Positions 1-64,000 are shown, numbered from the stretch's first letter. The stretch is 64,000 nt of DNA from an uncultured virus (IMG/VR IMGVR_UViG_3300032322_002907) (IMGVR_UViG_3300032322_002907), one strand, 5' to 3'. Numbers and translations are program-made. Notes: generated from the sequence alone by a model not told the origin.

Positions 1-249
1 AAATGGGAAACATTTGGTATCGTCATGATTGAAGCTATGGCATGCGGAACACCTATAGCGGCATATCCATGTAGAGGACCTAAAGACATAGTATCACAAG
101 GACTAACTGGATATATGAACGACGATCTTTCAATCGCAGTGGATGATTGTTTAAATTTAAACCGAGATGTTGTACTTGAAAAGAGTAAAGAATGGAGTTG
201 GGAGAATGCATGGCGTATTTTTAGGAATAACCTTGTAAAGGTAAACTGA
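1..249 (+). CDS. GT4 glycosyltransferase, C-terminal part (starts upstream of window)
   Basis: Frame open from base 1: KWETFGIVMIEAMACGTP, the GT4 E-x7-E motif. Confidence 0.85.
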   Translation, partial: KWETFGIVMIEAMACGTPIAAYPCRGPKDIVSQGLTGYMNDDLSIAVDDCLNLNRDVVLEKSKEWSWENAWRIFRNNLVKVN

Positions 250-767
250 TGGATCCAATAACTCTAATGGGGACAGTGACAGCCGCCTTTAATGGCTTAA
301 AGGCTGCGGTTAAAGTTGGGCAAGAAATTGAAGGTGTTTATCGACAACTTTCAAAATGGGCTGATGCTGCTGGGCAATTACAACAACTTATAAACAATAG
401 TAAAAATGATTCGGGTGAGAGAAAATTAGGTTTATTTGAAAAGATAGGATTTGGGCAAAGCGAAACAGCCGAAGCATTTGATATTATCATTGCACAACAA
501 AAACTCCGTGAAATGGAAGCAGAAATATATCATATGTTTTACTATGGGGAACTTCAACATCTTGGTGCAGAAGGTTATAGTCAATTTCTTCATTTAAGAA
601 GAGATATACGAGAAAAAAGAGAAAGAATGATTCGTGATCAGGCGATACGGAGAAAGAGATTTATTGAAAATACTTTTTGGGGAATAATTCTTATTATTAC
701 ATTAACAGTTGCAATACGATTTTGTGTATGGTTTTTTGATTTCGGGCGAGATGCAGGAAAGTGGTAA
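249..767 (+). CDS. hypothetical protein with C-terminal transmembrane helix
   Basis: 172-aa ORF, start overlaps upstream stop, hydrophobic C-terminal segment. Confidence 0.65.
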   Translation: MDPITLMGTVTAAFNGLKAAVKVGQEIEGVYRQLSKWADAAGQLQQLINNSKNDSGERKLGLFEKIGFGQSETAEAFDIIIAQQKLREMEAEIYHMFYYGELQHLGAEGYSQFLHLRRDIREKRERMIRDQAIRRKRFIENTFWGIILIITLTVAIRFCVWFFDFGRDAGKW

Positions 768-770
768 ATT

Positions 771-778
771 TATAAATA
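771..778 (+). promoter_or_regulatory. T4-type late promoter for lysis cassette
   Basis: TATAAATA in the intergenic gap before 797; gp55 present in window. Confidence 0.75.
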
Positions 779-796
779 TATCTAAAAGGTACGAGA

Positions 797-1231
797 ATGT
801 GGATATTACAATGGCTACCTAACTGGATTTTTTATGGTATACTTACAATAGGTATACTTGGATTTCTTGTTACCTATTTGTTGAAGTTTATTCCTATTCC
901 TGCGCTGTACATTTACAGAACACCCATACAAATAGTTTCAGTGCTAATGATTGTATTTGGTGTTTATATGGCAGGTTCAATAGCGAACGAAGAATCTTGG
1001 CAGGCAAAAGTAAAAGAAGTTGAAGCAAAGTTAGCTGAAGCAGAAGCTAAGGGGGCGCAGGAGACTGTAAAAATTGTTGAAAAGGTTGTAGTGCAAAAGC
1101 AAGTTATAAAAGAGAGGGGTCAAGACATCGTTAAGTTTGTCGATAGAGAAGTTGTGAAATATGACAACAAATGTGAAATACCTCCACCCTTTGTTGAAGC
1201 ACATAATAAGGCGGCAGAGAAAATACAATGA
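797..1231 (+). CDS. inner-membrane spanin (Rz-like)
   Basis: N-terminal TM helices, coiled-coil, C-terminal Cys; overlaps a lipoprotein gene; next to endolysin. Confidence 0.7.
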   Translation: MWILQWLPNWIFYGILTIGILGFLVTYLLKFIPIPALYIYRTPIQIVSVLMIVFGVYMAGSIANEESWQAKVKEVEAKLAEAEAKGAQETVKIVEKVVVQKQVIKERGQDIVKFVDREVVKYDNKCEIPPPFVEAHNKAAEKIQ

Positions 1232-1491
1232 AATACATTATACTTTCTATGCTGGTGTTTATCACGGGTTGTTCAACACCTGTTCCTATAAAGCCTAAGT
1301 TTCCTCAAGCACCTGCAATGTTATTAGAACCTTGCCTTGAATTAAAAAGATTAGAAAATGATGCAAAATTAAGTGACGTTGCTAAAACTGTATCTGAAAA
1401 TTATGCGTTTTATCATGACTGCTCTTTGAAAAATCGTGCATGGGGGGAGTGGTACAAAGCCCAGAAAAAAATTTTTGAGGATGTAAAATGA
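1228..1491 (+). CDS. outer-membrane spanin lipoprotein (Rz1-like)
   Basis: Lipobox ITGC, Pro-rich linker, two further Cys. Confidence 0.75.
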   Translation: MKYIILSMLVFITGCSTPVPIKPKFPQAPAMLLEPCLELKRLENDAKLSDVAKTVSENYAFYHDCSLKNRAWGEWYKAQKKIFEDVK

Positions 1492-2108
1492 TAACACAAG
1501 AACAATTAAAACAATTACTACCAAAAAATCCTTATGTGCCTCATTGGCATAAGGCACTTGAACAACTATTTCCTGACTATGAAATAAACACACCACAAAG
1601 AATGGCTGCGTTTATAGCTCAGTGCGCTCATGAGTCAGCAGGATTCACTGCATTAGTTGAGAATTTAAACTATCGTTGGCAATCACTTAGAAAAATATTT
1701 CCCAAGTATTTTCCTGATGATGCAATCGCACAAGATTATGCTTCACGCCCAAACAAACAAGAAGCGATAGCAAATAGAATTTATGCAAGTCGTATGGGCA
1801 ACGGAGATGAAGCATCAGGTGATGGTTACCGTTATCGTGGTAGAGGTCTGATTCAACTTACTGGCAGAAGTAATTATACTTGGTTTGCAGCATCACTTGA
1901 AATCACACCTGAAGAAGCATCAGAATATCTAACAACATTCGAAGGTGCTGCACAATCTGCTTGTTGGTTTTGGGAAAGCAATAAACTGAATCAATGGGCA
2001 GACAAAGGTGACATTCTTACATTAACAAAAAGAATCAATGGTGGGACGATAGGTTTAGATGATCGTATTAAACATTACGAACATGCTTTACACGTTCTGG
2101 GGGTATAA
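1488..2108 (+). CDS. GH19 endolysin
   Basis: FIAQCAHES, YRGRGLIQLTGRSNY and RINGG motifs. Confidence 0.93.
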   Translation: MITQEQLKQLLPKNPYVPHWHKALEQLFPDYEINTPQRMAAFIAQCAHESAGFTALVENLNYRWQSLRKIFPKYFPDDAIAQDYASRPNKQEAIANRIYASRMGNGDEASGDGYRYRGRGLIQLTGRSNYTWFAASLEITPEEASEYLTTFEGAAQSACWFWESNKLNQWADKGDILTLTKRINGGTIGLDDRIKHYEHALHVLGV

Positions 2109-2402
2109 ATGGTGAGCGACAGAAAACTCTTTCTTGGGCTTCTCATTTTGTTATTACTTCCTCTTACACTTGCAATATTTGGTGGTGATCGTTTTAGATA
2201 TCCTTGTCAAGATCCTAAAAATTGGGATAAAGAAATGTGTAAGATGCCGTATTGTGATGTAACAAGAACGTGCCCCGAACATATATTCAAAGGTCAACGT
2301 GATCCTAGATTAGGACCACCTGAAACACGTAATCAACCACTAACACAAACTGGACAAACATGTCAAGCATGTCCCCCGCAAGGAGTGAATAATGCAAAAT
2401 AA
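2109..2402 (+). CDS. small membrane-anchored Cys-containing protein
   Basis: N-terminal TM, RYPCQDP...C...C...CP motif. Confidence 0.6.
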   Translation: MVSDRKLFLGLLILLLLPLTLAIFGGDRFRYPCQDPKNWDKEMCKMPYCDVTRTCPEHIFKGQRDPRLGPPETRNQPLTQTGQTCQACPPQGVNNAK

Positions 2403-2844
2403 TACACCATTCGTATATACTGAAGATCAGTTGATGGCAAGATTGAAATTCTTCATTGGAGTTTGTCTTGCGCTAACACTAACAGGTATCGTATTCGTTG
2501 TATTGTATTCAATTATCTTTGTAACACAACCATTGAATGCAATGTCACCAATCGATCAGAAATTCTTTGAGCTAATTGTTCCGATTGCAACATTCCTAAC
2601 AGGCACATTATCGGGTATTATGTTAGCAGGTAGACCAAAAGAAGAACAAGAGGCTATGCTTGCAGCACAAAAGCAAGCAACTGAGTCCTTCAAAACAACA
2701 ATGGAAGAAACAAGGAAGCAAGCACCAGAACCTAGACCTGAAAAGAAAGAGCCAACATTAGGTTTACAATCTGCTGCACAACAACCCGCACCAGGTTTCG
2801 GAGGCAAACTTGCACCACCCCCCGCACCACAACCGGAGATTTAA
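2392..2844 (+). CDS. two-TM membrane protein, holin candidate
   Basis: Two hydrophobic segments; in lysis cassette; AGGAG RBS. Confidence 0.5.
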   Translation: MQNNTPFVYTEDQLMARLKFFIGVCLALTLTGIVFVVLYSIIFVTQPLNAMSPIDQKFFELIVPIATFLTGTLSGIMLAGRPKEEQEAMLAAQKQATESFKTTMEETRKQAPEPRPEKKEPTLGLQSAAQQPAPGFGGKLAPPPAPQPEI

Positions 2845-3093
2845 ATGCCCCCACTATCTAGTATCTTTCAATCGACAGTTAGTGATGATGGTATTAGTAG
2901 TAAACGTGTTGTCACATTTCTTGCATTCATATTTTGCTCGATAGCTTTCTTTGCAAATTTATTTTTTGAATACAAAATCGACACACATTTATTTGACGGG
3001 ATGATGTATATCGCTATCGCAGGATTAGGTGTTACAGTCGCTGAAAGATTTGCACCCAAGGCACCATTGCCCCCACAACCACTTTTAAAGTAG
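2845..3093 (+). CDS. small two-TM protein, holin candidate
   Basis: SSKR followed by two TM segments; in lysis cassette. Confidence 0.5.
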   Translation: MPPLSSIFQSTVSDDGISSKRVVTFLAFIFCSIAFFANLFFEYKIDTHLFDGMMYIAIAGLGVTVAERFAPKAPLPPQPLLK

Positions 3094-3101
3094 GAGTTCA
3101 A

Positions 3102-3317
3102 ATGAAAATTTTCATCACAGCAGCAATTATCGGGTTGATTCCTTTATTAAGTTATCACGGAATTTCATTCGCATCTGAAACCAAAAAGGTATGCGTTGAT
3201 AAGGTAACTAATGATGGGAAGAAAGTCCTAGACAGAGAAGGTAAACCTGTTCAGGAATGCAAAGAAATCAAGGTGCATCAAAAATTAGAGGGCACCAAAG
3301 TGCCCGAGAAGAAGTAA
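3102..3317 (+). CDS. small exported protein with Cys pair
   Basis: Signal peptide ending SFA, AGGAG RBS. Confidence 0.55.
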   Translation: MKIFITAAIIGLIPLLSYHGISFASETKKVCVDKVTNDGKKVLDREGKPVQECKEIKVHQKLEGTKVPEKK

Positions 3318-4139
3318 CTAAGTCCAGAGATATTTTCGAACTTTGACAAGACGAATAAGCATTTCTTCATCTTCAGTTTCGTATTGCGTTTCAATTTCTC
3401 GTAGACGATCAAGGCGGCGCACAGTTTCTTCTCTTTCTTCTTCTGTTTTATCCTCAGCAAAGATAAGTAAGCTATCTTCACGCCGCCTTTCGCACCATTC
3501 AGACCATCCGCTAATATCATAAGGGTCAGGTCTTGCAGGTCTTTGTTCTGTCCACCACTTATACAGAATCAAAGTTTCTTGAGCGCCCTTTGCTTGATAA
3601 GTTGGTTCGCCGTAACCTTCATCGTCAGGTGTTAGTCCCCAACTATCATCATTTTTCAGATTGCTTGCCCATGCAAGATAGTCAAGGCCTGCTTCCTTGT
3701 TTCGATACGTGCGTGTGCGAAACCATCCTGTGCCCCAAAGAGGTACTTTATACTTTTTTCTGGCTTCCTCATCAAAGCGAAAATTAGCGGCGGCAAGTTC
3801 AACCTCGACGAAATTAACCAGTTCGTCGAATAAGCAATGCAACATGCGAGTATCATACTCATGCCATCTATACTTTTTTAGATTTGATGAAAGCGTGTGT
3901 GTTCGTGTGACAAATCTATTTACTAAAGCATACTTAACAGAATAAAGTTTATCGGGAATAAACATCACAGCATTTTGCAAATGATCAAGACCTTCCTCAG
4001 CAATCCAATACCGAATTGGGTGCTTGCTTTCACATTCTACTCTCCACTTTGCCCAACCTTCACTTGTTTCAGCGGGGGGTTTTCCCATTCCGCGAATCCA
4101 ATCTGCAAACTTAGAACATGACCAGTATTTGCTACGCAT
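3318..4139 (-). CDS. hypothetical Trp-rich phage protein
   Basis: Long ORF; start reassigned to MRSKYW, overlapping the upstream stop. Confidence 0.7.
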   Translation of the reverse strand: MRSKYWSCSKFADWIRGMGKPPAETSEGWAKWRVECESKHPIRYWIAEEGLDHLQNAVMFIPDKLYSVKYALVNRFVTRTHTLSSNLKKYRWHEYDTRMLHCLFDELVNFVEVELAAANFRFDEEARKKYKVPLWGTGWFRTRTYRNKEAGLDYLAWASNLKNDDSWGLTPDDEGYGEPTYQAKGAQETLILYKWWTEQRPARPDPYDISGWSEWCERRREDSLLIFAEDKTEEEREETVRRLDRLREIETQYETEDEEMLIRLVKVRKYLWT

Positions 4140-4527
4140 ATTTTTTATATAAAAAGTTGTTGATTTTTTCTTCGATTGAATCTTCAGGAACATCTAAAGA
4201 TTTAGCAAACTCTTCTAGTAAACGTTTCTCTTGATCCGGAGTAGTGATACAATTATGAATTTCCAAATAACCTGCACATTGAGCACGCATGTACGCTTCA
4301 GGTCCGAAACCAAAAACGTTGTACAAGACGTACCGATATGTTCCCTTTTGTTTAATTTCACCATCAAAAATTCGTTGAGCAATTGCACAAAAATAATCTA
4401 GTTGATCTTCCTTTGAAAGAGCATTCCACTTTTCATTGTATCGTGCTTGATCTTCTTCAATCCATTGATTAAATTTATCGCTTATGTCACTCAATTCTTG
4501 CATCGCTTTTTCAGTATCATCATTCAT
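4132..4527 (-). CDS. hypothetical protein
   Basis: 131-aa ORF overlapping both neighbours. Confidence 0.65.
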   Translation of the reverse strand: MNDDTEKAMQELSDISDKFNQWIEEDQARYNEKWNALSKEDQLDYFCAIAQRIFDGEIKQKGTYRYVLYNVFGFGPEAYMRAQCAGYLEIHNCITTPDQEKRLLEEFAKSLDVPEDSIEEKINNFLYKKYA

Positions 4528-4705
4528 TTATAATTTCCGCATCGGTTTTGAGTACAATATTTTTGTAACCTTCAGGTTCACGTGTCCAATAAATGTCCTC
4601 ATCTTCTCCAACGAAGTCAAATATTTTTCCAACGAAGTCACGATACCACATAAGGGAATCTGAACAGCGAGTTATTTTCAACCCTCTACAACAACTCGTT
4701 TCCAT
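4520..4705 (-). CDS. hypothetical protein
   Basis: Short ORF fills the gap in the operon; start uncertain. Confidence 0.55.
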   Translation of the reverse strand: METSCCRGLKITRCSDSLMWYRDFVGKIFDFVGEDEDIYWTREPEGYKNIVLKTDAEIINE

Positions 4706-5022
4706 TCTTCACCCACTTTGATCCATAGACGATTATCTTTTCCAACAGCCATATCGACCCTATTTTCATATTCGACATTATATGGCGTGAAATGAAATCC
4801 ATTACCCGCCTGGGAAGGTTCTTGTTTCTTTATTCCGCCCTGCAAAGATAATGTTGTCGGAGATTCGGGGGCAAGGTGTGAAATTTCTTCTTTTGGTTGT
4901 TCAGGTGCAGCAATGTATTTAGTTTCATGATAGTGTTTTTCAACAACCATTTTTCCCGCCGCAACACCACCAAGAACAGAACCTAATATACCTGCACCTC
5001 TTAAAAATTTACGTCTTTCCAT
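4678..5022 (-). CDS. hypothetical protein with twin-arginine-like N-terminus
   Basis: MERRKFLRGAGILGSVLGGVAAG; GAGG RBS upstream. Confidence 0.6.
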   Translation of the reverse strand: MERRKFLRGAGILGSVLGGVAAGKMVVEKHYHETKYIAAPEQPKEEISHLAPESPTTLSLQGGIKKQEPSQAGNGFHFTPYNVEYENRVDMAVGKDNRLWIKVGEEWKRVVVEG

Positions 5023-5048
5023 AATGATCCTCAATTTGCTTGCATTTT

Positions 5049-5124
5049 TGGTCTCGGACACAGGACTCGAACCTGCACCTTCTACGCCCCAAACGTAGTG
5101 GACTACCTATTATCCCAATCCGAG
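5049..5124 (-). tRNA. tRNA-Pro(TGG)
   Basis: Cloverleaf, GGTTCGAGTCC T-arm, encoded CCA. Confidence 0.92.
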
Positions 5125-5135
5125 AAATCTAATTT

Positions 5136-5209
5136 TGGTGCCCCCACACAGAATCGAACTGCGAACCTCGGATTACAAAACCGATGTTATACCATTTAAC
5201 TATAAGGGC
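5136..5209 (-). tRNA. tRNA-Thr(TGT)
   Basis: Cloverleaf, loop TTTGTAA, CCA. Confidence 0.9.
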
Positions 5210-5217
5210 GTATAATT

Positions 5218-5246
5218 ATTATGACAATAATAAGTTCTTATGTCAA
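5218..5246 (-). promoter_or_regulatory. sigma70-type promoter
   Basis: TTGACA-17nt-CATAAT upstream of tRNA-Thr. Confidence 0.65.
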
Positions 5247-5262
5247 GATATTTATTAACTTT

Positions 5263-5339
5263 TGGAGCGGCTATCCGAATTCGAATCGGAACCTAAACCT
5301 TGGCAAGGTCTCATGCTAACCGTTAAACACCATAGCCGC
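5263..5339 (-). tRNA. tRNA-Gly(GCC)
   Basis: Cloverleaf, U73, CCA. Confidence 0.9.
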
Positions 5340-5343
5340 ATAT

Positions 5344-5421
5344 TGGAGCACAGAGTCGGATTCGAACCGACGGCTTTAGAGTTTTGCAGACTCTTGCATT
5401 GGGCCACTCTGCCATCTGTGC
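5344..5421 (-). tRNA. tRNA-Cys(GCA)
   Basis: Cloverleaf, loop CTGCAAA, CCA. Confidence 0.92.
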
Positions 5422-5431
5422 ATTTATTTAT

Positions 5432-5507
5432 TGGTAGGACCTGAGGGAATCGAACCCCCATCTTCTCGTTCGTAGCAAGATATTCTAGTCCGTTGAACTA
5501 AGGTCCT
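5432..5507 (-). tRNA. tRNA-Arg(ACG)
   Basis: Cloverleaf, loop CTACGAA, CCA. Confidence 0.92.
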
Positions 5508-5508
5508 A

Positions 5509-5582
5509 TGGGGAGAAGCGGGGAATCGAACCCTCTCTAACTGTTTCACAGACAGTCGTGCAACCATTACACTAGCAACTCC
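5509..5582 (-). tRNA. tRNA-His(GTG)
   Basis: G-1:C73, loop CTGTGAA; two U-U mismatches in acceptor stem. Confidence 0.85.
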
Positions 5583-5584
5583 AT

Positions 5585-5660
5585 TGGTCCCGCCTCCTGG
5601 TTATGCTCCAGGCTCTCTGATTCTTCAGACCAGCGCTTTCACTAGATTAGCTTAGGCGGG
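5585..5660 (-). tRNA. tRNA-Phe(GAA), non-canonical T-loop
   Basis: All stems pair, loop CTGAAGA, T-loop AGCATAA, CCA. Confidence 0.8.
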
Positions 5661-5663
5661 TAT

Positions 5664-5737
5664 TGGCGGCGGCACTAGGAGTCGAACCTAGAATAACAGA
5701 ATCAAAATCCGTTGTGATACCATTTCACCATACCGCT
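5664..5737 (-). tRNA. tRNA-Gln(TTG)
   Basis: Cloverleaf, loop TTTTGAT, G73, CCA. Confidence 0.9.
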
Positions 5738-5743
5738 AAATTT

Positions 5744-5823
5744 TGGTGGAGAATATCGGATTCGAACCGATCTGTATTTCCTCATTGCAAGTGAGGTGAC
5801 CACCCCAAGCAGTCCCATTCCCC
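5744..5823 (-). tRNA. tRNA-Ala(TGC)
   Basis: G3:U70 pair, loop CTTGCAA, CCA. Confidence 0.9.
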
Positions 5824-6024
5824 CTATTTCCCATAATATAAACCTTCTTTTAATAAAATCGAATGTGCTCCCATTATCACTATCAGCCCGTTTATTCGTC
5901 TGAATCTGTCCAGACGTCGTAAAATTCATCCTGCATTATAACCTTTTGTAACCACTCTGTTACTTCAGGATCCTCAATGTTTTCATATTGAATTCTCGAA
6001 TTACTTTGTTCAGGTTGCATTATA

Positions 6025-6732
6025 TTACTTTGCCTTTTGATTGTCAATCCATTTTTGTGCTTCAGGTGTTTGCTCTTTTGAAGATACAACTTTTCCGAAG
6101 TGTTTATGTAAAGCATCAAGTTTAGATTTATGTTGTGCTCTTTCTTCTTTAGATGCGCTTGTTATATCGATAGAATTGTCTAGTTCATTAAAGTTGTGAC
6201 CAAACATATCTTTATAATGTGGTTTTGCATTATGCACACCTGTCCACTTTTCTTGACGAATCTTTTCATTCACTTCACGCCCACCTAACTTGCCTCTTAA
6301 AACATTTCTTTCGCGAGAAGTTTTATTATCAGTATGAACATAAAGCATATGTGTTTGATAACCCAAACCCTCAAGATGATCTTTCATTGCTTTAATCTTA
6401 TGAGGGTCATCACCTGTACCATTAATGATTATACCATTTCTTCCATGCAATGACAATGATTTTTTTAGTTCAGTCGTATGTTTCGCTTTTGCACGAAGTA
6501 AATCTCTCTGAGGTTGTTCGCTATCAGGCATTTTTGGATCTAACCCATGTTTTCTCATGGCATGTTCAAGTGCAACGTCAGAATTTATTTCTCGCAATCC
6601 GTGACCTGCTAATGCCTTGTGCATAACAAAATCTTTTCCAGATCCGGGAGAACCTGCCATAAAGACTGCTCGGAAGATGCCTTTATCATTAACACCTTCA
6701 TCTAGTAGAGTAAATTCTTTGAATGAAAACAT
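6025..6732 (-). CDS. P-loop kinase (AAA_33/zeta-toxin-like), putative head-packaged protein
   Basis: FMAGSPGSGKD Walker A, INSD, IINGTG, RERN lid; N-terminus MFSFKEFTLLDE. Confidence 0.8.
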   Translation of the reverse strand: MFSFKEFTLLDEGVNDKGIFRAVFMAGSPGSGKDFVMHKALAGHGLREINSDVALEHAMRKHGLDPKMPDSEQPQRDLLRAKAKHTTELKKSLSLHGRNGIIINGTGDDPHKIKAMKDHLEGLGYQTHMLYVHTDNKTSRERNVLRGKLGGREVNEKIRQEKWTGVHNAKPHYKDMFGHNFNELDNSIDITSASKEERAQHKSKLDALHKHFGKVVSSKEQTPEAQKWIDNQKAK

Positions 6733-6757
6733 AGTAACCTCTTTATTGAGTTACTAT

Positions 6758-6765
6758 TATTTATA
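6758..6765 (-). promoter_or_regulatory. T4-type late promoter
   Basis: TATAAATA 25 nt upstream of the kinase ATG. Confidence 0.75.
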
Positions 6766-6768
6766 ATT

Positions 6769-6843
6769 TGGAGCGGGTAATCGGATTCGAACCGATACGA
6801 GCAGCTTGGAAGGCTGTCATGCTACCGTTAACATCATACCCGC
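6769..6843 (-). tRNA. tRNA-Gly(TCC)
   Basis: Cloverleaf, loop CTTCCAA, CCA. Confidence 0.92.
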
Positions 6844-6844
6844 T

Positions 6845-6920
6845 TGGTGGCGATAGTAGGACTTGAACCTACACAATACACCGTATGAAAGTGCTGTTCT
6901 ACCAATTGAACTATATCGCC
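6845..6920 (-). tRNA. tRNA(CAT), elongator Met (Ile2 not excluded)
   Basis: Cloverleaf, paired 1:72, loop TTCATAC. Confidence 0.85.
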
Positions 6921-6924
6921 AATT

Positions 6925-6999
6925 TGGCGGTCCCATCGGGATTCGAACCCGATCCTGCGCCGTGACAGGGCGCTATACTCGCCGATATACTATGGAACC
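6925..6999 (-). tRNA. tRNA-Asp(GTC)
   Basis: Cloverleaf, G73, CCA. Confidence 0.92.
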
Positions 7000-7004
7000 G
7001 TTAT

Positions 7005-7079
7005 TGGTTGCAGAGGATGGAATCGAACCACCGACCTTCGGCGTATGAGACCGACGAGCTACCCCTGCTCCACTCCGCG
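7005..7079 (-). tRNA. tRNA-fMet(CAT)-like
   Basis: C1xA72 mismatch, CGCGGAG acceptor; anticodon stem TCGGT/GCCGA. Confidence 0.85.
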
Positions 7080-7084
7080 TCTGT

Positions 7085-7219
7085 TTAAACTGTTTCGAAA
7101 TCTTCTTTGCCAACACCACATTCTGGACAAAGCCAATCTGCAGGCAATTCTTCAAAAGGAACTTCACTATGTTCTTCGTGTACATATCCACAAACTACAC
7201 AAACATGTTCGGTATTCAT
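7085..7219 (-). CDS. rubredoxin (44 aa, not in ORF track)
   Basis: Hand translation MNTEHVCVVCGYVHEEHSEVPFEELPADWLCPECGVGKEDFETV; ATGA overlap with rubrerythrin. Confidence 0.9.
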   Translation of the reverse strand: MNTEHVCVVCGYVHEEHSEVPFEELPADWLCPECGVGKEDFETV

Positions 7220-7665
7220 AGACCCTCCAATACTTTTTGGTAAGCGTTTGCATGGCGCTCTTCAACTTTCTTCAGAGCTGCAAAACGTTTTTCTGCAATT
7301 TTTAGAACTCTTTTGAAGTTTTCAGCATGTTCGCGTGATTCATTTGTTTGGTGTTTTGCTTCAAGCATTGCTTGTTCATTGCCTTCAAGTTCTGCTTCTT
7401 CCTCCATACGAGGATACATTTCAGTATACTCATATGTTTCACCATCAATTGCCATACGCAAACAAGTTTCAGTATTGGGCTTGCCGATAAGAAGCTCTAG
7501 GTGTCCCCATGCATGTTTAATTTCTTGATTTGCGGTTTCTTCGAAATGTTTTGCAACATCTTCAAAACCCTCTTCACGGGCAATTTTAGCGAAATAACGA
7601 TACTTAATATGTGCCATTGATTCGCCAGCCAATGCACTCCTTAGGTTTTTCATAGTTACATCCAT
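7216..7665 (-). CDS. rbr: rubrerythrin
   Basis: NLRSALAGESMA...KYRYFAKIAREEG...EIKHA...GETYEYTEMYP...EHA diiron motifs; AAGGAG RBS. Confidence 0.9.
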   Translation of the reverse strand: MDVTMKNLRSALAGESMAHIKYRYFAKIAREEGFEDVAKHFEETANQEIKHAWGHLELLIGKPNTETCLRMAIDGETYEYTEMYPRMEEEAELEGNEQAMLEAKHQTNESREHAENFKRVLKIAEKRFAALKKVEERHANAYQKVLEGL

Positions 7666-7683
7666 AAACATCTCCTTAAAAAT

Positions 7684-7758
7684 TGGCTCCAGTGGCTGGG
7701 ATCGAACCAACGACAAACGGATTAACAGTCCGCTACTCTACCGCTGAGCTACACTGGA
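7684..7758 (-). tRNA. tRNA-Asn(GTT)
   Basis: Cloverleaf, CCA. Confidence 0.93.
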
Positions 7759-7764
7759 ATAAAA

Positions 7765-7840
7765 TGGTACACCGTAGGGGAATCGAACCCCTCTTCCTAC
7801 CGTGAAAGGGTAGTGTCCTAGACCGATAGACGAACGGTGC
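7765..7840 (-). tRNA. tRNA-Glu(TTC)
   Basis: Cloverleaf, CCA. Confidence 0.93.
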
Positions 7841-7846
7841 ATAATT

Positions 7847-7921
7847 TGGTAGGGGCAGAGGGAGTCGAACCCACAACCTCGACGTTAAAAGCATCTTGCT
7901 CTACCATTGAGCTATACCCCC
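7847..7921 (-). tRNA. tRNA-Lys(TTT)
   Basis: Cloverleaf, loop CTTTTAA, CCA. Confidence 0.9.
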
Positions 7922-7927
7922 AAATTT

Positions 7928-8002
7928 TGGTACCGGATACTGGGATTGAACCAGTGACCTCTGCTTTATCAAAACATTGCTCTCCCGCTGAGCTAATCCG
8001 GT
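7928..8002 (-). tRNA. tRNA-Ile(GAT)
   Basis: Cloverleaf, loop TTGATAA, CCA. Confidence 0.88.
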
Positions 8003-8003
8003 A

Positions 8004-8093
8004 TGGTGAGTAGAGAGGGATTCGAACCCCCAACGGTTCCTAAGTAACGGATTTACAGTCCGCCGCGACACTCACCACCTTCGCCGTCTACTC
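8004..8093 (-). tRNA. tRNA-Tyr(GTA)
   Basis: Cloverleaf with long variable region, loop CTGTAAA, CCA. Confidence 0.9.
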
Positions 8094-8097
8094 ATTT

Positions 8098-8698
8098 CCA
8101 TATTGAAACACACTATAAACTTCTTGGTAGGAGAAGCATCCTTCGTTGGGCTACCACCGCCAACTACACGGCCTGTAATGTGTTTCAATATGGTCAAACA
8201 GGGCAGGGGATGGACGCATCTTCCGTTTCAAACGATAGTCCGGACTATCTACGCGGTCGAAGTTGGTCTTTAGTCTGCAACCTCACCTCTGGGGCTCACG
8301 GTTACTTCCTGTTTGATACCATATTGAAACACACTCGACCATCTCTTTTTTAGGCATCAGACCGGAGCGACCGGGGCTTGAAATGCTTGGCGATATCCTG
8401 TTTCGAAGCAGGGATGGACAGAACGCCGCAGTGTAAATGTGTTTCAATATGGTCCGAGACTCGAACTCGGCATGTAAGCGGCTTCGCAATCGAGTAGCGC
8501 AATTTCCCTAGCACTGACTAACACAGGTTAATTAAGCCCGCTCTCATCAGTGAAGCCTACACAGCTTCCTGCACCATATTGAAACACACTTGAGGTAACC
8601 GTGACAAGCGGGGGCTTTTTACACCTCTCTACCTGCATGCTCACCAGACAGTCACATCTGTTCTGAGAATGCTTTCGATTTAGTATGCTTCAATATGG
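8098..8698 (-). repeat. array of six 17-nt elements in alternating orientation enclosing five unrelated structured inserts (putative ncRNA array)
   Basis: CCATATTGAAACACACT at 8098, 8319, 8574; near-perfect reverse complements at 8177, 8436, 8682. Confidence 0.9.
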
Positions 8699-8772
8699 TG
8701 CCCCAGGAGAGACTCGAACTCTCAAAATTTGGCTTCTAAGACCAACACGTATACCAATTCCGTCACCGGGGC
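8696..8772 (-). tRNA. tRNA-Leu(TAG), short variable loop
   Basis: Cloverleaf, loop CTTAGAA, A73; its CCA is shared with the first repeat element. Confidence 0.88.
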
Positions 8773-8800
8773 AATGCAAGCAAATTTTTAAAGTACAATT

Positions 8801-8920
8801 TAGGACCTTTGTCCTTGCTACAAGCCCCACCGCGCTCTGTAGCGTGGCGCCCAACTGTCCAGCGCCTTTCCCTATTCGCCTCATGCATCAGAATTCACTG
8901 ACGACTTAGAGAGGTCTTTA
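8801..8920 (-). ncRNA. putative structured ncRNA between tRNAs
   Basis: GC-rich; closing GACCT/AGGTC; hairpins TCAG/CTGA, GGCGC/GCGCC, GCTACAGAGC/GCTTGTAGC. Confidence 0.55.
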
Positions 8921-8925
8921 GATTC

Positions 8926-9020
8926 TGGTAGTAGGTAAGGGATTCGAACCCTTCCGTTTCAGCCCATCTGACCGATCTCCAGGGTTTATAAGACCCCGCC
9001 GCACACCAGTGCTACCTACC
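8926..9020 (-). tRNA. atypical 95-nt tRNA with UAU anticodon and long variable arm
   Basis: Acceptor GGTAGGT/ACCTACT, D-arm GCAC-TGGT-GTGC, loop CTTATAA, T-arm GGGTTCGAATCCC, ACCA. Confidence 0.8.
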
Positions 9021-9041
9021 GTTCATTCATTCAACAGGTTA

Positions 9042-9070
9042 ATTATATATGCGAAATCTTGGGTTGTAAA
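9042..9070 (-). promoter_or_regulatory. sigma70-type promoter of tRNA/ncRNA operon
   Basis: TTTACA-17nt-TATAAT with A-rich upstream tract. Confidence 0.8.
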
Positions 9071-9111
9071 GCAGTTTTTGAACTTTTTATTTTTGTTGTT
9101 TTCTTGCAACG

Positions 9112-9203
9112 TGGTGGAAAGAGTGGGATTCGAACCCACGGACCCGCTTTCGCGAATCGACGGTTTAGCAAACCGCTCCTTTAGGCCTCTCAGGCATCTT
9201 TCC
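9112..9203 (-). tRNA. tRNA-Ser(GCT)
   Basis: Class II cloverleaf, CCA. Confidence 0.93.
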
Positions 9204-9208
9204 GAAAT

Positions 9209-9300
9209 TGGTGGAAGCGGTGAGATTCGAACTCACGGACCCTTCGCAGGATCGCTAGTTTTCAAGACTAGTGCAATAAACCAGACTCTGCCACACTTCC
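9209..9300 (-). tRNA. tRNA-Ser(TGA)
   Basis: Class II cloverleaf, CCA. Confidence 0.93.
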
Positions 9301-9309
9301 AATATATGC

Positions 9310-9345
9310 ATCATACAGATACACAGGGGGGCGTGTCAAGCCCCC
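9310..9345 (-). promoter_or_regulatory. sigma70-type promoter overlapping a GC hairpin after hsp20
   Basis: TTGACA-18nt-TATGAT; the -35 sits in the loop of GGGGGC/GCCCCC. Confidence 0.5.
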
Positions 9346-9353
9346 GTTAACTT

Positions 9354-9845
9354 TTACAGATTAGTGTCTTCTGTTAAAAGTTGCTTGGCTGGCTTCTCGC
9401 CCTTCTCTTTGACTTCAATTTTCTTCGGCTTTTTATGCTCAGGAATAATTTGATCAAGGAAGATACGAAGCATACCGTTAATCATCTCTGCACCTTTGAC
9501 TTCAATTTGGTCATTTACAAGGAAGGTGCGAGTGAAGCTACGGTCGGCGATGCCTTTGTGAATCCAACTGGTCAGAGCAGTATCATTGTCTTCTGAGGAA
9601 TTACCCTTTACGATAAGTTTACCCTCTGCAAGCTCAACATCAATTTCAGATTTACTGAAACCGGCGACAGCGATTTCAATAACATAATGATCTTCTTTCA
9701 CTTTCTTGATATTGAATGGAGGATAGTTGGGAATCCCCTTAGTGAGTTCATCATGAAGTTTTGCCATGCGATTGTATTGGTCATCGAACCCGACGAACAA
9801 TTTTTGAAAATCTTTTGGCATTAGATTTGATAGCATATAACTCAT
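9354..9845 (-). CDS. hsp20: small heat shock protein Hsp20 (IbpA-like)
   Basis: VGFD...NYPPFNI...IEIAVAGF...HKGIADRSFTRTF...NGML; start reassigned using AAGGAG RBS. Confidence 0.93.
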   Translation of the reverse strand: MSYMLSNLMPKDFQKLFVGFDDQYNRMAKLHDELTKGIPNYPPFNIKKVKEDHYVIEIAVAGFSKSEIDVELAEGKLIVKGNSSEDNDTALTSWIHKGIADRSFTRTFLVNDQIEVKGAEMINGMLRIFLDQIIPEHKKPKKIEVKEKGEKPAKQLLTEDTNL

Positions 9846-9850
9846 TGTTT

Positions 9851-9924
9851 TCTCCTTTTCAGCGAGTTTAAAAGTCCTACCCCGAAGGCATAGGTGGCAG
9901 ATTTGACTAGGGTGCCAGCCTAGT
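9851..9924 (-). promoter_or_regulatory. structured hsp20 5' UTR (ROSE-like SD hairpin plus pseudoknot)
   Basis: CUCGCU-GAAA-AGGAG; ACUAGG-C-UGGCA-C-CCUAGU-CAAAUC-UGCCA. Confidence 0.65.
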
Positions 9925-9957
9925 TCCCCATCCCGAGGATATATTATATATGCAAGA

Positions 9958-10167
9958 TCACTGCAAAACTTGTGCTTCTTGTGAACTAATTTCCTCACCC
10001 TCTGCAGGTGTTTCTTCTGGTGCAGGCATTGCCGCAATTTGTGGTTGTGCTTGTCCCATGATCTGATTGATCAGCCCAGCAGAAACCTCATAGGGAGTTT
10101 TTGCAACGCATGATAGAACAAAGTTTAGTTGTTCAACTGTCAAAGAAATATTAACTTGATTGCTCAT
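9958..10167 (-). CDS. hypothetical protein
   Basis: 69-aa ORF with AGGAG RBS. Confidence 0.7.
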   Translation of the reverse strand: MSNQVNISLTVEQLNFVLSCVAKTPYEVSAGLINQIMGQAQPQIAAMPAPEETPAEGEEISSQEAQVLQ

Positions 10168-10176
10168 AGGATTCTC

Positions 10177-10608
10177 CTAGTTTGACTTACGTGGTTTTTT
10201 GCCCAAATTATACTTTGTTTGAATGTTCCAATCACCTTTTTCTTTAAAGGATAAAACTTTAATTTGTGATAGAGGTGCTTGGTCATCAAACAATGGAGCG
10301 TTAATTATAGAGATTAAGCCCCAATCTTGCAATAGCTTTGCAATAGTATTTCTTCTTTGTAGATCATTATCAGTTATATCTGCAAACTTGCCATCAAGAG
10401 CAAAAAGTTCCTTGAAATGAACTAGAAAGTATCGTCCTTGTTTGTGCAGAATGTGACATGATTGATATAAAGTTTTGTCTTTCTTCGAAGCTACGCCAAT
10501 TCTTGACAGCGTTTCTTTTACTTTGAGGAAGTCATCCGCTTCCTTCAAAGCGATCTCAAGAGGCACATATCCTTCAAGATCAATGTTAAATGAAATATTC
10601 TCAGCCAT
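10177..10608 (-). CDS. regA: translational repressor RegA
   Basis: DDFLKVKETLSRIG...LYQSCHILHKQGRY...HFKELF. Confidence 0.96.
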   Translation of the reverse strand: MAENISFNIDLEGYVPLEIALKEADDFLKVKETLSRIGVASKKDKTLYQSCHILHKQGRYFLVHFKELFALDGKFADITDNDLQRRNTIAKLLQDWGLISIINAPLFDDQAPLSQIKVLSFKEKGDWNIQTKYNLGKKPRKSN

Positions 10609-11011
10609 TTTTCAATCCACCTTTTTTTAATTTTTGTTTTAATGAATCAATTTGCTGACGCGATAGTATAGAGACAACGTCTTGTGCCTTTACAGTATTG
10701 TAACCATAATACTCTTTAACTATATCAATCGCTTCTAGCTTTTCTCCCTTTAACCATTTGTTGTATCTTTTCTTCGCAGGTATGATACTACGAAGAAAAT
10801 CAAACTGCATTCTTTTGTCAAGGTGAGGTCTGGAATTCATTTCATTCGCTTGAATCACCGTATCCGCGCCAAAACTTAACGATTTATTTATAATAAAAGG
10901 ATTGTACTGGCGCTCTGACCAATCATCAACGATTAGATCCTTTTTGTTTTCTGCGATTGCATTTACAAAATCAAACGGAGAGATAGAAGGAATTTTGTAT
11001 TCTTCTGTCAT
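10601..11011 (-). CDS. 62: clamp loader small subunit gp62
   Basis: YNPFIINKSLS...ANEMN...YYGY motifs; synteny. Confidence 0.92.
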   Translation of the reverse strand: MTEEYKIPSISPFDFVNAIAENKKDLIVDDWSERQYNPFIINKSLSFGADTVIQANEMNSRPHLDKRMQFDFLRSIIPAKKRYNKWLKGEKLEAIDIVKEYYGYNTVKAQDVVSILSRQQIDSLKQKLKKGGLKNG

Positions 11012-11952
11012 TTAAATTTCACCGTAGCCATAATCTCCGTCAAACAAGCTACAAGATTAATTTCATGGTCGGCAACAAAAGCTGATTTGTATTGGTAATC
11101 TGCAAGAATCAAAACCAACTCAGGAACTTGATTGACAAGCGGAACTAGATCATCATACAACTTACGAAACATACCTTGCGGGTCGTTATCGATGTTATTG
11201 ACTACCCATTGGCGCATCAGTTTCCAATCTTTTGCCTTCAATGATGCAATCAATTCTTGTGTGTTAGCTTCTCCAACCTTTGCAAGAATACCTTCATCAA
11301 TCGTACCTGATGCTGCATACCTTTGTAGTTCATTGATGATTCGACGATAGTCAGGAAAATACTTCATCAGAAGTGCAGCGATTACCTTCTCATCAAATCC
11401 AATCCCCTCATTCTCCAGAATGAATTGAATTCGTTTCATAAACTTAGCAGCAATCTTTGGCTTTTCTGCTTTCGTATATTTGAATTCAATCACCGCACAC
11501 CGAGAATGCAAAGGTGAAATGATTCGATTTTTATAGTTACAAGTGAAGATGAATCGACAATTCTTTGAAAATTCTTCGATGAATCCTCGCAATGCTGGCT
11601 GAGTCGAATTAGGATTCAGATAATCTGCTTCGTCAAGAATAATGACTTTTGTCTTGCCTGTGAAGGAAACTGTTGATGCAAACTGTTTGATCTTCGTGCG
11701 AAGAACATCGATACCAGATTCTTCTGAACCATTAATGAGCAGATAATCAGTCCCAAGTTCCTCACACAAAGCTCGAGCAACAGTTGTCTTTCCCATGCCT
11801 GCTCCGCCACACAAAAGCATGTTTTGAATTTCACCTTTATCGATGAATTCTTGGAAAGTTGCTTTTTGTTCTGTGGGTAGAATACAATCCTCAAGGTTAT
11901 GAGGACGATACTTCTCTACCCACAGAAACTCACCTGCTTTAACTTCATTCAT
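11008..11952 (-). CDS. 44: clamp loader large subunit gp44
   Basis: LWVEKYRP, GMGKTT, ILDEAD, SRC motifs. Confidence 0.96.
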   Translation of the reverse strand: MNEVKAGEFLWVEKYRPHNLEDCILPTEQKATFQEFIDKGEIQNMLLCGGAGMGKTTVARALCEELGTDYLLINGSEESGIDVLRTKIKQFASTVSFTGKTKVIILDEADYLNPNSTQPALRGFIEEFSKNCRFIFTCNYKNRIISPLHSRCAVIEFKYTKAEKPKIAAKFMKRIQFILENEGIGFDEKVIAALLMKYFPDYRRIINELQRYAASGTIDEGILAKVGEANTQELIASLKAKDWKLMRQWVVNNIDNDPQGMFRKLYDDLVPLVNQVPELVLILADYQYKSAFVADHEINLVACLTEIMATVKFK

Positions 11953-11970
11953 AATATAATTAGATCCTTC

Positions 11971-12633
11971 TCAATATTGATTCATTGTATAAAACATATC
12001 TTCAGTTGATACAGTATTTCCAATCAAGTCTTTCAAATCATTCCTAACAAAAATACAATTACCTGTATAAGCAACAAGTGTGTAACCTTTTTTATCTCCT
12101 ACCTCTAACATACTTGCATACGTTGTTCCTCGAGAGATTTCCCCTGCAGGCGGTGTGATATGTCTCCACTTTTCTTTAGGGCCTGGATTACTATTTGTTT
12201 CAATAACAACAATTTTTGCCGAATAGTTTTCCAATGTTTCCCAAACATCTGAATCGTATGAGTCAATATCAATCGACAACAATTCAAAGTCATTAGGTAG
12301 ATTAGTTTTCGAAAAAAGGTTATCCAATGAATTGGGTTGTGTATTGTATTGATCTACATAAGCATGGATTGGAACAATTTGCGGATGTTGCTTTACAGTT
12401 TCAAGCAAGTCATTAAATTTTGCTTGATCACCTTCGATAAACACACCTCGCCAACCTTGCTGTATCAATGAAAAGCAATTGCTTAAATGTTTCCCATCCC
12501 AAGCACCAACATCAACAGCCCAACATTCTGAACTGGAAGAAATCTTCAACCTATTTAAAATTTCTTCAATTATACCATCTTCTCCGTGTTGGGAAAAGTT
12601 GTTTTTACGATATTTAAAAAGAGGTTTCATCAT
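11971..12633 (-). CDS. FkbM-like SAM-dependent methyltransferase
   Basis: SQHGEDG, VDVGAWDG, LLSIDIDS motifs. Confidence 0.75.
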   Translation of the reverse strand: MMKPLFKYRKNNFSQHGEDGIIEEILNRLKISSSSECWAVDVGAWDGKHLSNCFSLIQQGWRGVFIEGDQAKFNDLLETVKQHPQIVPIHAYVDQYNTQPNSLDNLFSKTNLPNDFELLSIDIDSYDSDVWETLENYSAKIVVIETNSNPGPKEKWRHITPPAGEISRGTTYASMLEVGDKKGYTLVAYTGNCIFVRNDLKDLIGNTVSTEDMFYTMNQY

Positions 12634-13286
12634 ATTGTTGACCCAGGTTCCATTGCAATCAAATAAGACAACTCAGAAGTCACAGCTTTGAATTGACAAA
12701 ACTGCTTTTTTGAGAGGACGCAATCATAATCCAATGGCATCAACTTAAAGTTTTCAGATGAGATGTTACACTCAAAGTCAACATCAGAGGTACCGATAGA
12801 TTTGTTGAAGTTGTTTGCTGATGCATTCTTCTTGTCACCAATCTTCATTACAACATTTCCATTCTTGGAGATGATAGAAATAGTTGGCGCAGCAAGAACA
12901 CCTGCTGTTTTAGTGATTGATTGAATGTCTTTTGCTGTCAAACGAAAACTAAAAACAGATTCAACTTCAACACTTTTGTTAGGTGCTGCAACAATCAAGG
13001 AAGGTTCACAATAGAAGTATTCAAAGGTGCCCACATCGTTTGTGATCTTCATTGACTTTTCTCCAAAGTCAATCTCTTGATCTTCCGCAAAGGTAAGAAG
13101 CTGAAGAAGCGAGTTCAGATCATAAATCGCAACCTCGCGAGGAAAAGTTTCTGCAACAGTCGTTTTTGCAAAGATCGACTTAGGTGCATTAATTGTCGCG
13201 AGTGTGTTACCTGTTCGAAGGAGTATGTTCGTATTGATCGTTGAGAAATTCTTCAGAATATTTATAGTCTCTTGGCTGATTTTCAT
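12630..13286 (-). CDS. 45: sliding clamp gp45
   Basis: MKISQETINILKNFSTIN...IYDL...YLIAME. Confidence 0.93.
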   Translation of the reverse strand: MKISQETINILKNFSTINTNILLRTGNTLATINAPKSIFAKTTVAETFPREVAIYDLNSLLQLLTFAEDQEIDFGEKSMKITNDVGTFEYFYCEPSLIVAAPNKSVEVESVFSFRLTAKDIQSITKTAGVLAAPTISIISKNGNVVMKIGDKKNASANNFNKSIGTSDVDFECNISSENFKLMPLDYDCVLSKKQFCQFKAVTSELSYLIAMEPGSTI

Positions 13287-13578
13287 TATCTAGGTTCTCC
13301 TGTTCGGTTTCAATGTCATGTGTGTGAAGCATTATAATCGCATAATGAAGGACTTTCAATATGTCCTTTCGGTTTCGTCCATCCTTTTTACCATACCTTT
13401 GAGCATACTTGATGATGTTTCCTCTTGTAAACTCAATACCCCCACCATTACTTTGGATGAACTCAGTCGTTTGAATTCGTCCTTGTGCATAGTGTTCTAC
13501 ATAGGTCCCATCAATGTATGCCTTCAGTTCCTGAACAAGTTCAGGTTCATTAAACTTATATTTTATTTCTTGCGCCAT
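13207..13578 (-). CDS. DUF3310-like protein (putative nucleotide kinase)
   Basis: HY...GNIIKYAQRYGKKDG...DILKVLHY. Confidence 0.7.
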   Translation of the reverse strand: MAQEIKYKFNEPELVQELKAYIDGTYVEHYAQGRIQTTEFIQSNGGGIEFTRGNIIKYAQRYGKKDGRNRKDILKVLHYAIIMLHTHDIETEQENLDNENQPRDYKYSEEFLNDQYEHTPSNR

Positions 13579-14282
13579 GGGAAATCTCCATTATATTTTT
13601 GATGCATGATTTCATTACCCCTCATAAAAAAATGTGCTTGAACTGAATCAGCACGGTTACCTGCTCTATAGTTTACGGTGTACTCACCTGATACCAAGCA
13701 TTCTATTTTATTATTTCTTAAAACAAATGTCAATGCTCGATCTACTTCTGGTTGATCTTCCGGATGCCTTGCACGACGATACCATAACGGTGTTAATTGT
13801 AAAGCCACTCGCTTTGGTAGAAAAAAGCAATTTACATCAACAAAGTAATCATCAATGATTGACTTCCAATTGCCCAAGCTCTCACAATCGTCATTGCAAA
13901 TAAAGTTTCCATCCATATCAGTGATCTTACGAAGTGAACATGCAAAAGCATTCGGGGTATCACGTAAAAGATTTACTAAACTTTCTACATGATTGGGTTC
14001 CAACCAATTATCCTCATCCAGGTACATGATGAAGTCACCCTTTGCTAGATAAGTTGCAGCCGCATAAATTCGATGACCGTTGTATTGGTCGGTGCCTGTA
14101 GCGTAAGGAATAATGATTGTATCTGCTGCAATTTTACAATCTAACTTTTTAAGATGTTGTTGCCCGTCTACAACAACAAGGTGTTGAATGTTTGAATATG
14201 TCTGGTTAATCACAGAATCTAAATTCTTTTTCAGATAATCTGTACAGGTGGTTGCGGTAACAATAGTCACTAATGGATTCAT
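13563..14282 (-). CDS. GT2 glycosyltransferase
   Basis: SVINQTY...LVVVDG...YLDEDN. Confidence 0.88.
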   Translation of the reverse strand: MNPLVTIVTATTCTDYLKKNLDSVINQTYSNIQHLVVVDGQQHLKKLDCKIAADTIIIPYATGTDQYNGHRIYAAATYLAKGDFIMYLDEDNWLEPNHVESLVNLLRDTPNAFACSLRKITDMDGNFICNDDCESLGNWKSIIDDYFVDVNCFFLPKRVALQLTPLWYRRARHPEDQPEVDRALTFVLRNNKIECLVSGEYTVNYRAGNRADSVQAHFFMRGNEIMHQKYNGDFPWRKK

Positions 14283-15082
14283 AGTTTGCTCAAAAAATTT
14301 TTATGTTTTAAAGCCAAGTATCTTCTATTTCTTTCATAAATTTCTTCATATCTAGAATTTACATGGGATTCAACGTTTGTTCTCATTCCTCCCCAGGAAA
14401 GGTCACTTTTATATTTTAGTGTATAAACAGCGTTTTGATAATTATTTTGTAGCATTCGTAAACTAAAATCATGGCAATCAAACCCACAAGGTGCAAGAGC
14501 AGCATCATAGAAGCCCACTGTTGTATATCTATTCCACAGTACACATGTGGGGCTTCGAATGGCTATTTGGGTTTTAATTAATTCGTTTTGAGAGGAACAA
14601 TAAAAATGATTCAACCCAAGTTGTTTCCAATGTCCATATTCAGACTCAACATAGTTTCTTTCACCTATTGTATATTGCAAGTTCACGATCTCACAACCTA
14701 ATCGCATACTTACATACCCAAGGTTTTGTTCTTGTGAGAATAAGTAATTGAATTTTTTATCGATACTAGGCTCTTGTAATATCACATCATCTTGAACAGT
14801 AAAAATAAGATCGTCGGGATCGGGGTTCATTAGTCTAATTTTTGTCAACCCATGATTGAGACAAGTGATCTCATGCACATCATCCATGAATGAAATTGTA
14901 AACTTGTTTTCTAAATTATTTTTCGTTACAAAATCAAGCAACTTTTCTTTTGATAGATCTTTGCATCCGTCTAGGATAGCAACTACGTGATAATCGCCCT
15001 CACAAGAGTTCACGATACCGTCTAACACTTGAATAATTAAATCTTGTTTGTTATGTATCGGCAATATAAAAAACGACTTCAT
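14279..15082 (-). CDS. GT2-like glycosyltransferase
   Basis: ILPIHN...ILDGCKD...VQDD...DCHDFSLR. Confidence 0.78.
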   Translation of the reverse strand: MKSFFILPIHNKQDLIIQVLDGIVNSCEGDYHVVAILDGCKDLSKEKLLDFVTKNNLENKFTISFMDDVHEITCLNHGLTKIRLMNPDPDDLIFTVQDDVILQEPSIDKKFNYLFSQEQNLGYVSMRLGCEIVNLQYTIGERNYVESEYGHWKQLGLNHFYCSSQNELIKTQIAIRSPTCVLWNRYTTVGFYDAALAPCGFDCHDFSLRMLQNNYQNAVYTLKYKSDLSWGGMRTNVESHVNSRYEEIYERNRRYLALKHKNFLSKL

Positions 15083-15765
15083 AGCAAACCCTTGTCAAAT
15101 CTATATACTTTAGATAATTTAGACGTATCGAACCCTACCATTTCTTCCATTGTGGGAGGATATAGTGGCATATTAAATTCATCATATCCATTACCGCAAA
15201 ATGAAAATCTGTTTTTTAGTTGCTTTCTTGTTTCGCGAAACCACCCCTCGTGCATGCTATGAAGCATCATGTCATGTTCAACAACAGGATAAACAAAATC
15301 TCTTAAATACACTTGATCATTTGTATAGTAGTTTGTTTTAGAAGAAAATTGCAACATAATATCGTGCAATTCTTTAGATAGCTTTCCTTTGTATCCGAAA
15401 GCACATGCAATGATTGGAAATTCATAATGTGCTTCATGATCTCTAAACGTATGAAACTTTTTACTTGAGCTGACCCATTGTTGCACCGCCATTTGCTCGC
15501 GAAATGTAATCCTTCCGTCTGCATCTCTTACAATTACAACATTATCATCATTTTCAAAAAGAGGTTCGAACCGCCAAAAAACACCATGCGTTTTTTCTTT
15601 AACCTCAATTACTTTTGCCCCAGGCATGTTATAGTTTGATGCATCATCAACATAAGCTCTGAATTCCCAGTCAGGATAAAAGAATTTGGCTAATTCATAC
15701 TGCTGATGAGCACCCACAATATAGCGAGGATTTGTACCATACGAACTAATAGAAACAATTTTCAT
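15079..15765 (-). CDS. putative GT-A-fold protein
   Basis: VRDAD DxD motif, FWRF, RDH, DQVYL; glycan-island context. Confidence 0.55.
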   Translation of the reverse strand: MKIVSISSYGTNPRYIVGAHQQYELAKFFYPDWEFRAYVDDASNYNMPGAKVIEVKEKTHGVFWRFEPLFENDDNVVIVRDADGRITFREQMAVQQWVSSSKKFHTFRDHEAHYEFPIIACAFGYKGKLSKELHDIMLQFSSKTNYYTNDQVYLRDFVYPVVEHDMMLHSMHEGWFRETRKQLKNRFSFCGNGYDEFNMPLYPPTMEEMVGFDTSKLSKVYRFDKGLL

Positions 15766-15768
15766 ATA

Positions 15769-16719
15769 TCACCAAATAAAATTTTTTTTGTACCATTTAA
15801 CAATATTATGTAACTCTCTGTCAAAGGATGCTTGAGGTCGCCACCCCAATGACTTAAGTTTTGAATCATCTATAGCGTACCTTACATCTTGTCCGGGACG
15901 CTTTTCAGAAAAGTCAAGGTATTTGTTATAATCCTTAACTCTAACTTTAAAGAATGTATCGATAATTTTCTTAGCAACTACAATATTTTTTTCCTCAAAG
16001 TTTCCAGAAATATTGTAGATTTCGTTCTTAACACCCTTCTCGATTATCGTGATAATTGCATTTGCCGTGTCTGATACATGTAACCATGTTCTCCTTGGTT
16101 CTCCCATATCATGTAACAATATGGGTCTACCAAGAACTAAATTTTTACATGATCTTGGAATAAGTTTTTCAATATATTGACCTTCACCGTAATTATTAGT
16201 AGGTCTGACAATCACAAACGGAACTTGATATGTTCTTGCCCATGCCAAAATTAACATATCAGCAGCAGCTTTTGTAGCTGAATATGGGTTGCTTGGTACA
16301 AGCAAATCTGTTTCTTTATGAAACCCTGTTTCTATATCTCCATACACTTCATCCGTACTAAAATGAAGCAATGTGGGTCTCCTATATGGTGTTTTATCTT
16401 TAATCATCTCTAGTAGATGATGAACACCCTTTATGTTACTATTTAAAAAAACATCTGAACTGACTATACTGTTATCAACATGTGTCTCAGCAGCAGTGTT
16501 GATAACATAATCACAATCGTAAAGTTTTTCCAAATCATTTATGTCTTTTTTCTCAAAGACAAAATTTTTATGCTTGTTAAGGTCATCAAGAAAGGGCAAA
16601 TGTGCAGCATAAGTGCATGTATCAATGCCCCTCACTCGCCAGCCCTTTTCAAGACATTGCTTGGTAATGTGATACCCAATAAATCCCAAGCATCCCGTTA
16701 CATAAATTACTTTAGTCAT
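15769..16719 (-). CDS. rmlB: dTDP-glucose 4,6-dehydratase-like
   Basis: VTGCLGFIG, AAETHVDNS, STDEVYG, YSATK, RPGQDVRY. Confidence 0.9.
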   Translation of the reverse strand: MTKVIYVTGCLGFIGYHITKQCLEKGWRVRGIDTCTYAAHLPFLDDLNKHKNFVFEKKDINDLEKLYDCDYVINTAAETHVDNSIVSSDVFLNSNIKGVHHLLEMIKDKTPYRRPTLLHFSTDEVYGDIETGFHKETDLLVPSNPYSATKAAADMLILAWARTYQVPFVIVRPTNNYGEGQYIEKLIPRSCKNLVLGRPILLHDMGEPRRTWLHVSDTANAIITIIEKGVKNEIYNISGNFEEKNIVVAKKIIDTFFKVRVKDYNKYLDFSEKRPGQDVRYAIDDSKLKSLGWRPQASFDRELHNIVKWYKKNFIW

Positions 16720-17789
16720 AAAATTCCCATTTTCGATAATTGTAACATACACAGCACATTACATATATAGTCAACTTCTTTTAAAGTTAGTTCAGGATAC
16801 AAAGGCAAACATAATACTTTAGATGATATTTGCTCAGATATGGGACAGGCAGAACCTAAAGAAGGATAGAAATATCTCCTCGTTGTAATACCTTTGCCTG
16901 CTAAATATTCTTTAACTTCTTTCGGATTATTCACAAGTATAGGAAAATATGAATAATTAATCGAAACGCCTCGCCCCTCCAAATCATGAATCTTTACAAC
17001 ATGATTCAATTTTTGTTTGTATCTTTTATAGATAGCTTTTCTTTTATTAATATTATCATGTAATATATCTAAAGATGCAAGACCAAAAGCTGCTTGCAGT
17101 TCGGACATCTTTCCGTTCAATCCTCCGGGCATTTCAATAATCTCACCTTTCAATCCAAACCCACGTAAACAGTCTATCTTCGCTTTATTCTCTGCTGTTT
17201 TAGAAATTATGACTCCACCTTCCCCAGTGCCTAAAACTTTAGTTGCATGAAGGCTGATAACATTATAGTCACCCAAATCTAAAAAACTTGAATAAGGTGA
17301 TTCATAGTAGACTCCAAAGCTATGCGAGGCATCATAAATCACACTTAAGTTATATTTTTTGGCGATAATTTGAATTGCAGGATCACATGGCAACCCGTAA
17401 ACATGTACAGGCAATATTCCCACAGTGTTTTCATCGATAGCCGTTTCAATTAAGTTAGGATTAATATTAAACGTCGTAGGATCAATGTCTACAAACTTTG
17501 TTTCAAACCCTGCCCAGGTAATTGCATTCGTGGTTGCTACATATGTGAAGGGGGTTGTGATAATGTTCTTTCCCTTCGGGTCTCCTAATGCACGTAAAGC
17601 AAGCATTAATCCTATGGTGCCATTATTAACTAGAGAAGTGTGGTCAACGTCAAGAACATCGCACAGCTTTGCTTCAAGTTCATTTACAAGTTCGCCCCCA
17701 TTGGTAACGATTCCGTTATCCCAAACCCGTTTTAGGAGATCGATATATCTATCTAAAGAGGGGAGTCTTGTTTTAGTAATGGGAATCAT
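16716..17789 (-). CDS. DegT/DnrJ PLP sugar aminotransferase (VioA-like)
   Basis: NGTIGL, IYDASHSFG, SLHATK (catalytic Lys present), NGKMSE, RRYFYP. Confidence 0.85.
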   Translation of the reverse strand: MIPITKTRLPSLDRYIDLLKRVWDNGIVTNGGELVNELEAKLCDVLDVDHTSLVNNGTIGLMLALRALGDPKGKNIITTPFTYVATTNAITWAGFETKFVDIDPTTFNINPNLIETAIDENTVGILPVHVYGLPCDPAIQIIAKKYNLSVIYDASHSFGVYYESPYSSFLDLGDYNVISLHATKVLGTGEGGVIISKTAENKAKIDCLRGFGLKGEIIEMPGGLNGKMSELQAAFGLASLDILHDNINKRKAIYKRYKQKLNHVVKIHDLEGRGVSINYSYFPILVNNPKEVKEYLAGKGITTRRYFYPSLGSACPISEQISSKVLCLPLYPELTLKEVDYICNVLCMLQLSKMGIL

Positions 17790-17792
17790 ATT

Positions 17793-18704
17793 TTACCAAT
17801 ATGCAAAGTTTGTTTCAAAGTGAAATTTATGTCTTTTATTTGGTTTATCAATTTCCATCGGTCTAATCCAATTCTCATTGAATAACGACCTCCAGTTTTT
17901 GTAACCCTCAACAGAATCCCACCGACCACCTAAGACACCAAAATACAATTGCAATACACCGCCGATCTGTAAACCAATTTTTCCAATTTGTTTTGCATAA
18001 TCAACGTAAAATGGCGATGAAACAGATGATGCAACCATCAAAACATCAAAGTCATATTGGTCAATCTGACGCTTAATGGCTTCAATTGTATCATACCAAG
18101 TAGGACAATTGGGGAATTGTCTGTCATCATAAACCGGGTGATACGGCGTTCGAATAACATCAACTAATTTAAAGGGTGCGATAGTATCTCGATTGTCACC
18201 CCAAATTGCATCAATGTTTTTCCATTGTGATTTGATTGACTCAACGTGAGTTGAAACGACCAATACTCGTTTGTCTTTCAAGTATTTTGTCCATGGATCA
18301 TCTAACTTTTTAAAATCAGAAACACCTAAAATCGCACCAGGATCTAAAACTTCAAATTGCCTACCTGAAAATATTTTTTTGTGTGAATATCTTTCCATGT
18401 AAATTGATTGTGGAATCTTACTGTTCCAATTGCTTACATCAACCAATCCGAGTAAATCACAATTATTGATAGTTGATATAATTTTTGGCAAAGTGTCTTT
18501 TATAACAAACTCTGTATTAAAGGGAAAGATACCCCCCTCAATTTGAACTAAGTCATTATAATATTGTGTTGAAGGAATCTCACCTCGTAATACACAACCT
18601 ATGGCATACGTAGTTGTATTACACAACCTTAAGACGCTTGCAGGTTCTCTGGCAAGCAATATTTGTTTTAATTGTTCATTTACGTCGTAAAAATCTAAAA
18701 TCAC
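17793..18704 (-). CDS. hypothetical protein, possible glycosyltransferase
   Basis: 303-aa ORF in glycan island; LKDKRVLVVS...IGGVLQLYFG. Confidence 0.5.
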   Translation of the reverse strand: MILDFYDVNEQLKQILLAREPASVLRLCNTTTYAIGCVLRGEIPSTQYYNDLVQIEGGIFPFNTEFVIKDTLPKIISTINNCDLLGLVDVSNWNSKIPQSIYMERYSHKKIFSGRQFEVLDPGAILGVSDFKKLDDPWTKYLKDKRVLVVSTHVESIKSQWKNIDAIWGDNRDTIAPFKLVDVIRTPYHPVYDDRQFPNCPTWYDTIEAIKRQIDQYDFDVLMVASSVSSPFYVDYAKQIGKIGLQIGGVLQLYFGVLGGRWDSVEGYKNWRSLFNENWIRPMEIDKPNKRHKFHFETNFAYW

Positions 18705-19417
18705 TTTTGCTCTCCAGAAAACAATTGAAGTATTTGTTGTCTATCGTTTTTAATCCAATGAAACATCATTTTTAATTCATTCGGTAAACTATTAAACAAC
18801 TGAGCCATTTCTATTTCAGCTTGTTGTTTATTATAATTGGTTCCAGGAGGATGATCAATGGTATGGAAATAATCTCGTATGACAGGACGCCTCATTAGAT
18901 AACTAATTCCTGGGAATATAATGTCCCAACCCCATCCCATTTTATAAGGAGACATATCAATCTTTGTCTGCTTAAAAATATCCAGAATATCTTTATGAAT
19001 AAACCAGCACGTGCAATCTGGACATGCAACCAATTTCATAGATTTGTCTCTAAGCTGAACACCCTGTATATCTGTTCGTGAGGAATCATACCACGTATAG
19101 TCAACGTTTGGTGCGTAGATTCCCCACTTGTAAGTTTCATAAGAGCTTTCAGCATCCTTCAAAAGGTTTTGCCAGTCGCTGTAAGAAGCATCACCTTGAA
19201 TGTGAAAAAGAACATCTGCATCAAAAAGTTCTAGAGCCTTTATAAATTGATCTGTGAAGTATGCACTCTCCCCTACATTTACCCACCCCTCATCATTGTG
19301 CTCTTCATCTGAATTTATGATTACAGGATCATAGCCGATTGCAGACAATTGCGAAATCTTTTCTTTCGTCTTTTCATACTGTCCTCGCCAGTTGAAAATA
19401 AAAATTTGTATTTTCAT
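18701..19417 (-). CDS. putative glycosyltransferase
   Basis: GT-A-like layout (IFIFNW...IQGD...GWGWD); context. Confidence 0.5.
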   Translation of the reverse strand: MKIQIFIFNWRGQYEKTKEKISQLSAIGYDPVIINSDEEHNDEGWVNVGESAYFTDQFIKALELFDADVLFHIQGDASYSDWQNLLKDAESSYETYKWGIYAPNVDYTWYDSSRTDIQGVQLRDKSMKLVACPDCTCWFIHKDILDIFKQTKIDMSPYKMGWGWDIIFPGISYLMRRPVIRDYFHTIDHPPGTNYNKQQAEIEMAQLFNSLPNELKMMFHWIKNDRQQILQLFSGEQK

Positions 19418-19419
19418 TT

Positions 19420-20034
19420 TTATTTTTTACCTCGAGGTGCAGCAGGATCACCGTACAATGTATCTGCAACCTCTATACTTTTTCTTGCAACTGCACCCGC
19501 AGACAATTTTGTGCCTGTGGGAAAGACAACCTTAGGCACAGCAATCGCACTTGTGCCAAAGAAACATCGTGACCCGATTCGGCAATATCCCATAGTTCCT
19601 GCATAGGGGCTAAAGGTGCAGTAATCACCAATTATGTTGTCATGAGTAACAGAACATGAGAGGTTCAACGTAACGAAGTCACCTAATACACAATCACCCG
19701 CTACAGTAGAATGTGGGCAAATAACACACCCCTTTCCGATTTTAGAAAATTTAGAAACATGGCAACTGCTATGAATGAATGTACCCCATCGATCTTCGTT
19801 CTTTTCGACAATTTGTACTTTGTACTTAATTTCACCAACAGCTAGGATAAACTGTGCATCAGGAAACTCACCGGGCTGAATAGATTTCAGCACAGGAAAC
19901 GCTTGATTATACTCGTCATTATTAAATGAATCATCTGAAACTACAGCGACAATTTCATGGCCATCATCTAAAATGTATGAAATTACTTCCTTCGCAAACC
20001 CCCCAGCACCAAAAACAACATATTTCATAATCAC
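19420..20034 (-). CDS. hexapeptide-repeat sugar acetyltransferase (NeuD/PglD/VioB-like)
   Basis: GAGGFAKE N-terminus, left-handed beta-helix repeats, THD, GDPA. Confidence 0.88.
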   Translation of the reverse strand: MIMKYVVFGAGGFAKEVISYILDDGHEIVAVVSDDSFNNDEYNQAFPVLKSIQPGEFPDAQFILAVGEIKYKVQIVEKNEDRWGTFIHSSCHVSKFSKIGKGCVICPHSTVAGDCVLGDFVTLNLSCSVTHDNIIGDYCTFSPYAGTMGYCRIGSRCFFGTSAIAVPKVVFPTGTKLSAGAVARKSIEVADTLYGDPAAPRGKK

Positions 20035-20037
20035 CCC

Positions 20038-20934
20038 TTAAAAGTAAATAATTTCGTCTTCACGTTTCTTTATTTGACGAAAAACAATTGCATCAAACCA
20101 ATTTAGAAAGTTATCAAGATTTACATAGTATGGGGGAATGTTATGTACAAATTTTGGCTGTGAAAGGTGACTATTGTAAAGATCATCATTCTCATCAAGC
20201 TTTTGAATATGTTCAATTGCTTTATTGAAGTTAGGGAAGCGATGCATATTTACAAATGAATAACTATTAAAATCCGCTGCAATTGTAGGACTTCCCCAAT
20301 AGATTGGAATAGTTTGTGCATAAAATGCATGAAGTATTTTTTCCGTTACATATCCCGGATGTGAATAACTTTCAAAACAAATATTAAATTTTCTTGTTGA
20401 AAGGAAATCGATCTTACCTGTTTCACCCTCAAGGTTAGCTGAAATATTATTAAATAATTTTCCTCCACTGTCTACTTGTTTGTATTGTGATAGCGCGTGA
20501 AAGAAATCATTCCTCATTTTACAATTGGGATTGCTTACAACAAAACTTGCAAATGCCGTTTTTTCTTTTACAATACTGGTATTAAAAATGTATTCATAAT
20601 TGTAATTTGTCTTATGAATATGTTCTAGTGCCCACATGTAAACAACAAACAAAGGCAATCGATAATGCCATGCATGTAAGTTGTGATCAAAGGAAATCGC
20701 ATAATCACAATCATACTTTTCAGGACGCTTGTTCTCGCCCGTATAAAAAATCTTAACTACGTCTTTACGAGAAAACTTTCTGTTCTCATGCCCAAAATTA
20801 TCATCACCAAAAATGAGATAATCAGGATTATTATGATCAATCTCAATATCATACCTTCTCAACAAAACATTATAAAAGAAGGTTGCGATATGTTCATGCG
20901 TATCGGCGAATCCCAGTTTTAGTTTTGGTTTCAT
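20038..20934 (-). CDS. GT10 alpha-1,3-fucosyltransferase-like
   Basis: IFYTGEN, FVVSN, KFNICFE...GYVTEK...IPIYWG. Confidence 0.88.
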   Translation of the reverse strand: MKPKLKLGFADTHEHIATFFYNVLLRRYDIEIDHNNPDYLIFGDDNFGHENRKFSRKDVVKIFYTGENKRPEKYDCDYAISFDHNLHAWHYRLPLFVVYMWALEHIHKTNYNYEYIFNTSIVKEKTAFASFVVSNPNCKMRNDFFHALSQYKQVDSGGKLFNNISANLEGETGKIDFLSTRKFNICFESYSHPGYVTEKILHAFYAQTIPIYWGSPTIAADFNSYSFVNMHRFPNFNKAIEHIQKLDENDDLYNSHLSQPKFVHNIPPYYVNLDNFLNWFDAIVFRQIKKREDEIIYF

Positions 20935-20987
20935 TAATCACCTATTCAAATACGTTAAAATTAAGTCGTCATCAAAAACAATGAAAG

Positions 20988-21335
20988 TCACTCGACTCCC
21001 TTATACAGTTTCACTGAATCCTCAGCTAGTGACTTGCCTCTTATGATTGCATCATCAACCATACGATTTATTGCTTGAACAAACTTGGGTCTTTTTTGTT
21101 TGAAACAAATATCAACCTTTCGTTTAATGTCTGCCAGTTCCTCATCACTTGTGGCTGATTGTGCTGCATCTTCAAGCATCCATGTACGGATATGGAGGAT
21201 TACAAGTTTTTCAATCACCTCGCCGAGATTGTCTGTGGGCACATATTCTTCAATTTCAGGCATTTGTCTTTTCATTAGAACATCTTCAACTGTTCGAATT
21301 ACAATGCCTTCCAATTCTTCAGCAAATATCGTCAT
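20988..21335 (-). CDS. hypothetical protein (DUF4254-like)
   Basis: GEVIEKL.ILHIRTWMLED; GGAGG RBS. Confidence 0.55.
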   Translation of the reverse strand: MTIFAEELEGIVIRTVEDVLMKRQMPEIEEYVPTDNLGEVIEKLVILHIRTWMLEDAAQSATSDEELADIKRKVDICFKQKRPKFVQAINRMVDDAIIRGKSLAEDSVKLYKGVE

Positions 21336-22497
21336 ATACATCCTCCAACGCTTGCTCAAGAGTGTCCATGTGCTTTGTACCTACAAAGTGATTGTTTCCA
21401 ATATACACACCGTGTGAATGTAAAATTTCTGCGTTTGTTTTATTTTTGTTTGTTTCAATCTTGTATCCCCTGTTAACCAAAAAGGGTTGAGTAAGAAGAT
21501 TGCCGCTCACAATCGGGCGATACTCAATATTATAATGATTAAAACACTCTTTCATGATTCTTGCAATTTTTTCACTTTTGCATACGAAAGGAAAGCAAAA
21601 ACTGCTATTACCATCTTCATACGCATGAGGATAAAAAAGTGTAGGATATTGATTAATGATTCTAACATATTGTTCGTAGTTATGTCTACGCTGTTCAATC
21701 ATCGAATCTAATCTTTTAAGTTGTGACGATCCAAGAACTGCACAAATTTCATGGTTTCTAAAATTGTAACCATCTGTCATAAACAAAAAAGATGGTTCAA
21801 TGTGTGAATATTTCTCGGCGTATTCTTTTTGTTTTGTCGATTCTCGAGCCATTCCATGACTGCGCTTCATACGCATCAAATCATATAGATCAGTATTGTT
21901 AGTTGATACCATACCCCCCTCGATGGTAGACATATGATGCCCAAAATAAAAACTAAAAGTCGATCCTAAACTCTTTGAACCATACTTATCACCTTCAACA
22001 TCTTTACATCCATGCGATTCACAAATGTCATCGATAATAAGAGCATTAGGGAATAGTTTTTGTAGCTTATGATTGTCCGCAGGAAATCCCAATAAGTGTG
22101 TTACAAAAATTACTTTAATGTCTTTATGCTTTTTAGCAATTTGTTTTGCATCATCAAGATCAAAACTATAATTTTGTAAGTTAATGTCGCAAAAGATTGG
22201 CTGTAGTCCCAATTGAAAAACGGGAGAAACATTTGTAACCCAGGTACATGCAGGAACAAGAACTTTGTCGCCATCCTTCAAATTATACAATTCTTTTACA
22301 GCAGAAAGTAAAAGGGTGTTCGCTGTGCTTCCACTACTTACAAACAGCGAATGCTTTACACCTAACCAGTTACTCCATTCTTGTTCAAATTTCTTGACCT
22401 TTTCGCCATACGTAAATCTTTTGGTGCTCATTACAAATGCAGCCATCTTAAATCTATCACCCCAGGTAATAGTTTCACCCATCAAAGGCCATTTCAT
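21319..22497 (-). CDS. PLP enzyme, GDP-4-keto-6-deoxymannose 3-dehydratase (ColD)-like
   Basis: SGSTAN, DICES, SFYFGHHMSTIEGG with His at the usual catalytic-Lys position, GYNFR. Confidence 0.8.
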   Translation of the reverse strand: MKWPLMGETITWGDRFKMAAFVMSTKRFTYGEKVKKFEQEWSNWLGVKHSLFVSSGSTANTLLLSAVKELYNLKDGDKVLVPACTWVTNVSPVFQLGLQPIFCDINLQNYSFDLDDAKQIAKKHKDIKVIFVTHLLGFPADNHKLQKLFPNALIIDDICESHGCKDVEGDKYGSKSLGSTFSFYFGHHMSTIEGGMVSTNNTDLYDLMRMKRSHGMARESTKQKEYAEKYSHIEPSFLFMTDGYNFRNHEICAVLGSSQLKRLDSMIEQRRHNYEQYVRIINQYPTLFYPHAYEDGNSSFCFPFVCKSEKIARIMKECFNHYNIEYRPIVSGNLLTQPFLVNRGYKIETNKNKTNAEILHSHGVYIGNNHFVGTKHMDTLEQALEDVYDDIC

Positions 22498-23429
22498 AGG
22501 AATCTCCCTCGATTTTCTTTAAACCATCCTATCGTTCTTGCAAGCCCTTCATCAAACGACACTTTAGGTTTCCATCCAAGATCGAATAGTTTTGTATTGT
22601 CTAGTTTTCTTCTTGGAGTGCCATTAGGTTTATCTGTGTTCCAGAAAATTTCGCCTTCAAATCCCACTTCACGTTTAATAATCTCTGATAGTTCTTTGAT
22701 TGTAATTTCTACATCACTACCCACATTAATATGTTCAGGTGAATTGAATTCGTTCATCAAAAATACACAGGCATCAGCAAGATCATCAACGTAAAGGAAC
22801 TCACGTGTTGGGGAACCATCACCCCATGCCTCAACTGCGCTTTTACCTTCAAGTTTGGCATTGTAAAATTTATTGATTAGGCCTGGTATAACGTGACACT
22901 TATCAGGAAAGAAATTATCATTAGGTCCATACAAATTTGCAGGCATCAAACTAATAGTGTTTAACCCATATTGTTGAGTGTAGTACTTAGCCATTGTCAA
23001 TCCTGCAATCTTCGCGAGCGCGTATGCATCATTAGTTGGTTCTAGCTTCGCAGATAGCAGATACTCTTCTTTGATGGGTTGTGGTGTGACCTTAGGATAA
23101 ATGCACGCCGAACCCAAAAACAATAATTTCTTTACACCGGTTTTATACGAAGCGTCAATCACATTTGATTGAATCATTAAATTGTCATACGCAAAATCTG
23201 CTGGGTGAGTAGCATTAAAACTTATACCACCAACCTTTGCTGCAGCGAGAAAAACATATTCAGGTCGATACGTTCGAAAAAAATATTTTACAGCTTCTTG
23301 GTCGCGCAAATCTAAAGAACTCTTGGGTCGAACAATAATATCCTTATAACCATTTTCAGTTAGTTTTTTTACAAGAGCAGTCCCTACCAACCCATTTCCT
23401 GCTACGTATATTCTGCTATTCTTATCCAT
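22494..23429 (-). CDS. fcl: GDP-L-fucose synthase / ColC-like epimerase-reductase
   Basis: [31 protein letters not shown]. Confidence 0.93.
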
Positions 23430-24426
23430 GAATGCACATCTCCTCTACCAAATCATTAAAACTATATTCAGGTTTCCAACCTAACACAGTTCTTGCCTTA
23501 GTAGAATCCCCCAACAATGTTTCTACTTCAGCGGGCCTAAAATACTTTGGATCAACGTCTACAATAGTTTTTCCTGTATTCGTATCGACACCAACCTCAT
23601 CAAGACCTTCACCATACCATTCAATGTTCATATCAAAGTATGGAGCACATCGTTCAACAAATTGCTTTACTGAATATTGTTCACCCGTCGCAATCACAAA
23701 ATCTTCTGCAGTATGATGTTGTAGAATCATCCACATTGCTCGACTGTAATCCTTTGCATGTCCCCAATCACGAAGAGCATTTAGATTGCCCAAGGTTACT
23801 TTTTGTTGTTTTCCTCTACGAACATTTCGCAACCCATCAACAATCTTCTTCGTTACGAAGTTATGACCGCGCCGAGGACTCTCATGGTTAAACAGAATGC
23901 CTGAACATGCAAACATGTTGTATGCCTCACGATAATTCTTTACAATCCAGAACCCATACAATTTTGCAACGCCATAAGGGCTTCTTGGATAGAAGGGTGT
24001 GCGCTCAGTTTGCGGAGACTCTTGTACAAGGCCATAGAGCTCTGACGTAGATGCCTGGTAAATCCTTACATCCTTTTCCATGCCCAATAGGCGAACTGCC
24101 TCAAGAACTTTCAACGTGCCCAAGCCATCAACCATTGCTGTGTACTCAGGTGTCTCAAAGGAAACCTTTACGTGACTCTGTGCAGCCAGATTGTAAATTT
24201 CTTGTGGTTGTACTTTTTTGATGACTCCCATGATTGTCAGAGAATCAGTAACATCACCATAGTGCAGCTTTAGTTTTGGATTGCTATATAGATGATCAAT
24301 CCTACCAGTATTGATAGATGAACTTCTGCGAATAATGCCGTGAACATTATAACCTTTTTCAAGCAATATTTCGGCTAGGTAGGAACCATCTTGACCCGTG
24401 ATTCCTGTGATTAGAGCGGTTTTCAT
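23422..24426 (-). CDS. gmd: GDP-mannose 4,6-dehydratase
   Basis: [32 protein letters not shown]. Confidence 0.97.
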
Positions 24427-24453
24427 AACAAGTCACCTGTAATATCGATACTG

Positions 24454-24461
24454 TATTTATA
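24454..24461 (-). promoter_or_regulatory. T4-type late promoter of glycan island
   Basis: TATAAATA between a terminator and gmd. Confidence 0.75.
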
Positions 24462-24465
24462 ATAC

Positions 24466-24493
24466 AAAAAAGGCGCCAGTTCAATGGCGCCTT
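24466..24493 (-). terminator. intrinsic terminator after MoxR ATPase
   Basis: AAGGCGCCA-ttgaac-TGGCGCCTT followed by T-run. Confidence 0.85.
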
Positions 24494-24511
24494 GAAGAAA
24501 AGAAAACTTAT

Positions 24512-25702
24512 TTAGGCAGAAACTTGTTCCTCAGTAGTTTCTGGAGTAGACGCGGCTTGTTCAGCCGCTTTTACGTCCACTTTGCTATACAGATCAAGGA
24601 ACGCAGCTTTAGTTTCTGCATCAAAACGGTTGGTGCAAAGCTGGATTGCTTTGAGACGATTCTTGAACATGCCGTAGGCGCGAACGATATGCACCAGGCG
24701 GCGAGTCGAGACAAGTTCATCAATGCCACCCTCGAGGTAAGTTTTACGAATAATCTCACCCCAGGACACCAGCTTGTCAGCAAAATCTTCATCAACCTCG
24801 CCGACAACTGCCATGTTATTCAGAATAATCTTACGCTCAACAGACGCAGTAGGATATTCTTGCTCATGAGTAATCGGGAAGCGCTCGAGGAAGGCCTCAT
24901 CAAGAATCTGGGCAGCGATAAACTTGCCATCATCTGTACCACGACCTTTAGTGTTGGCAGTGGCGATGATGTTGAACCCAGGTTGTCCGTGAATCAGCTC
25001 ACCGGTTTTCTTGTTGAAGTACGGCTTACCTTCAAGAATCGCTTGCAAGCACATAAGTTTGTTTGAGCCGCGGTCAATCTCATCAAGAATGACAATTGCA
25101 CCGCGCTTCATCGCTAGAAGGATAGGACCTTCGCGATAAACCACGTTACCGTCAATCAGTGTATTCGACCCAATGAGATCGTCCTCATCAGTTTCAATAC
25201 TGATATTGACTCGAATGCACTCACGTTTCAGTTTAGCACAAACCTGCTCAACCATAAACGTCTTACCGTTACCAGACAGGCCTGTGATAAACACCGGGTA
25301 AAATTGATTGCTTGAGACAATCGCCTCGAGGTCCTTGAAGAACCCAAAGGGGACATAAGTGCGATCTTTCTCAGGCACCAAGTTATCAGAAATGTCAGTG
25401 ACTAGGCGCTTCATTTTAACCGTGGTAATTGGCGTCACGGTGGCAGCAAGCGCAGGTTCAGCAACAGGTTCCTGCTTGGTAACAACAGGTTTCGGAGCAG
25501 AAACAGCAGAAGGAGACAAGCTGTACAACCCACGACCTGCTTTGTATTGAGCCCCGTCAAGAAGAAACCAGGGGGTCGGGAGCTGATTGTCAGCACAATA
25601 CTGAGTGATCTCACCGCGAGTCACCGAAGTGCCATAAGCAGCGATAAGAGACTCGATAAGTTGAGCGCGAAGCTCAGTGGTGTAAGAAGTAGAACGGGCC
25701 AT
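24512..25702 (-). CDS. MoxR/CobS-like AAA+ ATPase
   Basis: GLSGNGKT, ILDEIDR, ATANTKGRG, LDEAFLERF, STRRL. Confidence 0.9.
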   Translation of the reverse strand: MARSTSYTTELRAQLIESLIAAYGTSVTRGEITQYCADNQLPTPWFLLDGAQYKAGRGLYSLSPSAVSAPKPVVTKQEPVAEPALAATVTPITTVKMKRLVTDISDNLVPEKDRTYVPFGFFKDLEAIVSSNQFYPVFITGLSGNGKTFMVEQVCAKLKRECIRVNISIETDEDDLIGSNTLIDGNVVYREGPILLAMKRGAIVILDEIDRGSNKLMCLQAILEGKPYFNKKTGELIHGQPGFNIIATANTKGRGTDDGKFIAAQILDEAFLERFPITHEQEYPTASVERKIILNNMAVVGEVDEDFADKLVSWGEIIRKTYLEGGIDELVSTRRLVHIVRAYGMFKNRLKAIQLCTNRFDAETKAAFLDLYSKVDVKAAEQAASTPETTEEQVSA

Positions 25703-25734
25703 GCAAGTCACTCCTGAAAAATCATCATGTTTAA

Positions 25735-25763
25735 ATTATATAAAAAACCCAGATTCTTGTCAA
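25735..25763 (-). promoter_or_regulatory. consensus sigma70 promoter
   Basis: TTGACA-17nt-TATAAT. Confidence 0.88.
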
Positions 25764-25770
25764 GAAGTTT

Positions 25771-27891
25771 TTACAACTGAGCACAGATAGTGTTGCAAAA
25801 ACGCGACAAAAATACCCTGTTAGTTGCCCGGGAATTTACACTTTTCATAAAGGCCCGGCGAATATCACTCTTACTCGCTGAAGTATCTACATCAATACCG
25901 AGGTCGTTAACTTCCAGGTCGCGACCGCCAGGAACTACGAAGTAGACATCAAACCCCGTATTCATAACTGGGAAGAATTTTTCCTTTCGACCTTTGTTCG
26001 CCAATACTTCAATATTATCTGGCGTCCTAACACCATACAACCGATGGACCTTCTTTACATTGCTCAAAAAAGGACTACCGTCGGTGATAAAGAAGCCAAC
26101 ATAATTAGCTCCCGTGATTTTTTTAGCCAACATGAGAAGACCTTTTGTAATCTCCTCATCACCAACTGTAACTGAATGCTTCGTAACCGGATCGGTGATA
26201 TTGATCCTATAATCAAAAGAGCCTACTTGTGAGCGAAAAGAGGGCGAACCGCTTGTTGAAGATGAACATACATAGTTGGTAACTGTTTGTTGACCTTCAC
26301 CGTCGGTCAAGAACATGCAAGTTATAATTTCCAACCGATTGGAATCGCGAAAATTATTTACCACGCTGATGGACGTCGCTACAGCCTCATTCAACGGAGT
26401 TCCGTTAAGATGTTCTGTCGGAGGAACCATTCCCGTTGAGCGTTGAAACATCTCACCCAACAGCAACAGATTAAGCATTGCTTGATTATATTTCGTCCGA
26501 GACATTTTAGATGAAAGGTAACGCTTCAACCTAAAAGTGTTCTCGGCGTAAAAAATAATATTTCCTTCAGCACGCTCACCTAGTGGAACACCATTGAAAG
26601 GAAATTGAACTTGATCTTGTTGGTCTACCACCATTGAATCAGTAAACCCATAAACCTCGAAAGGAATGTTTACTTTACGGCAGAAGGTGGTTACAATAAG
26701 CAGCTGCTCAACAGTGCCTTTAAAGTTCGCCCTCATTGATCCAGACAGATCAAGAAACATAACCAGACCGTGACTTTTGCCTTGCGGAACAATCGTCACT
26801 CGGCGGAAAAGATCCTCGGTCAATTTGTATTGACCAATTTTCTTCATATCCAGTTCGCCTGATTTATTAACGCTTGCCCGAGCGAATTGTTTCGCGTTCT
26901 TGCGAAGTTCGAACTCCTTCACCATGTAATTTACATAACGCTCATTCTTTTGCAAGAACGCCTTGATTGAAACACCGAAAGTTGAAAACAAATCGTATGG
27001 TTGTTTCGCTACGTGGTTTTTGATGTTGTCATGAACCAGATCCTCATGAACAATCCGATCTTTCATATTGATCTTCGGAAAATTGACATAAGCAATCGGT
27101 TTGCACTGATCATCTACAAGATCAGATTCCTTACGACGGAAAACCTCATCGGTAACAGACTTGGGAGTATTGTCGTAATTATTTGACAACATTTTTTCAA
27201 CTTCTGCGACCTTGGCGTCTTTACCGTCGCCAACTTCCATCTCATCATCCGATTCTTCATCACCAAGATCGGACAAATCAAGATCGTCTAAAAGATCTTC
27301 GATATCCGGGTTGATATCCGTTTCAGGTTCATCATTCTTTGCATAATCATAAAGGGCTTGAGCAACCCGGACAACATCTTCCCAGGTTGTTACACCATCA
27401 ACCATATCAACGAACTTTTGCTCATGGGCAGCAAATTTTACATTGATGAGCGTGCCAAGTTTGAAGTGAAGATTGATACGGTCAATAAGTTTCAGATCAC
27501 TAATATCAGTGTATTCAGAAACGCCGAAGAATCCTCGCTCGAAAAGATTCTTGTAACCCTTGAAGAAGGAACTACGAATACCGGGAAACTTATCTTTGAT
27601 ACGCTTCTCGATCCGAGCATCTTCTACAATGTTCAGAAACGATTTAAAGTTTTTCTGATTACTTTTTGTGACAGCATTGTGCCAGCCTTCGGGCGGCGTA
27701 TACAATGCATGTCCGACCTCATGACCCATCAACAGGTCATAAAGTTCAGCAGGCATATCTTTGAGAATAGGACACACCAGCACGCGGTTCTTAACGTCAA
27801 AGTACGCAGTGTTCGCTTTCTTATGCTGGACAGAAATATTCTCCTCAGCCAAGAGCTTGGCGAGAAGTGACTTAGATTCTACAACTGACAT
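25771..27891 (-). CDS. HExxH metallopeptidase-like + vWA protein (CobT-like MoxR partner)
   Basis: HEVGH...NIVEDARIE; MIDAS DLSGS, GTPL, LTDGE. Confidence 0.88.
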   Translation of the reverse strand: MSVVESKSLLAKLLAEENISVQHKKANTAYFDVKNRVLVCPILKDMPAELYDLLMGHEVGHALYTPPEGWHNAVTKSNQKNFKSFLNIVEDARIEKRIKDKFPGIRSSFFKGYKNLFERGFFGVSEYTDISDLKLIDRINLHFKLGTLINVKFAAHEQKFVDMVDGVTTWEDVVRVAQALYDYAKNDEPETDINPDIEDLLDDLDLSDLGDEESDDEMEVGDGKDAKVAEVEKMLSNNYDNTPKSVTDEVFRRKESDLVDDQCKPIAYVNFPKINMKDRIVHEDLVHDNIKNHVAKQPYDLFSTFGVSIKAFLQKNERYVNYMVKEFELRKNAKQFARASVNKSGELDMKKIGQYKLTEDLFRRVTIVPQGKSHGLVMFLDLSGSMRANFKGTVEQLLIVTTFCRKVNIPFEVYGFTDSMVVDQQDQVQFPFNGVPLGERAEGNIIFYAENTFRLKRYLSSKMSRTKYNQAMLNLLLLGEMFQRSTGMVPPTEHLNGTPLNEAVATSISVVNNFRDSNRLEIITCMFLTDGEGQQTVTNYVCSSSTSGSPSFRSQVGSFDYRINITDPVTKHSVTVGDEEITKGLLMLAKKITGANYVGFFITDGSPFLSNVKKVHRLYGVRTPDNIEVLANKGRKEKFFPVMNTGFDVYFVVPGGRDLEVNDLGIDVDTSASKSDIRRAFMKSVNSRATNRVFLSRFCNTICAQL

Positions 27892-27916
27892 ATGATCTCC
27901 TCAATCAACACTGTCA

Positions 27917-27997
27917 ATTATACGCAGATTCTAGAACTGTACAACCGGTATTTTTAACCTGTTGTTTTTACACAACATTTTGTTGTTTTTATGCAAC
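27917..27997 (-). promoter_or_regulatory. sigma70-type promoter with two upstream GTTG-N8-CAAC boxes
   Basis: TTGTAC-16nt-TATAAT; boxes at 27961-27976 and 27982-27997. Confidence 0.7.
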
Positions 27998-28498
27998 ACC
28001 GTAGGATTTCTTACGTTTTTTAACGGCAACTGCCCATTTTAAAGGAGAAACATGGTCTTTTATAGTGACTCCTTGCATATGATCATACTCATGCAAAAAG
28101 ATTCTTGCAGTGAGTCCCCCTAATGTCCTTTCCTGTTTCTCACCCTTTGCATTGTAAAATTCTACCGTGATTTCCTCAGGCCTTTTGATTTTTATTTGCA
28201 CGCCAATGTAGGACAAGCATCCTTCATTGTAGTCACACTCACCTGTTGAAGAAATAATTTTAGGATTGAAAACATCAAGACGAAAGTCATCGACACCAAT
28301 GACAAAGACAGACGCATCGATACCAACTTGATTCGCTGACAATCCGACACCTTTGAATTCTTTCATCTTTTGATGAAGCACATTAGCAAACAATTCAGCT
28401 GTCTCCCCATGTTGTTCAAAGTCATAGGGTTTCGGTGCCTTATGTAGAAAAGGATCACTGTCAGGAATTAGTTTTAATTCAGATCGTTTTACAATCAT
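27989..28498 (-). CDS. def: peptide deformylase
   Basis: GVGLSANQVG, EGCLS, HEYDH; start reassigned to MIVKRS. Confidence 0.93.
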   Translation of the reverse strand: MIVKRSELKLIPDSDPFLHKAPKPYDFEQHGETAELFANVLHQKMKEFKGVGLSANQVGIDASVFVIGVDDFRLDVFNPKIISSTGECDYNEGCLSYIGVQIKIKRPEEITVEFYNAKGEKQERTLGGLTARIFLHEYDHMQGVTIKDHVSPLKWAVAVKKRKKSYGVA

Positions 28499-28499
28499 A

Positions 28500-30212
28500 T
28501 CACAATATCCTACTAAAATTTTGATGTTTCTCAACACGGATAACGTTTTTAAACTTATCAAGCATCTGGTCACCCTTATGACTAATAACAAAGACATGCG
28601 TATCAGTGTCAAGGGTATCAAGAAGGTTCATCACATAATCCGTTCCGTTCGCATCTAAACTACTATCAAAAACTTCATCAAGAAGTAACAGGTTTGTACT
28701 TACGCTATTTTTCATCTTTGCGATTGCTCGCCACGTAAACAACAATGCAAGATCGATTCTTTGCTTTTCACCTTCTGAAAACGATGCATAACTAAAATCA
28801 TCTCGATGCCGCGACTTGATACTTTCATTGAATGCATCATCTAGTTCAAAGGATACAAAGAAATCCATTGCAGAGAGATATTTATTCACCAGCTTATTGA
28901 TTACAGGAATATACTGTCGAATGATTTTCGTCTTAATACCTGTGTCCTTCAACAATGTGCCTGCTGCCTCAAGATAAAAATATGTCTCGGTAATCTTTGT
29001 CTTGTTTTCTGACACATCAAGAATCTTCTTCGCAATAGATTTTAGTTCCTCTTTTGCGCTATCAAGTTCGGTTGTATCAATCTTATCCTTATCATTATCA
29101 TCAGACATCTTTTTAATTAACGCTTGCTTCGTTATAATATCTGAGTTCAGTTCAATTAGTTGCATCTGATAGGTAGAGATGTTTTCCTTCACCTTAGTAA
29201 TCTGATCTATTTTTTCTTCAATGCTAGTTATCTTTGATGACAATGTTTCGATTGCTGTTTGTACTTCTTCTATCTTATGTGCATGTTTTTCTATTGCCTG
29301 ATGCTTTAAATCCTCTGAAATGTTTTGCATACAGGTAGGACACTCATCATGATTTTCATAAAAGTCAATGTTTGTCCTAGAATTTTTTATACGTTCAGAA
29401 AGACTTTTAAGCAATGTTGACCATTCAGCACGCTTCGTGACCAATGCCTTTTCATCGAGCAAAGAGGATTGCAATTCAGATATGTTTGATTGAATCGTTG
29501 AAACAGTCGAAGATGCATTTGCAATGTCTCTTTGTGTTCTTTCAATTTCTTGTTGGTTGTCTTGCGCTCGCTTTTCAATATCCTTTTCCAACTTTGCAAT
29601 AAAATCTTTTTGCAATTTTACTGCTTGCTTTCCTACAGCGATTTCGTTTTCCAATTGAGACAATTCTGTTTTGGTCGTAGTCAATCGATTCTTGAGAATG
29701 CTATTCATCGTAGTGAATATTTGAATATCAAGAATATCTTCAATAACCTCTCGACGATGACCTTGAGGAAGTTGCATGAAGGGAGTAAACGATGCCGAAC
29801 CCAAAATAACTATTTGTGTAAATGACTTATAATTTAACTTAAGAATCTTTTCTTCAAGGTGTGTTTGATAATCTCTTGAAGCTGCATCCTGTGATAGCAA
29901 TTCATTGTCAACATAAATTTCTAACACCGTGGGTTTGATACCGCGCACTACACGATACTCACGTTTGCCGATGTTAAAGAAAACCTCAACAACACAATTC
30001 TTTTGATTGATTGAATTCACTAGCTGAGGTTTATTGATATTACGAAAGGCCTTTCCAAACAAACCAAAACAAAGAGCATCAAGAATCGTACTTTTACCTG
30101 CGCCGTTCTCACCAATGATAAGAGTAGTTTGATGCTCTACAAAGTTTATTTCTGTAAATTGATTACCTGTCGATAAAAAATTTCTCCACTTGATTTTTTG
30201 AAAATTGATCAT
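28500..30212 (-). CDS. 46: recombination ATPase gp46 (Rad50-like)
   Basis: GENGAGKS, CPTC hook, FSEGE, LLDE. Confidence 0.96.
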   Translation of the reverse strand: MINFQKIKWRNFLSTGNQFTEINFVEHQTTLIIGENGAGKSTILDALCFGLFGKAFRNINKPQLVNSINQKNCVVEVFFNIGKREYRVVRGIKPTVLEIYVDNELLSQDAASRDYQTHLEEKILKLNYKSFTQIVILGSASFTPFMQLPQGHRREVIEDILDIQIFTTMNSILKNRLTTTKTELSQLENEIAVGKQAVKLQKDFIAKLEKDIEKRAQDNQQEIERTQRDIANASSTVSTIQSNISELQSSLLDEKALVTKRAEWSTLLKSLSERIKNSRTNIDFYENHDECPTCMQNISEDLKHQAIEKHAHKIEEVQTAIETLSSKITSIEEKIDQITKVKENISTYQMQLIELNSDIITKQALIKKMSDDNDKDKIDTTELDSAKEELKSIAKKILDVSENKTKITETYFYLEAAGTLLKDTGIKTKIIRQYIPVINKLVNKYLSAMDFFVSFELDDAFNESIKSRHRDDFSYASFSEGEKQRIDLALLFTWRAIAKMKNSVSTNLLLLDEVFDSSLDANGTDYVMNLLDTLDTDTHVFVISHKGDQMLDKFKNVIRVEKHQNFSRIL

Positions 30213-31249
30213 TTTTCCTCTGCATAGTCATGTGCCTCTATATACAGTTCCTTGAGAATATTCTTAAGGCGACTTTTATCTGCATCTGTTTCTATTGCAT
30301 CAACATATTCTGATAACAATGACATTGTATCTTCAATGTTTATACTGTCATCGTCTACCTGATTTTCAAAATCAGACATATCCTCGATGATTTTCACTTC
30401 CGCAGGATTCTTATTATACAATGAGTCAACAACAGAATCAAATTGAGAAAAATTCTTTTTTGTAACAACAACTAGTTTTACATACTTGTCTGTCACGTTT
30501 GAATCAAACTCAACCTTTCCTGATGAATCATCATAATACAATTTGACAAACATCGGATCATTGTTCTGTATGAACTCAAGATCGTTTGTTATGGTGTCCC
30601 AAATGTAAAAACCTTTTGGATCCTTGTAATCATTCCAAAACAGCTCATAGGGTGTTCCCAAATACATGATGTTGCCTTTGTTTGACTTTGTATGGAAATG
30701 CCCACTAAACACTTGTTTGTATTTCGCAAGCACAGAAGGATCCATACCTTCATGATTTTCGATACCCTTTGACATTTCGAAACCTTTTAGTTCAAAATGC
30801 CCAAAACAATATGGTCGAGTTGACTTGTCAATGAACTCATGAATCTGTTTTTCATTATCCTTACACAACCAAGGAATCACATCTGCATTATCTAAAACGA
30901 CAGGTTCTTGAATGATATGAATATTTTTATACGCTTCAAGAAGCAACGTCGGGGAGTTTACATCTAACTTCTCACGCCAAAAAATATCATGATTGCCGAG
31001 AAGGGAATACATTACGTATCCCTGTCGTTCAATTACATCAAAAAAATATCTTTTGCTTTGTTCAAGTGTATAAAAATTAATGTACTTTCTTCTATCGAAC
31101 AAATCACCTAACTGAATGATTTGATCTACACCTCTCTCTTTTAGTGCAGGGAAAAACACTTCGGTGTAGAAATTTTCCATGTACTTATGAAAAATTTTAC
31201 TATCATTTCTAACACCGAAGTGTGTATCACCTAAAAGACAAATTTTCAT
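30209..31249 (-). CDS. 47: recombination nuclease gp47 (Mre11-like)
   Basis: GDTHFG, GDLFD, GNHD, GHFH. Confidence 0.95.
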   Translation of the reverse strand: MKICLLGDTHFGVRNDSKIFHKYMENFYTEVFFPALKERGVDQIIQLGDLFDRRKYINFYTLEQSKRYFFDVIERQGYVMYSLLGNHDIFWREKLDVNSPTLLLEAYKNIHIIQEPVVLDNADVIPWLCKDNEKQIHEFIDKSTRPYCFGHFELKGFEMSKGIENHEGMDPSVLAKYKQVFSGHFHTKSNKGNIMYLGTPYELFWNDYKDPKGFYIWDTITNDLEFIQNNDPMFVKLYYDDSSGKVEFDSNVTDKYVKLVVVTKKNFSQFDSVVDSLYNKNPAEVKIIEDMSDFENQVDDDSINIEDTMSLLSEYVDAIETDADKSRLKNILKELYIEAHDYAEEK

Positions 31250-31288
31250 ACCGCATGCTTTGCGCTGTTCAAGTTCATAGTGTCTCCT

Positions 31289-31756
31289 TTAGTTTTCGTT
31301 TATCCACATAGCCGAGTTGGCTGGGGTTTCCATAACTTTGACAAGTCGCAATTTAACACGACCATCAGAGTATCCGTTTTCAGGCATCCAAATTTCCTGA
31401 ATGTAATCTGCCAGAAATTTAGAAAGGCCTTCACAACCTGTGCGTTCTACAACAACCATCTTACATAGTTTCTTTTCGTGCAACATTTCGAATGTTTCAA
31501 ACTCAGGATCATCTTCTGCAACCAACAAAGTATGATCAAACCATTCGTCAAGTTTTTCTTTGAGAGATTTATATCCTCCAAAGTCAACACACCAATTGCG
31601 ACGGTCAAGTTTGTCCTCATCGCATTCGAATTCAAAGTGAAAAGCAAGTGCATAACCATGAATAAGATTGCAATGTGAATCAGCACGCCATTGACGATAT
31701 GCTACAGCGTATCCTCTCTCATGTCCATATGTTTTAGTTGAAATAAATTTTCCCAT
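31289..31756 (-). CDS. queD: 6-carboxytetrahydropterin synthase
   Basis: HCNLIHGY, VDFG, FDH, E motifs; Que context. Confidence 0.88.
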   Translation of the reverse strand: MGKFISTKTYGHERGYAVAYRQWRADSHCNLIHGYALAFHFEFECDEDKLDRRNWCVDFGGYKSLKEKLDEWFDHTLLVAEDDPEFETFEMLHEKKLCKMVVVERTGCEGLSKFLADYIQEIWMPENGYSDGRVKLRLVKVMETPANSAMWINEN

Positions 31757-32374
31757 TCAATCACCTATGTAGTAAGGGTTCTCAAGAGTAATAAATTTGC
31801 TAACTGCAAACAAAGATGAAAAATTAAAATCCATATGATGTAAAGTATTCGGGGGTGTACTATGAGAACCCTTGAAGGGTGTCGATGATATATTAAGTGC
31901 AGCATCATAAAACATGGGTGAAATTTCATTTCGAAAAAGATACAAGTGTTCGTGGTCATAAAGTAGACAAGAAAATGTCCCATCAAGGTTGTTTAAGTTA
32001 TCCCTATTTTGTGTAATTGTCTTTAACATTAAAAAAGTATCCCACTCACACACTTCTTCTAATTCTTTTTTTAGCTTTTGAATATATGTTTGTTTTAAGA
32101 TACCATTATGCCACAAATACCGACCATCATACTGTGCAGGATGTATTGATGAAGTCTCTTGTGTCGTAGGTGCTTGTGAGTGGATGATAATATAAACAAG
32201 AGGTGATTGTTCAACATTATCAAAATTGATAGCACCCTCATATCTGTTGACGGTTAGTTTACCTGTTACAACATCATAATAACTAATTGAGTGAGCGTAA
32301 TCACCCCTTTGAACATTATGTTTATATAAGTCGATCAATTTCTCTTTTTTAAACGACCCGATAATGCTACACAT
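31757..32374 (-). CDS. class II (Ntn) glutamine amidotransferase-like protein
   Basis: N-terminal MCSIIG, HP, WHNG, DGTFS. Confidence 0.75.
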   Translation of the reverse strand: MCSIIGSFKKEKLIDLYKHNVQRGDYAHSISYYDVVTGKLTVNRYEGAINFDNVEQSPLVYIIIHSQAPTTQETSSIHPAQYDGRYLWHNGILKQTYIQKLKKELEEVCEWDTFLMLKTITQNRDNLNNLDGTFSCLLYDHEHLYLFRNEISPMFYDAALNISSTPFKGSHSTPPNTLHHMDFNFSSLFAVSKFITLENPYYIGD

Positions 32375-33119
32375 TTAGAAGTTTACTCCATGGAATGTTT
32401 GCTGAGTAAGGAATGGGGTCAACAAGACCTGCCTTTGCAAAGTTTGCAATTCTCTCAGAACATGATGGGCACTTTCCGCATGAATGTCCTTTATCATCAG
32501 GATTATAACATGTAAGCGTGTTTGCCAACAAGTCAACATTACCATCAAGATGTTGCAAAACTTTAATTTCATCAAATTTGCTTAATCCTGCGAAAGGTGC
32601 AATAACTTTGATCTTGATGATTCTGTTTTCAGAAAGAACATCATTTACTTTACTTACGAACCTTGCAGTCGTATCATGATACCCATACTCATCGTGAATT
32701 TGTAAACCCATAACGATGGTATCAAAACCTTCAACTTCAGCAAAAGCTGCTGCTACTGACATGAGAATCATATTACGATTCGGGACATAAGTTTTCGGGC
32801 GAGGATCACCTAACACATCCTTAATCGTAGGCATATTAATATCAGTGTCTACATTTGCAGAGAAACCTTTACTAATTTCTCCCAATACAGACAAGTCAAA
32901 TACTTTGTGCTTAACTCCAAGATGTTTTGTTGTAAACTTTGCCTTTTCAATTTCAATAGATTGTCTTTGACCATAAAAGTATGTAAGAGCCCTTACATTA
33001 TCTTTGCCATATTTTTCTATACACAACCTCAAAGAAATCGTACTATCCATACCGCCCGATAAAATAACTATTGCACCTTTAGTATCGGGTAACTTAGCTA
33101 GAATATCTTCAATCATCAT
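32367..33119 (-). CDS. queC: preQ0 synthase
   Basis: SGGMDS, YVPNRN, TCY...CGKCPSC. Confidence 0.93.
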   Translation of the reverse strand: MMIEDILAKLPDTKGAIVILSGGMDSTISLRLCIEKYGKDNVRALTYFYGQRQSIEIEKAKFTTKHLGVKHKVFDLSVLGEISKGFSANVDTDINMPTIKDVLGDPRPKTYVPNRNMILMSVAAAFAEVEGFDTIVMGLQIHDEYGYHDTTARFVSKVNDVLSENRIIKIKVIAPFAGLSKFDEIKVLQHLDGNVDLLANTLTCYNPDDKGHSCGKCPSCSERIANFAKAGLVDPIPYSANIPWSKLLNV

Positions 33120-34048
33120 TGCCTCATGGTTTTGTTCACTAGACATTTCGTTTCCATTAGAATCATTGACTCTGCATTTAGAATAAGTTCACTTGATGCA
33201 CGAATCGGGTTTATGTCAATACCCCCTCGCCTTGTATAAAGACAAGCAACAAACAACTCATCAGGTTGCAGTATATCATAAAGTCGTTTGTAAATACATT
33301 CACAAATTTCTTCATGAAAGTGATTTTCTTTTCGCATTGAGACAATATATTGCAAAAATGATTGTGGGGTTATCGTTTTTTCCCCTCTGATATAGACGAA
33401 AACATCCCCCCAATCTGGTTGATTAGTAACCCGACAATTTGAACGAAGAGCAGAGGTATGATAGCGAGTATCGCTAAGAGCGTGTGCACTAACAACTTCC
33501 AGCAAAGAAGGATCTTCATTGTATGCATTAAAATCAGTTTTAGTTACATCAATGGTTTCATCAACAAACCAAAAATAGTTTGATAGGGGTTGTGAATTAT
33601 ACATGAAAACTTGTTTTTGACGATGGAAGGTCGCGCTTACCTTACATTGCAAAAGTTTTGATAAATCAGATTCAACTTTTTGCTTAATAATGATTCCTGC
33701 CATGTCAACAGAATCACAAAGTTTTACCATATTAAAAGAATTCAAATATAGCTTCAATGATTTGGATTCAACGATATATTTTGAATTCGCAGGATAGAAA
33801 ATTTTCAGCGTTCCTGAGAGAGGGAACCCACTTGTAAGCAATGTTGAAAACTCATAACAATTCCAAACATCACCCCCAACAAAAGGCAAATGAGCATCGT
33901 CGATGTTGTATTGTGTTCTATTTAGTTGGCGAGGAACAGCAACAAGAAGCGCTGGGTCAATTTCATCTGGTGTTACATAAGGTTTTACAACTGACCCATC
34001 ACCTGCTTTTCCTAAGTGTACGGATGCGATTTCTTCGATTGTATTCAT
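33116..34048 (-). CDS. queF: NADPH-dependent preQ0 reductase, bimodular type
   Basis: IVESKSLKLYLNSF, SNCRVTNQPDWG, FHEE, YTRRGGIDINP. Confidence 0.92.
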   Translation of the reverse strand: MNTIEEIASVHLGKAGDGSVVKPYVTPDEIDPALLVAVPRQLNRTQYNIDDAHLPFVGGDVWNCYEFSTLLTSGFPLSGTLKIFYPANSKYIVESKSLKLYLNSFNMVKLCDSVDMAGIIIKQKVESDLSKLLQCKVSATFHRQKQVFMYNSQPLSNYFWFVDETIDVTKTDFNAYNEDPSLLEVVSAHALSDTRYHTSALRSNCRVTNQPDWGDVFVYIRGEKTITPQSFLQYIVSMRKENHFHEEICECIYKRLYDILQPDELFVACLYTRRGGIDINPIRASSELILNAESMILMETKCLVNKTMRQ

Positions 34049-35364
34049 TGAAAAAGGTCCTCAAGAGATCCATGATTTTCTTCACGGACAATTCGTTTAC
34101 TTTTTATGTTTGACTTTGCAGCATTCAACCAAGACAACATAGTTATATCATCACGTATATTTAGCAGTTTGTCGATATGTTGATTGCCTGAAGTTGTCTC
34201 GACTAAAACTTTATCGATACAAGATACAAAATTATCAATTTGAAAATATGTATGCATAGCTTTTGACAAGTATGCAATAATTAGTTTTTCATCTGATAAG
34301 TTAGCTGCACTTTCTTTAACTGTTGAATATTTCCAATCACGAATTCCATCACCCAAAATAATATCAAGATACTCATCCTCACTGACCTTAGGCGAAAGGT
34401 AATTGTAAAAGAGGTTGTAGACATTCCTAAAGTGTGCTTCACCTTTTGGTGTTCGAACACTACCCAACGGTCGGCATGTTCCATTGACTTTCAATAACCC
34501 ATAATCAAAGGTAGATGTGTGGGAAGAACTGTCATATGATACTTTTTCAAATGTATCTAGGTAACCTGACTTATTCAAATAAAGAATTGGACGCATACGT
34601 GAGATACTACCCACACCCAAGATGTGCAAATGCTTTTTGATGTTATCATGGCAAATCATTGAAATGTGTTTAGCACCTCGCAACATTTCAATCGATTCAA
34701 GTTCACCATTACCCATGCAAGTATCGGCTATCGCCATACCACTAATAAAGTCATAATCTTCGTGTTCAAGTTCATTAACAATCATGTTAAAAAAGGTAAT
34801 CATATCCTGATATGTGTTACCTTGAATAATAGGAATGACTTTGGTTTTTGCACCCAATGATTTAAATGCTTCGATCTGTTCCTTAATATTCTTACCTGTC
34901 AATGTGCCTTTCTCTGCATGTTCGGATGACTTGAAAATTTTATTTCCGACATTCGATCTTTCGTTACGTGTGCGCGTGATACTGAAAGAACCCAGTGCAA
35001 TCTCATCAAAACACATTGCATAATCGGCTGCAGTTTGTGTCTTATAAATTTGTTGCTTGATTTCAGGTGTGATCTTTTTACCTGCAGTAACGATTTGCAA
35101 CCCGCCTGAGTCGGCATACAGTTTTTTTGCCCCGAGATTGTTTAGAACGGCAAATCGTTCTGTAAATCCAGATTCGGTGTAACCATTAAACAAAGTAGCA
35201 ATAGTTGGGTTTGTATTCTTTGCCTTTCTTTGTACACTTTCGTTTAAACATTTCATCAATTCAAGCAAACTTGATTTCCACGCTTCTCGGTGGTTATCAT
35301 AAACTTGATTGGTAAAAACACCCATCATACCACAGGCGCTTATTACATACTCGAGGTTAATCAT
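34045..35364 (-). CDS. dpdA: TGT-fold DNA base-exchange transglycosylase (DpdA/DpdA2-like)
   Basis: ADSGGLQ, FDEI, PIIQG, HILG, SYDSSS; embedded in Que cluster. Confidence 0.8.
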   Translation of the reverse strand: MINLEYVISACGMMGVFTNQVYDNHREAWKSSLLELMKCLNESVQRKAKNTNPTIATLFNGYTESGFTERFAVLNNLGAKKLYADSGGLQIVTAGKKITPEIKQQIYKTQTAADYAMCFDEIALGSFSITRTRNERSNVGNKIFKSSEHAEKGTLTGKNIKEQIEAFKSLGAKTKVIPIIQGNTYQDMITFFNMIVNELEHEDYDFISGMAIADTCMGNGELESIEMLRGAKHISMICHDNIKKHLHILGVGSISRMRPILYLNKSGYLDTFEKVSYDSSSHTSTFDYGLLKVNGTCRPLGSVRTPKGEAHFRNVYNLFYNYLSPKVSEDEYLDIILGDGIRDWKYSTVKESAANLSDEKLIIAYLSKAMHTYFQIDNFVSCIDKVLVETTSGNQHIDKLLNIRDDITMLSWLNAAKSNIKSKRIVREENHGSLEDLFQ

Positions 35365-36035
35365 CGCTTGTTTACCAAGTTCATGAACTCAGCACGCACT
35401 GCTTGATCTGATTTGAATTCGCCACCCAGCTTACTAGTAATTGTTGATGAACCAACATCTTCTACGCCGCGTGATTTGACACAATAATGTTGAGCATCAA
35501 TAAGAACAGCAATGTCATCAGTGCCTAGAATATATTGCAAGGCATGATAAATTTGTTCAGTCAATCGTTCTTGAATTTGTGGGCGTTTACTAAAGTATTC
35601 AACCACACGATTGATTTTACTCAATCCCAATACTTTCTCTTTTGGAATATATGCAACGGTTGCCTTTCCGTCGATAACTACAAAGTGATGTTCACAGTTT
35701 GATTGCACATTGATATTACGCTCGATAACCATCTCATCATACTTCATCTTATTATCGACCGTTGTACATTTAGGAAATGCTTCAGGATCAAGACCCCAAA
35801 AGATTTCGTTGACAAACATCTTTGCTACACGATTTGGAGTCTCTTTCAAACTATCATCCTTCAGATCAAGACCCATTACTAACATGATATATTCAAAGTG
35901 TTTTTGAATTTCTGTAATCTTTTCCTTATGTGTCAAAGGATTCGACCACATGGGAGTCTGAACTCCACATTTGATTAGATGTTCGTGAATTTGTTGACCC
36001 AACTCAGGATCGGTTTTTGTTTTATTGAATGACAT
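35361..36035 (-). CDS. folE: GTP cyclohydrolase I
   Basis: ETPNRVAK, CEHH, GLSK, QIQERLT, HYCVKSRG. Confidence 0.96.
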   Translation of the reverse strand: MSFNKTKTDPELGQQIHEHLIKCGVQTPMWSNPLTHKEKITEIQKHFEYIMLVMGLDLKDDSLKETPNRVAKMFVNEIFWGLDPEAFPKCTTVDNKMKYDEMVIERNINVQSNCEHHFVVIDGKATVAYIPKEKVLGLSKINRVVEYFSKRPQIQERLTEQIYHALQYILGTDDIAVLIDAQHYCVKSRGVEDVGSSTITSKLGGEFKSDQAVRAEFMNLVNKR

Positions 36036-36059
36036 ATTATCCTTCCTTACGCGGATAGT

Positions 36060-36899
36060 TTAAGTACCCCATGCATTTTTAAACAAGGGGACCTGTAAGC
36101 GATCTGAATAACGATAGCCTCTTGACATCGCCAATTCAGCCACCCTCTTATTATTTAGCGAATACACACTCTCTACACCACCAACAGGCATTAGATAAAC
36201 AGGACCTTTAAATCCTGCTTTACGATAAGCAGATACAGCGTCTTCGATTTCCTCACTATCTTCTTCGCCAGTTACAACAAATTTTAAATATGTAAACCCA
36301 AGTAGTTCATAATCACACACCACGTCTGGCTTAATTGCATCTTCCCACTTCTCACCACTTACACTCAATTTAGGACTTACACTAAATGTAACTTCGTAAA
36401 TGTTGCTATCATTTAATAGGTAATCAAAAAATTCACTTGTTAGACTCTGTGTACCATTCGTTTCAAATGTGACTTCCTTTAAATTACGAATCAAATCATG
36501 TTCAAGAAGTTCAGGATACGCTCGTTGCCAACCCAACAAAGGTTCGCCGCCTGTAATGACTAGGTGTTCTTCTTTCCATTGCTTATGTGGGAGTAGATCG
36601 ATGATAGCTTTGGCGATAGCATCTGTATCAAGAAGTGGAGACATATGCTTAAAGCGAGGATCCCAACTAGCGTAAGAATCACACCCGGTATTAACCAAAG
36701 GAAGATCTCTGTATTGGTTATAGAATGTAATATTTGCAGCCACATCGTCTCGTTCATGACTTATCTCTCCTCGTGGCATACCGAAACCACCACAGGTAAA
36801 ATTACATCCAAATGTTCGAAGAAAGACACTAGGTACACCCATGTATCTACCTTCACCTTGTATCGAATAAAAAAGTTCACTCACCTTAATCTTTTGCAT
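36060..36899 (-). CDS. queE: 7-carboxy-7-deazaguanine synthase (radical SAM)
   Basis: SIQGEG, GCNFTC...CD, ITGGEP, ETNG, SPK. Confidence 0.92.
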   Translation of the reverse strand: MQKIKVSELFYSIQGEGRYMGVPSVFLRTFGCNFTCGGFGMPRGEISHERDDVAANITFYNQYRDLPLVNTGCDSYASWDPRFKHMSPLLDTDAIAKAIIDLLPHKQWKEEHLVITGGEPLLGWQRAYPELLEHDLIRNLKEVTFETNGTQSLTSEFFDYLLNDSNIYEVTFSVSPKLSVSGEKWEDAIKPDVVCDYELLGFTYLKFVVTGEEDSEEIEDAVSAYRKAGFKGPVYLMPVGGVESVYSLNNKRVAELAMSRGYRYSDRLQVPLFKNAWGT

Positions 36900-36945
36900 A
36901 CATCCCCCAATAAAAAGCACATGATATAAGAATATTTAGCAGAAA

Positions 36946-37491
36946 TCAATCATCAAATTCAAGTTTTAGTGCTGTTTCCTCAGCCATCTTTGTACTTTTC
37001 TTTTGAGGTGTCGCTGCTCTGCGATCCGGATCAATCGTATCCAATTGCTTTTTGACGTAATCTAAAAACTGATTACTAAAGTCACTTGAGTCAGTCTCTT
37101 GGGTAATGATCTCATCAATATCAATGTTTTCAAGAAGTTTATACTTTGTGGCTTGCTGTTTCTTTTCTTTTTGTATTCGACGAATGAAAGCGTAATAAAC
37201 GATTTGTGTGTAATATGCGAATGGGTTCTTTGACTTTTCAGGGTCAAATTTTTCAGCCGCAACAAGACAATTTTCAATTGCATCAGAGACCATATCATCA
37301 CGGAATGAATAATTTATAAAGTTACCTTTGTATGCCAAGTGATTAGATATCTTTATAAAACATTCGCCAATGTAGTTAGGCAAAATTGGTTTTTCAATAC
37401 CTTGTGCAACTGCTTCATTACAAGCGGCTTTATACTGAGTCAATGCCTCAAGGAATTTATCATTGTCAACATAATGTGTAGCTTTTCTCAT
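36946..37491 (-). CDS. 55: late sigma factor gp55
   Basis: HYVDN...YIGECF...NFINY...NPFAYYTQI...AFIRRIQKEKKQ. Confidence 0.93.
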   Translation of the reverse strand: MRKATHYVDNDKFLEALTQYKAACNEAVAQGIEKPILPNYIGECFIKISNHLAYKGNFINYSFRDDMVSDAIENCLVAAEKFDPEKSKNPFAYYTQIVYYAFIRRIQKEKKQQATKYKLLENIDIDEIITQETDSSDFSNQFLDYVKKQLDTIDPDRRAATPQKKSTKMAEETALKLEFDD

Positions 37492-37492
37492 A

Positions 37493-37933
37493 TTAGTGAT
37501 ACCATTTCTTTCTGTTGTCTTGTGATTTGGATACTTCTTCAAGTATTTCTTCTATCTCATCATCTTCATCGTACTCATCATCTTCAATACCTGCGATCTC
37601 AGCTCCGCCTTCTTCAATAGGTTGTTGGGAATTGGGATCGGTTATAAATTCAATGTACTTGTCGATGAAAATTTCCTTTAACTTACCCACAAACACTACA
37701 TTACTCATAGGTATTTTTGTTGTGTTATCACTTGAAAACGGAGTCCATGATTGCATGATATATTTTTCAATGATGACACCATTGTGAGGAATCTTAAATG
37801 AAAAGATTTGAATAGGATCTATTATAGGCAGAAACTTTAATTTTTCAATTGTTGACACATCATGAAAAGTTGTACAAATCAAGTTATCACCGTTAGATAG
37901 CTTAATGAAAATAAACTTTGCTTCTTCAGTCAT
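37493..37933 (-). CDS. hypothetical T4-like protein
   Basis: IKLSNGD N-terminus, acidic tail; between uvsW and 55. Confidence 0.65.
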   Translation of the reverse strand: MTEEAKFIFIKLSNGDNLICTTFHDVSTIEKLKFLPIIDPIQIFSFKIPHNGVIIEKYIMQSWTPFSSDNTTKIPMSNVVFVGKLKEIFIDKYIEFITDPNSQQPIEEGGAEIAGIEDDEYDEDDEIEEILEEVSKSQDNRKKWYH

Positions 37934-39419
37934 TTAAAGGTACCTTTACTAAAGTGTAACTAAACGACTCCTCATTATAAATTTTTATTCTTTCAACCAT
38001 ATGTTGTAATGTAAAATTTTTCTTACTTTTCCAACTTAGATCATCACCTATATCATATAGATTGCATTTATCTTTGGTTTCAGAAATACGCAATCCTCTA
38101 CCAATTGATTGCAAATTACGAACCCTTGACTTAGAAGGCGATGCAAAAATAATATTATGAAGGTTACGAATATTTACACCTGTTGAGAATGTCCCATACG
38201 ATGCTACAATTATGGCATCATTCTCCTTCTCTGTCAATGCCCTTATATTTTCACGTTGCTGGGTATCGGTGCCTCCATATACAAAGAACACCTTTCTATC
38301 CTCGCACTTCGCCCAAATCATATCATGAAGCATCTTGCCATGCTTTTCTACATATTGAAACAATACAAGAGTGTTACCTTTGCAATTGACAGCCAAGTTA
38401 CGAATGAATTTGTTTCTTGCATTGTTTGAGACAAGAAAATCCATCTCTTGTTGATAATCAAAACCTTTAGCTGCCTTTCTTAATTCATCTGAGTAATTTA
38501 GCACAAGGCAAAATATTTTTAAGTCAGCTAATTTTTTGTTTTCGATCAACTTTCGCGTCGTTGTCACTTTATATATAGGACCAAACAAACCCTCGAGGAC
38601 TAATTTATGTGTTTGTGTTCCATCAAGTGAACCTGTTGCACCGATACGATAAGGCGTTTTCGTGCAACGAGACATGATAGCAGTCAATGACTTGGCTTTA
38701 AACAGATGTGCCTCATCACCATATATGCAATCGAATTCTTCGAAAAAATCTTTGGGTAGTTTTTGTAATGATTGCCATGTTGAAATAATTACAGGAAAGT
38801 CATTCGTCTTTTCCTTTCCTGAATAAATTCGATGACAATTTTTTTGTACGTTCCAATTATTGACACTTGAATAGTCAATGAAGTCAGAATACAATTGTTC
38901 TACAAGTGATGTTGTGGGAACAACAATCAACTGTTTTCGTCCTTTGTTATGGTGCCATCTAATAAGCGAATAGATGATTAAAGACTTACCCGAACCTGTT
39001 GGCGATATGAGCATCTTCCTACCACAGGACAACGCTTGATAAATTGCATCGATTTGATATTCACGCACATCAATGGGTTTGCCTTGTGATGAAAGTTGTA
39101 GGTCATTACAAAATGTTTCTACATCAGTAGAAGTACATTGCTCACCCACACGTTCATACTTAGAAAAATCAATAGTATAGCCGCTATTGACAGCAAAGTC
39201 ATTAATATGATCCACCAGTCCACAATATACCTCACCAGTCATGTATGAAAAAAGACGAATCTTTCCATCCCACATTCTGTTTCGATACAAAGGAGTAAAT
39301 TTGGCGCCAGGAACATCGAATGTGAAATGTTCACTTAGCTCTTGTCTTAAGCTGGGTTCACAATCAACGATTACATGAACCTCATCTTTCTTTTTAATTC
39401 GAATATCAGATTGATCCAT
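37926..39419 (-). CDS. uvsW: DNA helicase UvsW
   Basis: WDGKIRLF, SPTGSGKS, DEAH, QSIGRGLR. Confidence 0.95.
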   Translation of the reverse strand: MDQSDIRIKKKDEVHVIVDCEPSLRQELSEHFTFDVPGAKFTPLYRNRMWDGKIRLFSYMTGEVYCGLVDHINDFAVNSGYTIDFSKYERVGEQCTSTDVETFCNDLQLSSQGKPIDVREYQIDAIYQALSCGRKMLISPTGSGKSLIIYSLIRWHHNKGRKQLIVVPTTSLVEQLYSDFIDYSSVNNWNVQKNCHRIYSGKEKTNDFPVIISTWQSLQKLPKDFFEEFDCIYGDEAHLFKAKSLTAIMSRCTKTPYRIGATGSLDGTQTHKLVLEGLFGPIYKVTTTRKLIENKKLADLKIFCLVLNYSDELRKAAKGFDYQQEMDFLVSNNARNKFIRNLAVNCKGNTLVLFQYVEKHGKMLHDMIWAKCEDRKVFFVYGGTDTQQRENIRALTEKENDAIIVASYGTFSTGVNIRNLHNIIFASPSKSRVRNLQSIGRGLRISETKDKCNLYDIGDDLSWKSKKNFTLQHMVERIKIYNEESFSYTLVKVPLND

Positions 39420-39846
39420 TTGACCACTTTAGCCACTCGATAGCATTTTTTATGTCCCACGTTCTTGAATTCAATGAGCGAATGATTTGTTCTAATTGAT
39501 ATAGAACTGTTTTGAAGTATTCGATTTTATCTTGCAATGCAATCAAATCAGAATCAAATGAAAGGAACTCATCCATTTCGTTTTTAAGAGGTTTCGTTCC
39601 TTGCCATTGTTCCCATTCTTCATTTAAAAGTTCTTGCTGTGTCATCTCACCTCGATAATAACGAAACTTCTTTCTACGCATGTTTGCATAATCAGATTCT
39701 GCTTTTCGCAAATTTAGTTTTGTAGAGGTAAGAAGATTTAAATACTTTGCATGAAGAATAGGAATCTTCGTTGCTTCGCCACCCAAGTTCATTTCATCAA
39801 TGGGAGAGTCTTTCTCCCATTGTGTTTGCAGATCACTTAATTTCAT
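39406..39846 (-). CDS. uvsY: recombination mediator UvsY
   Basis: LHAKYL...YYRG...IKNAIEW; synteny. Confidence 0.9.
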   Translation of the reverse strand: MKLSDLQTQWEKDSPIDEMNLGGEATKIPILHAKYLNLLTSTKLNLRKAESDYANMRRKKFRYYRGEMTQQELLNEEWEQWQGTKPLKNEMDEFLSFDSDLIALQDKIEYFKTVLYQLEQIIRSLNSRTWDIKNAIEWLKWSNGSI

Positions 39847-40670
39847 CGTGCCTTTTCAAAGATAATAGTGGGATTACCCGCAAAAGGAATTGTTCCATAA
39901 TGATTCAAACTGATATTTGGATCAAGCCAAACTTGCCCACCAAGTTCTTGCCAACGGCGACAGAAAGTGTAATCTTCTGAAAGATAACGCTTTGAACTTT
40001 GTTCAATGATAGTATCAAACAATGCATACGTATATTTGTCAAGGTCTTTATCAACGTTAATATCATTGTTGTATTGAAGTTCGGGATACGCTTTGGTCAT
40101 TTTATCAAATACACTACGCTTAATAAGCATGAATCCCGTACCTGCATCTTTCAATGATACCAACCCATCTTGAACTTCAATTGATCTTTCTTCAAGATTT
40201 TTGAAGTTAAAGTTAATTGCATATTCACTACCTGATGCACTAATATCAGACGTGGGTGAATCTTTGTTGTCAAGAACATGGCGACGCACCAGATCCCAAT
40301 TGATACCCTTCTTCGGATATGCACCCACAGCAATCTCTTTATCTGCTGCGATAAGTCGAACTACATCTTCAACTTTGAATTCAATATCGGCATCAATGAA
40401 CAGAAGATGTGTGCAATCAGAGCGAAGAAAGAAAGCAGCAAGTGTATTACGCGCGCGAGGGACAAGCGACTCATTTGCAATAGTGCCAAACTGCAAAGGA
40501 ATATTGTGCTTATCAAAGAAAAACACAAGACGCAAAATACTTTTGAAGTAGGGTTCAGTTAGTGCACCGCCATAACAGGGGGTTGCAATAAACAATTTTG
40601 ATTTTTGAAGATCAGATACAGCAATGCTTTTTTTCGTCACTTCAGATTGTGATTCAATTAAATCAGACAT
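39843..40670 (-). CDS. GT-A-like glycosyltransferase
   Basis: IATPCYGG, ESLVPRARN, FIDAD, GTGFMLI, SEDYTFC. Confidence 0.7.
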   Translation of the reverse strand: MSDLIESQSEVTKKSIAVSDLQKSKLFIATPCYGGALTEPYFKSILRLVFFFDKHNIPLQFGTIANESLVPRARNTLAAFFLRSDCTHLLFIDADIEFKVEDVVRLIAADKEIAVGAYPKKGINWDLVRRHVLDNKDSPTSDISASGSEYAINFNFKNLEERSIEVQDGLVSLKDAGTGFMLIKRSVFDKMTKAYPELQYNNDINVDKDLDKYTYALFDTIIEQSSKRYLSEDYTFCRRWQELGGQVWLDPNISLNHYGTIPFAGNPTIIFEKAR

Positions 40671-40683
40671 AATTAACTCCAAG

Positions 40684-41265
40684 TTATAATGTTTTTATTT
40701 CAAATGATTGATATTTGAAAGTTGCTCCGCAGACAAGGTACTGTATACTATCAACTGTTGTGTCAAATGACAATGGTGAAACGTTGATAGGAAACAAACT
40801 TTTAAAACTTACTTCTATTTTGGGATTACCCGATGAATTTAAAATAAACAAAGATGCATCTGAATATTTTAAGTTCTCTGCATATTTATTATCAGAAGTT
40901 GCACCAGGAATTCTACTTAATCTTTTGTTAATAAATTCTCTATAAATCTCTTCGTTATGTTGAGGAAGTGCAAGTATCCAATTATAAAGTTCATTATAGT
41001 TTTGCATACCCTCAGAAACAATAAATTTTAAATTAAAATCTTCAAATTGTGGCTTACTATCAATAGCCCTAAAATTAAAGTTAGGTGTAGGAACTTGAAT
41101 AAAATCAACTCCAACTGTGGGTAAGGTAACTTCTTGACAAGTATAAGCTACATTAGGAAGATCTTTTATCACAAACCTAAACCCGTTAGGTTTCAAGTAG
41201 TCATATGTTGCAGGTTGACTATTTGAATAATTATTTGCTATATCTGAAGCACCCTCAATATACAA
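40684..41265 (-). CDS. 3: tail completion / sheath terminator gp3-like
   Basis: YLKPNGFRF...VTLP...LFPIN...F.Y; TTG start with AGGAG RBS. Confidence 0.75.
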   Translation of the reverse strand: MYIEGASDIANNYSNSQPATYDYLKPNGFRFVIKDLPNVAYTCQEVTLPTVGVDFIQVPTPNFNFRAIDSKPQFEDFNLKFIVSEGMQNYNELYNWILALPQHNEEIYREFINKRLSRIPGATSDNKYAENLKYSDASLFILNSSGNPKIEVSFKSLFPINVSPLSFDTTVDSIQYLVCGATFKYQSFEIKTL

Positions 41266-41296
41266 GATTTTCTCCTATGATGCAATATTTATGCAT

Positions 41297-41321
41297 AAAA
41301 AAAGGGGGACCGAAGTCCCCC
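41297..41321 (-). terminator. intrinsic terminator after gene 23
   Basis: GGGGGAC-TTCG-GTCCCCC followed by T7. Confidence 0.92.
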
Positions 41322-41343
41322 AAACCCGATCTACGCCGGTTTC

Positions 41344-42636
41344 TTACATGAGATTTAGAACGCCAGACTTACGATAGTACTGATTACGTCCAGACGTGAA
41401 GTTATCACCATCAGCAGCTGTTGAAGATGCATTTGGTGTAACGTATGGGTTAGCAATCATACCATAACGTGTCTTGAAGCCAATCTTTGGCTGGAAGGTG
41501 TTAGGATCAACTGCACGAACCATTTGGAGAGGAACGTATGGGCAGTAGAAAAGACCAGCGTCATAAGGTGAAGCACCTTTATAACCAACTACATAGAACT
41601 GATACTGTGCGCCAAGGTTGGCTGAATATGGATCGATATAGACACGGAAACGACCATTGAGAACACCAGCGAATGTATTGCCTGTGTCATCAACGTTTAG
41701 ACCTGTTGAAAGTGCAGGTGCATAGTCAAGAACACCAGCCATTGCAAGAGCAGAAGCTACGTCTGCTGAGCAAATGACGAAGTTACCTTTGCCTCTACGA
41801 GTATCTTGTGCAATATGGTTTGCATCGCGTTCCATATTGAATAGAAGACCCTTGAAGCGCTCGACTGACCAACGACCGTTTGAATCAATGTCAAGGTCAA
41901 ACGTACCTGGGGTTGCTGTTGCAGGTGAACCTGTCTTGGCAACTTTGTAAACAGTACGAATAACTTCACGGTTGATTTCAAACATGATTTCTTGTGAAAG
42001 AATATTTGAAAGCTCTGACTCAGCGTCAAGACCATGAACAGCTTTAAGGTCTTGTGCAAGTTCAACTGTGTACTCTGCCTTTAGAGCACGTGACTTAGCA
42101 GTAACAGTTGTCTTATCGATTGAGAAAGACATCTGACCGAAGTCATAGTTTGTTGTACCTAGTTGCTCGGCCCAAGCGGTAACGTTTGCTGTACCGGTTG
42201 TATAAGCACCATTAACAGGGTTTGAGCCGTTGTGTGTACCTGTACCAGAGAAGTCGGTATCAGCTTCGTTGTAAAGAGCTTCAACACGACCGCCAGCATT
42301 TGTACGCTCTGTACCATAAAGCGAACGCATTGCGAAGATAAGACCTGTAGGACCAGTCATTGGCTGAACGCCAGCAACGTCATAAGCCATTAGGTTAGGC
42401 ATAGCACGACGAACTAGACCGATAAGGATCGGATCATACTTGTCAATACCAGAACCTGAAATGTTGTTAGCAGGAATATCTTCGAAAAGGGCTTGACGCT
42501 CTTCACGAAGGGCTTTTTCTTGATTCTCTAGAAGAACAGCGGTAACAGCTCTCTTGTAGGTATCTTTGATCTCAGGAAGATCAGAATGCTCAAGAATGGC
42601 ACCCCATTTCTTCTGTAGTTGTTCGGTCATATACAT
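41344..42636 (-). CDS. 23: major capsid protein gp23
   Basis: GVQPMTGPTGLIFAMR, KSRALKAEYT, FYCPYVPL, QPKIGFKTRYG. Confidence 0.98.
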   Translation of the reverse strand: MYMTEQLQKKWGAILEHSDLPEIKDTYKRAVTAVLLENQEKALREERQALFEDIPANNISGSGIDKYDPILIGLVRRAMPNLMAYDVAGVQPMTGPTGLIFAMRSLYGTERTNAGGRVEALYNEADTDFSGTGTHNGSNPVNGAYTTGTANVTAWAEQLGTTNYDFGQMSFSIDKTTVTAKSRALKAEYTVELAQDLKAVHGLDAESELSNILSQEIMFEINREVIRTVYKVAKTGSPATATPGTFDLDIDSNGRWSVERFKGLLFNMERDANHIAQDTRRGKGNFVICSADVASALAMAGVLDYAPALSTGLNVDDTGNTFAGVLNGRFRVYIDPYSANLGAQYQFYVVGYKGASPYDAGLFYCPYVPLQMVRAVDPNTFQPKIGFKTRYGMIANPYVTPNASSTAADGDNFTSGRNQYYRKSGVLNLM

Positions 42637-42667
42637 CTTTGAAATCTCCTTGATTGGATATTATTTT

Positions 42668-42675
42668 TATTTATA
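42668..42675 (-). promoter_or_regulatory. T4-type late promoter of gene 23
   Basis: TATAAATA intergenic. Confidence 0.8.
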
Positions 42676-42678
42676 AAA

Positions 42679-43764
42679 TTAACGTGCTTTTGCAGCTCTT
42701 GAAAGAGCTTGTACATACTTCGACATTACATCGCTTGTCTGTTGTACAGGAGCTTCTTCATTTAAGAGCTGTTCTTCAGGTGAACTCTTTGCAGCTTTTG
42801 GAAAATAATTTTCCTTAATAACTTTTACTTTCTCACGGAAAAGCTCTTCTGAATCATAAGCCACACCTTCAACTAGCTTACCTAGCTTTTCTGCTTCGGT
42901 ATCAGCTAGATCACCACTCATTTCACTTAACACAATAGCTTTTCTTAAAGATGAAAGCTGTTCTGTAAGCTCAATGTTCTTATTCTCAGATTCATTAAGT
43001 TTTTCCTCAAGCTCATCTGATTTGGTTGAAAGAGTTTCAATAACATCGACTTTATCTTCAGGAATATCAATATAATTCTCTTGGAACAGAGTCTTTAGGC
43101 CTGTGATAAAATCTTCAGCGATTTCAGTGCGTAATCCGCCTTCAATCTCAAGTTTATTCTCTTCCATCCACTGCTCAACAACATAATTCATAAATGAATC
43201 TACTTTTTCGATCAATCCTTCAGTGATATCTTCGAGTTGCTTTTGCTTTTCTTCTTCAAGCTGAGCAACTACAGCGTCCATTTCTTCGTTTACACGTGCA
43301 ATGACAGCTGCTTCGAAAATTGCAGTAGCTTTGTCACGGAAATCTTCAGAAAGGTCGTCACCAAAAATGGCTGACAGTTGTTCTTTCAATGAAGGTTTTG
43401 AATCTTCTTTTTCTTCACCCATCGGCTTGTTGCCCGAGGATGCTTGCATGTTGACCATAGAAGTTGGGTCACCTGCATTCATGAAATTGGGTGCTGCACC
43501 TGGGCCCGAATTTGCTGGGCGAGGTGAATTTGGTGTTGACTTTGATACAACTGCGCCTTGGTTTTCCTCAGTTTCATCTCTTTCTTCATAATCAGCATCT
43601 TGTGAAGAACCTTGACGAGGCATAGTAGTATCACCTTGATTGGCGGCTTTAATGGATGTGTCTTTGGAAACGTTACCCGCACCCATCGGAGCCATACCTT
43701 CCTCATTAAGCTGCTCTTCACTCTTACGTGATAGCAACTCTTTGATTTTGCTCTCAATTGACAT
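42679..43764 (-). CDS. 22: prohead scaffold gp22
   Basis: LSEDF...AIFEAAV...YVVEQW...IKENYF; synteny. Confidence 0.9.
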   Translation of the reverse strand: MSIESKIKELLSRKSEEQLNEEGMAPMGAGNVSKDTSIKAANQGDTTMPRQGSSQDADYEERDETEENQGAVVSKSTPNSPRPANSGPGAAPNFMNAGDPTSMVNMQASSGNKPMGEEKEDSKPSLKEQLSAIFGDDLSEDFRDKATAIFEAAVIARVNEEMDAVVAQLEEEKQKQLEDITEGLIEKVDSFMNYVVEQWMEENKLEIEGGLRTEIAEDFITGLKTLFQENYIDIPEDKVDVIETLSTKSDELEEKLNESENKNIELTEQLSSLRKAIVLSEMSGDLADTEAEKLGKLVEGVAYDSEELFREKVKVIKENYFPKAAKSSPEEQLLNEEAPVQQTSDVMSKYVQALSRAAKAR

Positions 43765-43790
43765 AGATCTCTCCTAATGAAATTTACTTT

Positions 43791-43798
43791 TATTTATA
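43791..43798 (-). promoter_or_regulatory. T4-type late promoter of gene 22
   Basis: TATAAATA intergenic. Confidence 0.8.
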
Positions 43799-43802
43799 AG
43801 TT

Positions 43803-44444
43803 TTATTTTTTAGAAATTAGAGTAATGAATTGATTGAACAAATCAAGCTTTTTAGACTCAGAAAGTTTTGTTTTCTTTACCTCTTTCTTAATTTGTTCCA
43901 TTACCCATCCCTTACCTTCAACGTATAACCAAGATGCATCTTCCATAATGCCTTGAACAAAAGCATCGGGTGCAGAAGGATCAGCAACAATGTCTACGGT
44001 TGCCAAATGAAAGTCATCTTGCACTTCATTGACACCATCTTTGAGTTGTTTGACTGATCCTAATCCGCGCGAAGATACACCTAAGCGAACACCTTCCTCA
44101 ATAAAATTCTGTGCAATTTTCCCCATTGGGGTGTCTAGAATTTTGGCTTTCCCATAAACATCATTTCCTTCAAATCTTAAATTCGTGATAAGATGTGATA
44201 CTTGGTTTAGATTGATTGAAGGATTTGGTGGGTGTCCTAATTCGCCTAAAGCGCGCTTTTCACTAATGAGAGACTGATACCTATCAAGTTCTTTCTCAAC
44301 GATAGGTTTTCTATAGACACGACCATTACGATTTGTTTTCTCTGTCTGCATGAAGATACCTTCAATATAGACATTCTTACCGCCCGTTTCTTTTTTCTCG
44401 GTAATATATTTTACTTCTTGTGTGACTTCGGTAATAAGTTTCAT
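43803..44444 (-). CDS. 21: prohead protease gp21
   Basis: NRNGRVY, GELGHP, GVSSRGLGS, DIVADPSAPDA. Confidence 0.96.
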   Translation of the reverse strand: MKLITEVTQEVKYITEKKETGGKNVYIEGIFMQTEKTNRNGRVYRKPIVEKELDRYQSLISEKRALGELGHPPNPSINLNQVSHLITNLRFEGNDVYGKAKILDTPMGKIAQNFIEEGVRLGVSSRGLGSVKQLKDGVNEVQDDFHLATVDIVADPSAPDAFVQGIMEDASWLYVEGKGWVMEQIKKEVKKTKLSESKKLDLFNQFITLISKK

Positions 44445-44445
44445 G

Positions 44446-44841
44446 TTAGTTTCCCGATACAAAACCTTGCTGATCTGGCTCAGCAAATCCGGCTTCTTTT
44501 GTTAGACCTAGAATTACCGTTCCTCCCGAAGCAGGAATCGTCACTACAACGTTTGCAGAGTTATTCGACGTATCTGTAAATCCTGATACTTGTGAAAAGC
44601 TCCAATTATCACTACCGAAAAGAACTAAAACGTTTGAATTATTTCTTTTAAATAAGATTGGGCCGTTTTCTGAATTATAGTAAACACTGTTGATATTTAC
44701 CTTAATGGCAGCGACATTACTAACTGTTTCGTCAGATAATTTTAAGTCTGCGACAAGATCAACGTTAGCCGTGCCATCACCGACAAGTTTGACTACAGCT
44801 TGCTGCCTTACCTTCTTTAATATTGTTTTAGTGATTGGCAT
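44446..44841 (-). CDS. hypothetical head-region protein
   Basis: 131-aa ORF in head operon. Confidence 0.65.
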   Translation of the reverse strand: MPITKTILKKVRQQAVVKLVGDGTANVDLVADLKLSDETVSNVAAIKVNINSVYYNSENGPILFKRNNSNVLVLFGSDNWSFSQVSGFTDTSNNSANVVVTIPASGGTVILGLTKEAGFAEPDQQGFVSGN

Positions 44842-44850
44842 TTTTTGACC

Positions 44851-44982
44851 TTATCGAATGACTCTTCTTGGAGGTGGTGATCTTTTTGTTGCCCTTGCAT
44901 TGACACCAATTGAAATCTTTCCACCAGGAATTTTAATTGATTTTGTTGCTCTTAGAATAGAAGTGATGATTGAGCTAAACAT
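44851..44982 (-). CDS. small basic protein (43 aa, not in ORF track)
   Basis: MFSSIITSILRATKSIKIPGGKISIGVNARATKRSPPPRRVIR fills the gap; AAGGA RBS. Confidence 0.55.
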   Translation of the reverse strand: MFSSIITSILRATKSIKIPGGKISIGVNARATKRSPPPRRVIR

Positions 44983-44985
44983 TTT

Positions 44986-45729
44986 TTATTCCTTTGCTTT
45001 TTTGGCTTTTTTCTTCATGGGAGAATGGTTGTTATGATACTCAGCCATCATAACTTCAACATCTTCAGTAAAGATAACTTCTTCACCGTGATCAAATTGA
45101 ACTGTATACCATTCAATGTCGCCATTCTCATCAGGATCAGCGTGTTGACCTTCAACAACAACACCTTCACCGTACACATCAGAGAAAACATGTTTAGCGC
45201 AATAGTGTTGATCTTGCTGAACACTTTCATTCATATCATCCATAAAATGTGATTTAGGTCTAGCTGTATGCACATGAACAGTTCCTCCACCAGTACCATA
45301 ATCCATATGATCATTTACGTCCGTGCCACCTATTTTGGATCCAACCTTAAGATTGTTCTTTGCAGCAAGTGGACTTTTGGGACCAACTGCAATAACCTTA
45401 TACTGTGCTTTCTCGCTTGTTGGATTGCCTGTGCCAATATGATGAAGATGAATATCTCTGGGACCAATTTTTTTAGGTACATTAGGTTTACCATCAACCA
45501 ATTTATGATGTGTCATCTCCGGAGAAACTCTAGCATAAAAGTCTTTTCGTTCATCAATCTGTTCTGTTTCTTCAGTCCTCATTGCCTGCTTTGTTGCAGT
45601 GGCATACATTACTTCTTTAGCGCGCTCACCATAACGTTTTTTAAAGTCGCCAAATTTCTTTTTCATTGACTTGACAGTTTTTTCACGTTTTTTCATTTGT
45701 GTATCAGTCATTTTTTCTTGAATATCCAT
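44986..45729 (-). CDS. putative prohead core / internal head protein
   Basis: Position between 67 and 21; gp21-type I/M-x-E sites (IQE, IDE, MNE); VMYATATK motif. Confidence 0.6.
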   Translation of the reverse strand: MDIQEKMTDTQMKKREKTVKSMKKKFGDFKKRYGERAKEVMYATATKQAMRTEETEQIDERKDFYARVSPEMTHHKLVDGKPNVPKKIGPRDIHLHHIGTGNPTSEKAQYKVIAVGPKSPLAAKNNLKVGSKIGGTDVNDHMDYGTGGGTVHVHTARPKSHFMDDMNESVQQDQHYCAKHVFSDVYGEGVVVEGQHADPDENGDIEWYTVQFDHGEEVIFTEDVEVMMAEYHNNHSPMKKKAKKAKE

Positions 45730-45896
45730 TATTCTTCCTCTTGTGTATAGAGATTAGATGCGACTGATTGTTTTTGCGCTTCTAATGCATCTGTAACTTT
45801 AATAGAAATAATATCTTCGAAACGCTCTTGCGCCTCAGCGGATTGCCCGTCAAGCACATTAGCCATCATTTGTTTAATTAAATCTTTTGTTTCCAT
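45729..45896 (-). CDS. prohead core protein gp67-like (55 aa, not in ORF track)
   Basis: METKDLIKQMMANVLDGQSAEAQERFEDIISIKVTDALEAQKQSVASNLY, immediately after portal. Confidence 0.7.
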   Translation of the reverse strand: METKDLIKQMMANVLDGQSAEAQERFEDIISIKVTDALEAQKQSVASNLYTQEEE

Positions 45897-45913
45897 TTCA
45901 CATCCTTTATTTA

Positions 45914-47488
45914 TTATTTATTAGTTTCAGGTTGTTCTTTTTCTTGTTGTTGCATTGCAGCGATACCTTGCATTGCCTGCATTTGCTGCAATTCCATCAT
46001 CGGATTGGAGGGTTCTTCGCCAATCTCTTTTTCAATGTTTTCCATTTCATCAGTAGTCAAACGAAGAATATTACGTTTGACAAAAGCTTGACTAAAATAC
46101 ATACCCACGTAAGGTTGAATAGCTTGCAGAAGATCAATACGGTTTCTTAAGTTTTCAGCGTCTTTAATTTCTTCAAAATATTGATCTTGTGCAAAATTAA
46201 AGCGAATCTTTTCCTTAATATCATCCCAATCTGCGTCAACAATAATGCCCTTTAGGATTAGCTGTGTCTTAAGTAAGTCACGAAACAAATCTGCAAACTT
46301 ATTGCGAAGTCGATTTATAAACTTGGCAAATTTTAATTCATCACGTGTAACTTCTGCTTGCCTGCCGAAGGTTAATCCCGATTGTTGTTCTAATCTACTT
46401 AGTGGGACGTTCAATGCTTGATACATTTTCTTTTGAAAATATAAAATATCATCAATCTCACCCAAATTCTCGCCGCCTGGGAGAGTAGAAATTTCAGTCC
46501 CTCTGCTGCCTTCTCGACGAGGTAACCAGAAATCTTCAAGCATTGACATAAATTTTCTATCGTCTCGAACTTCACCTGTGGATGAATCATAAACGATTTT
46601 GTTTCTATATCTTGACATTACATCTTTAAGGTATTGCTCAGCCTTTAGTTTAGGTAAATTGCCAATATCAATGTAAAATATTCTTCTTTCAGGTGCTCTT
46701 GCAAGACGATAGATTACTAAAGCGTCTTCCATCATCTTTAACTGATTGACCGGTTTGATAGCTTTATGTAAATATCCAACAACAATATTTTTATCTAAGT
46801 CAACAAGGCCTGAATGACAATACGCTATTGAATCAAGTGTGATGCGTATTCCACTACCTGTTGTTACAGTTTGACTTGAACTTAAAGCAACGTTGTATTG
46901 AATACCTTTGTCATTATACAAATAATATTCATCGATTGTCTTAATAATATCAATACCGTTAGGTAGCTTTTCTTTCTTTACATCACGAATTTTTTTAATT
47001 TTTCGTGGGTCAATGTATCGTAACTCAACGATACCTTTTTTTCCATTACTAGTGTCTACAATCTTCTGATAATATATTCTTCCATCTACATACCAACGAC
47101 GAAAGATTTCATGTGCTTTCGAATTAAAATCTAACAATGAAAGAATTTCACCAAATTCATTTTCAATTGTTTTTCTAATATTTTCAGAAAGTTGCAGTTC
47201 TTGTAAATCTATCGTTACAGGAGGTTCATCGTCAATGTTTGCAATCGCCTCAGAAACAATGTCTTCAATTGCCATATCACATTCGGCGTAAATTGCCATT
47301 TGACGATAGCGTGTGATAAGCTCTGATTCCGTTTTCGAAGTTGCATCAAGATCAACATATGTACCATAATAACCACCAGCTGAAATAGTGGTTGCCCCGT
47401 CCTCGGCAATCGGGGTAACAAAGTTTTGATTCTTTGCTACTTCTTTGCGAGGACGGGATATTTTAAACCCAAATATATTCAAATCCAT
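45914..47488 (-). CDS. 20: portal protein gp20
   Basis: YLHKAIKPVNQLKMMEDALVIYR.ARAPERRIFYID, EDFWLPRREG. Confidence 0.97.
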   Translation of the reverse strand: MDLNIFGFKISRPRKEVAKNQNFVTPIAEDGATTISAGGYYGTYVDLDATSKTESELITRYRQMAIYAECDMAIEDIVSEAIANIDDEPPVTIDLQELQLSENIRKTIENEFGEILSLLDFNSKAHEIFRRWYVDGRIYYQKIVDTSNGKKGIVELRYIDPRKIKKIRDVKKEKLPNGIDIIKTIDEYYLYNDKGIQYNVALSSSQTVTTGSGIRITLDSIAYCHSGLVDLDKNIVVGYLHKAIKPVNQLKMMEDALVIYRLARAPERRIFYIDIGNLPKLKAEQYLKDVMSRYRNKIVYDSSTGEVRDDRKFMSMLEDFWLPRREGSRGTEISTLPGGENLGEIDDILYFQKKMYQALNVPLSRLEQQSGLTFGRQAEVTRDELKFAKFINRLRNKFADLFRDLLKTQLILKGIIVDADWDDIKEKIRFNFAQDQYFEEIKDAENLRNRIDLLQAIQPYVGMYFSQAFVKRNILRLTTDEMENIEKEIGEEPSNPMMELQQMQAMQGIAAMQQQEKEQPETNK

Positions 47489-47503
47489 ATTTTAACTTTT
47501 TAA

Positions 47504-48028
47504 TTAAATTGCGCCAGAACCCACAACCTCAAATCTCTGATATTGCCAAGTACATGTGAATGAGCTAATTTGGTCGTTAGCATCAAAACTTAAAGGTACC
47601 TCAGAAATATCAGAAGGCCATGCACCAATTAACCTATACTCGCGAGTTGGATTACCTGCTTTATCAAGTTGGCGAACAGTAATGTCGCCAAAATAACCTG
47701 CAGGTGATCCATCTTCATTTGCATTGGGTGTTTTTACTTCAAGATCTTCAATGTAATCATTCATCCAAGATTCAATGTATTCACGCAATTGGAAGCTGGT
47801 GTCATTGATGATTGTTGTTGTCCAAGGTGCAAATACCATATCACCTGCTAATTTAAGCTCACGACCACGATAAAATGCACTTGCGGTACCAAATGTTCTT
47901 CCAGGTAAAGACGCAGCTGTTACAAGAAAATTTGAAATTTGTTCGGCACCTGCAATTTCAACCTCAAAAAGATTAGGCCTTGCACCAGCTTGAAGTGTTT
48001 CTCTGAATTGTTCTATTTCGAACGCCAT
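47504..48028 (-). CDS. 19: tail tube protein gp19
   Basis: GARPNLFEV, LPG, GRELKLAGD, WP. Confidence 0.92.
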   Translation of the reverse strand: MAFEIEQFRETLQAGARPNLFEVEIAGAEQISNFLVTAASLPGRTFGTASAFYRGRELKLAGDMVFAPWTTTIINDTSFQLREYIESWMNDYIEDLEVKTPNANEDGSPAGYFGDITVRQLDKAGNPTREYRLIGAWPSDISEVPLSFDANDQISSFTCTWQYQRFEVVGSGAI

Positions 48029-48039
48029 TTAAGCTCTCC

Positions 48040-49812
48040 TTAAGCTGTTACTTCTGCAAAGTCAATGCCAGTCTTTGTAGCAATGAAGTTCAGAGTAATG
48101 TAGTTGATTGAACGAGCGGGTTTAACATATATATCCGCAATAAACTCATTCCTATCAATTACTTCGCCTGTGTTATTAGTTTCATCGCATACAACCTTGA
48201 AGTCAGTGATACCACGACGACCTTTAACATCACGTAGATAAGGTTCTACGATATTTCTGAACTGAGCACGTGTGAATGCATCATTGAATTCAAACAACTG
48301 TGCTCTTGCCGCTGCTGTAATTGCTTTTTTGAGAACAATAAACAAGCGACGAACATTGATACGGTCAAAGGCGCTTGGCTTAATCTGTAGTGTCTTGTCG
48401 CCAAACAGAATCGTACCGTAGCCAGGTGATGAAATAACAGGGTTTACACCAGCTGAATAGAGAGTGTCACGCTGACCTTTGTTAGGATTGAATGCAAGTT
48501 TTACAACATTACGAATCTGACCTCTGTTTACACCGGCGGGTGAGAACCATGGGTCAGCTGTAAAGTCAGTACGAGCACACAAACCAGCAATGTCACCATT
48601 TAGAGGCAACCAACGATAAACGTCATTGTAACGGTCGTATTGATACTTCCATCCGCTATCCATCACCACATATGAAGATGAAAGATTCGTTAGATCTGTT
48701 TTTCTATAATCAGTTACATTCGTAGCTTTTGTTGAATCAGCAACACTTGGCTGAACATCAGAATATTCAGGTGAAACAAAAATAACCACATCATTACGCT
48801 TACCATCACCTGTTAGCGCATTAATAACAGTAAGAGCGTTTGCACCAGGTAAATCACCCACAGGAACTAAGGAAATATCATAAACTTCATCATTCTCGAG
48901 AAGTGAAAATCCTGTTGCCTTTTCACCTGATGTAGGTGTCGCATCAGCAGCATTTGAAAATGACATAAAACCTGCGTTAACATTTGCGCTAGCGTTATTG
49001 TTTCCTAATGCATCAAATACAACATTATTATTTCCGCCGATGCCTGTGAAAGAAGTTCCCCAATTTAGCGCTGTATTGGCAATACTTACAGGGTGTGATC
49101 TCCATCTGACATATCTTGATTGTTCATTGATAACTGTAGGATAATAGATGCTTCTTCCATCTGCCCCCAAAGCATCACGCGCCTTTGAAAGATATTGAAA
49201 CTTTTCAAGCACAGTATTTTTAGTTCCTGTAATTAATCCATCTTGATCAATTACAGCGATATGCAATTCATCTTTTGCACCTGATGTACCATAAGTTGAA
49301 GCATATGTTGAAACGTTTGGTCTTATATCAAACAATGAAGTAATTGATGATGAAGCATTAGCCCAGGAAGCATTGTCAACGACAGCAACTGCAAGAGAAT
49401 TTCCAATATTACCTGGATATCTAGCAGTCATGAAAATATTTGCGTTACCGGTTAATCCTAAATATGCATCATCATTTAAAATTTTCTCTCCTGCAACCAC
49501 AACAGTTGAATTGCCTGAAATGTTAGAACCCAACGTAGCATTTAGAGCAGTTGAACCCGCTGTTCTAACAACAAACATGCGATTAGCATAGCCAAGGAAG
49601 TTTGCAGCTGTAAAGAAAGAAAGGTAGGTGTTTGCGTCAGGTCTTCCAAACTGGTTTACCAGATCAACTTCGCTTGTAACTAGCGTTGGTTGATCAACAG
49701 GCCCCCATTGAAAATCTCCCGCAAAACCTCCCGCAGATGTTGCAACAGCAGGGACAACTGTAGTTAAGTCCTTTTCTGTTGCTACAATTCCTGGTGAAAG
49801 TTGATAAGGCAT
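48040..49812 (-). CDS. 18: tail sheath protein gp18
   Basis: SPG...E.DLT, PWFSPAG, FDRINVRRLF, KPARSINYI. Confidence 0.96.
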   Translation of the reverse strand: MPYQLSPGIVATEKDLTTVVPAVATSAGGFAGDFQWGPVDQPTLVTSEVDLVNQFGRPDANTYLSFFTAANFLGYANRMFVVRTAGSTALNATLGSNISGNSTVVVAGEKILNDDAYLGLTGNANIFMTARYPGNIGNSLAVAVVDNASWANASSSITSLFDIRPNVSTYASTYGTSGAKDELHIAVIDQDGLITGTKNTVLEKFQYLSKARDALGADGRSIYYPTVINEQSRYVRWRSHPVSIANTALNWGTSFTGIGGNNNVVFDALGNNNASANVNAGFMSFSNAADATPTSGEKATGFSLLENDEVYDISLVPVGDLPGANALTVINALTGDGKRNDVVIFVSPEYSDVQPSVADSTKATNVTDYRKTDLTNLSSSYVVMDSGWKYQYDRYNDVYRWLPLNGDIAGLCARTDFTADPWFSPAGVNRGQIRNVVKLAFNPNKGQRDTLYSAGVNPVISSPGYGTILFGDKTLQIKPSAFDRINVRRLFIVLKKAITAAARAQLFEFNDAFTRAQFRNIVEPYLRDVKGRRGITDFKVVCDETNNTGEVIDRNEFIADIYVKPARSINYITLNFIATKTGIDFAEVTA

Positions 49813-49859
49813 TTGTATCTCCTTGAACGTTATTTATTACAAAGTTTTTATGTTATAAG

Positions 49860-51566
49860 TTATTTATAAAATCGCTCTTTTTCAAGGGGTGTACTGTCAT
49901 ACCAAGATTGTTTCAGCTTATTCATATACTCATCCATACCACCAGTAACCCATAAATCTCCTGACATAACTTCAGCTGAAACTTTTTCAGATACCCCACT
50001 ATTTACAATGCCAAAAGGTGTCAGTTCGTCTTCAATTTGTTTCATTTGATTTTCAAACAATGCATTTCGAAGATTGACGTTAGTCAATTCTCTAAAATAA
50101 GGATCTCTACTTGCCCACGCCAATAGAACAAGTGTCATTACCAAGTCATCGTGATAACCTTCATCTGCAGCGTAAACTCCGCCACGTTTCTCTATGAAAG
50201 TAGACAACTCAGAAATAATATCCTTATCGAAGATCAGTAACTTTTTTGATTCAATCAACGTTTTTAGATTTGAACAACCAATCCGTTTTACCTGTTTGGT
50301 TGTTCTAACACCCAGGAACGATGATCCTTTAAATCCGCTTGTAAGAAACTGACCTTGCTTTGTACTTGAACCAATTCTGAATATATTCTCATATTCAAGA
50401 TCTGAATGAAGTATATCGGCAATTTGTTGCCCAATATCATTTATCTCTACGAGAACATATGCAGAATTAAAATCCTTTGCTACCTTATGTATAATATCTG
50501 GATATAACAAGGGGCTGATTTTATTGTTCTTATATTTACCCACAACCTTATACGGTATTGCTGTAACATCAGTAATTGTGAAAGCTGAAAAATCACCCCC
50601 AACACCTCGAGATGTATCTACTATAATTACATACTGATGATCTTTTATAGGTTCTTCAAGAATATCCAAACCGTCATCTGTTGTAAACACATAAGGCACG
50701 GGTGACATATTTGCTATTACATCACCTGCAATCAATGAAGCGGAAGATCCGATGAATGAACAAAGAACCTCTTGATTGAACTTCAGATCGCCAAGAAGCC
50801 TGCGTTGTTCTTCTGCCCACTTTTCACCTCTATTGGGATGCTCATTATAACGAACACGATAAGAAACAAAACCATTCGCTCCCTGTTCAGCATCATTCCA
50901 AAACTTCCAAAAATGATTATAACCTAACGGTGTAGACGTCAATATAATCTTGGTTGTTGAACCAGCTGAAACAACGGGATAAACGGCAGTGAAGAATTCC
51001 TCAGCGATGTTATTTGGAATAATAGCTGTTTCGTCAACGTAAAGCAAGTTAACAGAACGACCACGGACACCTGACTTACTTGTCGCCGCTGTAAAAACAA
51101 TCGATCCGTTTTCCAATTCAATGTCACCTTTATTCCAAGTGCGAATCCCTTGCTGAAGGAACAACGGGAGATGTTCATACATCAATTGATAACGAAACAT
51201 AATCTCTCGAGCCGCGTTAGCTTTGTTCGCCAGAATCGCGACTGTTTTATTTGCTTGAAACAATGTATACCAAAGAATGTAAGCAGCTACAACTTGCGAC
51301 TTACCCATCTGTCGCGGCTGCATGCTAATAACTTTTCTATTATTTTCAATAATATCGATAAATTTTTTCTGATAATTGTAAAGTTCAAAGTCAACAAGAC
51401 CCAAGTCAAGCGAAACTATTTTACAATACTTTTGAATAAAATAGATGGGATCGCGCGCGCACGTGACAAGTTCTTTTACTTGATCCTGTGAAAACTGAAT
51501 AGGATACCCGACTTGCTTAAGGCGAGTATTTCCATTATAACTATTCTTTAATTTATTAGGAATCAA
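49860..51566 (-). CDS. 17: large terminase gp17
   Basis: RQMGKS, LYVDE, STPLG, HDDLVM. Confidence 0.96.
   Translation of the reverse strand: MIPNKLKNSYNGNTRLKQVGYPIQFSQDQVKELVTCARDPIYFIQKYCKIVSLDLGLVDFELYNYQKKFIDIIENNRKVISMQPRQMGKSQVVAAYILWYTLFQANKTVAILANKANAAREIMFRYQLMYEHLPLFLQQGIRTWNKGDIELENGSIVFTAATSKSGVRGRSVNLLYVDETAIIPNNIAEEFFTAVYPVVSAGSTTKIILTSTPLGYNHFWKFWNDAEQGANGFVSYRVRYNEHPNRGEKWAEEQRRLLGDLKFNQEVLCSFIGSSASLIAGDVIANMSPVPYVFTTDDGLDILEEPIKDHQYVIIVDTSRGVGGDFSAFTITDVTAIPYKVVGKYKNNKISPLLYPDIIHKVAKDFNSAYVLVEINDIGQQIADILHSDLEYENIFRIGSSTKQGQFLTSGFKGSSFLGVRTTKQVKRIGCSNLKTLIESKKLLIFDKDIISELSTFIEKRGGVYAADEGYHDDLVMTLVLLAWASRDPYFRELTNVNLRNALFENQMKQIEDELTPFGIVNSGVSEKVSAEVMSGDLWVTGGMDEYMNKLKQSWYDSTPLEKERFYK
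49861..49868 (-). promoter_or_regulatory. T4-type late promoter of gene 18
   Basis: TATAAATA overlapping terminase stop codon. Confidence 0.7.
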
Positions 51567-51954
51567 TTGTCTTAGTGTCTTGTTGCTTTATCATTCGCAA
51601 CAAGTCCTCCGTAGACCCTGCAAAGACAATGTTGTTTTGTTGTGCTATTTGAGCTGCAGCTGCAGGAGATTCTTTTGGATTATCAAGTTCAAATTTTTGT
51701 TTTTTCAATGTCAAAAGATCCTTAGCAACGTCTGACATTGTTTTCATAATCTGTCCTGCAACCTCATAACTACGAGGATGCTCTGAACTTCTAGCCAAAG
51801 AAATAACATCATCCAAAGCATTCCTACCTTGTGTTATCACCTCTCGCAAGGTATCACGGGCAAGTTCATAATCGTCATCCGACCCAACTTCACGCAAAAT
51901 TTTTTGTGATTCTGTGGGTTGAAGGTTGAACACCTCATTTAGTTTATCACTCAT
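51556..51954 (-). CDS. 16: small terminase gp16
   Basis: DDYELAR, HPRSYEV, NIVFAGSTEDL. Confidence 0.92.
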   Translation of the reverse strand: MSDKLNEVFNLQPTESQKILREVGSDDDYELARDTLREVITQGRNALDDVISLARSSEHPRSYEVAGQIMKTMSDVAKDLLTLKKQKFELDNPKESPAAAAQIAQQNNIVFAGSTEDLLRMIKQQDTKTIDS

Positions 51955-52705
51955 CTAATCCCTCAAATGTTTCTAGAAATATAACTGTATTACCTGCGTA
52001 AACATTTGCGTTTGTGGTAACCTCATAATTCCCTAAACTGTTTGTCAGAGGTTCATTGTTCCAATAGTTGACCTTTGCTGTTCTGATAATACCCTGTTTC
52101 GTCGAAGGACCGTAGAAATTTGTTTTCAATGTAAACGAAAGCGTCCAAATAATTGCTCTTCTTTCTGTAAACTCTCCATCATAACTATCTGAAAAATCAA
52201 TGTTATTAAGTATAACAGGTATATCATGTGTGATACTCAACTCAGGAACAGCTTTAACGGTTAAATTGAAATCGGGGTTGAAATATGGTAGAATTTGTTC
52301 TACTATCTGCAATGCATCATCTGAATTTTTTGAGTAGATATAAAGATTGATTCGAATGTTATAGGGTACAGGTACATATTGTGTTGTTAATGTGTTGTTA
52401 GTTGAATTGACTACGCTATTCTTTTGAACAAAAGACAGCTTTCGTGTCGAGTCATATTCAATGCCTAATAGCTCAAATGACATACGAGGTAAAGTTATTT
52501 GAACATTTCTTTCTTCAGGATTTGGAAGCTGATCTATTCTAGCCAAAAACTTTTGTCGAGGTGCATACGCTAAAGGAACACGTAAGCTCTTATTGACAGA
52601 GCCATTTGCATTTAATCTTTGGATTTCAATGTTATTAAATAAGTTTCCAAAGCCAACAATGCACTTTCTAATTGTTCCCCAATAAAACTTTGCGTTATTT
52701 AACAT
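51947..52705 (-). CDS. 15: tail sheath stabilizer gp15
   Basis: VPLAYAP, LPRMSFE, QIVEQILPYF.P. Confidence 0.93.
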   Translation of the reverse strand: MLNNAKFYWGTIRKCIVGFGNLFNNIEIQRLNANGSVNKSLRVPLAYAPRQKFLARIDQLPNPEERNVQITLPRMSFELLGIEYDSTRKLSFVQKNSVVNSTNNTLTTQYVPVPYNIRINLYIYSKNSDDALQIVEQILPYFNPDFNLTVKAVPELSITHDIPVILNNIDFSDSYDGEFTERRAIIWTLSFTLKTNFYGPSTKQGIIRTAKVNYWNNEPLTNSLGNYEVTTNANVYAGNTVIFLETFEGLDE

Positions 52706-53451
52706 TATCGTGCACTAACCTCACCAAAAGGATTTATATCTGAGAAATCTAAAATATCATCAATATTTGTATCAAAGTCATCGTTTTGTGCATTCTTATC
52801 TGAATTATTAATATCAAAGCTCTCCAAAATCAATTCAGACGGTGCATCAGTTTCAAGTAACAATGCTGTACCATCTTCGAAAGTCAGAGTATATTCGCCT
52901 ATGTTTTGTGTTAAGTCAGCTTCAATCTTATCGATCTCAGAAATTTCAGTATTGATCGTTTCATGACTATACTGATAAAGCTCACACTCGAGTTTGTAAA
53001 CATAGAGTTTACCCACTTGAAAGAAGGGATCTTTTACTTCTACATATTTAATTTCAAAAAATGATTTTGTTAGAGGGAAGTAAAGAAGGTCACCTTCGGC
53101 AGGACGATTAATAAGAACACTTGCTCTTCTTCTTCCTACAACTTCTTCCCAACGTCGTCTTGCAACAATAAAGGTTGCTGTGTCTTGTATCTCAACACCA
53201 AATTTTGATAGAAGATCTGTTCCACCAAATCCCGTAGTGTTTTCAAGATAGGCTTCAATCGCGAAGGCATCATTGTAAGAGTTTGTGGGATCCTCATTCA
53301 GAATCATATCACGATTTCCCGCCTTTCTGGGAATGTAATAACAATCAAAACCATAAATTTTTAAGCATTCAATAATAAGATCTTCATGAAGAAGCGACTC
53401 TGAACGCTTCCCCATCGGTATTCCGCTTTGAAAGTAAAAATTTGTTGCCAT
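52705..53451 (-). CDS. 14: neck protein gp14
   Basis: YYIPR, LSKFG, RPAEGDL.YFP, DFSDINPFG. Confidence 0.93.
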   Translation of the reverse strand: MATNFYFQSGIPMGKRSESLLHEDLIIECLKIYGFDCYYIPRKAGNRDMILNEDPTNSYNDAFAIEAYLENTTGFGGTDLLSKFGVEIQDTATFIVARRRWEEVVGRRRASVLINRPAEGDLLYFPLTKSFFEIKYVEVKDPFFQVGKLYVYKLECELYQYSHETINTEISEIDKIEADLTQNIGEYTLTFEDGTALLLETDAPSELILESFDINNSDKNAQNDDFDTNIDDILDFSDINPFGEVSAR

Positions 53452-53515
53452 TACTTATCTTGTGTATTGTGATTTAATTGACATGGGTGTACAATTGCTT
53501 TGTCAGGAATGATGA

Positions 53516-54475
53516 TTAACCAATAAAGAAGTCAGTAGGTAATTCGAATTTCAATTGCATTTCCTCTTCAATCTTTTGAATCTCATCAATTGCTTCTTCA
53601 AAGATCTTTTGTCCATTCAATGTTACACCGCCAGGTAACTGAACACCTTCAAATTTCTTTAGATTCTCACCCCATTGACGTTTAATCAATGCAGTTGCGT
53701 ATCTCTTAAGAAACATATCATTATAAACATCTGTGTACGTGCTGGGATCAAGTATTCTAAAGGCATTAACAATTAGATAGTCACCTAAACCTGCATCTTT
53801 CTCCCAATCCATATCAACATATAATTTATTCATATGTCGATTGTAACGGAAAGGTTTTTCTCCAACAAGAAGCATGTTAATCATCTGCAGGTGATTCTGA
53901 ATCATTGTGTAATGAATCATGTCTACTGACATGAGATTATACAGATCTTGTACTAACATCTGATAACGAATATCAAATAAGTTAATACCTGATGTTCGAT
54001 TATAGAAAGGTAAAACTTTCTTTATTCCGTATACTGCGTCTGATATGGGAAAGTACCGATTATCGTAAGTTCCTTTTGAGAAGGAAGAAACAACTGCGGT
54101 CGCTCCCGAATCTGCAATTACCGTTTCACCTGCTGTAAAATCAACTTCTTGGGTTGTTTTATAAACTTGAATTACGTTACCAGATAAAGGAGTAGAAACA
54201 ACAGTTGTAAGAACTCCTGATGTTTGACCCGTAATCGTTTCGCCGCCAACAAATGCATTAGCAGTATTCGAAGTTAAAATAAGATTAGAAGAAGTAACCT
54301 GAGCTTTGAGATAAACTTCTTCTACAGCATCGAAATGATATTCACGATAGAATTGTAATGCATCATCGATTCTATCTTCTATCTGGTCATCATCCACGTT
54401 AATTTCAATAACGGGGTGACCTAGTCGACGCAAGCAATAATCGATTAATTCTTGTCTAGATGATACAGAAGCCAT
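53516..54475 (-). CDS. 13: neck protein gp13
   Basis: YCLRRLGHPVIEINV, KRQWGENLKKF.GVQLPGG. Confidence 0.94.
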   Translation of the reverse strand: MASVSSRQELIDYCLRRLGHPVIEINVDDDQIEDRIDDALQFYREYHFDAVEEVYLKAQVTSSNLILTSNTANAFVGGETITGQTSGVLTTVVSTPLSGNVIQVYKTTQEVDFTAGETVIADSGATAVVSSFSKGTYDNRYFPISDAVYGIKKVLPFYNRTSGINLFDIRYQMLVQDLYNLMSVDMIHYTMIQNHLQMINMLLVGEKPFRYNRHMNKLYVDMDWEKDAGLGDYLIVNAFRILDPSTYTDVYNDMFLKRYATALIKRQWGENLKKFEGVQLPGGVTLNGQKIFEEAIDEIQKIEEEMQLKFELPTDFFIG

Positions 54476-54517
54476 AACAGTCCCTATAAGTTTGTGAATA
54501 TTTATAAGGACTGTTAT
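54474..54517 (-). promoter_or_regulatory. late promoter inside an RBS-sequestering hairpin upstream of gene 13
   Basis: TATAAATA at 54499-54506; 16-bp inverted repeat 54474-54489 / 54502-54517. Confidence 0.8.
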
Positions 54518-54520
54518 TTA

Positions 54521-55357
54521 CTACTTCAGACCCATTGTTTTACGTATTTTTGTCGCACTAATTGAGTGTATATTATCATCAAAAACTTCTTGCTCGATCT
54601 TATATCCCACATCTCTACCATAAGTGATATTCACAATATTGGGAACAACAATAACTTCATATTGTCCTTGATAATGGGGGTCTAGGTCTCTGCGAATAAA
54701 GTTTTTAACTTGCTGAATTGCAAAAGGATTACTATCATTCCACCCCTGACAATCACGAATCATAATACAAACTTGACCTGTTTTAGCAAGTGCTCTTTCG
54801 AAAAGAGCACGATGACCTGCATGCCACGGTTGCCAACGACCCAACATTTGAACAGATTCTTTTTGCCAGTCAAACTTTTGTCGACGAATGTTTTGCACGA
54901 TTCTTTCGCCCACATAAGGCACCCACACTTCAGCATTCTGTTCAGTAATGCGAAAATCATAATGCTCTGGTGGAATAAATGCCTTATTTGTGTCATCAAA
55001 TCGACCTTCTGCAATGGTATCAATCCAGATTGTCCAATCTGCTTTAAAGTTGTTTCGCATCTCTACAAGAGGCGCTACAAAATCGCAAATTACATATTCT
55101 TCATTGCAAGAAAGTGCGAATTCCAGCATTCTGATTGATTGACGAATTCTTCCTTCAGTACTGAAATCCCAATCATTATACTTTCTTCGCACTTCGTCAG
55201 CATTAAACCATTTTACTCGAGCGTTAAGATTTTGAAAGGGAGTATCAGGGGCAGATGATAGATCCCGTTTTCCGTGTGTCTCAAGATAGGTTTTTAATCT
55301 TTCTGCAAAGTATGTCTTTCCTGCTCCAGGAAGACCCATAATAAGAATTTTCTGCAT
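54521..55357 (-). CDS. adenylylsulfate kinase-like domain fused to HxGH nucleotidyltransferase
   Basis: GLPGAGKT...NADEVR...DFSTEGRIRQ; GRWQPWHAGH...ISATKIR. Confidence 0.8.
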   Translation of the reverse strand: MQKILIMGLPGAGKTYFAERLKTYLETHGKRDLSSAPDTPFQNLNARVKWFNADEVRRKYNDWDFSTEGRIRQSIRMLEFALSCNEEYVICDFVAPLVEMRNNFKADWTIWIDTIAEGRFDDTNKAFIPPEHYDFRITEQNAEVWVPYVGERIVQNIRRQKFDWQKESVQMLGRWQPWHAGHRALFERALAKTGQVCIMIRDCQGWNDSNPFAIQQVKNFIRRDLDPHYQGQYEVIVVPNIVNITYGRDVGYKIEQEVFDDNIHSISATKIRKTMGLK

Positions 55358-55358
55358 A

Positions 55359-55622
55359 TTATTCTAAAGCTGCCTTTCCGTCAGTAATTGCTGCTGTAAG
55401 ATCGCTAAGATCGCCACCAAGTTCAACAACTTGTGGGTCAGCCATAACGATTTCTAAGTGAGCAACGTTACGTTCAATGTTTCCGCGACCTTCTGGTGTA
55501 AGTTCCCCACGGTCAGCTTTCTTTTGAATTTCATCATTAACAACCCAAACGCTGTCACGTGCTGCACGTACTGTACCTTCTACTCTTTGCTGTGGTGTTA
55601 GTTCTTGTTCTTGTAAAAGCAT
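55359..55622 (-). CDS. hypothetical protein
   Basis: 87-aa ORF tightly packed in operon. Confidence 0.65.
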   Translation of the reverse strand: MLLQEQELTPQQRVEGTVRAARDSVWVVNDEIQKKADRGELTPEGRGNIERNVAHLEIVMADPQVVELGGDLSDLTAAITDGKAALE

Positions 55623-55623
55623 T

Positions 55624-56559
55624 TTAAGCTCCTATTATGGATGTTGAATCAGATTGCGTTACGATTGGGTCATCGTCAGGGAGAAATTCTTCTTGTGGTA
55701 TTTCATCGTTCATCGTTCGCCAAAATTCTGCGTTCTTGCATTTATTTATAATATTTTCTGATAGTATCTCTGCAGGATTGATACCACGACGACCCAAAGT
55801 TCCACGTACTTCATGCATGTCTGCCATTCCGTAAACTTGAGCATCGTTTTCTTGGTGTATATTTACCACATTTGTAAAGTCATGTTTAAAGTAGTCCTCT
55901 TCAAGAAAATCATAAATCTTTTGCATCGTATCTTCAGGATTATCAAGTAAATCATCATATTCGACAAAGTGTAAAGCCCTTTGTTGACCCTGCATAATAC
56001 ATTGTTTCAATCCCTCATAACTTTGACCTAAAATACCCATTGGACTTGCCATTAGTTCACATCGATTGTCATCAGTCAGCGGAAGATTCGATTTGACAAG
56101 CATTTCGTCAAGAAAATTAAGTTTTACGCTGTCAACTTTTTGAAGATTTCTTCTTTGCATAGCAATAAACGATGCAAGAATTTCATCTATACTTCTTACG
56201 GGACAAATAACTTTTGGTTGAATTCCAAAGTAACCTGTAATGTAGTGTAAGCGATTAACCCATGATCTGTTTTTATCGATAATTACAGGTTTGTCAACAT
56301 CCATATAAAATTGTGGCAGAATGCTTGCAATCATTTGTGCGCCAATTTGTGGTTTTGGATAAGCTAGAAATAACTCATCTTGTGATAAAGATGTTTCAAG
56401 GGCAAGCATCGTGGGCACTACGGGCGAGCTAGGACCTGAATGAATGCGAGGATTTTGATTTAAAATGGCAGATAATAGTGTGCTACCTGCTCGAGGTAGA
56501 CCTGCCATAAAGTAATATGTTTTCGGTTCAATTTGTTTTGATGTTTCATTAGCCATCAT
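55624..56559 (-). CDS. sulfotransferase
   Basis: GLPRAGSTLL 5'-PSB loop, R...ILAS, VEYDDLLDNP. Confidence 0.85.
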   Translation of the reverse strand: MMANETSKQIEPKTYYFMAGLPRAGSTLLSAILNQNPRIHSGPSSPVVPTMLALETSLSQDELFLAYPKPQIGAQMIASILPQFYMDVDKPVIIDKNRSWVNRLHYITGYFGIQPKVICPVRSIDEILASFIAMQRRNLQKVDSVKLNFLDEMLVKSNLPLTDDNRCELMASPMGILGQSYEGLKQCIMQGQQRALHFVEYDDLLDNPEDTMQKIYDFLEEDYFKHDFTNVVNIHQENDAQVYGMADMHEVRGTLGRRGINPAEILSENIINKCKNAEFWRTMNDEIPQEEFLPDDDPIVTQSDSTSIIGA

Positions 56560-56565
56560 AATCTC

Positions 56566-57465
56566 CTATTGCTTATCCACAGATTCAATAATCTTATTTA
56601 CATCGAACAACTTTATATCTTCTGTGAATGGGTATTCATGTTCATTTCCATTGAAGTCAAAGTCAAATAGATAACTTCCAGGAAGTTTAAAGTCATACGG
56701 AATTTCTGTGCAAATATTATCGTGCATATCGTAACCAAACACCTTGGGGCTTGTTCCATTCCATAGGACAGTTGATTTTCTATTCATAGCAGCAGCGGCG
56801 TGTTGCAAACTTGAATCGATTAAAATTCTTTTTTTCGCATGAAGCAGTATAGTGAAAAATTCCATCAAACTTAATGCTTGTTGAGGGGTGGCAAAAATGT
56901 GCTCTGCTCCATCAAGTTTAGGTGAATTGAATTTTGTTACCTGATAGATGTGATAATCATTTTTGTAGTGATTAATAAGCTCCTGAGCAATATCGGTAGG
57001 CATGTCACGTGTCCATGCATAAGGTTTCGCATCAGTCGCCATCAATCCCCCATTCGTATGAATTAACATTAGAGGTTTCTTTCTTTGCCAGAAAGTTTTT
57101 GACAAATCGAATTGCAACTTATTAAATTTAATAGTAGGCATCTCATTATCGTACTTTAACCCATACATCTCACACCAATTGGGAATAAGCCGTTTTCTTT
57201 TGTGAATATGGTTGGTAGTAAAGTAAGGTTCATGATGAAAGAGAATAGAATCTTTATCTTGAACATACCTTTGATAGAAGTAACTGGTGTTACCCAACGT
57301 GTAAACACGCTCGACAAAGTTTAGATTGATAAACAAGTCGGGATAAGCACAAACTACGATTAGTTTTCTATCTGGGTAGTTGTTCTTAATGCAACGAGCA
57401 ACTGCTGTCGCTGCAACATGTTTACCTATTCCCCCTTGGAGGTGAAAGATTGCATATTTACTCAT
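56566..57465 (-). CDS. GT9-like (GT-B) glycosyltransferase
   Basis: GGIGK, IDSSLQHAAAA...VLW.GT.P..FGY. Confidence 0.7.
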   Translation of the reverse strand: MSKYAIFHLQGGIGKHVAATAVARCIKNNYPDRKLIVVCAYPDLFINLNFVERVYTLGNTSYFYQRYVQDKDSILFHHEPYFTTNHIHKRKRLIPNWCEMYGLKYDNEMPTIKFNKLQFDLSKTFWQRKKPLMLIHTNGGLMATDAKPYAWTRDMPTDIAQELINHYKNDYHIYQVTKFNSPKLDGAEHIFATPQQALSLMEFFTILLHAKKRILIDSSLQHAAAAMNRKSTVLWNGTSPKVFGYDMHDNICTEIPYDFKLPGSYLFDFDFNGNEHEYPFTEDIKLFDVNKIIESVDKQ

Positions 57466-58187
57466 AATTTCCTCACTGTGTTTTGTACAATATCCCAATT
57501 TCTTCCGTTAAAGAAATGGTTGTAGCGGTATACATTCAAAGTATCAAGATCAATTCTTTTTTGAACACTTTGCTTTATATCTTCTGATACGATTGTTTTA
57601 GAAACTACTCCATGTATTTTGCTTGTTTTTAACGTGTAAATATTCTTACACCGTTGAATTAGATAATCATCGCCATACCATATTTGGTATAAACTTGGTA
57701 TGACACGATACGATGATCTTTTCACAAACATGCATACACCATAAGCAAAACTCTGCCCACCAATAGGTTGTGACTTATTTACGTTTAAGCGAATAAGTTC
57801 TTCTTTTCTATCAGGGTGATGTGTGATGTGATAGTTTGTAATACCATCCTTTAGATGCACACCGATTATATCAATTTCAGAAAAATTTAAATTTTGCATA
57901 AACTCAAAAACACCATCTTCAACATATATATCATCATTTAAAAGATTGATTACATCTGCTTTTGAGCGATAGTATCCTTCATTCCATGCAGGATTCACAT
58001 AAATGTTCTTACCGTAATTGACTAAGGTCAATTTTTCATGTTTGATTAAATCTTTTGGGCGCTTGATGTAGTCATTGTCGATTACAATGATCTTATTGAT
58101 GAACTTGCACTCACAATACTTTTTTAAAGCATCGGGAAAGTTTTCATCTCGCCACATTGTGGGAATAATCACATCAATTTTATTCAT
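57462..58187 (-). CDS. GT2-like glycosyltransferase
   Basis: VIIPT, IIVIDN, PAWNEG, LLNDD, WYGDD. Confidence 0.78.
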   Translation of the reverse strand: MNKIDVIIPTMWRDENFPDALKKYCECKFINKIIVIDNDYIKRPKDLIKHEKLTLVNYGKNIYVNPAWNEGYYRSKADVINLLNDDIYVEDGVFEFMQNLNFSEIDIIGVHLKDGITNYHITHHPDRKEELIRLNVNKSQPIGGQSFAYGVCMFVKRSSYRVIPSLYQIWYGDDYLIQRCKNIYTLKTSKIHGVVSKTIVSEDIKQSVQKRIDLDTLNVYRYNHFFNGRNWDIVQNTVRKL

Positions 58188-59142
58188 ATTTAGATAAGTT
58201 TATAATTGAGCCATGAGATAAATTAATTGCACTTTCAATTGCGTTTGCGACAAGATTGGGTGACTCTGCTGCAGTAAAGAAATATTTACAAGGCAAGTTT
58301 TTTATATGGTAAGGATAGCAGTCACTCACATTATGACTCATTGCAACGAAAATCTTGTTAGCATTATTTATATTCTCCTTTACATGAGTGAACATGAAAG
58401 GGCCTGAATTCTTTCCCATGATAGTGTCGCAATATGTTGACAAGTACGTTATCTCATTTAAGTCACACTCTATGTTGAATATATCAGATGTAAAGTGTAT
58501 ATTGTTTAATTTTGTTTCAAATTTTTCTGTGCAAATGAAAGTGTCAGCCGAATAAGTTTTAGCTAAATGTTCTATGATGGAGGCAAGGTTACCTAATTCG
58601 CTTTGCATACTACGAACTTTTCCATTACAAATCAAATGTTTTTTTCCTTTATGTTCTTGCAAGAAGCTATCAGCGGATTTGATTTCATAAACACTCCAAT
58701 TCACTTTTGGAACGTAAACTAAAGGATTGTCATCAAGTATTATATCACACCCATGGTTCTTATTTAAATAGTCGACTACAAAAGTATAAATTTTATGTAA
58801 TGACAAGTAATTGGCATGACCCTCTCCAGGAAGGTTTACTATAAACTCTTTGTGGTCGCTCATTCGTGTTTGATTTTGATAAAAGTACGCCCCCACCCAT
58901 GTGTTAATATAGATGGTTTCATCTGTTTCAAAAATCTTATTGTAGTTTAGCTGTTCGACTTGCCATTTTTTCAGATCAGGCTTAAATTGTGTGCGAATCA
59001 GATCACTAACAATTTTCGAATTGCATACGTGATAATACCCGAACTTTACATCAGGGAGCGAGTCTTTAATATGTTTAAGGTAACCTCGACCCGAAAAAAC
59101 GTCGCCGTTATGCCACAGATTGTAAAATAGAATGTTTTTCAT
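58180..59142 (-). CDS. putative GT-B-like protein
   Basis: HNGD N-terminal motif, IMGKNSGP; context. Confidence 0.5.
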   Translation of the reverse strand: MKNILFYNLWHNGDVFSGRGYLKHIKDSLPDVKFGYYHVCNSKIVSDLIRTQFKPDLKKWQVEQLNYNKIFETDETIYINTWVGAYFYQNQTRMSDHKEFIVNLPGEGHANYLSLHKIYTFVVDYLNKNHGCDIILDDNPLVYVPKVNWSVYEIKSADSFLQEHKGKKHLICNGKVRSMQSELGNLASIIEHLAKTYSADTFICTEKFETKLNNIHFTSDIFNIECDLNEITYLSTYCDTIMGKNSGPFMFTHVKENINNANKIFVAMSHNVSDCYPYHIKNLPCKYFFTAAESPNLVANAIESAINLSHGSIINLSKYE

Positions 59143-59779
59143 TATAATCTTTTTCAAAATTACCTTTGTACATTTTAACACCCAAATGTGCTACCGTGTG
59201 TTTGGGGTTAACCCAAATTTCATAACCTAACTCTTTAATTTTTCTTGAGAGTGTAATATCTTCACCGATGAAGGAATCATTCCGAACAGAAAACTCACAA
59301 ATGTTTTTTAGTATTTTACCTCGAAAGGCTATTTCAGGATTTGATTCCCATAAGTCAGTTAATACTTTTCGGGATAGCTTTACAAACCCGGTTCCCACTT
59401 TTTGAACATTTATATATCCATCCTTTGGATCTACTTTACTATTCTCTGATAGATAGACATTATACTCTATCGTTTTGTCACCCTTATTAACAACCGGAAC
59501 AGCAACGACATCCTTCGGGGACTTAAGAATTTCAATGAGAATATTTGGGCTCCAGTATTCATCATCATCAATGAATACCATGTGGTCATACCCTTGAGTA
59601 TATGCAAGATTGAACAATTCGTTTCTTGCCATGGGAAGAATTGATTCGTTAGACAAGAAGACTGCGTTAATCGCAAGATCTTCTTTCAATCCCAATTTGA
59701 TTGATTCACATAAACTATGAACATAATATGCATCAACTTTACCATATAAGCATGGTGTGGCTATTAAAACACGTTTCAT
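59108..59779 (-). CDS. GT-A-like glycosyltransferase (same family as 39843-40670)
   Basis: IATPCLYG, ESILPMARN, FIDDD, GTGF, GEDI. Confidence 0.7.
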   Translation of the reverse strand: MKRVLIATPCLYGKVDAYYVHSLCESIKLGLKEDLAINAVFLSNESILPMARNELFNLAYTQGYDHMVFIDDDEYWSPNILIEILKSPKDVVAVPVVNKGDKTIEYNVYLSENSKVDPKDGYINVQKVGTGFVKLSRKVLTDLWESNPEIAFRGKILKNICEFSVRNDSFIGEDITLSRKIKELGYEIWVNPKHTVAHLGVKMYKGNFEKDYNEKHSILQSVA

Positions 59780-59790
59780 GATAACTCCAT

Positions 59791-60108
59791 TTAATCTCGA
59801 ATATTTAGAACCTCAAGTCGAGCTTTTTTACAAAGATCTGATCCGGGTTGGAATCTTATGCAAACAGGAGGCCTAAACTCATAAACACTACAGTTTACAC
59901 TTTCTCCCACGGTACCTTCAAGGGCAACGCACCGCCTTGATTCACCAACTTGCCGTAACGAATATCCGCCAGGTTGGATCGGTGAAACTATTAAATATTT
60001 TTTTAGTCTTTCATCAATTAAGTTAACTTCATTTGCAAGAACGGGGATGTTGAAATGTTTAACACAACATGCCCCGCACTTTACACAATCATATTTATTA
60101 TCGGTCAT
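59791..60108 (-). CDS. YkgJ-family CxxCxxCC metal/Fe-S protein
   Basis: CVKCGACC...RCVAL...CSVYEFRPPVC..F. Confidence 0.85.
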   Translation of the reverse strand: MTDNKYDCVKCGACCVKHFNIPVLANEVNLIDERLKKYLIVSPIQPGGYSLRQVGESRRCVALEGTVGESVNCSVYEFRPPVCIRFQPGSDLCKKARLEVLNIRD

Positions 60109-63100
60109 TTATTCTCTAAAGCTTCTATTCTAGCTTTCAACCCCTCAAGTTCAGCGGACAATTCTTTCACGGCATTGACCAGAATAGGTACAAGATAATC
60201 AGAAGTCATTTGCAACTTATCAGGATTTTCATCACTTATAATTACTTTCTCATCTCCTTCAAGTTCAATCAACTCCTGTGCACTAAAACCATAACGTTTT
60301 TTGTTTTCAGGATCGGTTATTTCATTTGTTTCACGATTCTTGAATGCATACGCAATTGGTGTAACATTAGCCAAGAATCCACGACCATGCGGTACAGGTC
60401 CGAATATGCATTTATCACGAATATCTGAAACTGTTGTCCATGCAATTTGAATTTGAGCGCAAGCATGTGCATTATTACCCATAACAATACGGTTGCTTTC
60501 AGTTGTGAGATTTGCTAACCCCGCCGCGCCTGCACCCGCTGTAAAACCTAAGAGAATGTTATTACTACCTGAGTTTACGCAACGACCTGCGAGAGAACCT
60601 AGAAAAAGATTACAAAATCCGGTCGAAAGATAAACACCTGCTCGGCATCCGATAGAAATATTATATTTTCCTGAGGAATTTTGCATACCTGCACAAAATC
60701 CTGCGAAGAAATTGTAGCAACCTGTCGTATTGCTAAAACCCGCACAGCAACCTGCAAAGAAATTATGACAGCCAAACGTATTAGAAAAGCCCGTCGACTT
60801 GCCAATGAAAACATTATTCGCGCCAGTTGTACTATTCTGTCCGGCACATTCGCCAATGAAAACATTGTGAGATCCGGAAGTATTGTTCACTCCAGCTTGA
60901 AACCCAAAGAAAACATTACTTTGCCCACTTGAATTATTAAAACCCGCGTAATATCCTATTAAAATGTTATGACTACCAGTAGCGCTGTTAAACCCTGCAC
61001 ATTGGCCTGCAATAAAATTACATCTTCCTGTTGTATTTTTAAATCCTGCATATTGACCTAAGAAAATATTATAACACCCTGTTGTATTGCATCTCCCCGC
61101 AAAAAATCCCAAGAACATATTACCAGCTGCTGTTGTATTTGCTGCGCCAGAGCATCTTCCTATAAAAATGTTATGATTTGCAGTTGTGCTACAGAACCCA
61201 GCAAAACAACCTGCAAAGAAATTGCCACATCCTCTTGTATTATTAAATCCGGCACACAGGCCAGCAAAGAAATTATACTTACCAAATGTTGTATATCTAC
61301 CCGCACCACAGCCAATAAAGGTGTTATGACAACCAGTGCTTGTAATTGCACATGCATCAACTACAAAGAAGTTCTTTTGTGCTGTTAATGAAGCACCCCC
61401 TGCTAGCAAAGTACCGTTAACATACATTCCTGTATTATTAACTTTTATCCTTTGACAACGACCAGCTGTTATTACAAGTAAATTGTTAGCGCTAACAGCC
61501 GTCTCATAAGTTCCTATAATAGTATTACAACAGCCCGCAACACACATTCCTGCACTAGCTCCAAGATATAAGTTAAACTGACCCGAAGCTGATGCGAACC
61601 GACCTGCCATAAAGCCTATATGGACATTGTTGACCCCATCTGTGTTACAGCTCCCTGCATAACTTCCAATAAAGGTATTAGTACTGCCTGAAGTAGTCGC
61701 AAATCCTGCACATGTGCCTAAAAATTGATTACCAGTTCCACACCCTAGATTAAATCCTGCACAAAAGCCGGCAACGAAATTTCGTAGCGGACCTACTAAA
61801 GTACCTTTTCCTATGTCTACTGTAGTAGAACAATATCCCGCACAAGCACCCAAGAAAATATTAAAACAACCTACTTGATTTCCCCAACCGGCACTTCTTC
61901 CTAAAAATAAATTATCGCATCCATATATTGTGCATCTTCCCGCTAAACATCCAATAAATGTATTATGACACCCTGTAGCCGTTAATGCACAAGCGTTTCC
62001 ATTTACAACAAAATCCCCGGTTGCATCTATTGATGCTCCTGCAAGCAAACTGCCATTTACATACAATCCTGCGTTATTAGCTCTGAGGCGTGAACATGTC
62101 CCTGCGTTTATTATCACTTCGAAGCTGACTGCAGTATTACCTCCATCAGCACCTGTTCCAATGAAGGTATTATTACATCCATTATTACTCCATCCGGCAC
62201 ATCTTCCTAGGAAAGTATTATTGTTGCCAGTATTGCATTGGCCAGCCCTAAACCCTAAGAAAGTATTGTAACATCCAGCATGTGAGGCTCCGCTACCTGC
62301 GTAAGCCCCCACAATTGTATTTTGTGTATTATTAGTACCTCGTCTACCCGCATTTTGTCCTATATGAACATTGTTAGAGCCATTTACATATTCACCTGCA
62401 GAGTTTCCAATATTAACAGTGTATGCGCCTGTAGATGCCCTGCCTGCATAAAATCCCAAGAAGATATTACATTGAGATGCATTATTTCTACCTGCATGAG
62501 AGCCTATAAAAATATTGCAACCAAGCCCTGTAGTTATACAACATCCTGCATATGCACCTAAAACAATATTATCGCTAGATCTAAGACCAAAGCCTGCACA
62601 TCTGCCTATTGCAATATTATTCAATCCTTGAATATTGGTAAATCCTGCACACATCCCAGCAAAGAAATTATAATCACCTGTTGATGTACAACGCCCCGCA
62701 CCTGATCCTATAAAAGTATTATGACATGCACCTGCTCCTAGTGCACAAGCATCTACAACGACAAAGTTCTTTTGAGCAGTTAATGATGCTCCTCCAGCAA
62801 ATAGAGCTCCGTTTACATATAATCCTGTGCTATTAACACGTAGACGCTCAGAAGTTCCTGCAGCAATTAAGACCGTATTAGTCATTGCAGAAGAAGTTCC
62901 GAAAACAGAACCTATAATAGTATTATTACCTCCAGTTGTTAAACAACACCCGGCGTATCTTCCGATGAAAATATTGTCTGTACCGGTTGTGTTACAAAAC
63001 CCTGCACGTGTTCCAATAAAGGTATTAAAACATATATCAGAAGCACAGAAGCCCGCCTGGGTACCAATGAATACATTACATGACCCTCCGTTTATACAGT

Positions 63101-64000
63101 AGCCTGCACATGTTCCAGCGATAATATTTCTATTCCCAGAAAAAGTACGAAAAGCTGCACGACGACCAATCAGAATATTATCTGTTGATAGCGCAAAGGA
63201 ACATCCAACTTCATAACCTATTAGAATATTACAACAACCTGCAGCGTTTCTGGCAGCGAATGCCCCTATACTAATTGACGCTTCGTTTTGACCATAACAA
63301 CCTGCAAATTGCCCAACCGAAACAGAATAATTTCCTGTACTGCGCTGGCCCGCGTATCTACCTATAAAAACTTGTCCACATGCACCCCCTGCACACAAGC
63401 CTGCCCCAAATCCCAGGTGTGTATTATAACAACCTGATGTAATACCGAATCCTGCGGACTGTCCAATAGAAGTATTTCTGCTACCAAAGGTTGTTGACCG
63501 GCCCGCACCTCTACCAACATATACATTGTTTATTCCTGTTGTTAATCTGCATCCGGCAAAACACCCTATTGCAACATGGCCCTCTCCGGTTGTGATACAC
63601 ATCCCTGCATAATATCCTAAAAATGTATTGTAACTACCTGTTGTATTAAATCTTCCTGCCCATCTACCTAAATATATGTTATGACTTGCTGTTGTGGCAC
63701 AAAAACCCGCACATTGTCCTGCATAAAAATTATACTTACCAAAAGTGGTATAACGTCCCGCTAGACATCCAATAAACGTATTGTGACAACCAGTTGCAGT
63801 TAATGCACAAGTGCCCCCATTGATTACTAAATCTCCAGTTGCATCTATTGATGCGCCCCCTGCAAATAATGAACCATTAACATATAATCCAGCATTGTTA
63901 ACTTTAATTCTTTCACATGAACCTGCACCAATCATAACCGTATGAGTAACTGTTGCATTAGCACCTAAAACTGATCCGATAATAGTATTATCAGTGCCAA
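60105..64000 (-). CDS. large Cys/Gly/Asn-rich beta-helical fibre with C-terminal intramolecular chaperone (S74-like); 5' end outside window
   Basis: 14-aa repeats (N-x-F-x-G-x-x-A-G); SDIRDK...YGFSAQE...LVPILVNAVKEL; frame stays open to window end. Confidence 0.85.
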   Translation of the reverse strand, partial: GTDNTIIGSVLGANATVTHTVMIGAGSCERIKVNNAGLYVNGSLFAGGASIDATGDLVINGGTCALTATGCHNTFIGCLAGRYTTFGKYNFYAGQCAGFCATTASHNIYLGRWAGRFNTTGSYNTFLGYYAGMCITTGEGHVAIGCFAGCRLTTGINNVYVGRGAGRSTTFGSRNTSIGQSAGFGITSGCYNTHLGFGAGLCAGGACGQVFIGRYAGQRSTGNYSVSVGQFAGCYGQNEASISIGAFAARNAAGCCNILIGYEVGCSFALSTDNILIGRRAAFRTFSGNRNIIAGTCAGYCINGGSCNVFIGTQAGFCASDICFNTFIGTRAGFCNTTGTDNIFIGRYAGCCLTTGGNNTIIGSVFGTSSAMTNTVLIAAGTSERLRVNSTGLYVNGALFAGGASLTAQKNFVVVDACALGAGACHNTFIGSGAGRCTSTGDYNFFAGMCAGFTNIQGLNNIAIGRCAGFGLRSSDNIVLGAYAGCCITTGLGCNIFIGSHAGRNNASQCNIFLGFYAGRASTGAYTVNIGNSAGEYVNGSNNVHIGQNAGRRGTNNTQNTIVGAYAGSGASHAGCYNTFLGFRAGQCNTGNNNTFLGRCAGWSNNGCNNTFIGTGADGGNTAVSFEVIINAGTCSRLRANNAGLYVNGSLLAGASIDATGDFVVNGNACALTATGCHNTFIGCLAGRCTIYGCDNLFLGRSAGWGNQVGCFNIFLGACAGYCSTTVDIGKGTLVGPLRNFVAGFCAGFNLGCGTGNQFLGTCAGFATTSGSTNTFIGSYAGSCNTDGVNNVHIGFMAGRFASASGQFNLYLGASAGMCVAGCCNTIIGTYETAVSANNLLVITAGRCQRIKVNNTGMYVNGTLLAGGASLTAQKNFFVVDACAITSTGCHNTFIGCGAGRYTTFGKYNFFAGLCAGFNNTRGCGNFFAGCFAGFCSTTANHNIFIGRCSGAANTTAAGNMFLGFFAGRCNTTGCYNIFLGQYAGFKNTTGRCNFIAGQCAGFNSATGSHNILIGYYAGFNNSSGQSNVFFGFQAGVNNTSGSHNVFIGECAGQNSTTGANNVFIGKSTGFSNTFGCHNFFAGCCAGFSNTTGCYNFFAGFCAGMQNSSGKYNISIGCRAGVYLSTGFCNLFLGSLAGRCVNSGSNNILLGFTAGAGAAGLANLTTESNRIVMGNNAHACAQIQIAWTTVSDIRDKCIFGPVPHGRGFLANVTPIAYAFKNRETNEITDPENKKRYGFSAQELIELEGDEKVIISDENPDKLQMTSDYLVPILVNAVKELSAELEGLKARIEALENK

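Follow-up and report, generated by a model that had tools for sequence, protein, structure and literature searches.

The 601-base array at positions 8,098 to 8,698 of the window lies in the minus-strand tRNA operon of a freshwater T4-like myovirus and is built from five independent RNA modules, three stalk hairpins (with cargos of 91, 100 and 62 nt) alternating with two free-standing RNAs (121 and 125 nt). The stalk is a covarying, AU-rich RNA helix of two turns in exact register with tRNA 3′ ends, and it represents a large uncatalogued family which, as far as searched, is confined to tRNA arrays of uncultured freshwater viruses. It is a real, widespread and uncatalogued RNA element, and it looks like a plug-in socket for small RNAs. 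To the explanation as a whole, in which the stalk would work at the RNA level as a processing and carrier helix while its arms double as recombination breakpoints, we assign a probability of about one half. The carrier-stem idea of the original prediction is broadly right, whereas its interlocking switch is probably not.

The window, i.e., the whole 64,000-nt stretch of DNA that was analysed (from an uncultured virus, IMG/VR IMGVR_UViG_3300032322_002907), belongs to a T4-like myovirus by Pfam and PHROGs, with RegA, the gp44/62 clamp loader, the gp45 clamp, the major head protein, the portal and the sheath, as well as a terminase, a late sigma factor, UvsY and a gp46/47-type nuclease. Among public runs, this DNA occurs in metagenomes from lakes and other freshwater. 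The window has 21 tRNAs, all of them encoded by the minus strand, and the array appears to sit inside their transcription unit. A sigma-70-like promoter match on that strand upstream of tRNA-Ile(UAU), at 9042..9070 (TTTACA-17-TATAAT, 11/12, a match to the consensus only), is likely the start of the array-carrying transcript; a second sigma-70-like consensus match lies upstream of tRNA-Ser (9339-9310, minus strand), and no terminator-like site was found within the array. A P-loop kinase ORF within the tRNA region has no PDB or NCBIfam match, and a tblastn search of 14 near-array window ORFs against all stalk loci (±1.5 kb) for proteins co-occurring with the stalk gave no match.

Modules of the array

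The original prediction described six alternating copies of a 17-nt element, CCATATTGAAACACACT, and exactly six matches with ≤3 mismatches are present in the 64-kb window, all at the predicted positions and in the predicted orientations: 8098 (+), 8177 (−), 8319 (+), 8436 (−), 8574 (+) and 8682 (−), with 0, 1, 0, 1, 0 and 2 mismatches, respectively. Shuffling gave a mean of 0.32 copies expected by chance, and none of 100 shuffles reached six. The stretches between the arms measure 62, 125, 100, 121 and 91 nt and, as predicted, are GC-richer and unrelated to one another, with a GC content of 0.48–0.54 (vs. 0.35 for the arm and 0.38 for the window) and shared pairwise matches of just 8–10 nt, which is the chance level. 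Six mechanically called ORFs of 54–74 aa overlap the array; every one crosses module borders and none matches a PHROG family at E ≤ 0.01, in agreement with the view that the inserts hold no credible ORF. It had also been claimed that the arm mismatches become wobbles on the minus (tRNA-sense) strand, and this is true of every one of them: all are G–U (two in the first hairpin, at positions 11 and 14, and one in each of the others, at position 16), whereas a plus-strand reading would give A·C.

In the RNA sense, the stalk hairpin has the form 5′ CCAUAUUGAA...UUCAAUAUGG 3′, an AU-rich helix of ~19–20 bp whose 5′ side reads A-CCAUAUUGAARCACAYU and whose 3′ side ends in ...AGUGUGUUUCAAUAUGG-U. Its 5′ start is the discriminator plus CCA of whichever RNA precedes it. 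For the first stalk this RNA is tRNA-Leu(UAG) (8696..8772, minus strand; ARAGORN; Rfam tRNA, 60.4 bits), the 3′ end of which is 8696; its CCA, 8698-8696, provides the arm's first three bases, just as the original prediction had it, and together with the discriminator A forms the base of the stalk. Stalk hairpin 1 in RNA order (8574..8698, minus strand) then carries cargo a (8681-8591), 91 nt long and made up of two hairpins, between a 5′ arm (8698-8682) and a 3′ arm (8590-8574), with A8699 pairing with U8573.

Module b, a free-standing RNA of 121 nt (8453..8573, minus strand), follows; it has no closing stem of its own and carries a T-arm-like hairpin leading directly into A-CCA. Stalk hairpin 2 (8319..8452, minus strand) has its 5′ arm at 8452-8436, cargo c at 8435-8336 (100 nt) and its 3′ arm at 8335-8319. 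Free-standing module d, 125 nt long (8194..8318, minus strand), is acceptor-like, with its own 7-bp closing stem directly before A-CCA. In stalk hairpin 3 (8098..8193, minus strand), the 5′ arm (8193-8177) and the 3′ arm (8114-8098) enclose cargo e (8176-8115; 62 nt). Four nt after this last hairpin begins a class II tRNA-Tyr (8004..8093, minus strand; the ARAGORN call spans 8004-8084, and the acceptor stem, by reading, starts at 8093). Modules b and d thus occupy tRNA slots, ending in ACCA on which the next stalk starts. The original prediction had treated the inserts as five equals; however, the conserved unit CCA...UGG encloses only inserts 1, 3 and 5 (62, 100 and 91 nt), and inserts 2 and 4 are separate modules ending in ACCA. 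Compared with shuffles, the folds of hairpins 1, 2 and 3 have z = −5.6, −3.9 and −5.1, respectively, module d has z = −2.1, and module b, at z = −0.76, folds no better than shuffles.

The stalk family and its helix

A scan of viral contigs (IMG/VR) with an exact 15-mer of the arm returned at least 131 loci. Among the matches listed, 102 of 131 loci hold two or more arms (≤3 mismatches), which in almost every case form an inverted pair at short distance. Of the same 131 loci, 93 contain tRNAs, 542 in total, with no locus having tRNAs on both strands. Orienting the loci by their tRNAs and removing identical copies left at least 125 distinct hairpins. Among these listed hairpins the interiors range from 23 to 130 nt and fall into 94 unrelated clusters; the sharing of a stem by so many unrelated inserts bears out the claim of a standard carrier stem.

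The stalk starts exactly on the CCA of an ARAGORN tRNA in 61 of the 125 hairpins among the matches listed; another 30 follow a second stalk and a non-tRNA stretch (mostly 107–186 nt), 23 follow a tRNA at a distance of 20–1089 nt with no upstream arm, and 11 have nothing upstream within the locus. On the downstream side, the stalk's last two G are the first two bases of the next tRNA in 16 of the 125 listed hairpins, and about two dozen more of them end 4–16 nt before the next tRNA; overall, many of the listed hairpins have their end 0–17 nt ahead of a following tRNA. About half of the listed stalks lack a predicted tRNA neighbour on at least one side. The stalk never lies on the strand opposite the tRNAs in the listed loci, and 489 of 508 tRNAs in the listed stalk-bearing arrays encode CCA. 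The isotypes that precede stalks in these listed arrays are biased towards Leu (17/33), Glu (14/38) and Lys(UUU) (9/24), and never include Asp (0/35), Met (0/37) or Ser (0/35).

An 18-mer scan of species-representative cellular genomes found 10 loci, of which six are lone matches and four are tRNA arrays on short freshwater MAG-bin contigs, probably binned phage DNA. Among cultured phages, blastn of window positions 8000-8800 against 50,697 phage records matched tRNA parts only, and the stalk hairpin itself hit four of these records at E ≤ 10, at chance level only. No stalk match was found in the main text or six supplementary files of a viral structured-RNA catalogue (PMC10690425); listed literature matches to arm 10-mers were primers or unrelated, and a literature search on hairpins and inverted repeats in tRNA arrays of phages found no description of the stalk.

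Selection on RNA pairing, which the original prediction had suspected from the arm mismatches, is visible throughout the family. Scored on the tRNA-sense strand over 17 arm positions, the 125 listed hairpins contain 1901 Watson–Crick, 192 G–U, 23 A·C and 9 other cells; position 16 is U–G in 100 of the 125, and position 8 has an A·C mismatch in 14 of them. The base before CCA is A in 93 of 124 listed stalks and G in 21, UGG is followed by U in 102 of 124, and one extra inner pair is present in 96 of 124. With the discriminator–U pair and this inner pair, the helix is typically 19 bp.

Because the canonical 15-mer fetched every locus, this set is biased towards canonical arms, and we therefore searched 216,066 nt without a seed, requiring just that CCA...TGG close a helix of 16 or more pairs. 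This search recovered 141 distinct hairpins, vs. 2 in reversed sequences, and the arms of 30 of the 141 differ from the canonical sequence by more than three changes and are still fully paired. Both-sided changes occur at 14 of 17 arm positions (152 cells over 68 distinct arm pairs). Of the 1156 cells in these 68 pairs, 1132 are paired, vs. 929 on average and 970 at most when the arms are re-dealt, although the set was chosen for pairing, so that the reversed-sequence control is the fair one. Helix length, with one mismatch allowed, peaks at 19–20 bp (72 of 141) within a range of 17–29, the lower bound being imposed by the search for ≥16 pairs, and G–C pairs make up 30% of the helix.

The layout of the family also bears on the two mutually exclusive folds of the original prediction, in which tandem arms would toggle between presenting inserts 1, 3 and 5 or inserts 2 and 4 and so regulate release. 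Both folds are indeed computable for the 609-nt RNA: without constraints the nested one, which encloses b and d and pairs the outer arms, is optimal at −219.7 kcal/mol, the serial one, with a, c and e enclosed, reaches −208.4, and the minimum free energy structure of growing prefixes flips between the two. Complementary arms do flank b and d, and the closing stem of d would stack on them. However, the second fold is not conserved. Stalks mostly stand alone between tRNAs, 61 of the 125 listed abutting a tRNA and 23 following one without an upstream arm; relatives with one or three modules exist; no conserved feature is specific to the second fold; and identical arms make alternative pairing unavoidable in any tandem array. 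The interlocking fold thus looks like a by-product of identical stalks placed in tandem, and co-transcriptional, sequential folding would favour the serial hairpins. We regard a regulatory switch as very improbable.

Cargos and their exchange

Hairpin 1 has homologues of 83–95% identity at other loci (L110, L099, L028/29, L070 and L032), and hairpin 2 has homologues in L110, L019 and L032. Copies of module b (99% identity) occur in L110 and L099, of module d in L031 (93%) and L057 (98%), and of hairpin 3 (97%) in L057 and L028/29. In L031, the closing stem of module d keeps its pairing through two double changes. RNAalifold found both sides changed in 7 of 41 pairs of cargo a (5 sequences) and in 3 of 44 pairs of cargo c (3 sequences); these double changes would fit structured RNAs under selection, the samples being small. 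Both-sided changes are thus seen in the arms, in a set chosen for pairing, as well as in cargos a and c and in the stem of module d.

The original prediction had asked whether the inserts match known Rfam families; none does in the window or in 20 related loci. With Rfam 15 at E ≤ 10, only tRNAs reach gathering scores in window positions 7900-9100, and at E ≤ 0.01 the 20 related loci (62.8 kb) give 142 matches, all tRNA or tRNA-overlapping apart from one group I intron, and none on stalk cargo. Several candidate identities were rejected. A mir-653 match to hairpin e is spurious (24.9 bits vs. the 77 needed). Module b contains the string CUGAUGAG, reminiscent of a hammerhead, but has no Rfam hammerhead match and, by reading, no stem II/III arrangement. 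Cargos are not generally tRNA-like either, a strict T-arm being present in just 5 of the 125 listed interiors (0 in the reverse-complement control). For the modules upstream of stalks, a first test for a closing stem did not discriminate from controls, and a bounded test gave a modest excess (12/35 vs. 14/140 in controls) in a set mixed with missed tRNAs and divergent stalks.

Comparison of the interval between the orthologous tRNA-Leu(UAG) and tRNA-Tyr genes across relatives shows how the modules move. The window carries a-b-c-d-e, as does the nearest record (G001, a 41.8-kb fragment), which starts inside the array. Locus L110 carries a-b-c between the two tRNAs, both of which are 100% identical to those of the window (for tRNA-Tyr over a 90-nt stretch); it differs from the window by 221 nt, and the alignments overlap on one 17-nt arm, so that the difference ends in two direct-repeat arms. 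Locus L099 has a-b and a stalk with an unrelated 45-nt cargo (x), and L028, the tRNAs of which are 90% identical, has a single stalk with a different 99-nt cargo, with cargos e and a elsewhere in the same locus. All five window modules have near-identical copies on other contigs in other combinations. Contigs from riverine and freshwater RNA libraries, which carry no ends, strand or level, match single modules exactly to their borders with unlike flanks; they cover modules a, c and d and tRNA-Ile, and in two runs cargo c is linked to module d across the shared arm. The number, order and identity of the inserts therefore change around constant arms, which is the pattern that the original prediction had proposed to look for. 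Since every stalk has the same arms, these would double as recombination breakpoints, and the alignments point to their acting in this way in module gain, loss and swap.

Inversion of the DNA between inverted arms, which the original prediction had already ranked below an RNA role, would flip the inserts, each of which is indeed flanked by inverted repeats. Among the 125 listed cargos, however, 94 non-self matches have the same orientation and 0 the opposite one. In addition, the ORFs scanned gave no recombinase match, and the arms are just 17–20 bp. Taken together, this makes inversion scarcely credible.

A more general DNA-level reading takes the arms as recombination handles or as the ends of a selfish palindrome (MITE/REPIN-like or PeSL-like), with the RNA hairpin being incidental. 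It would account for the breakpoints of gain, loss and swap falling in the arms, and for arms as conserved as the neighbouring tRNAs around cargos that are unrelated. It fits poorly with the 192 G–U vs. 23 A·C cells on the transcribed sense strand among the matches listed, with the compensatory changes that keep the helix in divergent arms, and with the strict confinement to the tRNA strand. A selfish element would also be expected to share its interior, as MITEs do, whereas the 125 listed hairpins hold 94 interior clusters; the flanks consist of a tRNA discriminator and U, without a direct-repeat target duplication, and no transposase or endonuclease gene was found in the flanks among the ORFs scanned. 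The stalk as a MITE/REPIN-like element was rejected on the interiors and flanks. These counts formally leave room for a single-stranded DNA hairpin on the coding strand; the DNA-level reading as such is, in our judgement, quite improbable.

The PeSL cassettes of T4-type phages are, in the accessible part of PMC2839356, promoter plus terminator units flanking protein ORFs. Like the stalk, they are short conserved stem-loop repeats in a variable T4-type region where recombination shuffles modules (PMC2839356, same part). In contrast to PeSLs as characterised there, promoter and terminator features are absent from the stalk, which flanks RNAs and covaries at the RNA level.

Processing, related systems and significance

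In the RNA-level reading that we prefer, the stalk would be a cis-acting double-stranded RNA element by which non-tRNA cargo rides in a polycistronic pre-tRNA transcript and is separated from its neighbours. The hairpins would fold one after another during transcription, and a double-strand-specific endonuclease, most plausibly host RNase III, would cut the two-turn helix. The upstream tRNA would keep a short tail that exonucleases trim back to CCA, RNase P would free the downstream tRNA, and the cargo would be released capped by the remaining helix. Uninterrupted double-stranded RNA of about two helical turns, the form that defines an RNase III substrate, is what the stalk offers, in a set chosen for ≥16 pairs. 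RNase III-type cleavage is favoured because divergent stalks keep helix length and continuity rather than sequence, because RNase III is nearly universal in bacteria, and because it reportedly contributes to the processing of T4 tRNA precursors. Scans of window ORFs (24 by Pfam, 48 by PHROGs) did not find a gene for RNase III, and thus a host enzyme must be assumed. We rate cleavage by a double-strand-specific enzyme of this kind as the likeliest single step, at somewhat less than an even chance.

A nuclease that reads structure only leaves several features unexplained: the exact CCA register in 61 of 61 tRNA-abutting cases among the matches listed; the canonical arm sequence kept over 94 unrelated cargos, a conservation which looks stronger than it is, the canonical 15-mer having been used to fetch all loci; and the isotype bias (Leu, Glu and Lys; never Asp, Met or Ser). 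Further points against the processing reading are the A·C mismatch at position 8 in 14 of 125 listed hairpins, module b, which has no significant fold, and the nested fold of the 609-nt RNA, which is predicted to be 11 kcal/mol more stable than the serial one.

The main rival to internal cleavage is that the helix stays uncut. RNase E or RNase Z would act just after the CCA and RNase P at the next tRNA, and the intact 19–20-bp stalk would be an exonuclease-proof cap for the cargo that shields the upstream CCA until release. The exact register (61 of 61 listed tRNA-abutting cases) speaks for such border processing, as do the 16 of 125 listed stalks that overlap the next tRNA's first two G and the many others ending 4–16 nt before one; the conserved discriminator–U pair next to CCA and UGG fits as well. 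A herpesvirus offers an analogy, as a tRNA-like element with downstream hairpins is released there by tRNase Z (PMC4838037, in its accessible part). For about half of the listed stalks, however, a predicted tRNA is missing from at least one flank. RNase E requires single-stranded RNA, whereas the site here lies inside a helix, and CCA is an anti-determinant for many RNase Z enzymes, whereas 489 of 508 listed tRNAs encode it. We consider border processing unlikely.

The RNA-level stalk, cut or uncut, can be set beside several known systems. RNase III processing stalks are known from bacterial rRNA operons, where such helices surround 16S and 23S rRNA; RNase III sites also occur in the early transcript of phage T7. 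As in these, a helix of about two turns surrounds a functional RNA in a polycistronic transcript, release being proposed for the phage stalk. Unlike these, the phage stalk is anchored on CCA, uses one arm sequence for at least 94 unrelated small cargos, and is known here from sequence alone. The stalk would work most like a processing stalk of an rRNA operon, and by position it is closest to the theta ribozymes.

Theta ribozymes (minimal HDV-like) adjoin the 3′ ends of gut-phage tRNAs and were proposed to deal with the 3′ trailer; their catalytic core is a conserved, nested double pseudoknot, and CCA is encoded by only 4.5% of their tRNAs (PMC10879173, accessible portion). The two share the placement of a cis RNA element directly at phage tRNA 3′ ends, theta ribozymes being described so in that portion of PMC10879173. 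The ±1-nt adjacency to the tRNA 3′ end used for theta ribozymes is found in 61 of the 125 listed stalks; the tRNAs, however, are not CCA-less, as the second theta criterion would have them. The stalk overlaps the encoded CCA, which is encoded by 489 of 508 listed tRNAs vs. the 4.5% given for theta in the same portion of PMC10879173. It also differs in having no conserved interior (94 clusters over 125 listed hairpins, 23–130 nt) and in residing in freshwater rather than gut phages. No HDV-type Rfam match was found in window positions 7900-9100 or in the 20 related loci.

Among phages, T4 comes closest as a precedent for tRNA-cluster RNAs that lack an explanation; its rnaC (species 1, 139 nt) and rnaD (species 2, 119 nt) are non-tRNA structured RNAs of unknown function, co-oriented with the tRNAs around them. 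T4 rnaC has a T-arm-like hairpin near its 3′ end, as module b does. By reading, however, the T4 tRNA region (L132) has no stalk, and homology to species 1 or 2 RNA was absent from the blastn search of window positions 8000-8800 against the 50,697 phage records, which matched tRNA parts only.

The TMERs of MHV68 consist of a tRNA-like element followed by two pre-miRNA hairpins and are processed by tRNase Z (PMC4838037, accessible part). They resemble the stalk arrangement in placing viral hairpin RNAs directly downstream of a tRNA-shaped element, and MHV68 uses the tRNA-processing machinery for release. They differ, as far as that part of the source describes them, in being eukaryotic miRNA precursors made by Pol III and Dicer that have neither a stalk sequence in common nor a large structured cargo. 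Bacterial Y RNAs (YrlA, RF02553) have a long stem with a structured, sometimes tRNA-like module, and YrlA-like RNAs also occur in phages (PMC4201824, accessible part). The long stem bearing a structured module is common to Y RNAs, as presented there (PMC4201824), and to the stalk hairpins. We nevertheless rejected the stalk as a Y RNA: the sole YrlA match (16.3 bits, E = 3.2) overlaps tRNA-Tyr and tRNA-Ile, not the stalk, and the canonical 5′ arm lacks the Rsr-binding motif GNCGAAN0-1G in the form given in that part of PMC4201824. TROVE (Ro60/Rsr) had no match among the 24 Pfam-scanned and 48 PHROG-scanned ORFs, which are part of an incomplete genome.

As no cultured phage in the searched collections carries the stalk, its function is to be tested by heterologous expression. 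One broader picture, which we offer as speculation that is rather less likely than RNase III-type cleavage and somewhat more likely than border processing, is that freshwater phages would keep a pool of hundreds of unrelated structured RNAs on the CCA-anchored helix, swap them by arm recombination in the manner of integron cassettes, and release them as helix-capped stable RNAs. The cargos and the tRNA-shaped, non-decoding modules might then be decoys, sponges or inhibitors of host defences that target tRNA or sense RNA.

Phage tRNA clusters have presented unexplained stable RNAs since species 1 and 2 of T4. Here, many uncultured lake phages have one conserved helix in common, which unites at least 94 unrelated structured RNAs and sets them in exact register with tRNA 3′ ends. 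Its sequence offers a simple way to detect candidate small RNAs of phages by the hundred. The stalk suggests a defined processing step, and its identical arms would provide a mechanism for the gain, loss and swap of RNA modules between phages. If it is true that the cargos are anti-defence RNAs, these arrays would be the RNA counterpart of anti-defence gene islands.

Modules between and beside the tRNAs

On the minus strand, a non-tRNA module of 81 nt lies between tRNA-Gln and tRNA-His (5583-5663). Its predicted fold is cloverleaf-like (-30.5 kcal/mol), with a closing stem of 7 bp that is followed by A-CCA, and with three hairpins, the middle of which bears a 4-nt loop at the place of the anticodon loop. 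ARAGORN made no tRNA call for this module, which, as modelled, looks like a tRNA-shaped RNA incapable of decoding.

Upstream of the stalk array, a minus-strand stretch of 153 nt (8773-8925) separates tRNA-Ile(UAU) from tRNA-Leu. This stretch is without a stalk and has no match in Rfam; its computed fold reaches -47.4 kcal/mol, and it is 96% conserved in the related locus L110 across the 116 nt that precede the end of the L110 locus. It is probably a further structured RNA module. The adjoining tRNA-Ile(UAU) itself (8926-9020, minus strand, 95 nt) is class-II-like; the isotype is that of the ARAGORN call, and in Rfam this tRNA finds only a tRNA-Sec-like match, at 35.5 bits, below the gathering score. 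Copies with 93-97% identity are present in three other viral contig loci, L028, L078 and L032.

Possible contacts and boundaries within the array

In cargo a (8591-8681), one of the inserts carried by the stalks, the first hairpin has in its loop the string GUGAC, the complement of a GUCAC from the second-hairpin region, and both strings are unchanged in 5/5 homologues, one of which is just 83% identical. A loop-loop contact between GUGAC and GUCAC is therefore possible. Cargo c (8336-8435) and the free-standing module d (8194-8318) have a 9-base string in common (E = 0.13), a match that may be due to chance. At the other end of the array, the acceptor stem of tRNA-Tyr (8004-8093, minus strand) starts at 8093 by our reading of the sequence, 4 nt past the final stalk arm; the ARAGORN call is shorter (8004-8084).

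Protein genes in the window

Two minus-strand ORFs lie within the tRNA region, namely a P-loop kinase-like ORF of 235 aa (6025-6732; Pfam Zeta_toxin/AAA_33), for which PDB and NCBIfam gave no match, and a rubrerythrin-like ORF (7216-7716). Elsewhere, the window holds a long block of sugar-modification genes (~13.5-24.4 kb) and, on the minus strand, a 7-deazaguanine (preQ0) synthesis gene cluster (31289-36920) in which QueD-, QueC- and QueE-like genes are joined by two that encode GTP cyclohydrolases.

tRNA isotypes upstream of stalks

Among the listed loci L001-L131, isotypes differ greatly in how often a stalk follows the tRNA: this is the case for Leu in 17/33, Glu in 14/38, Lys(UUU) in 9/24, Ile(GAU) in 5/19 and Gln in 5/22, whereas Asp (0/35), Met (0/37), Ser (0/35) and Cys (0/22) are never followed by one. 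A stalk-bearing tRNA array locus, L042, also has a group I intron match at 404-599 (71.1 bits, above the gathering score). The isotype bias of the stalks may reflect common descent of tRNA-plus-stalk units.
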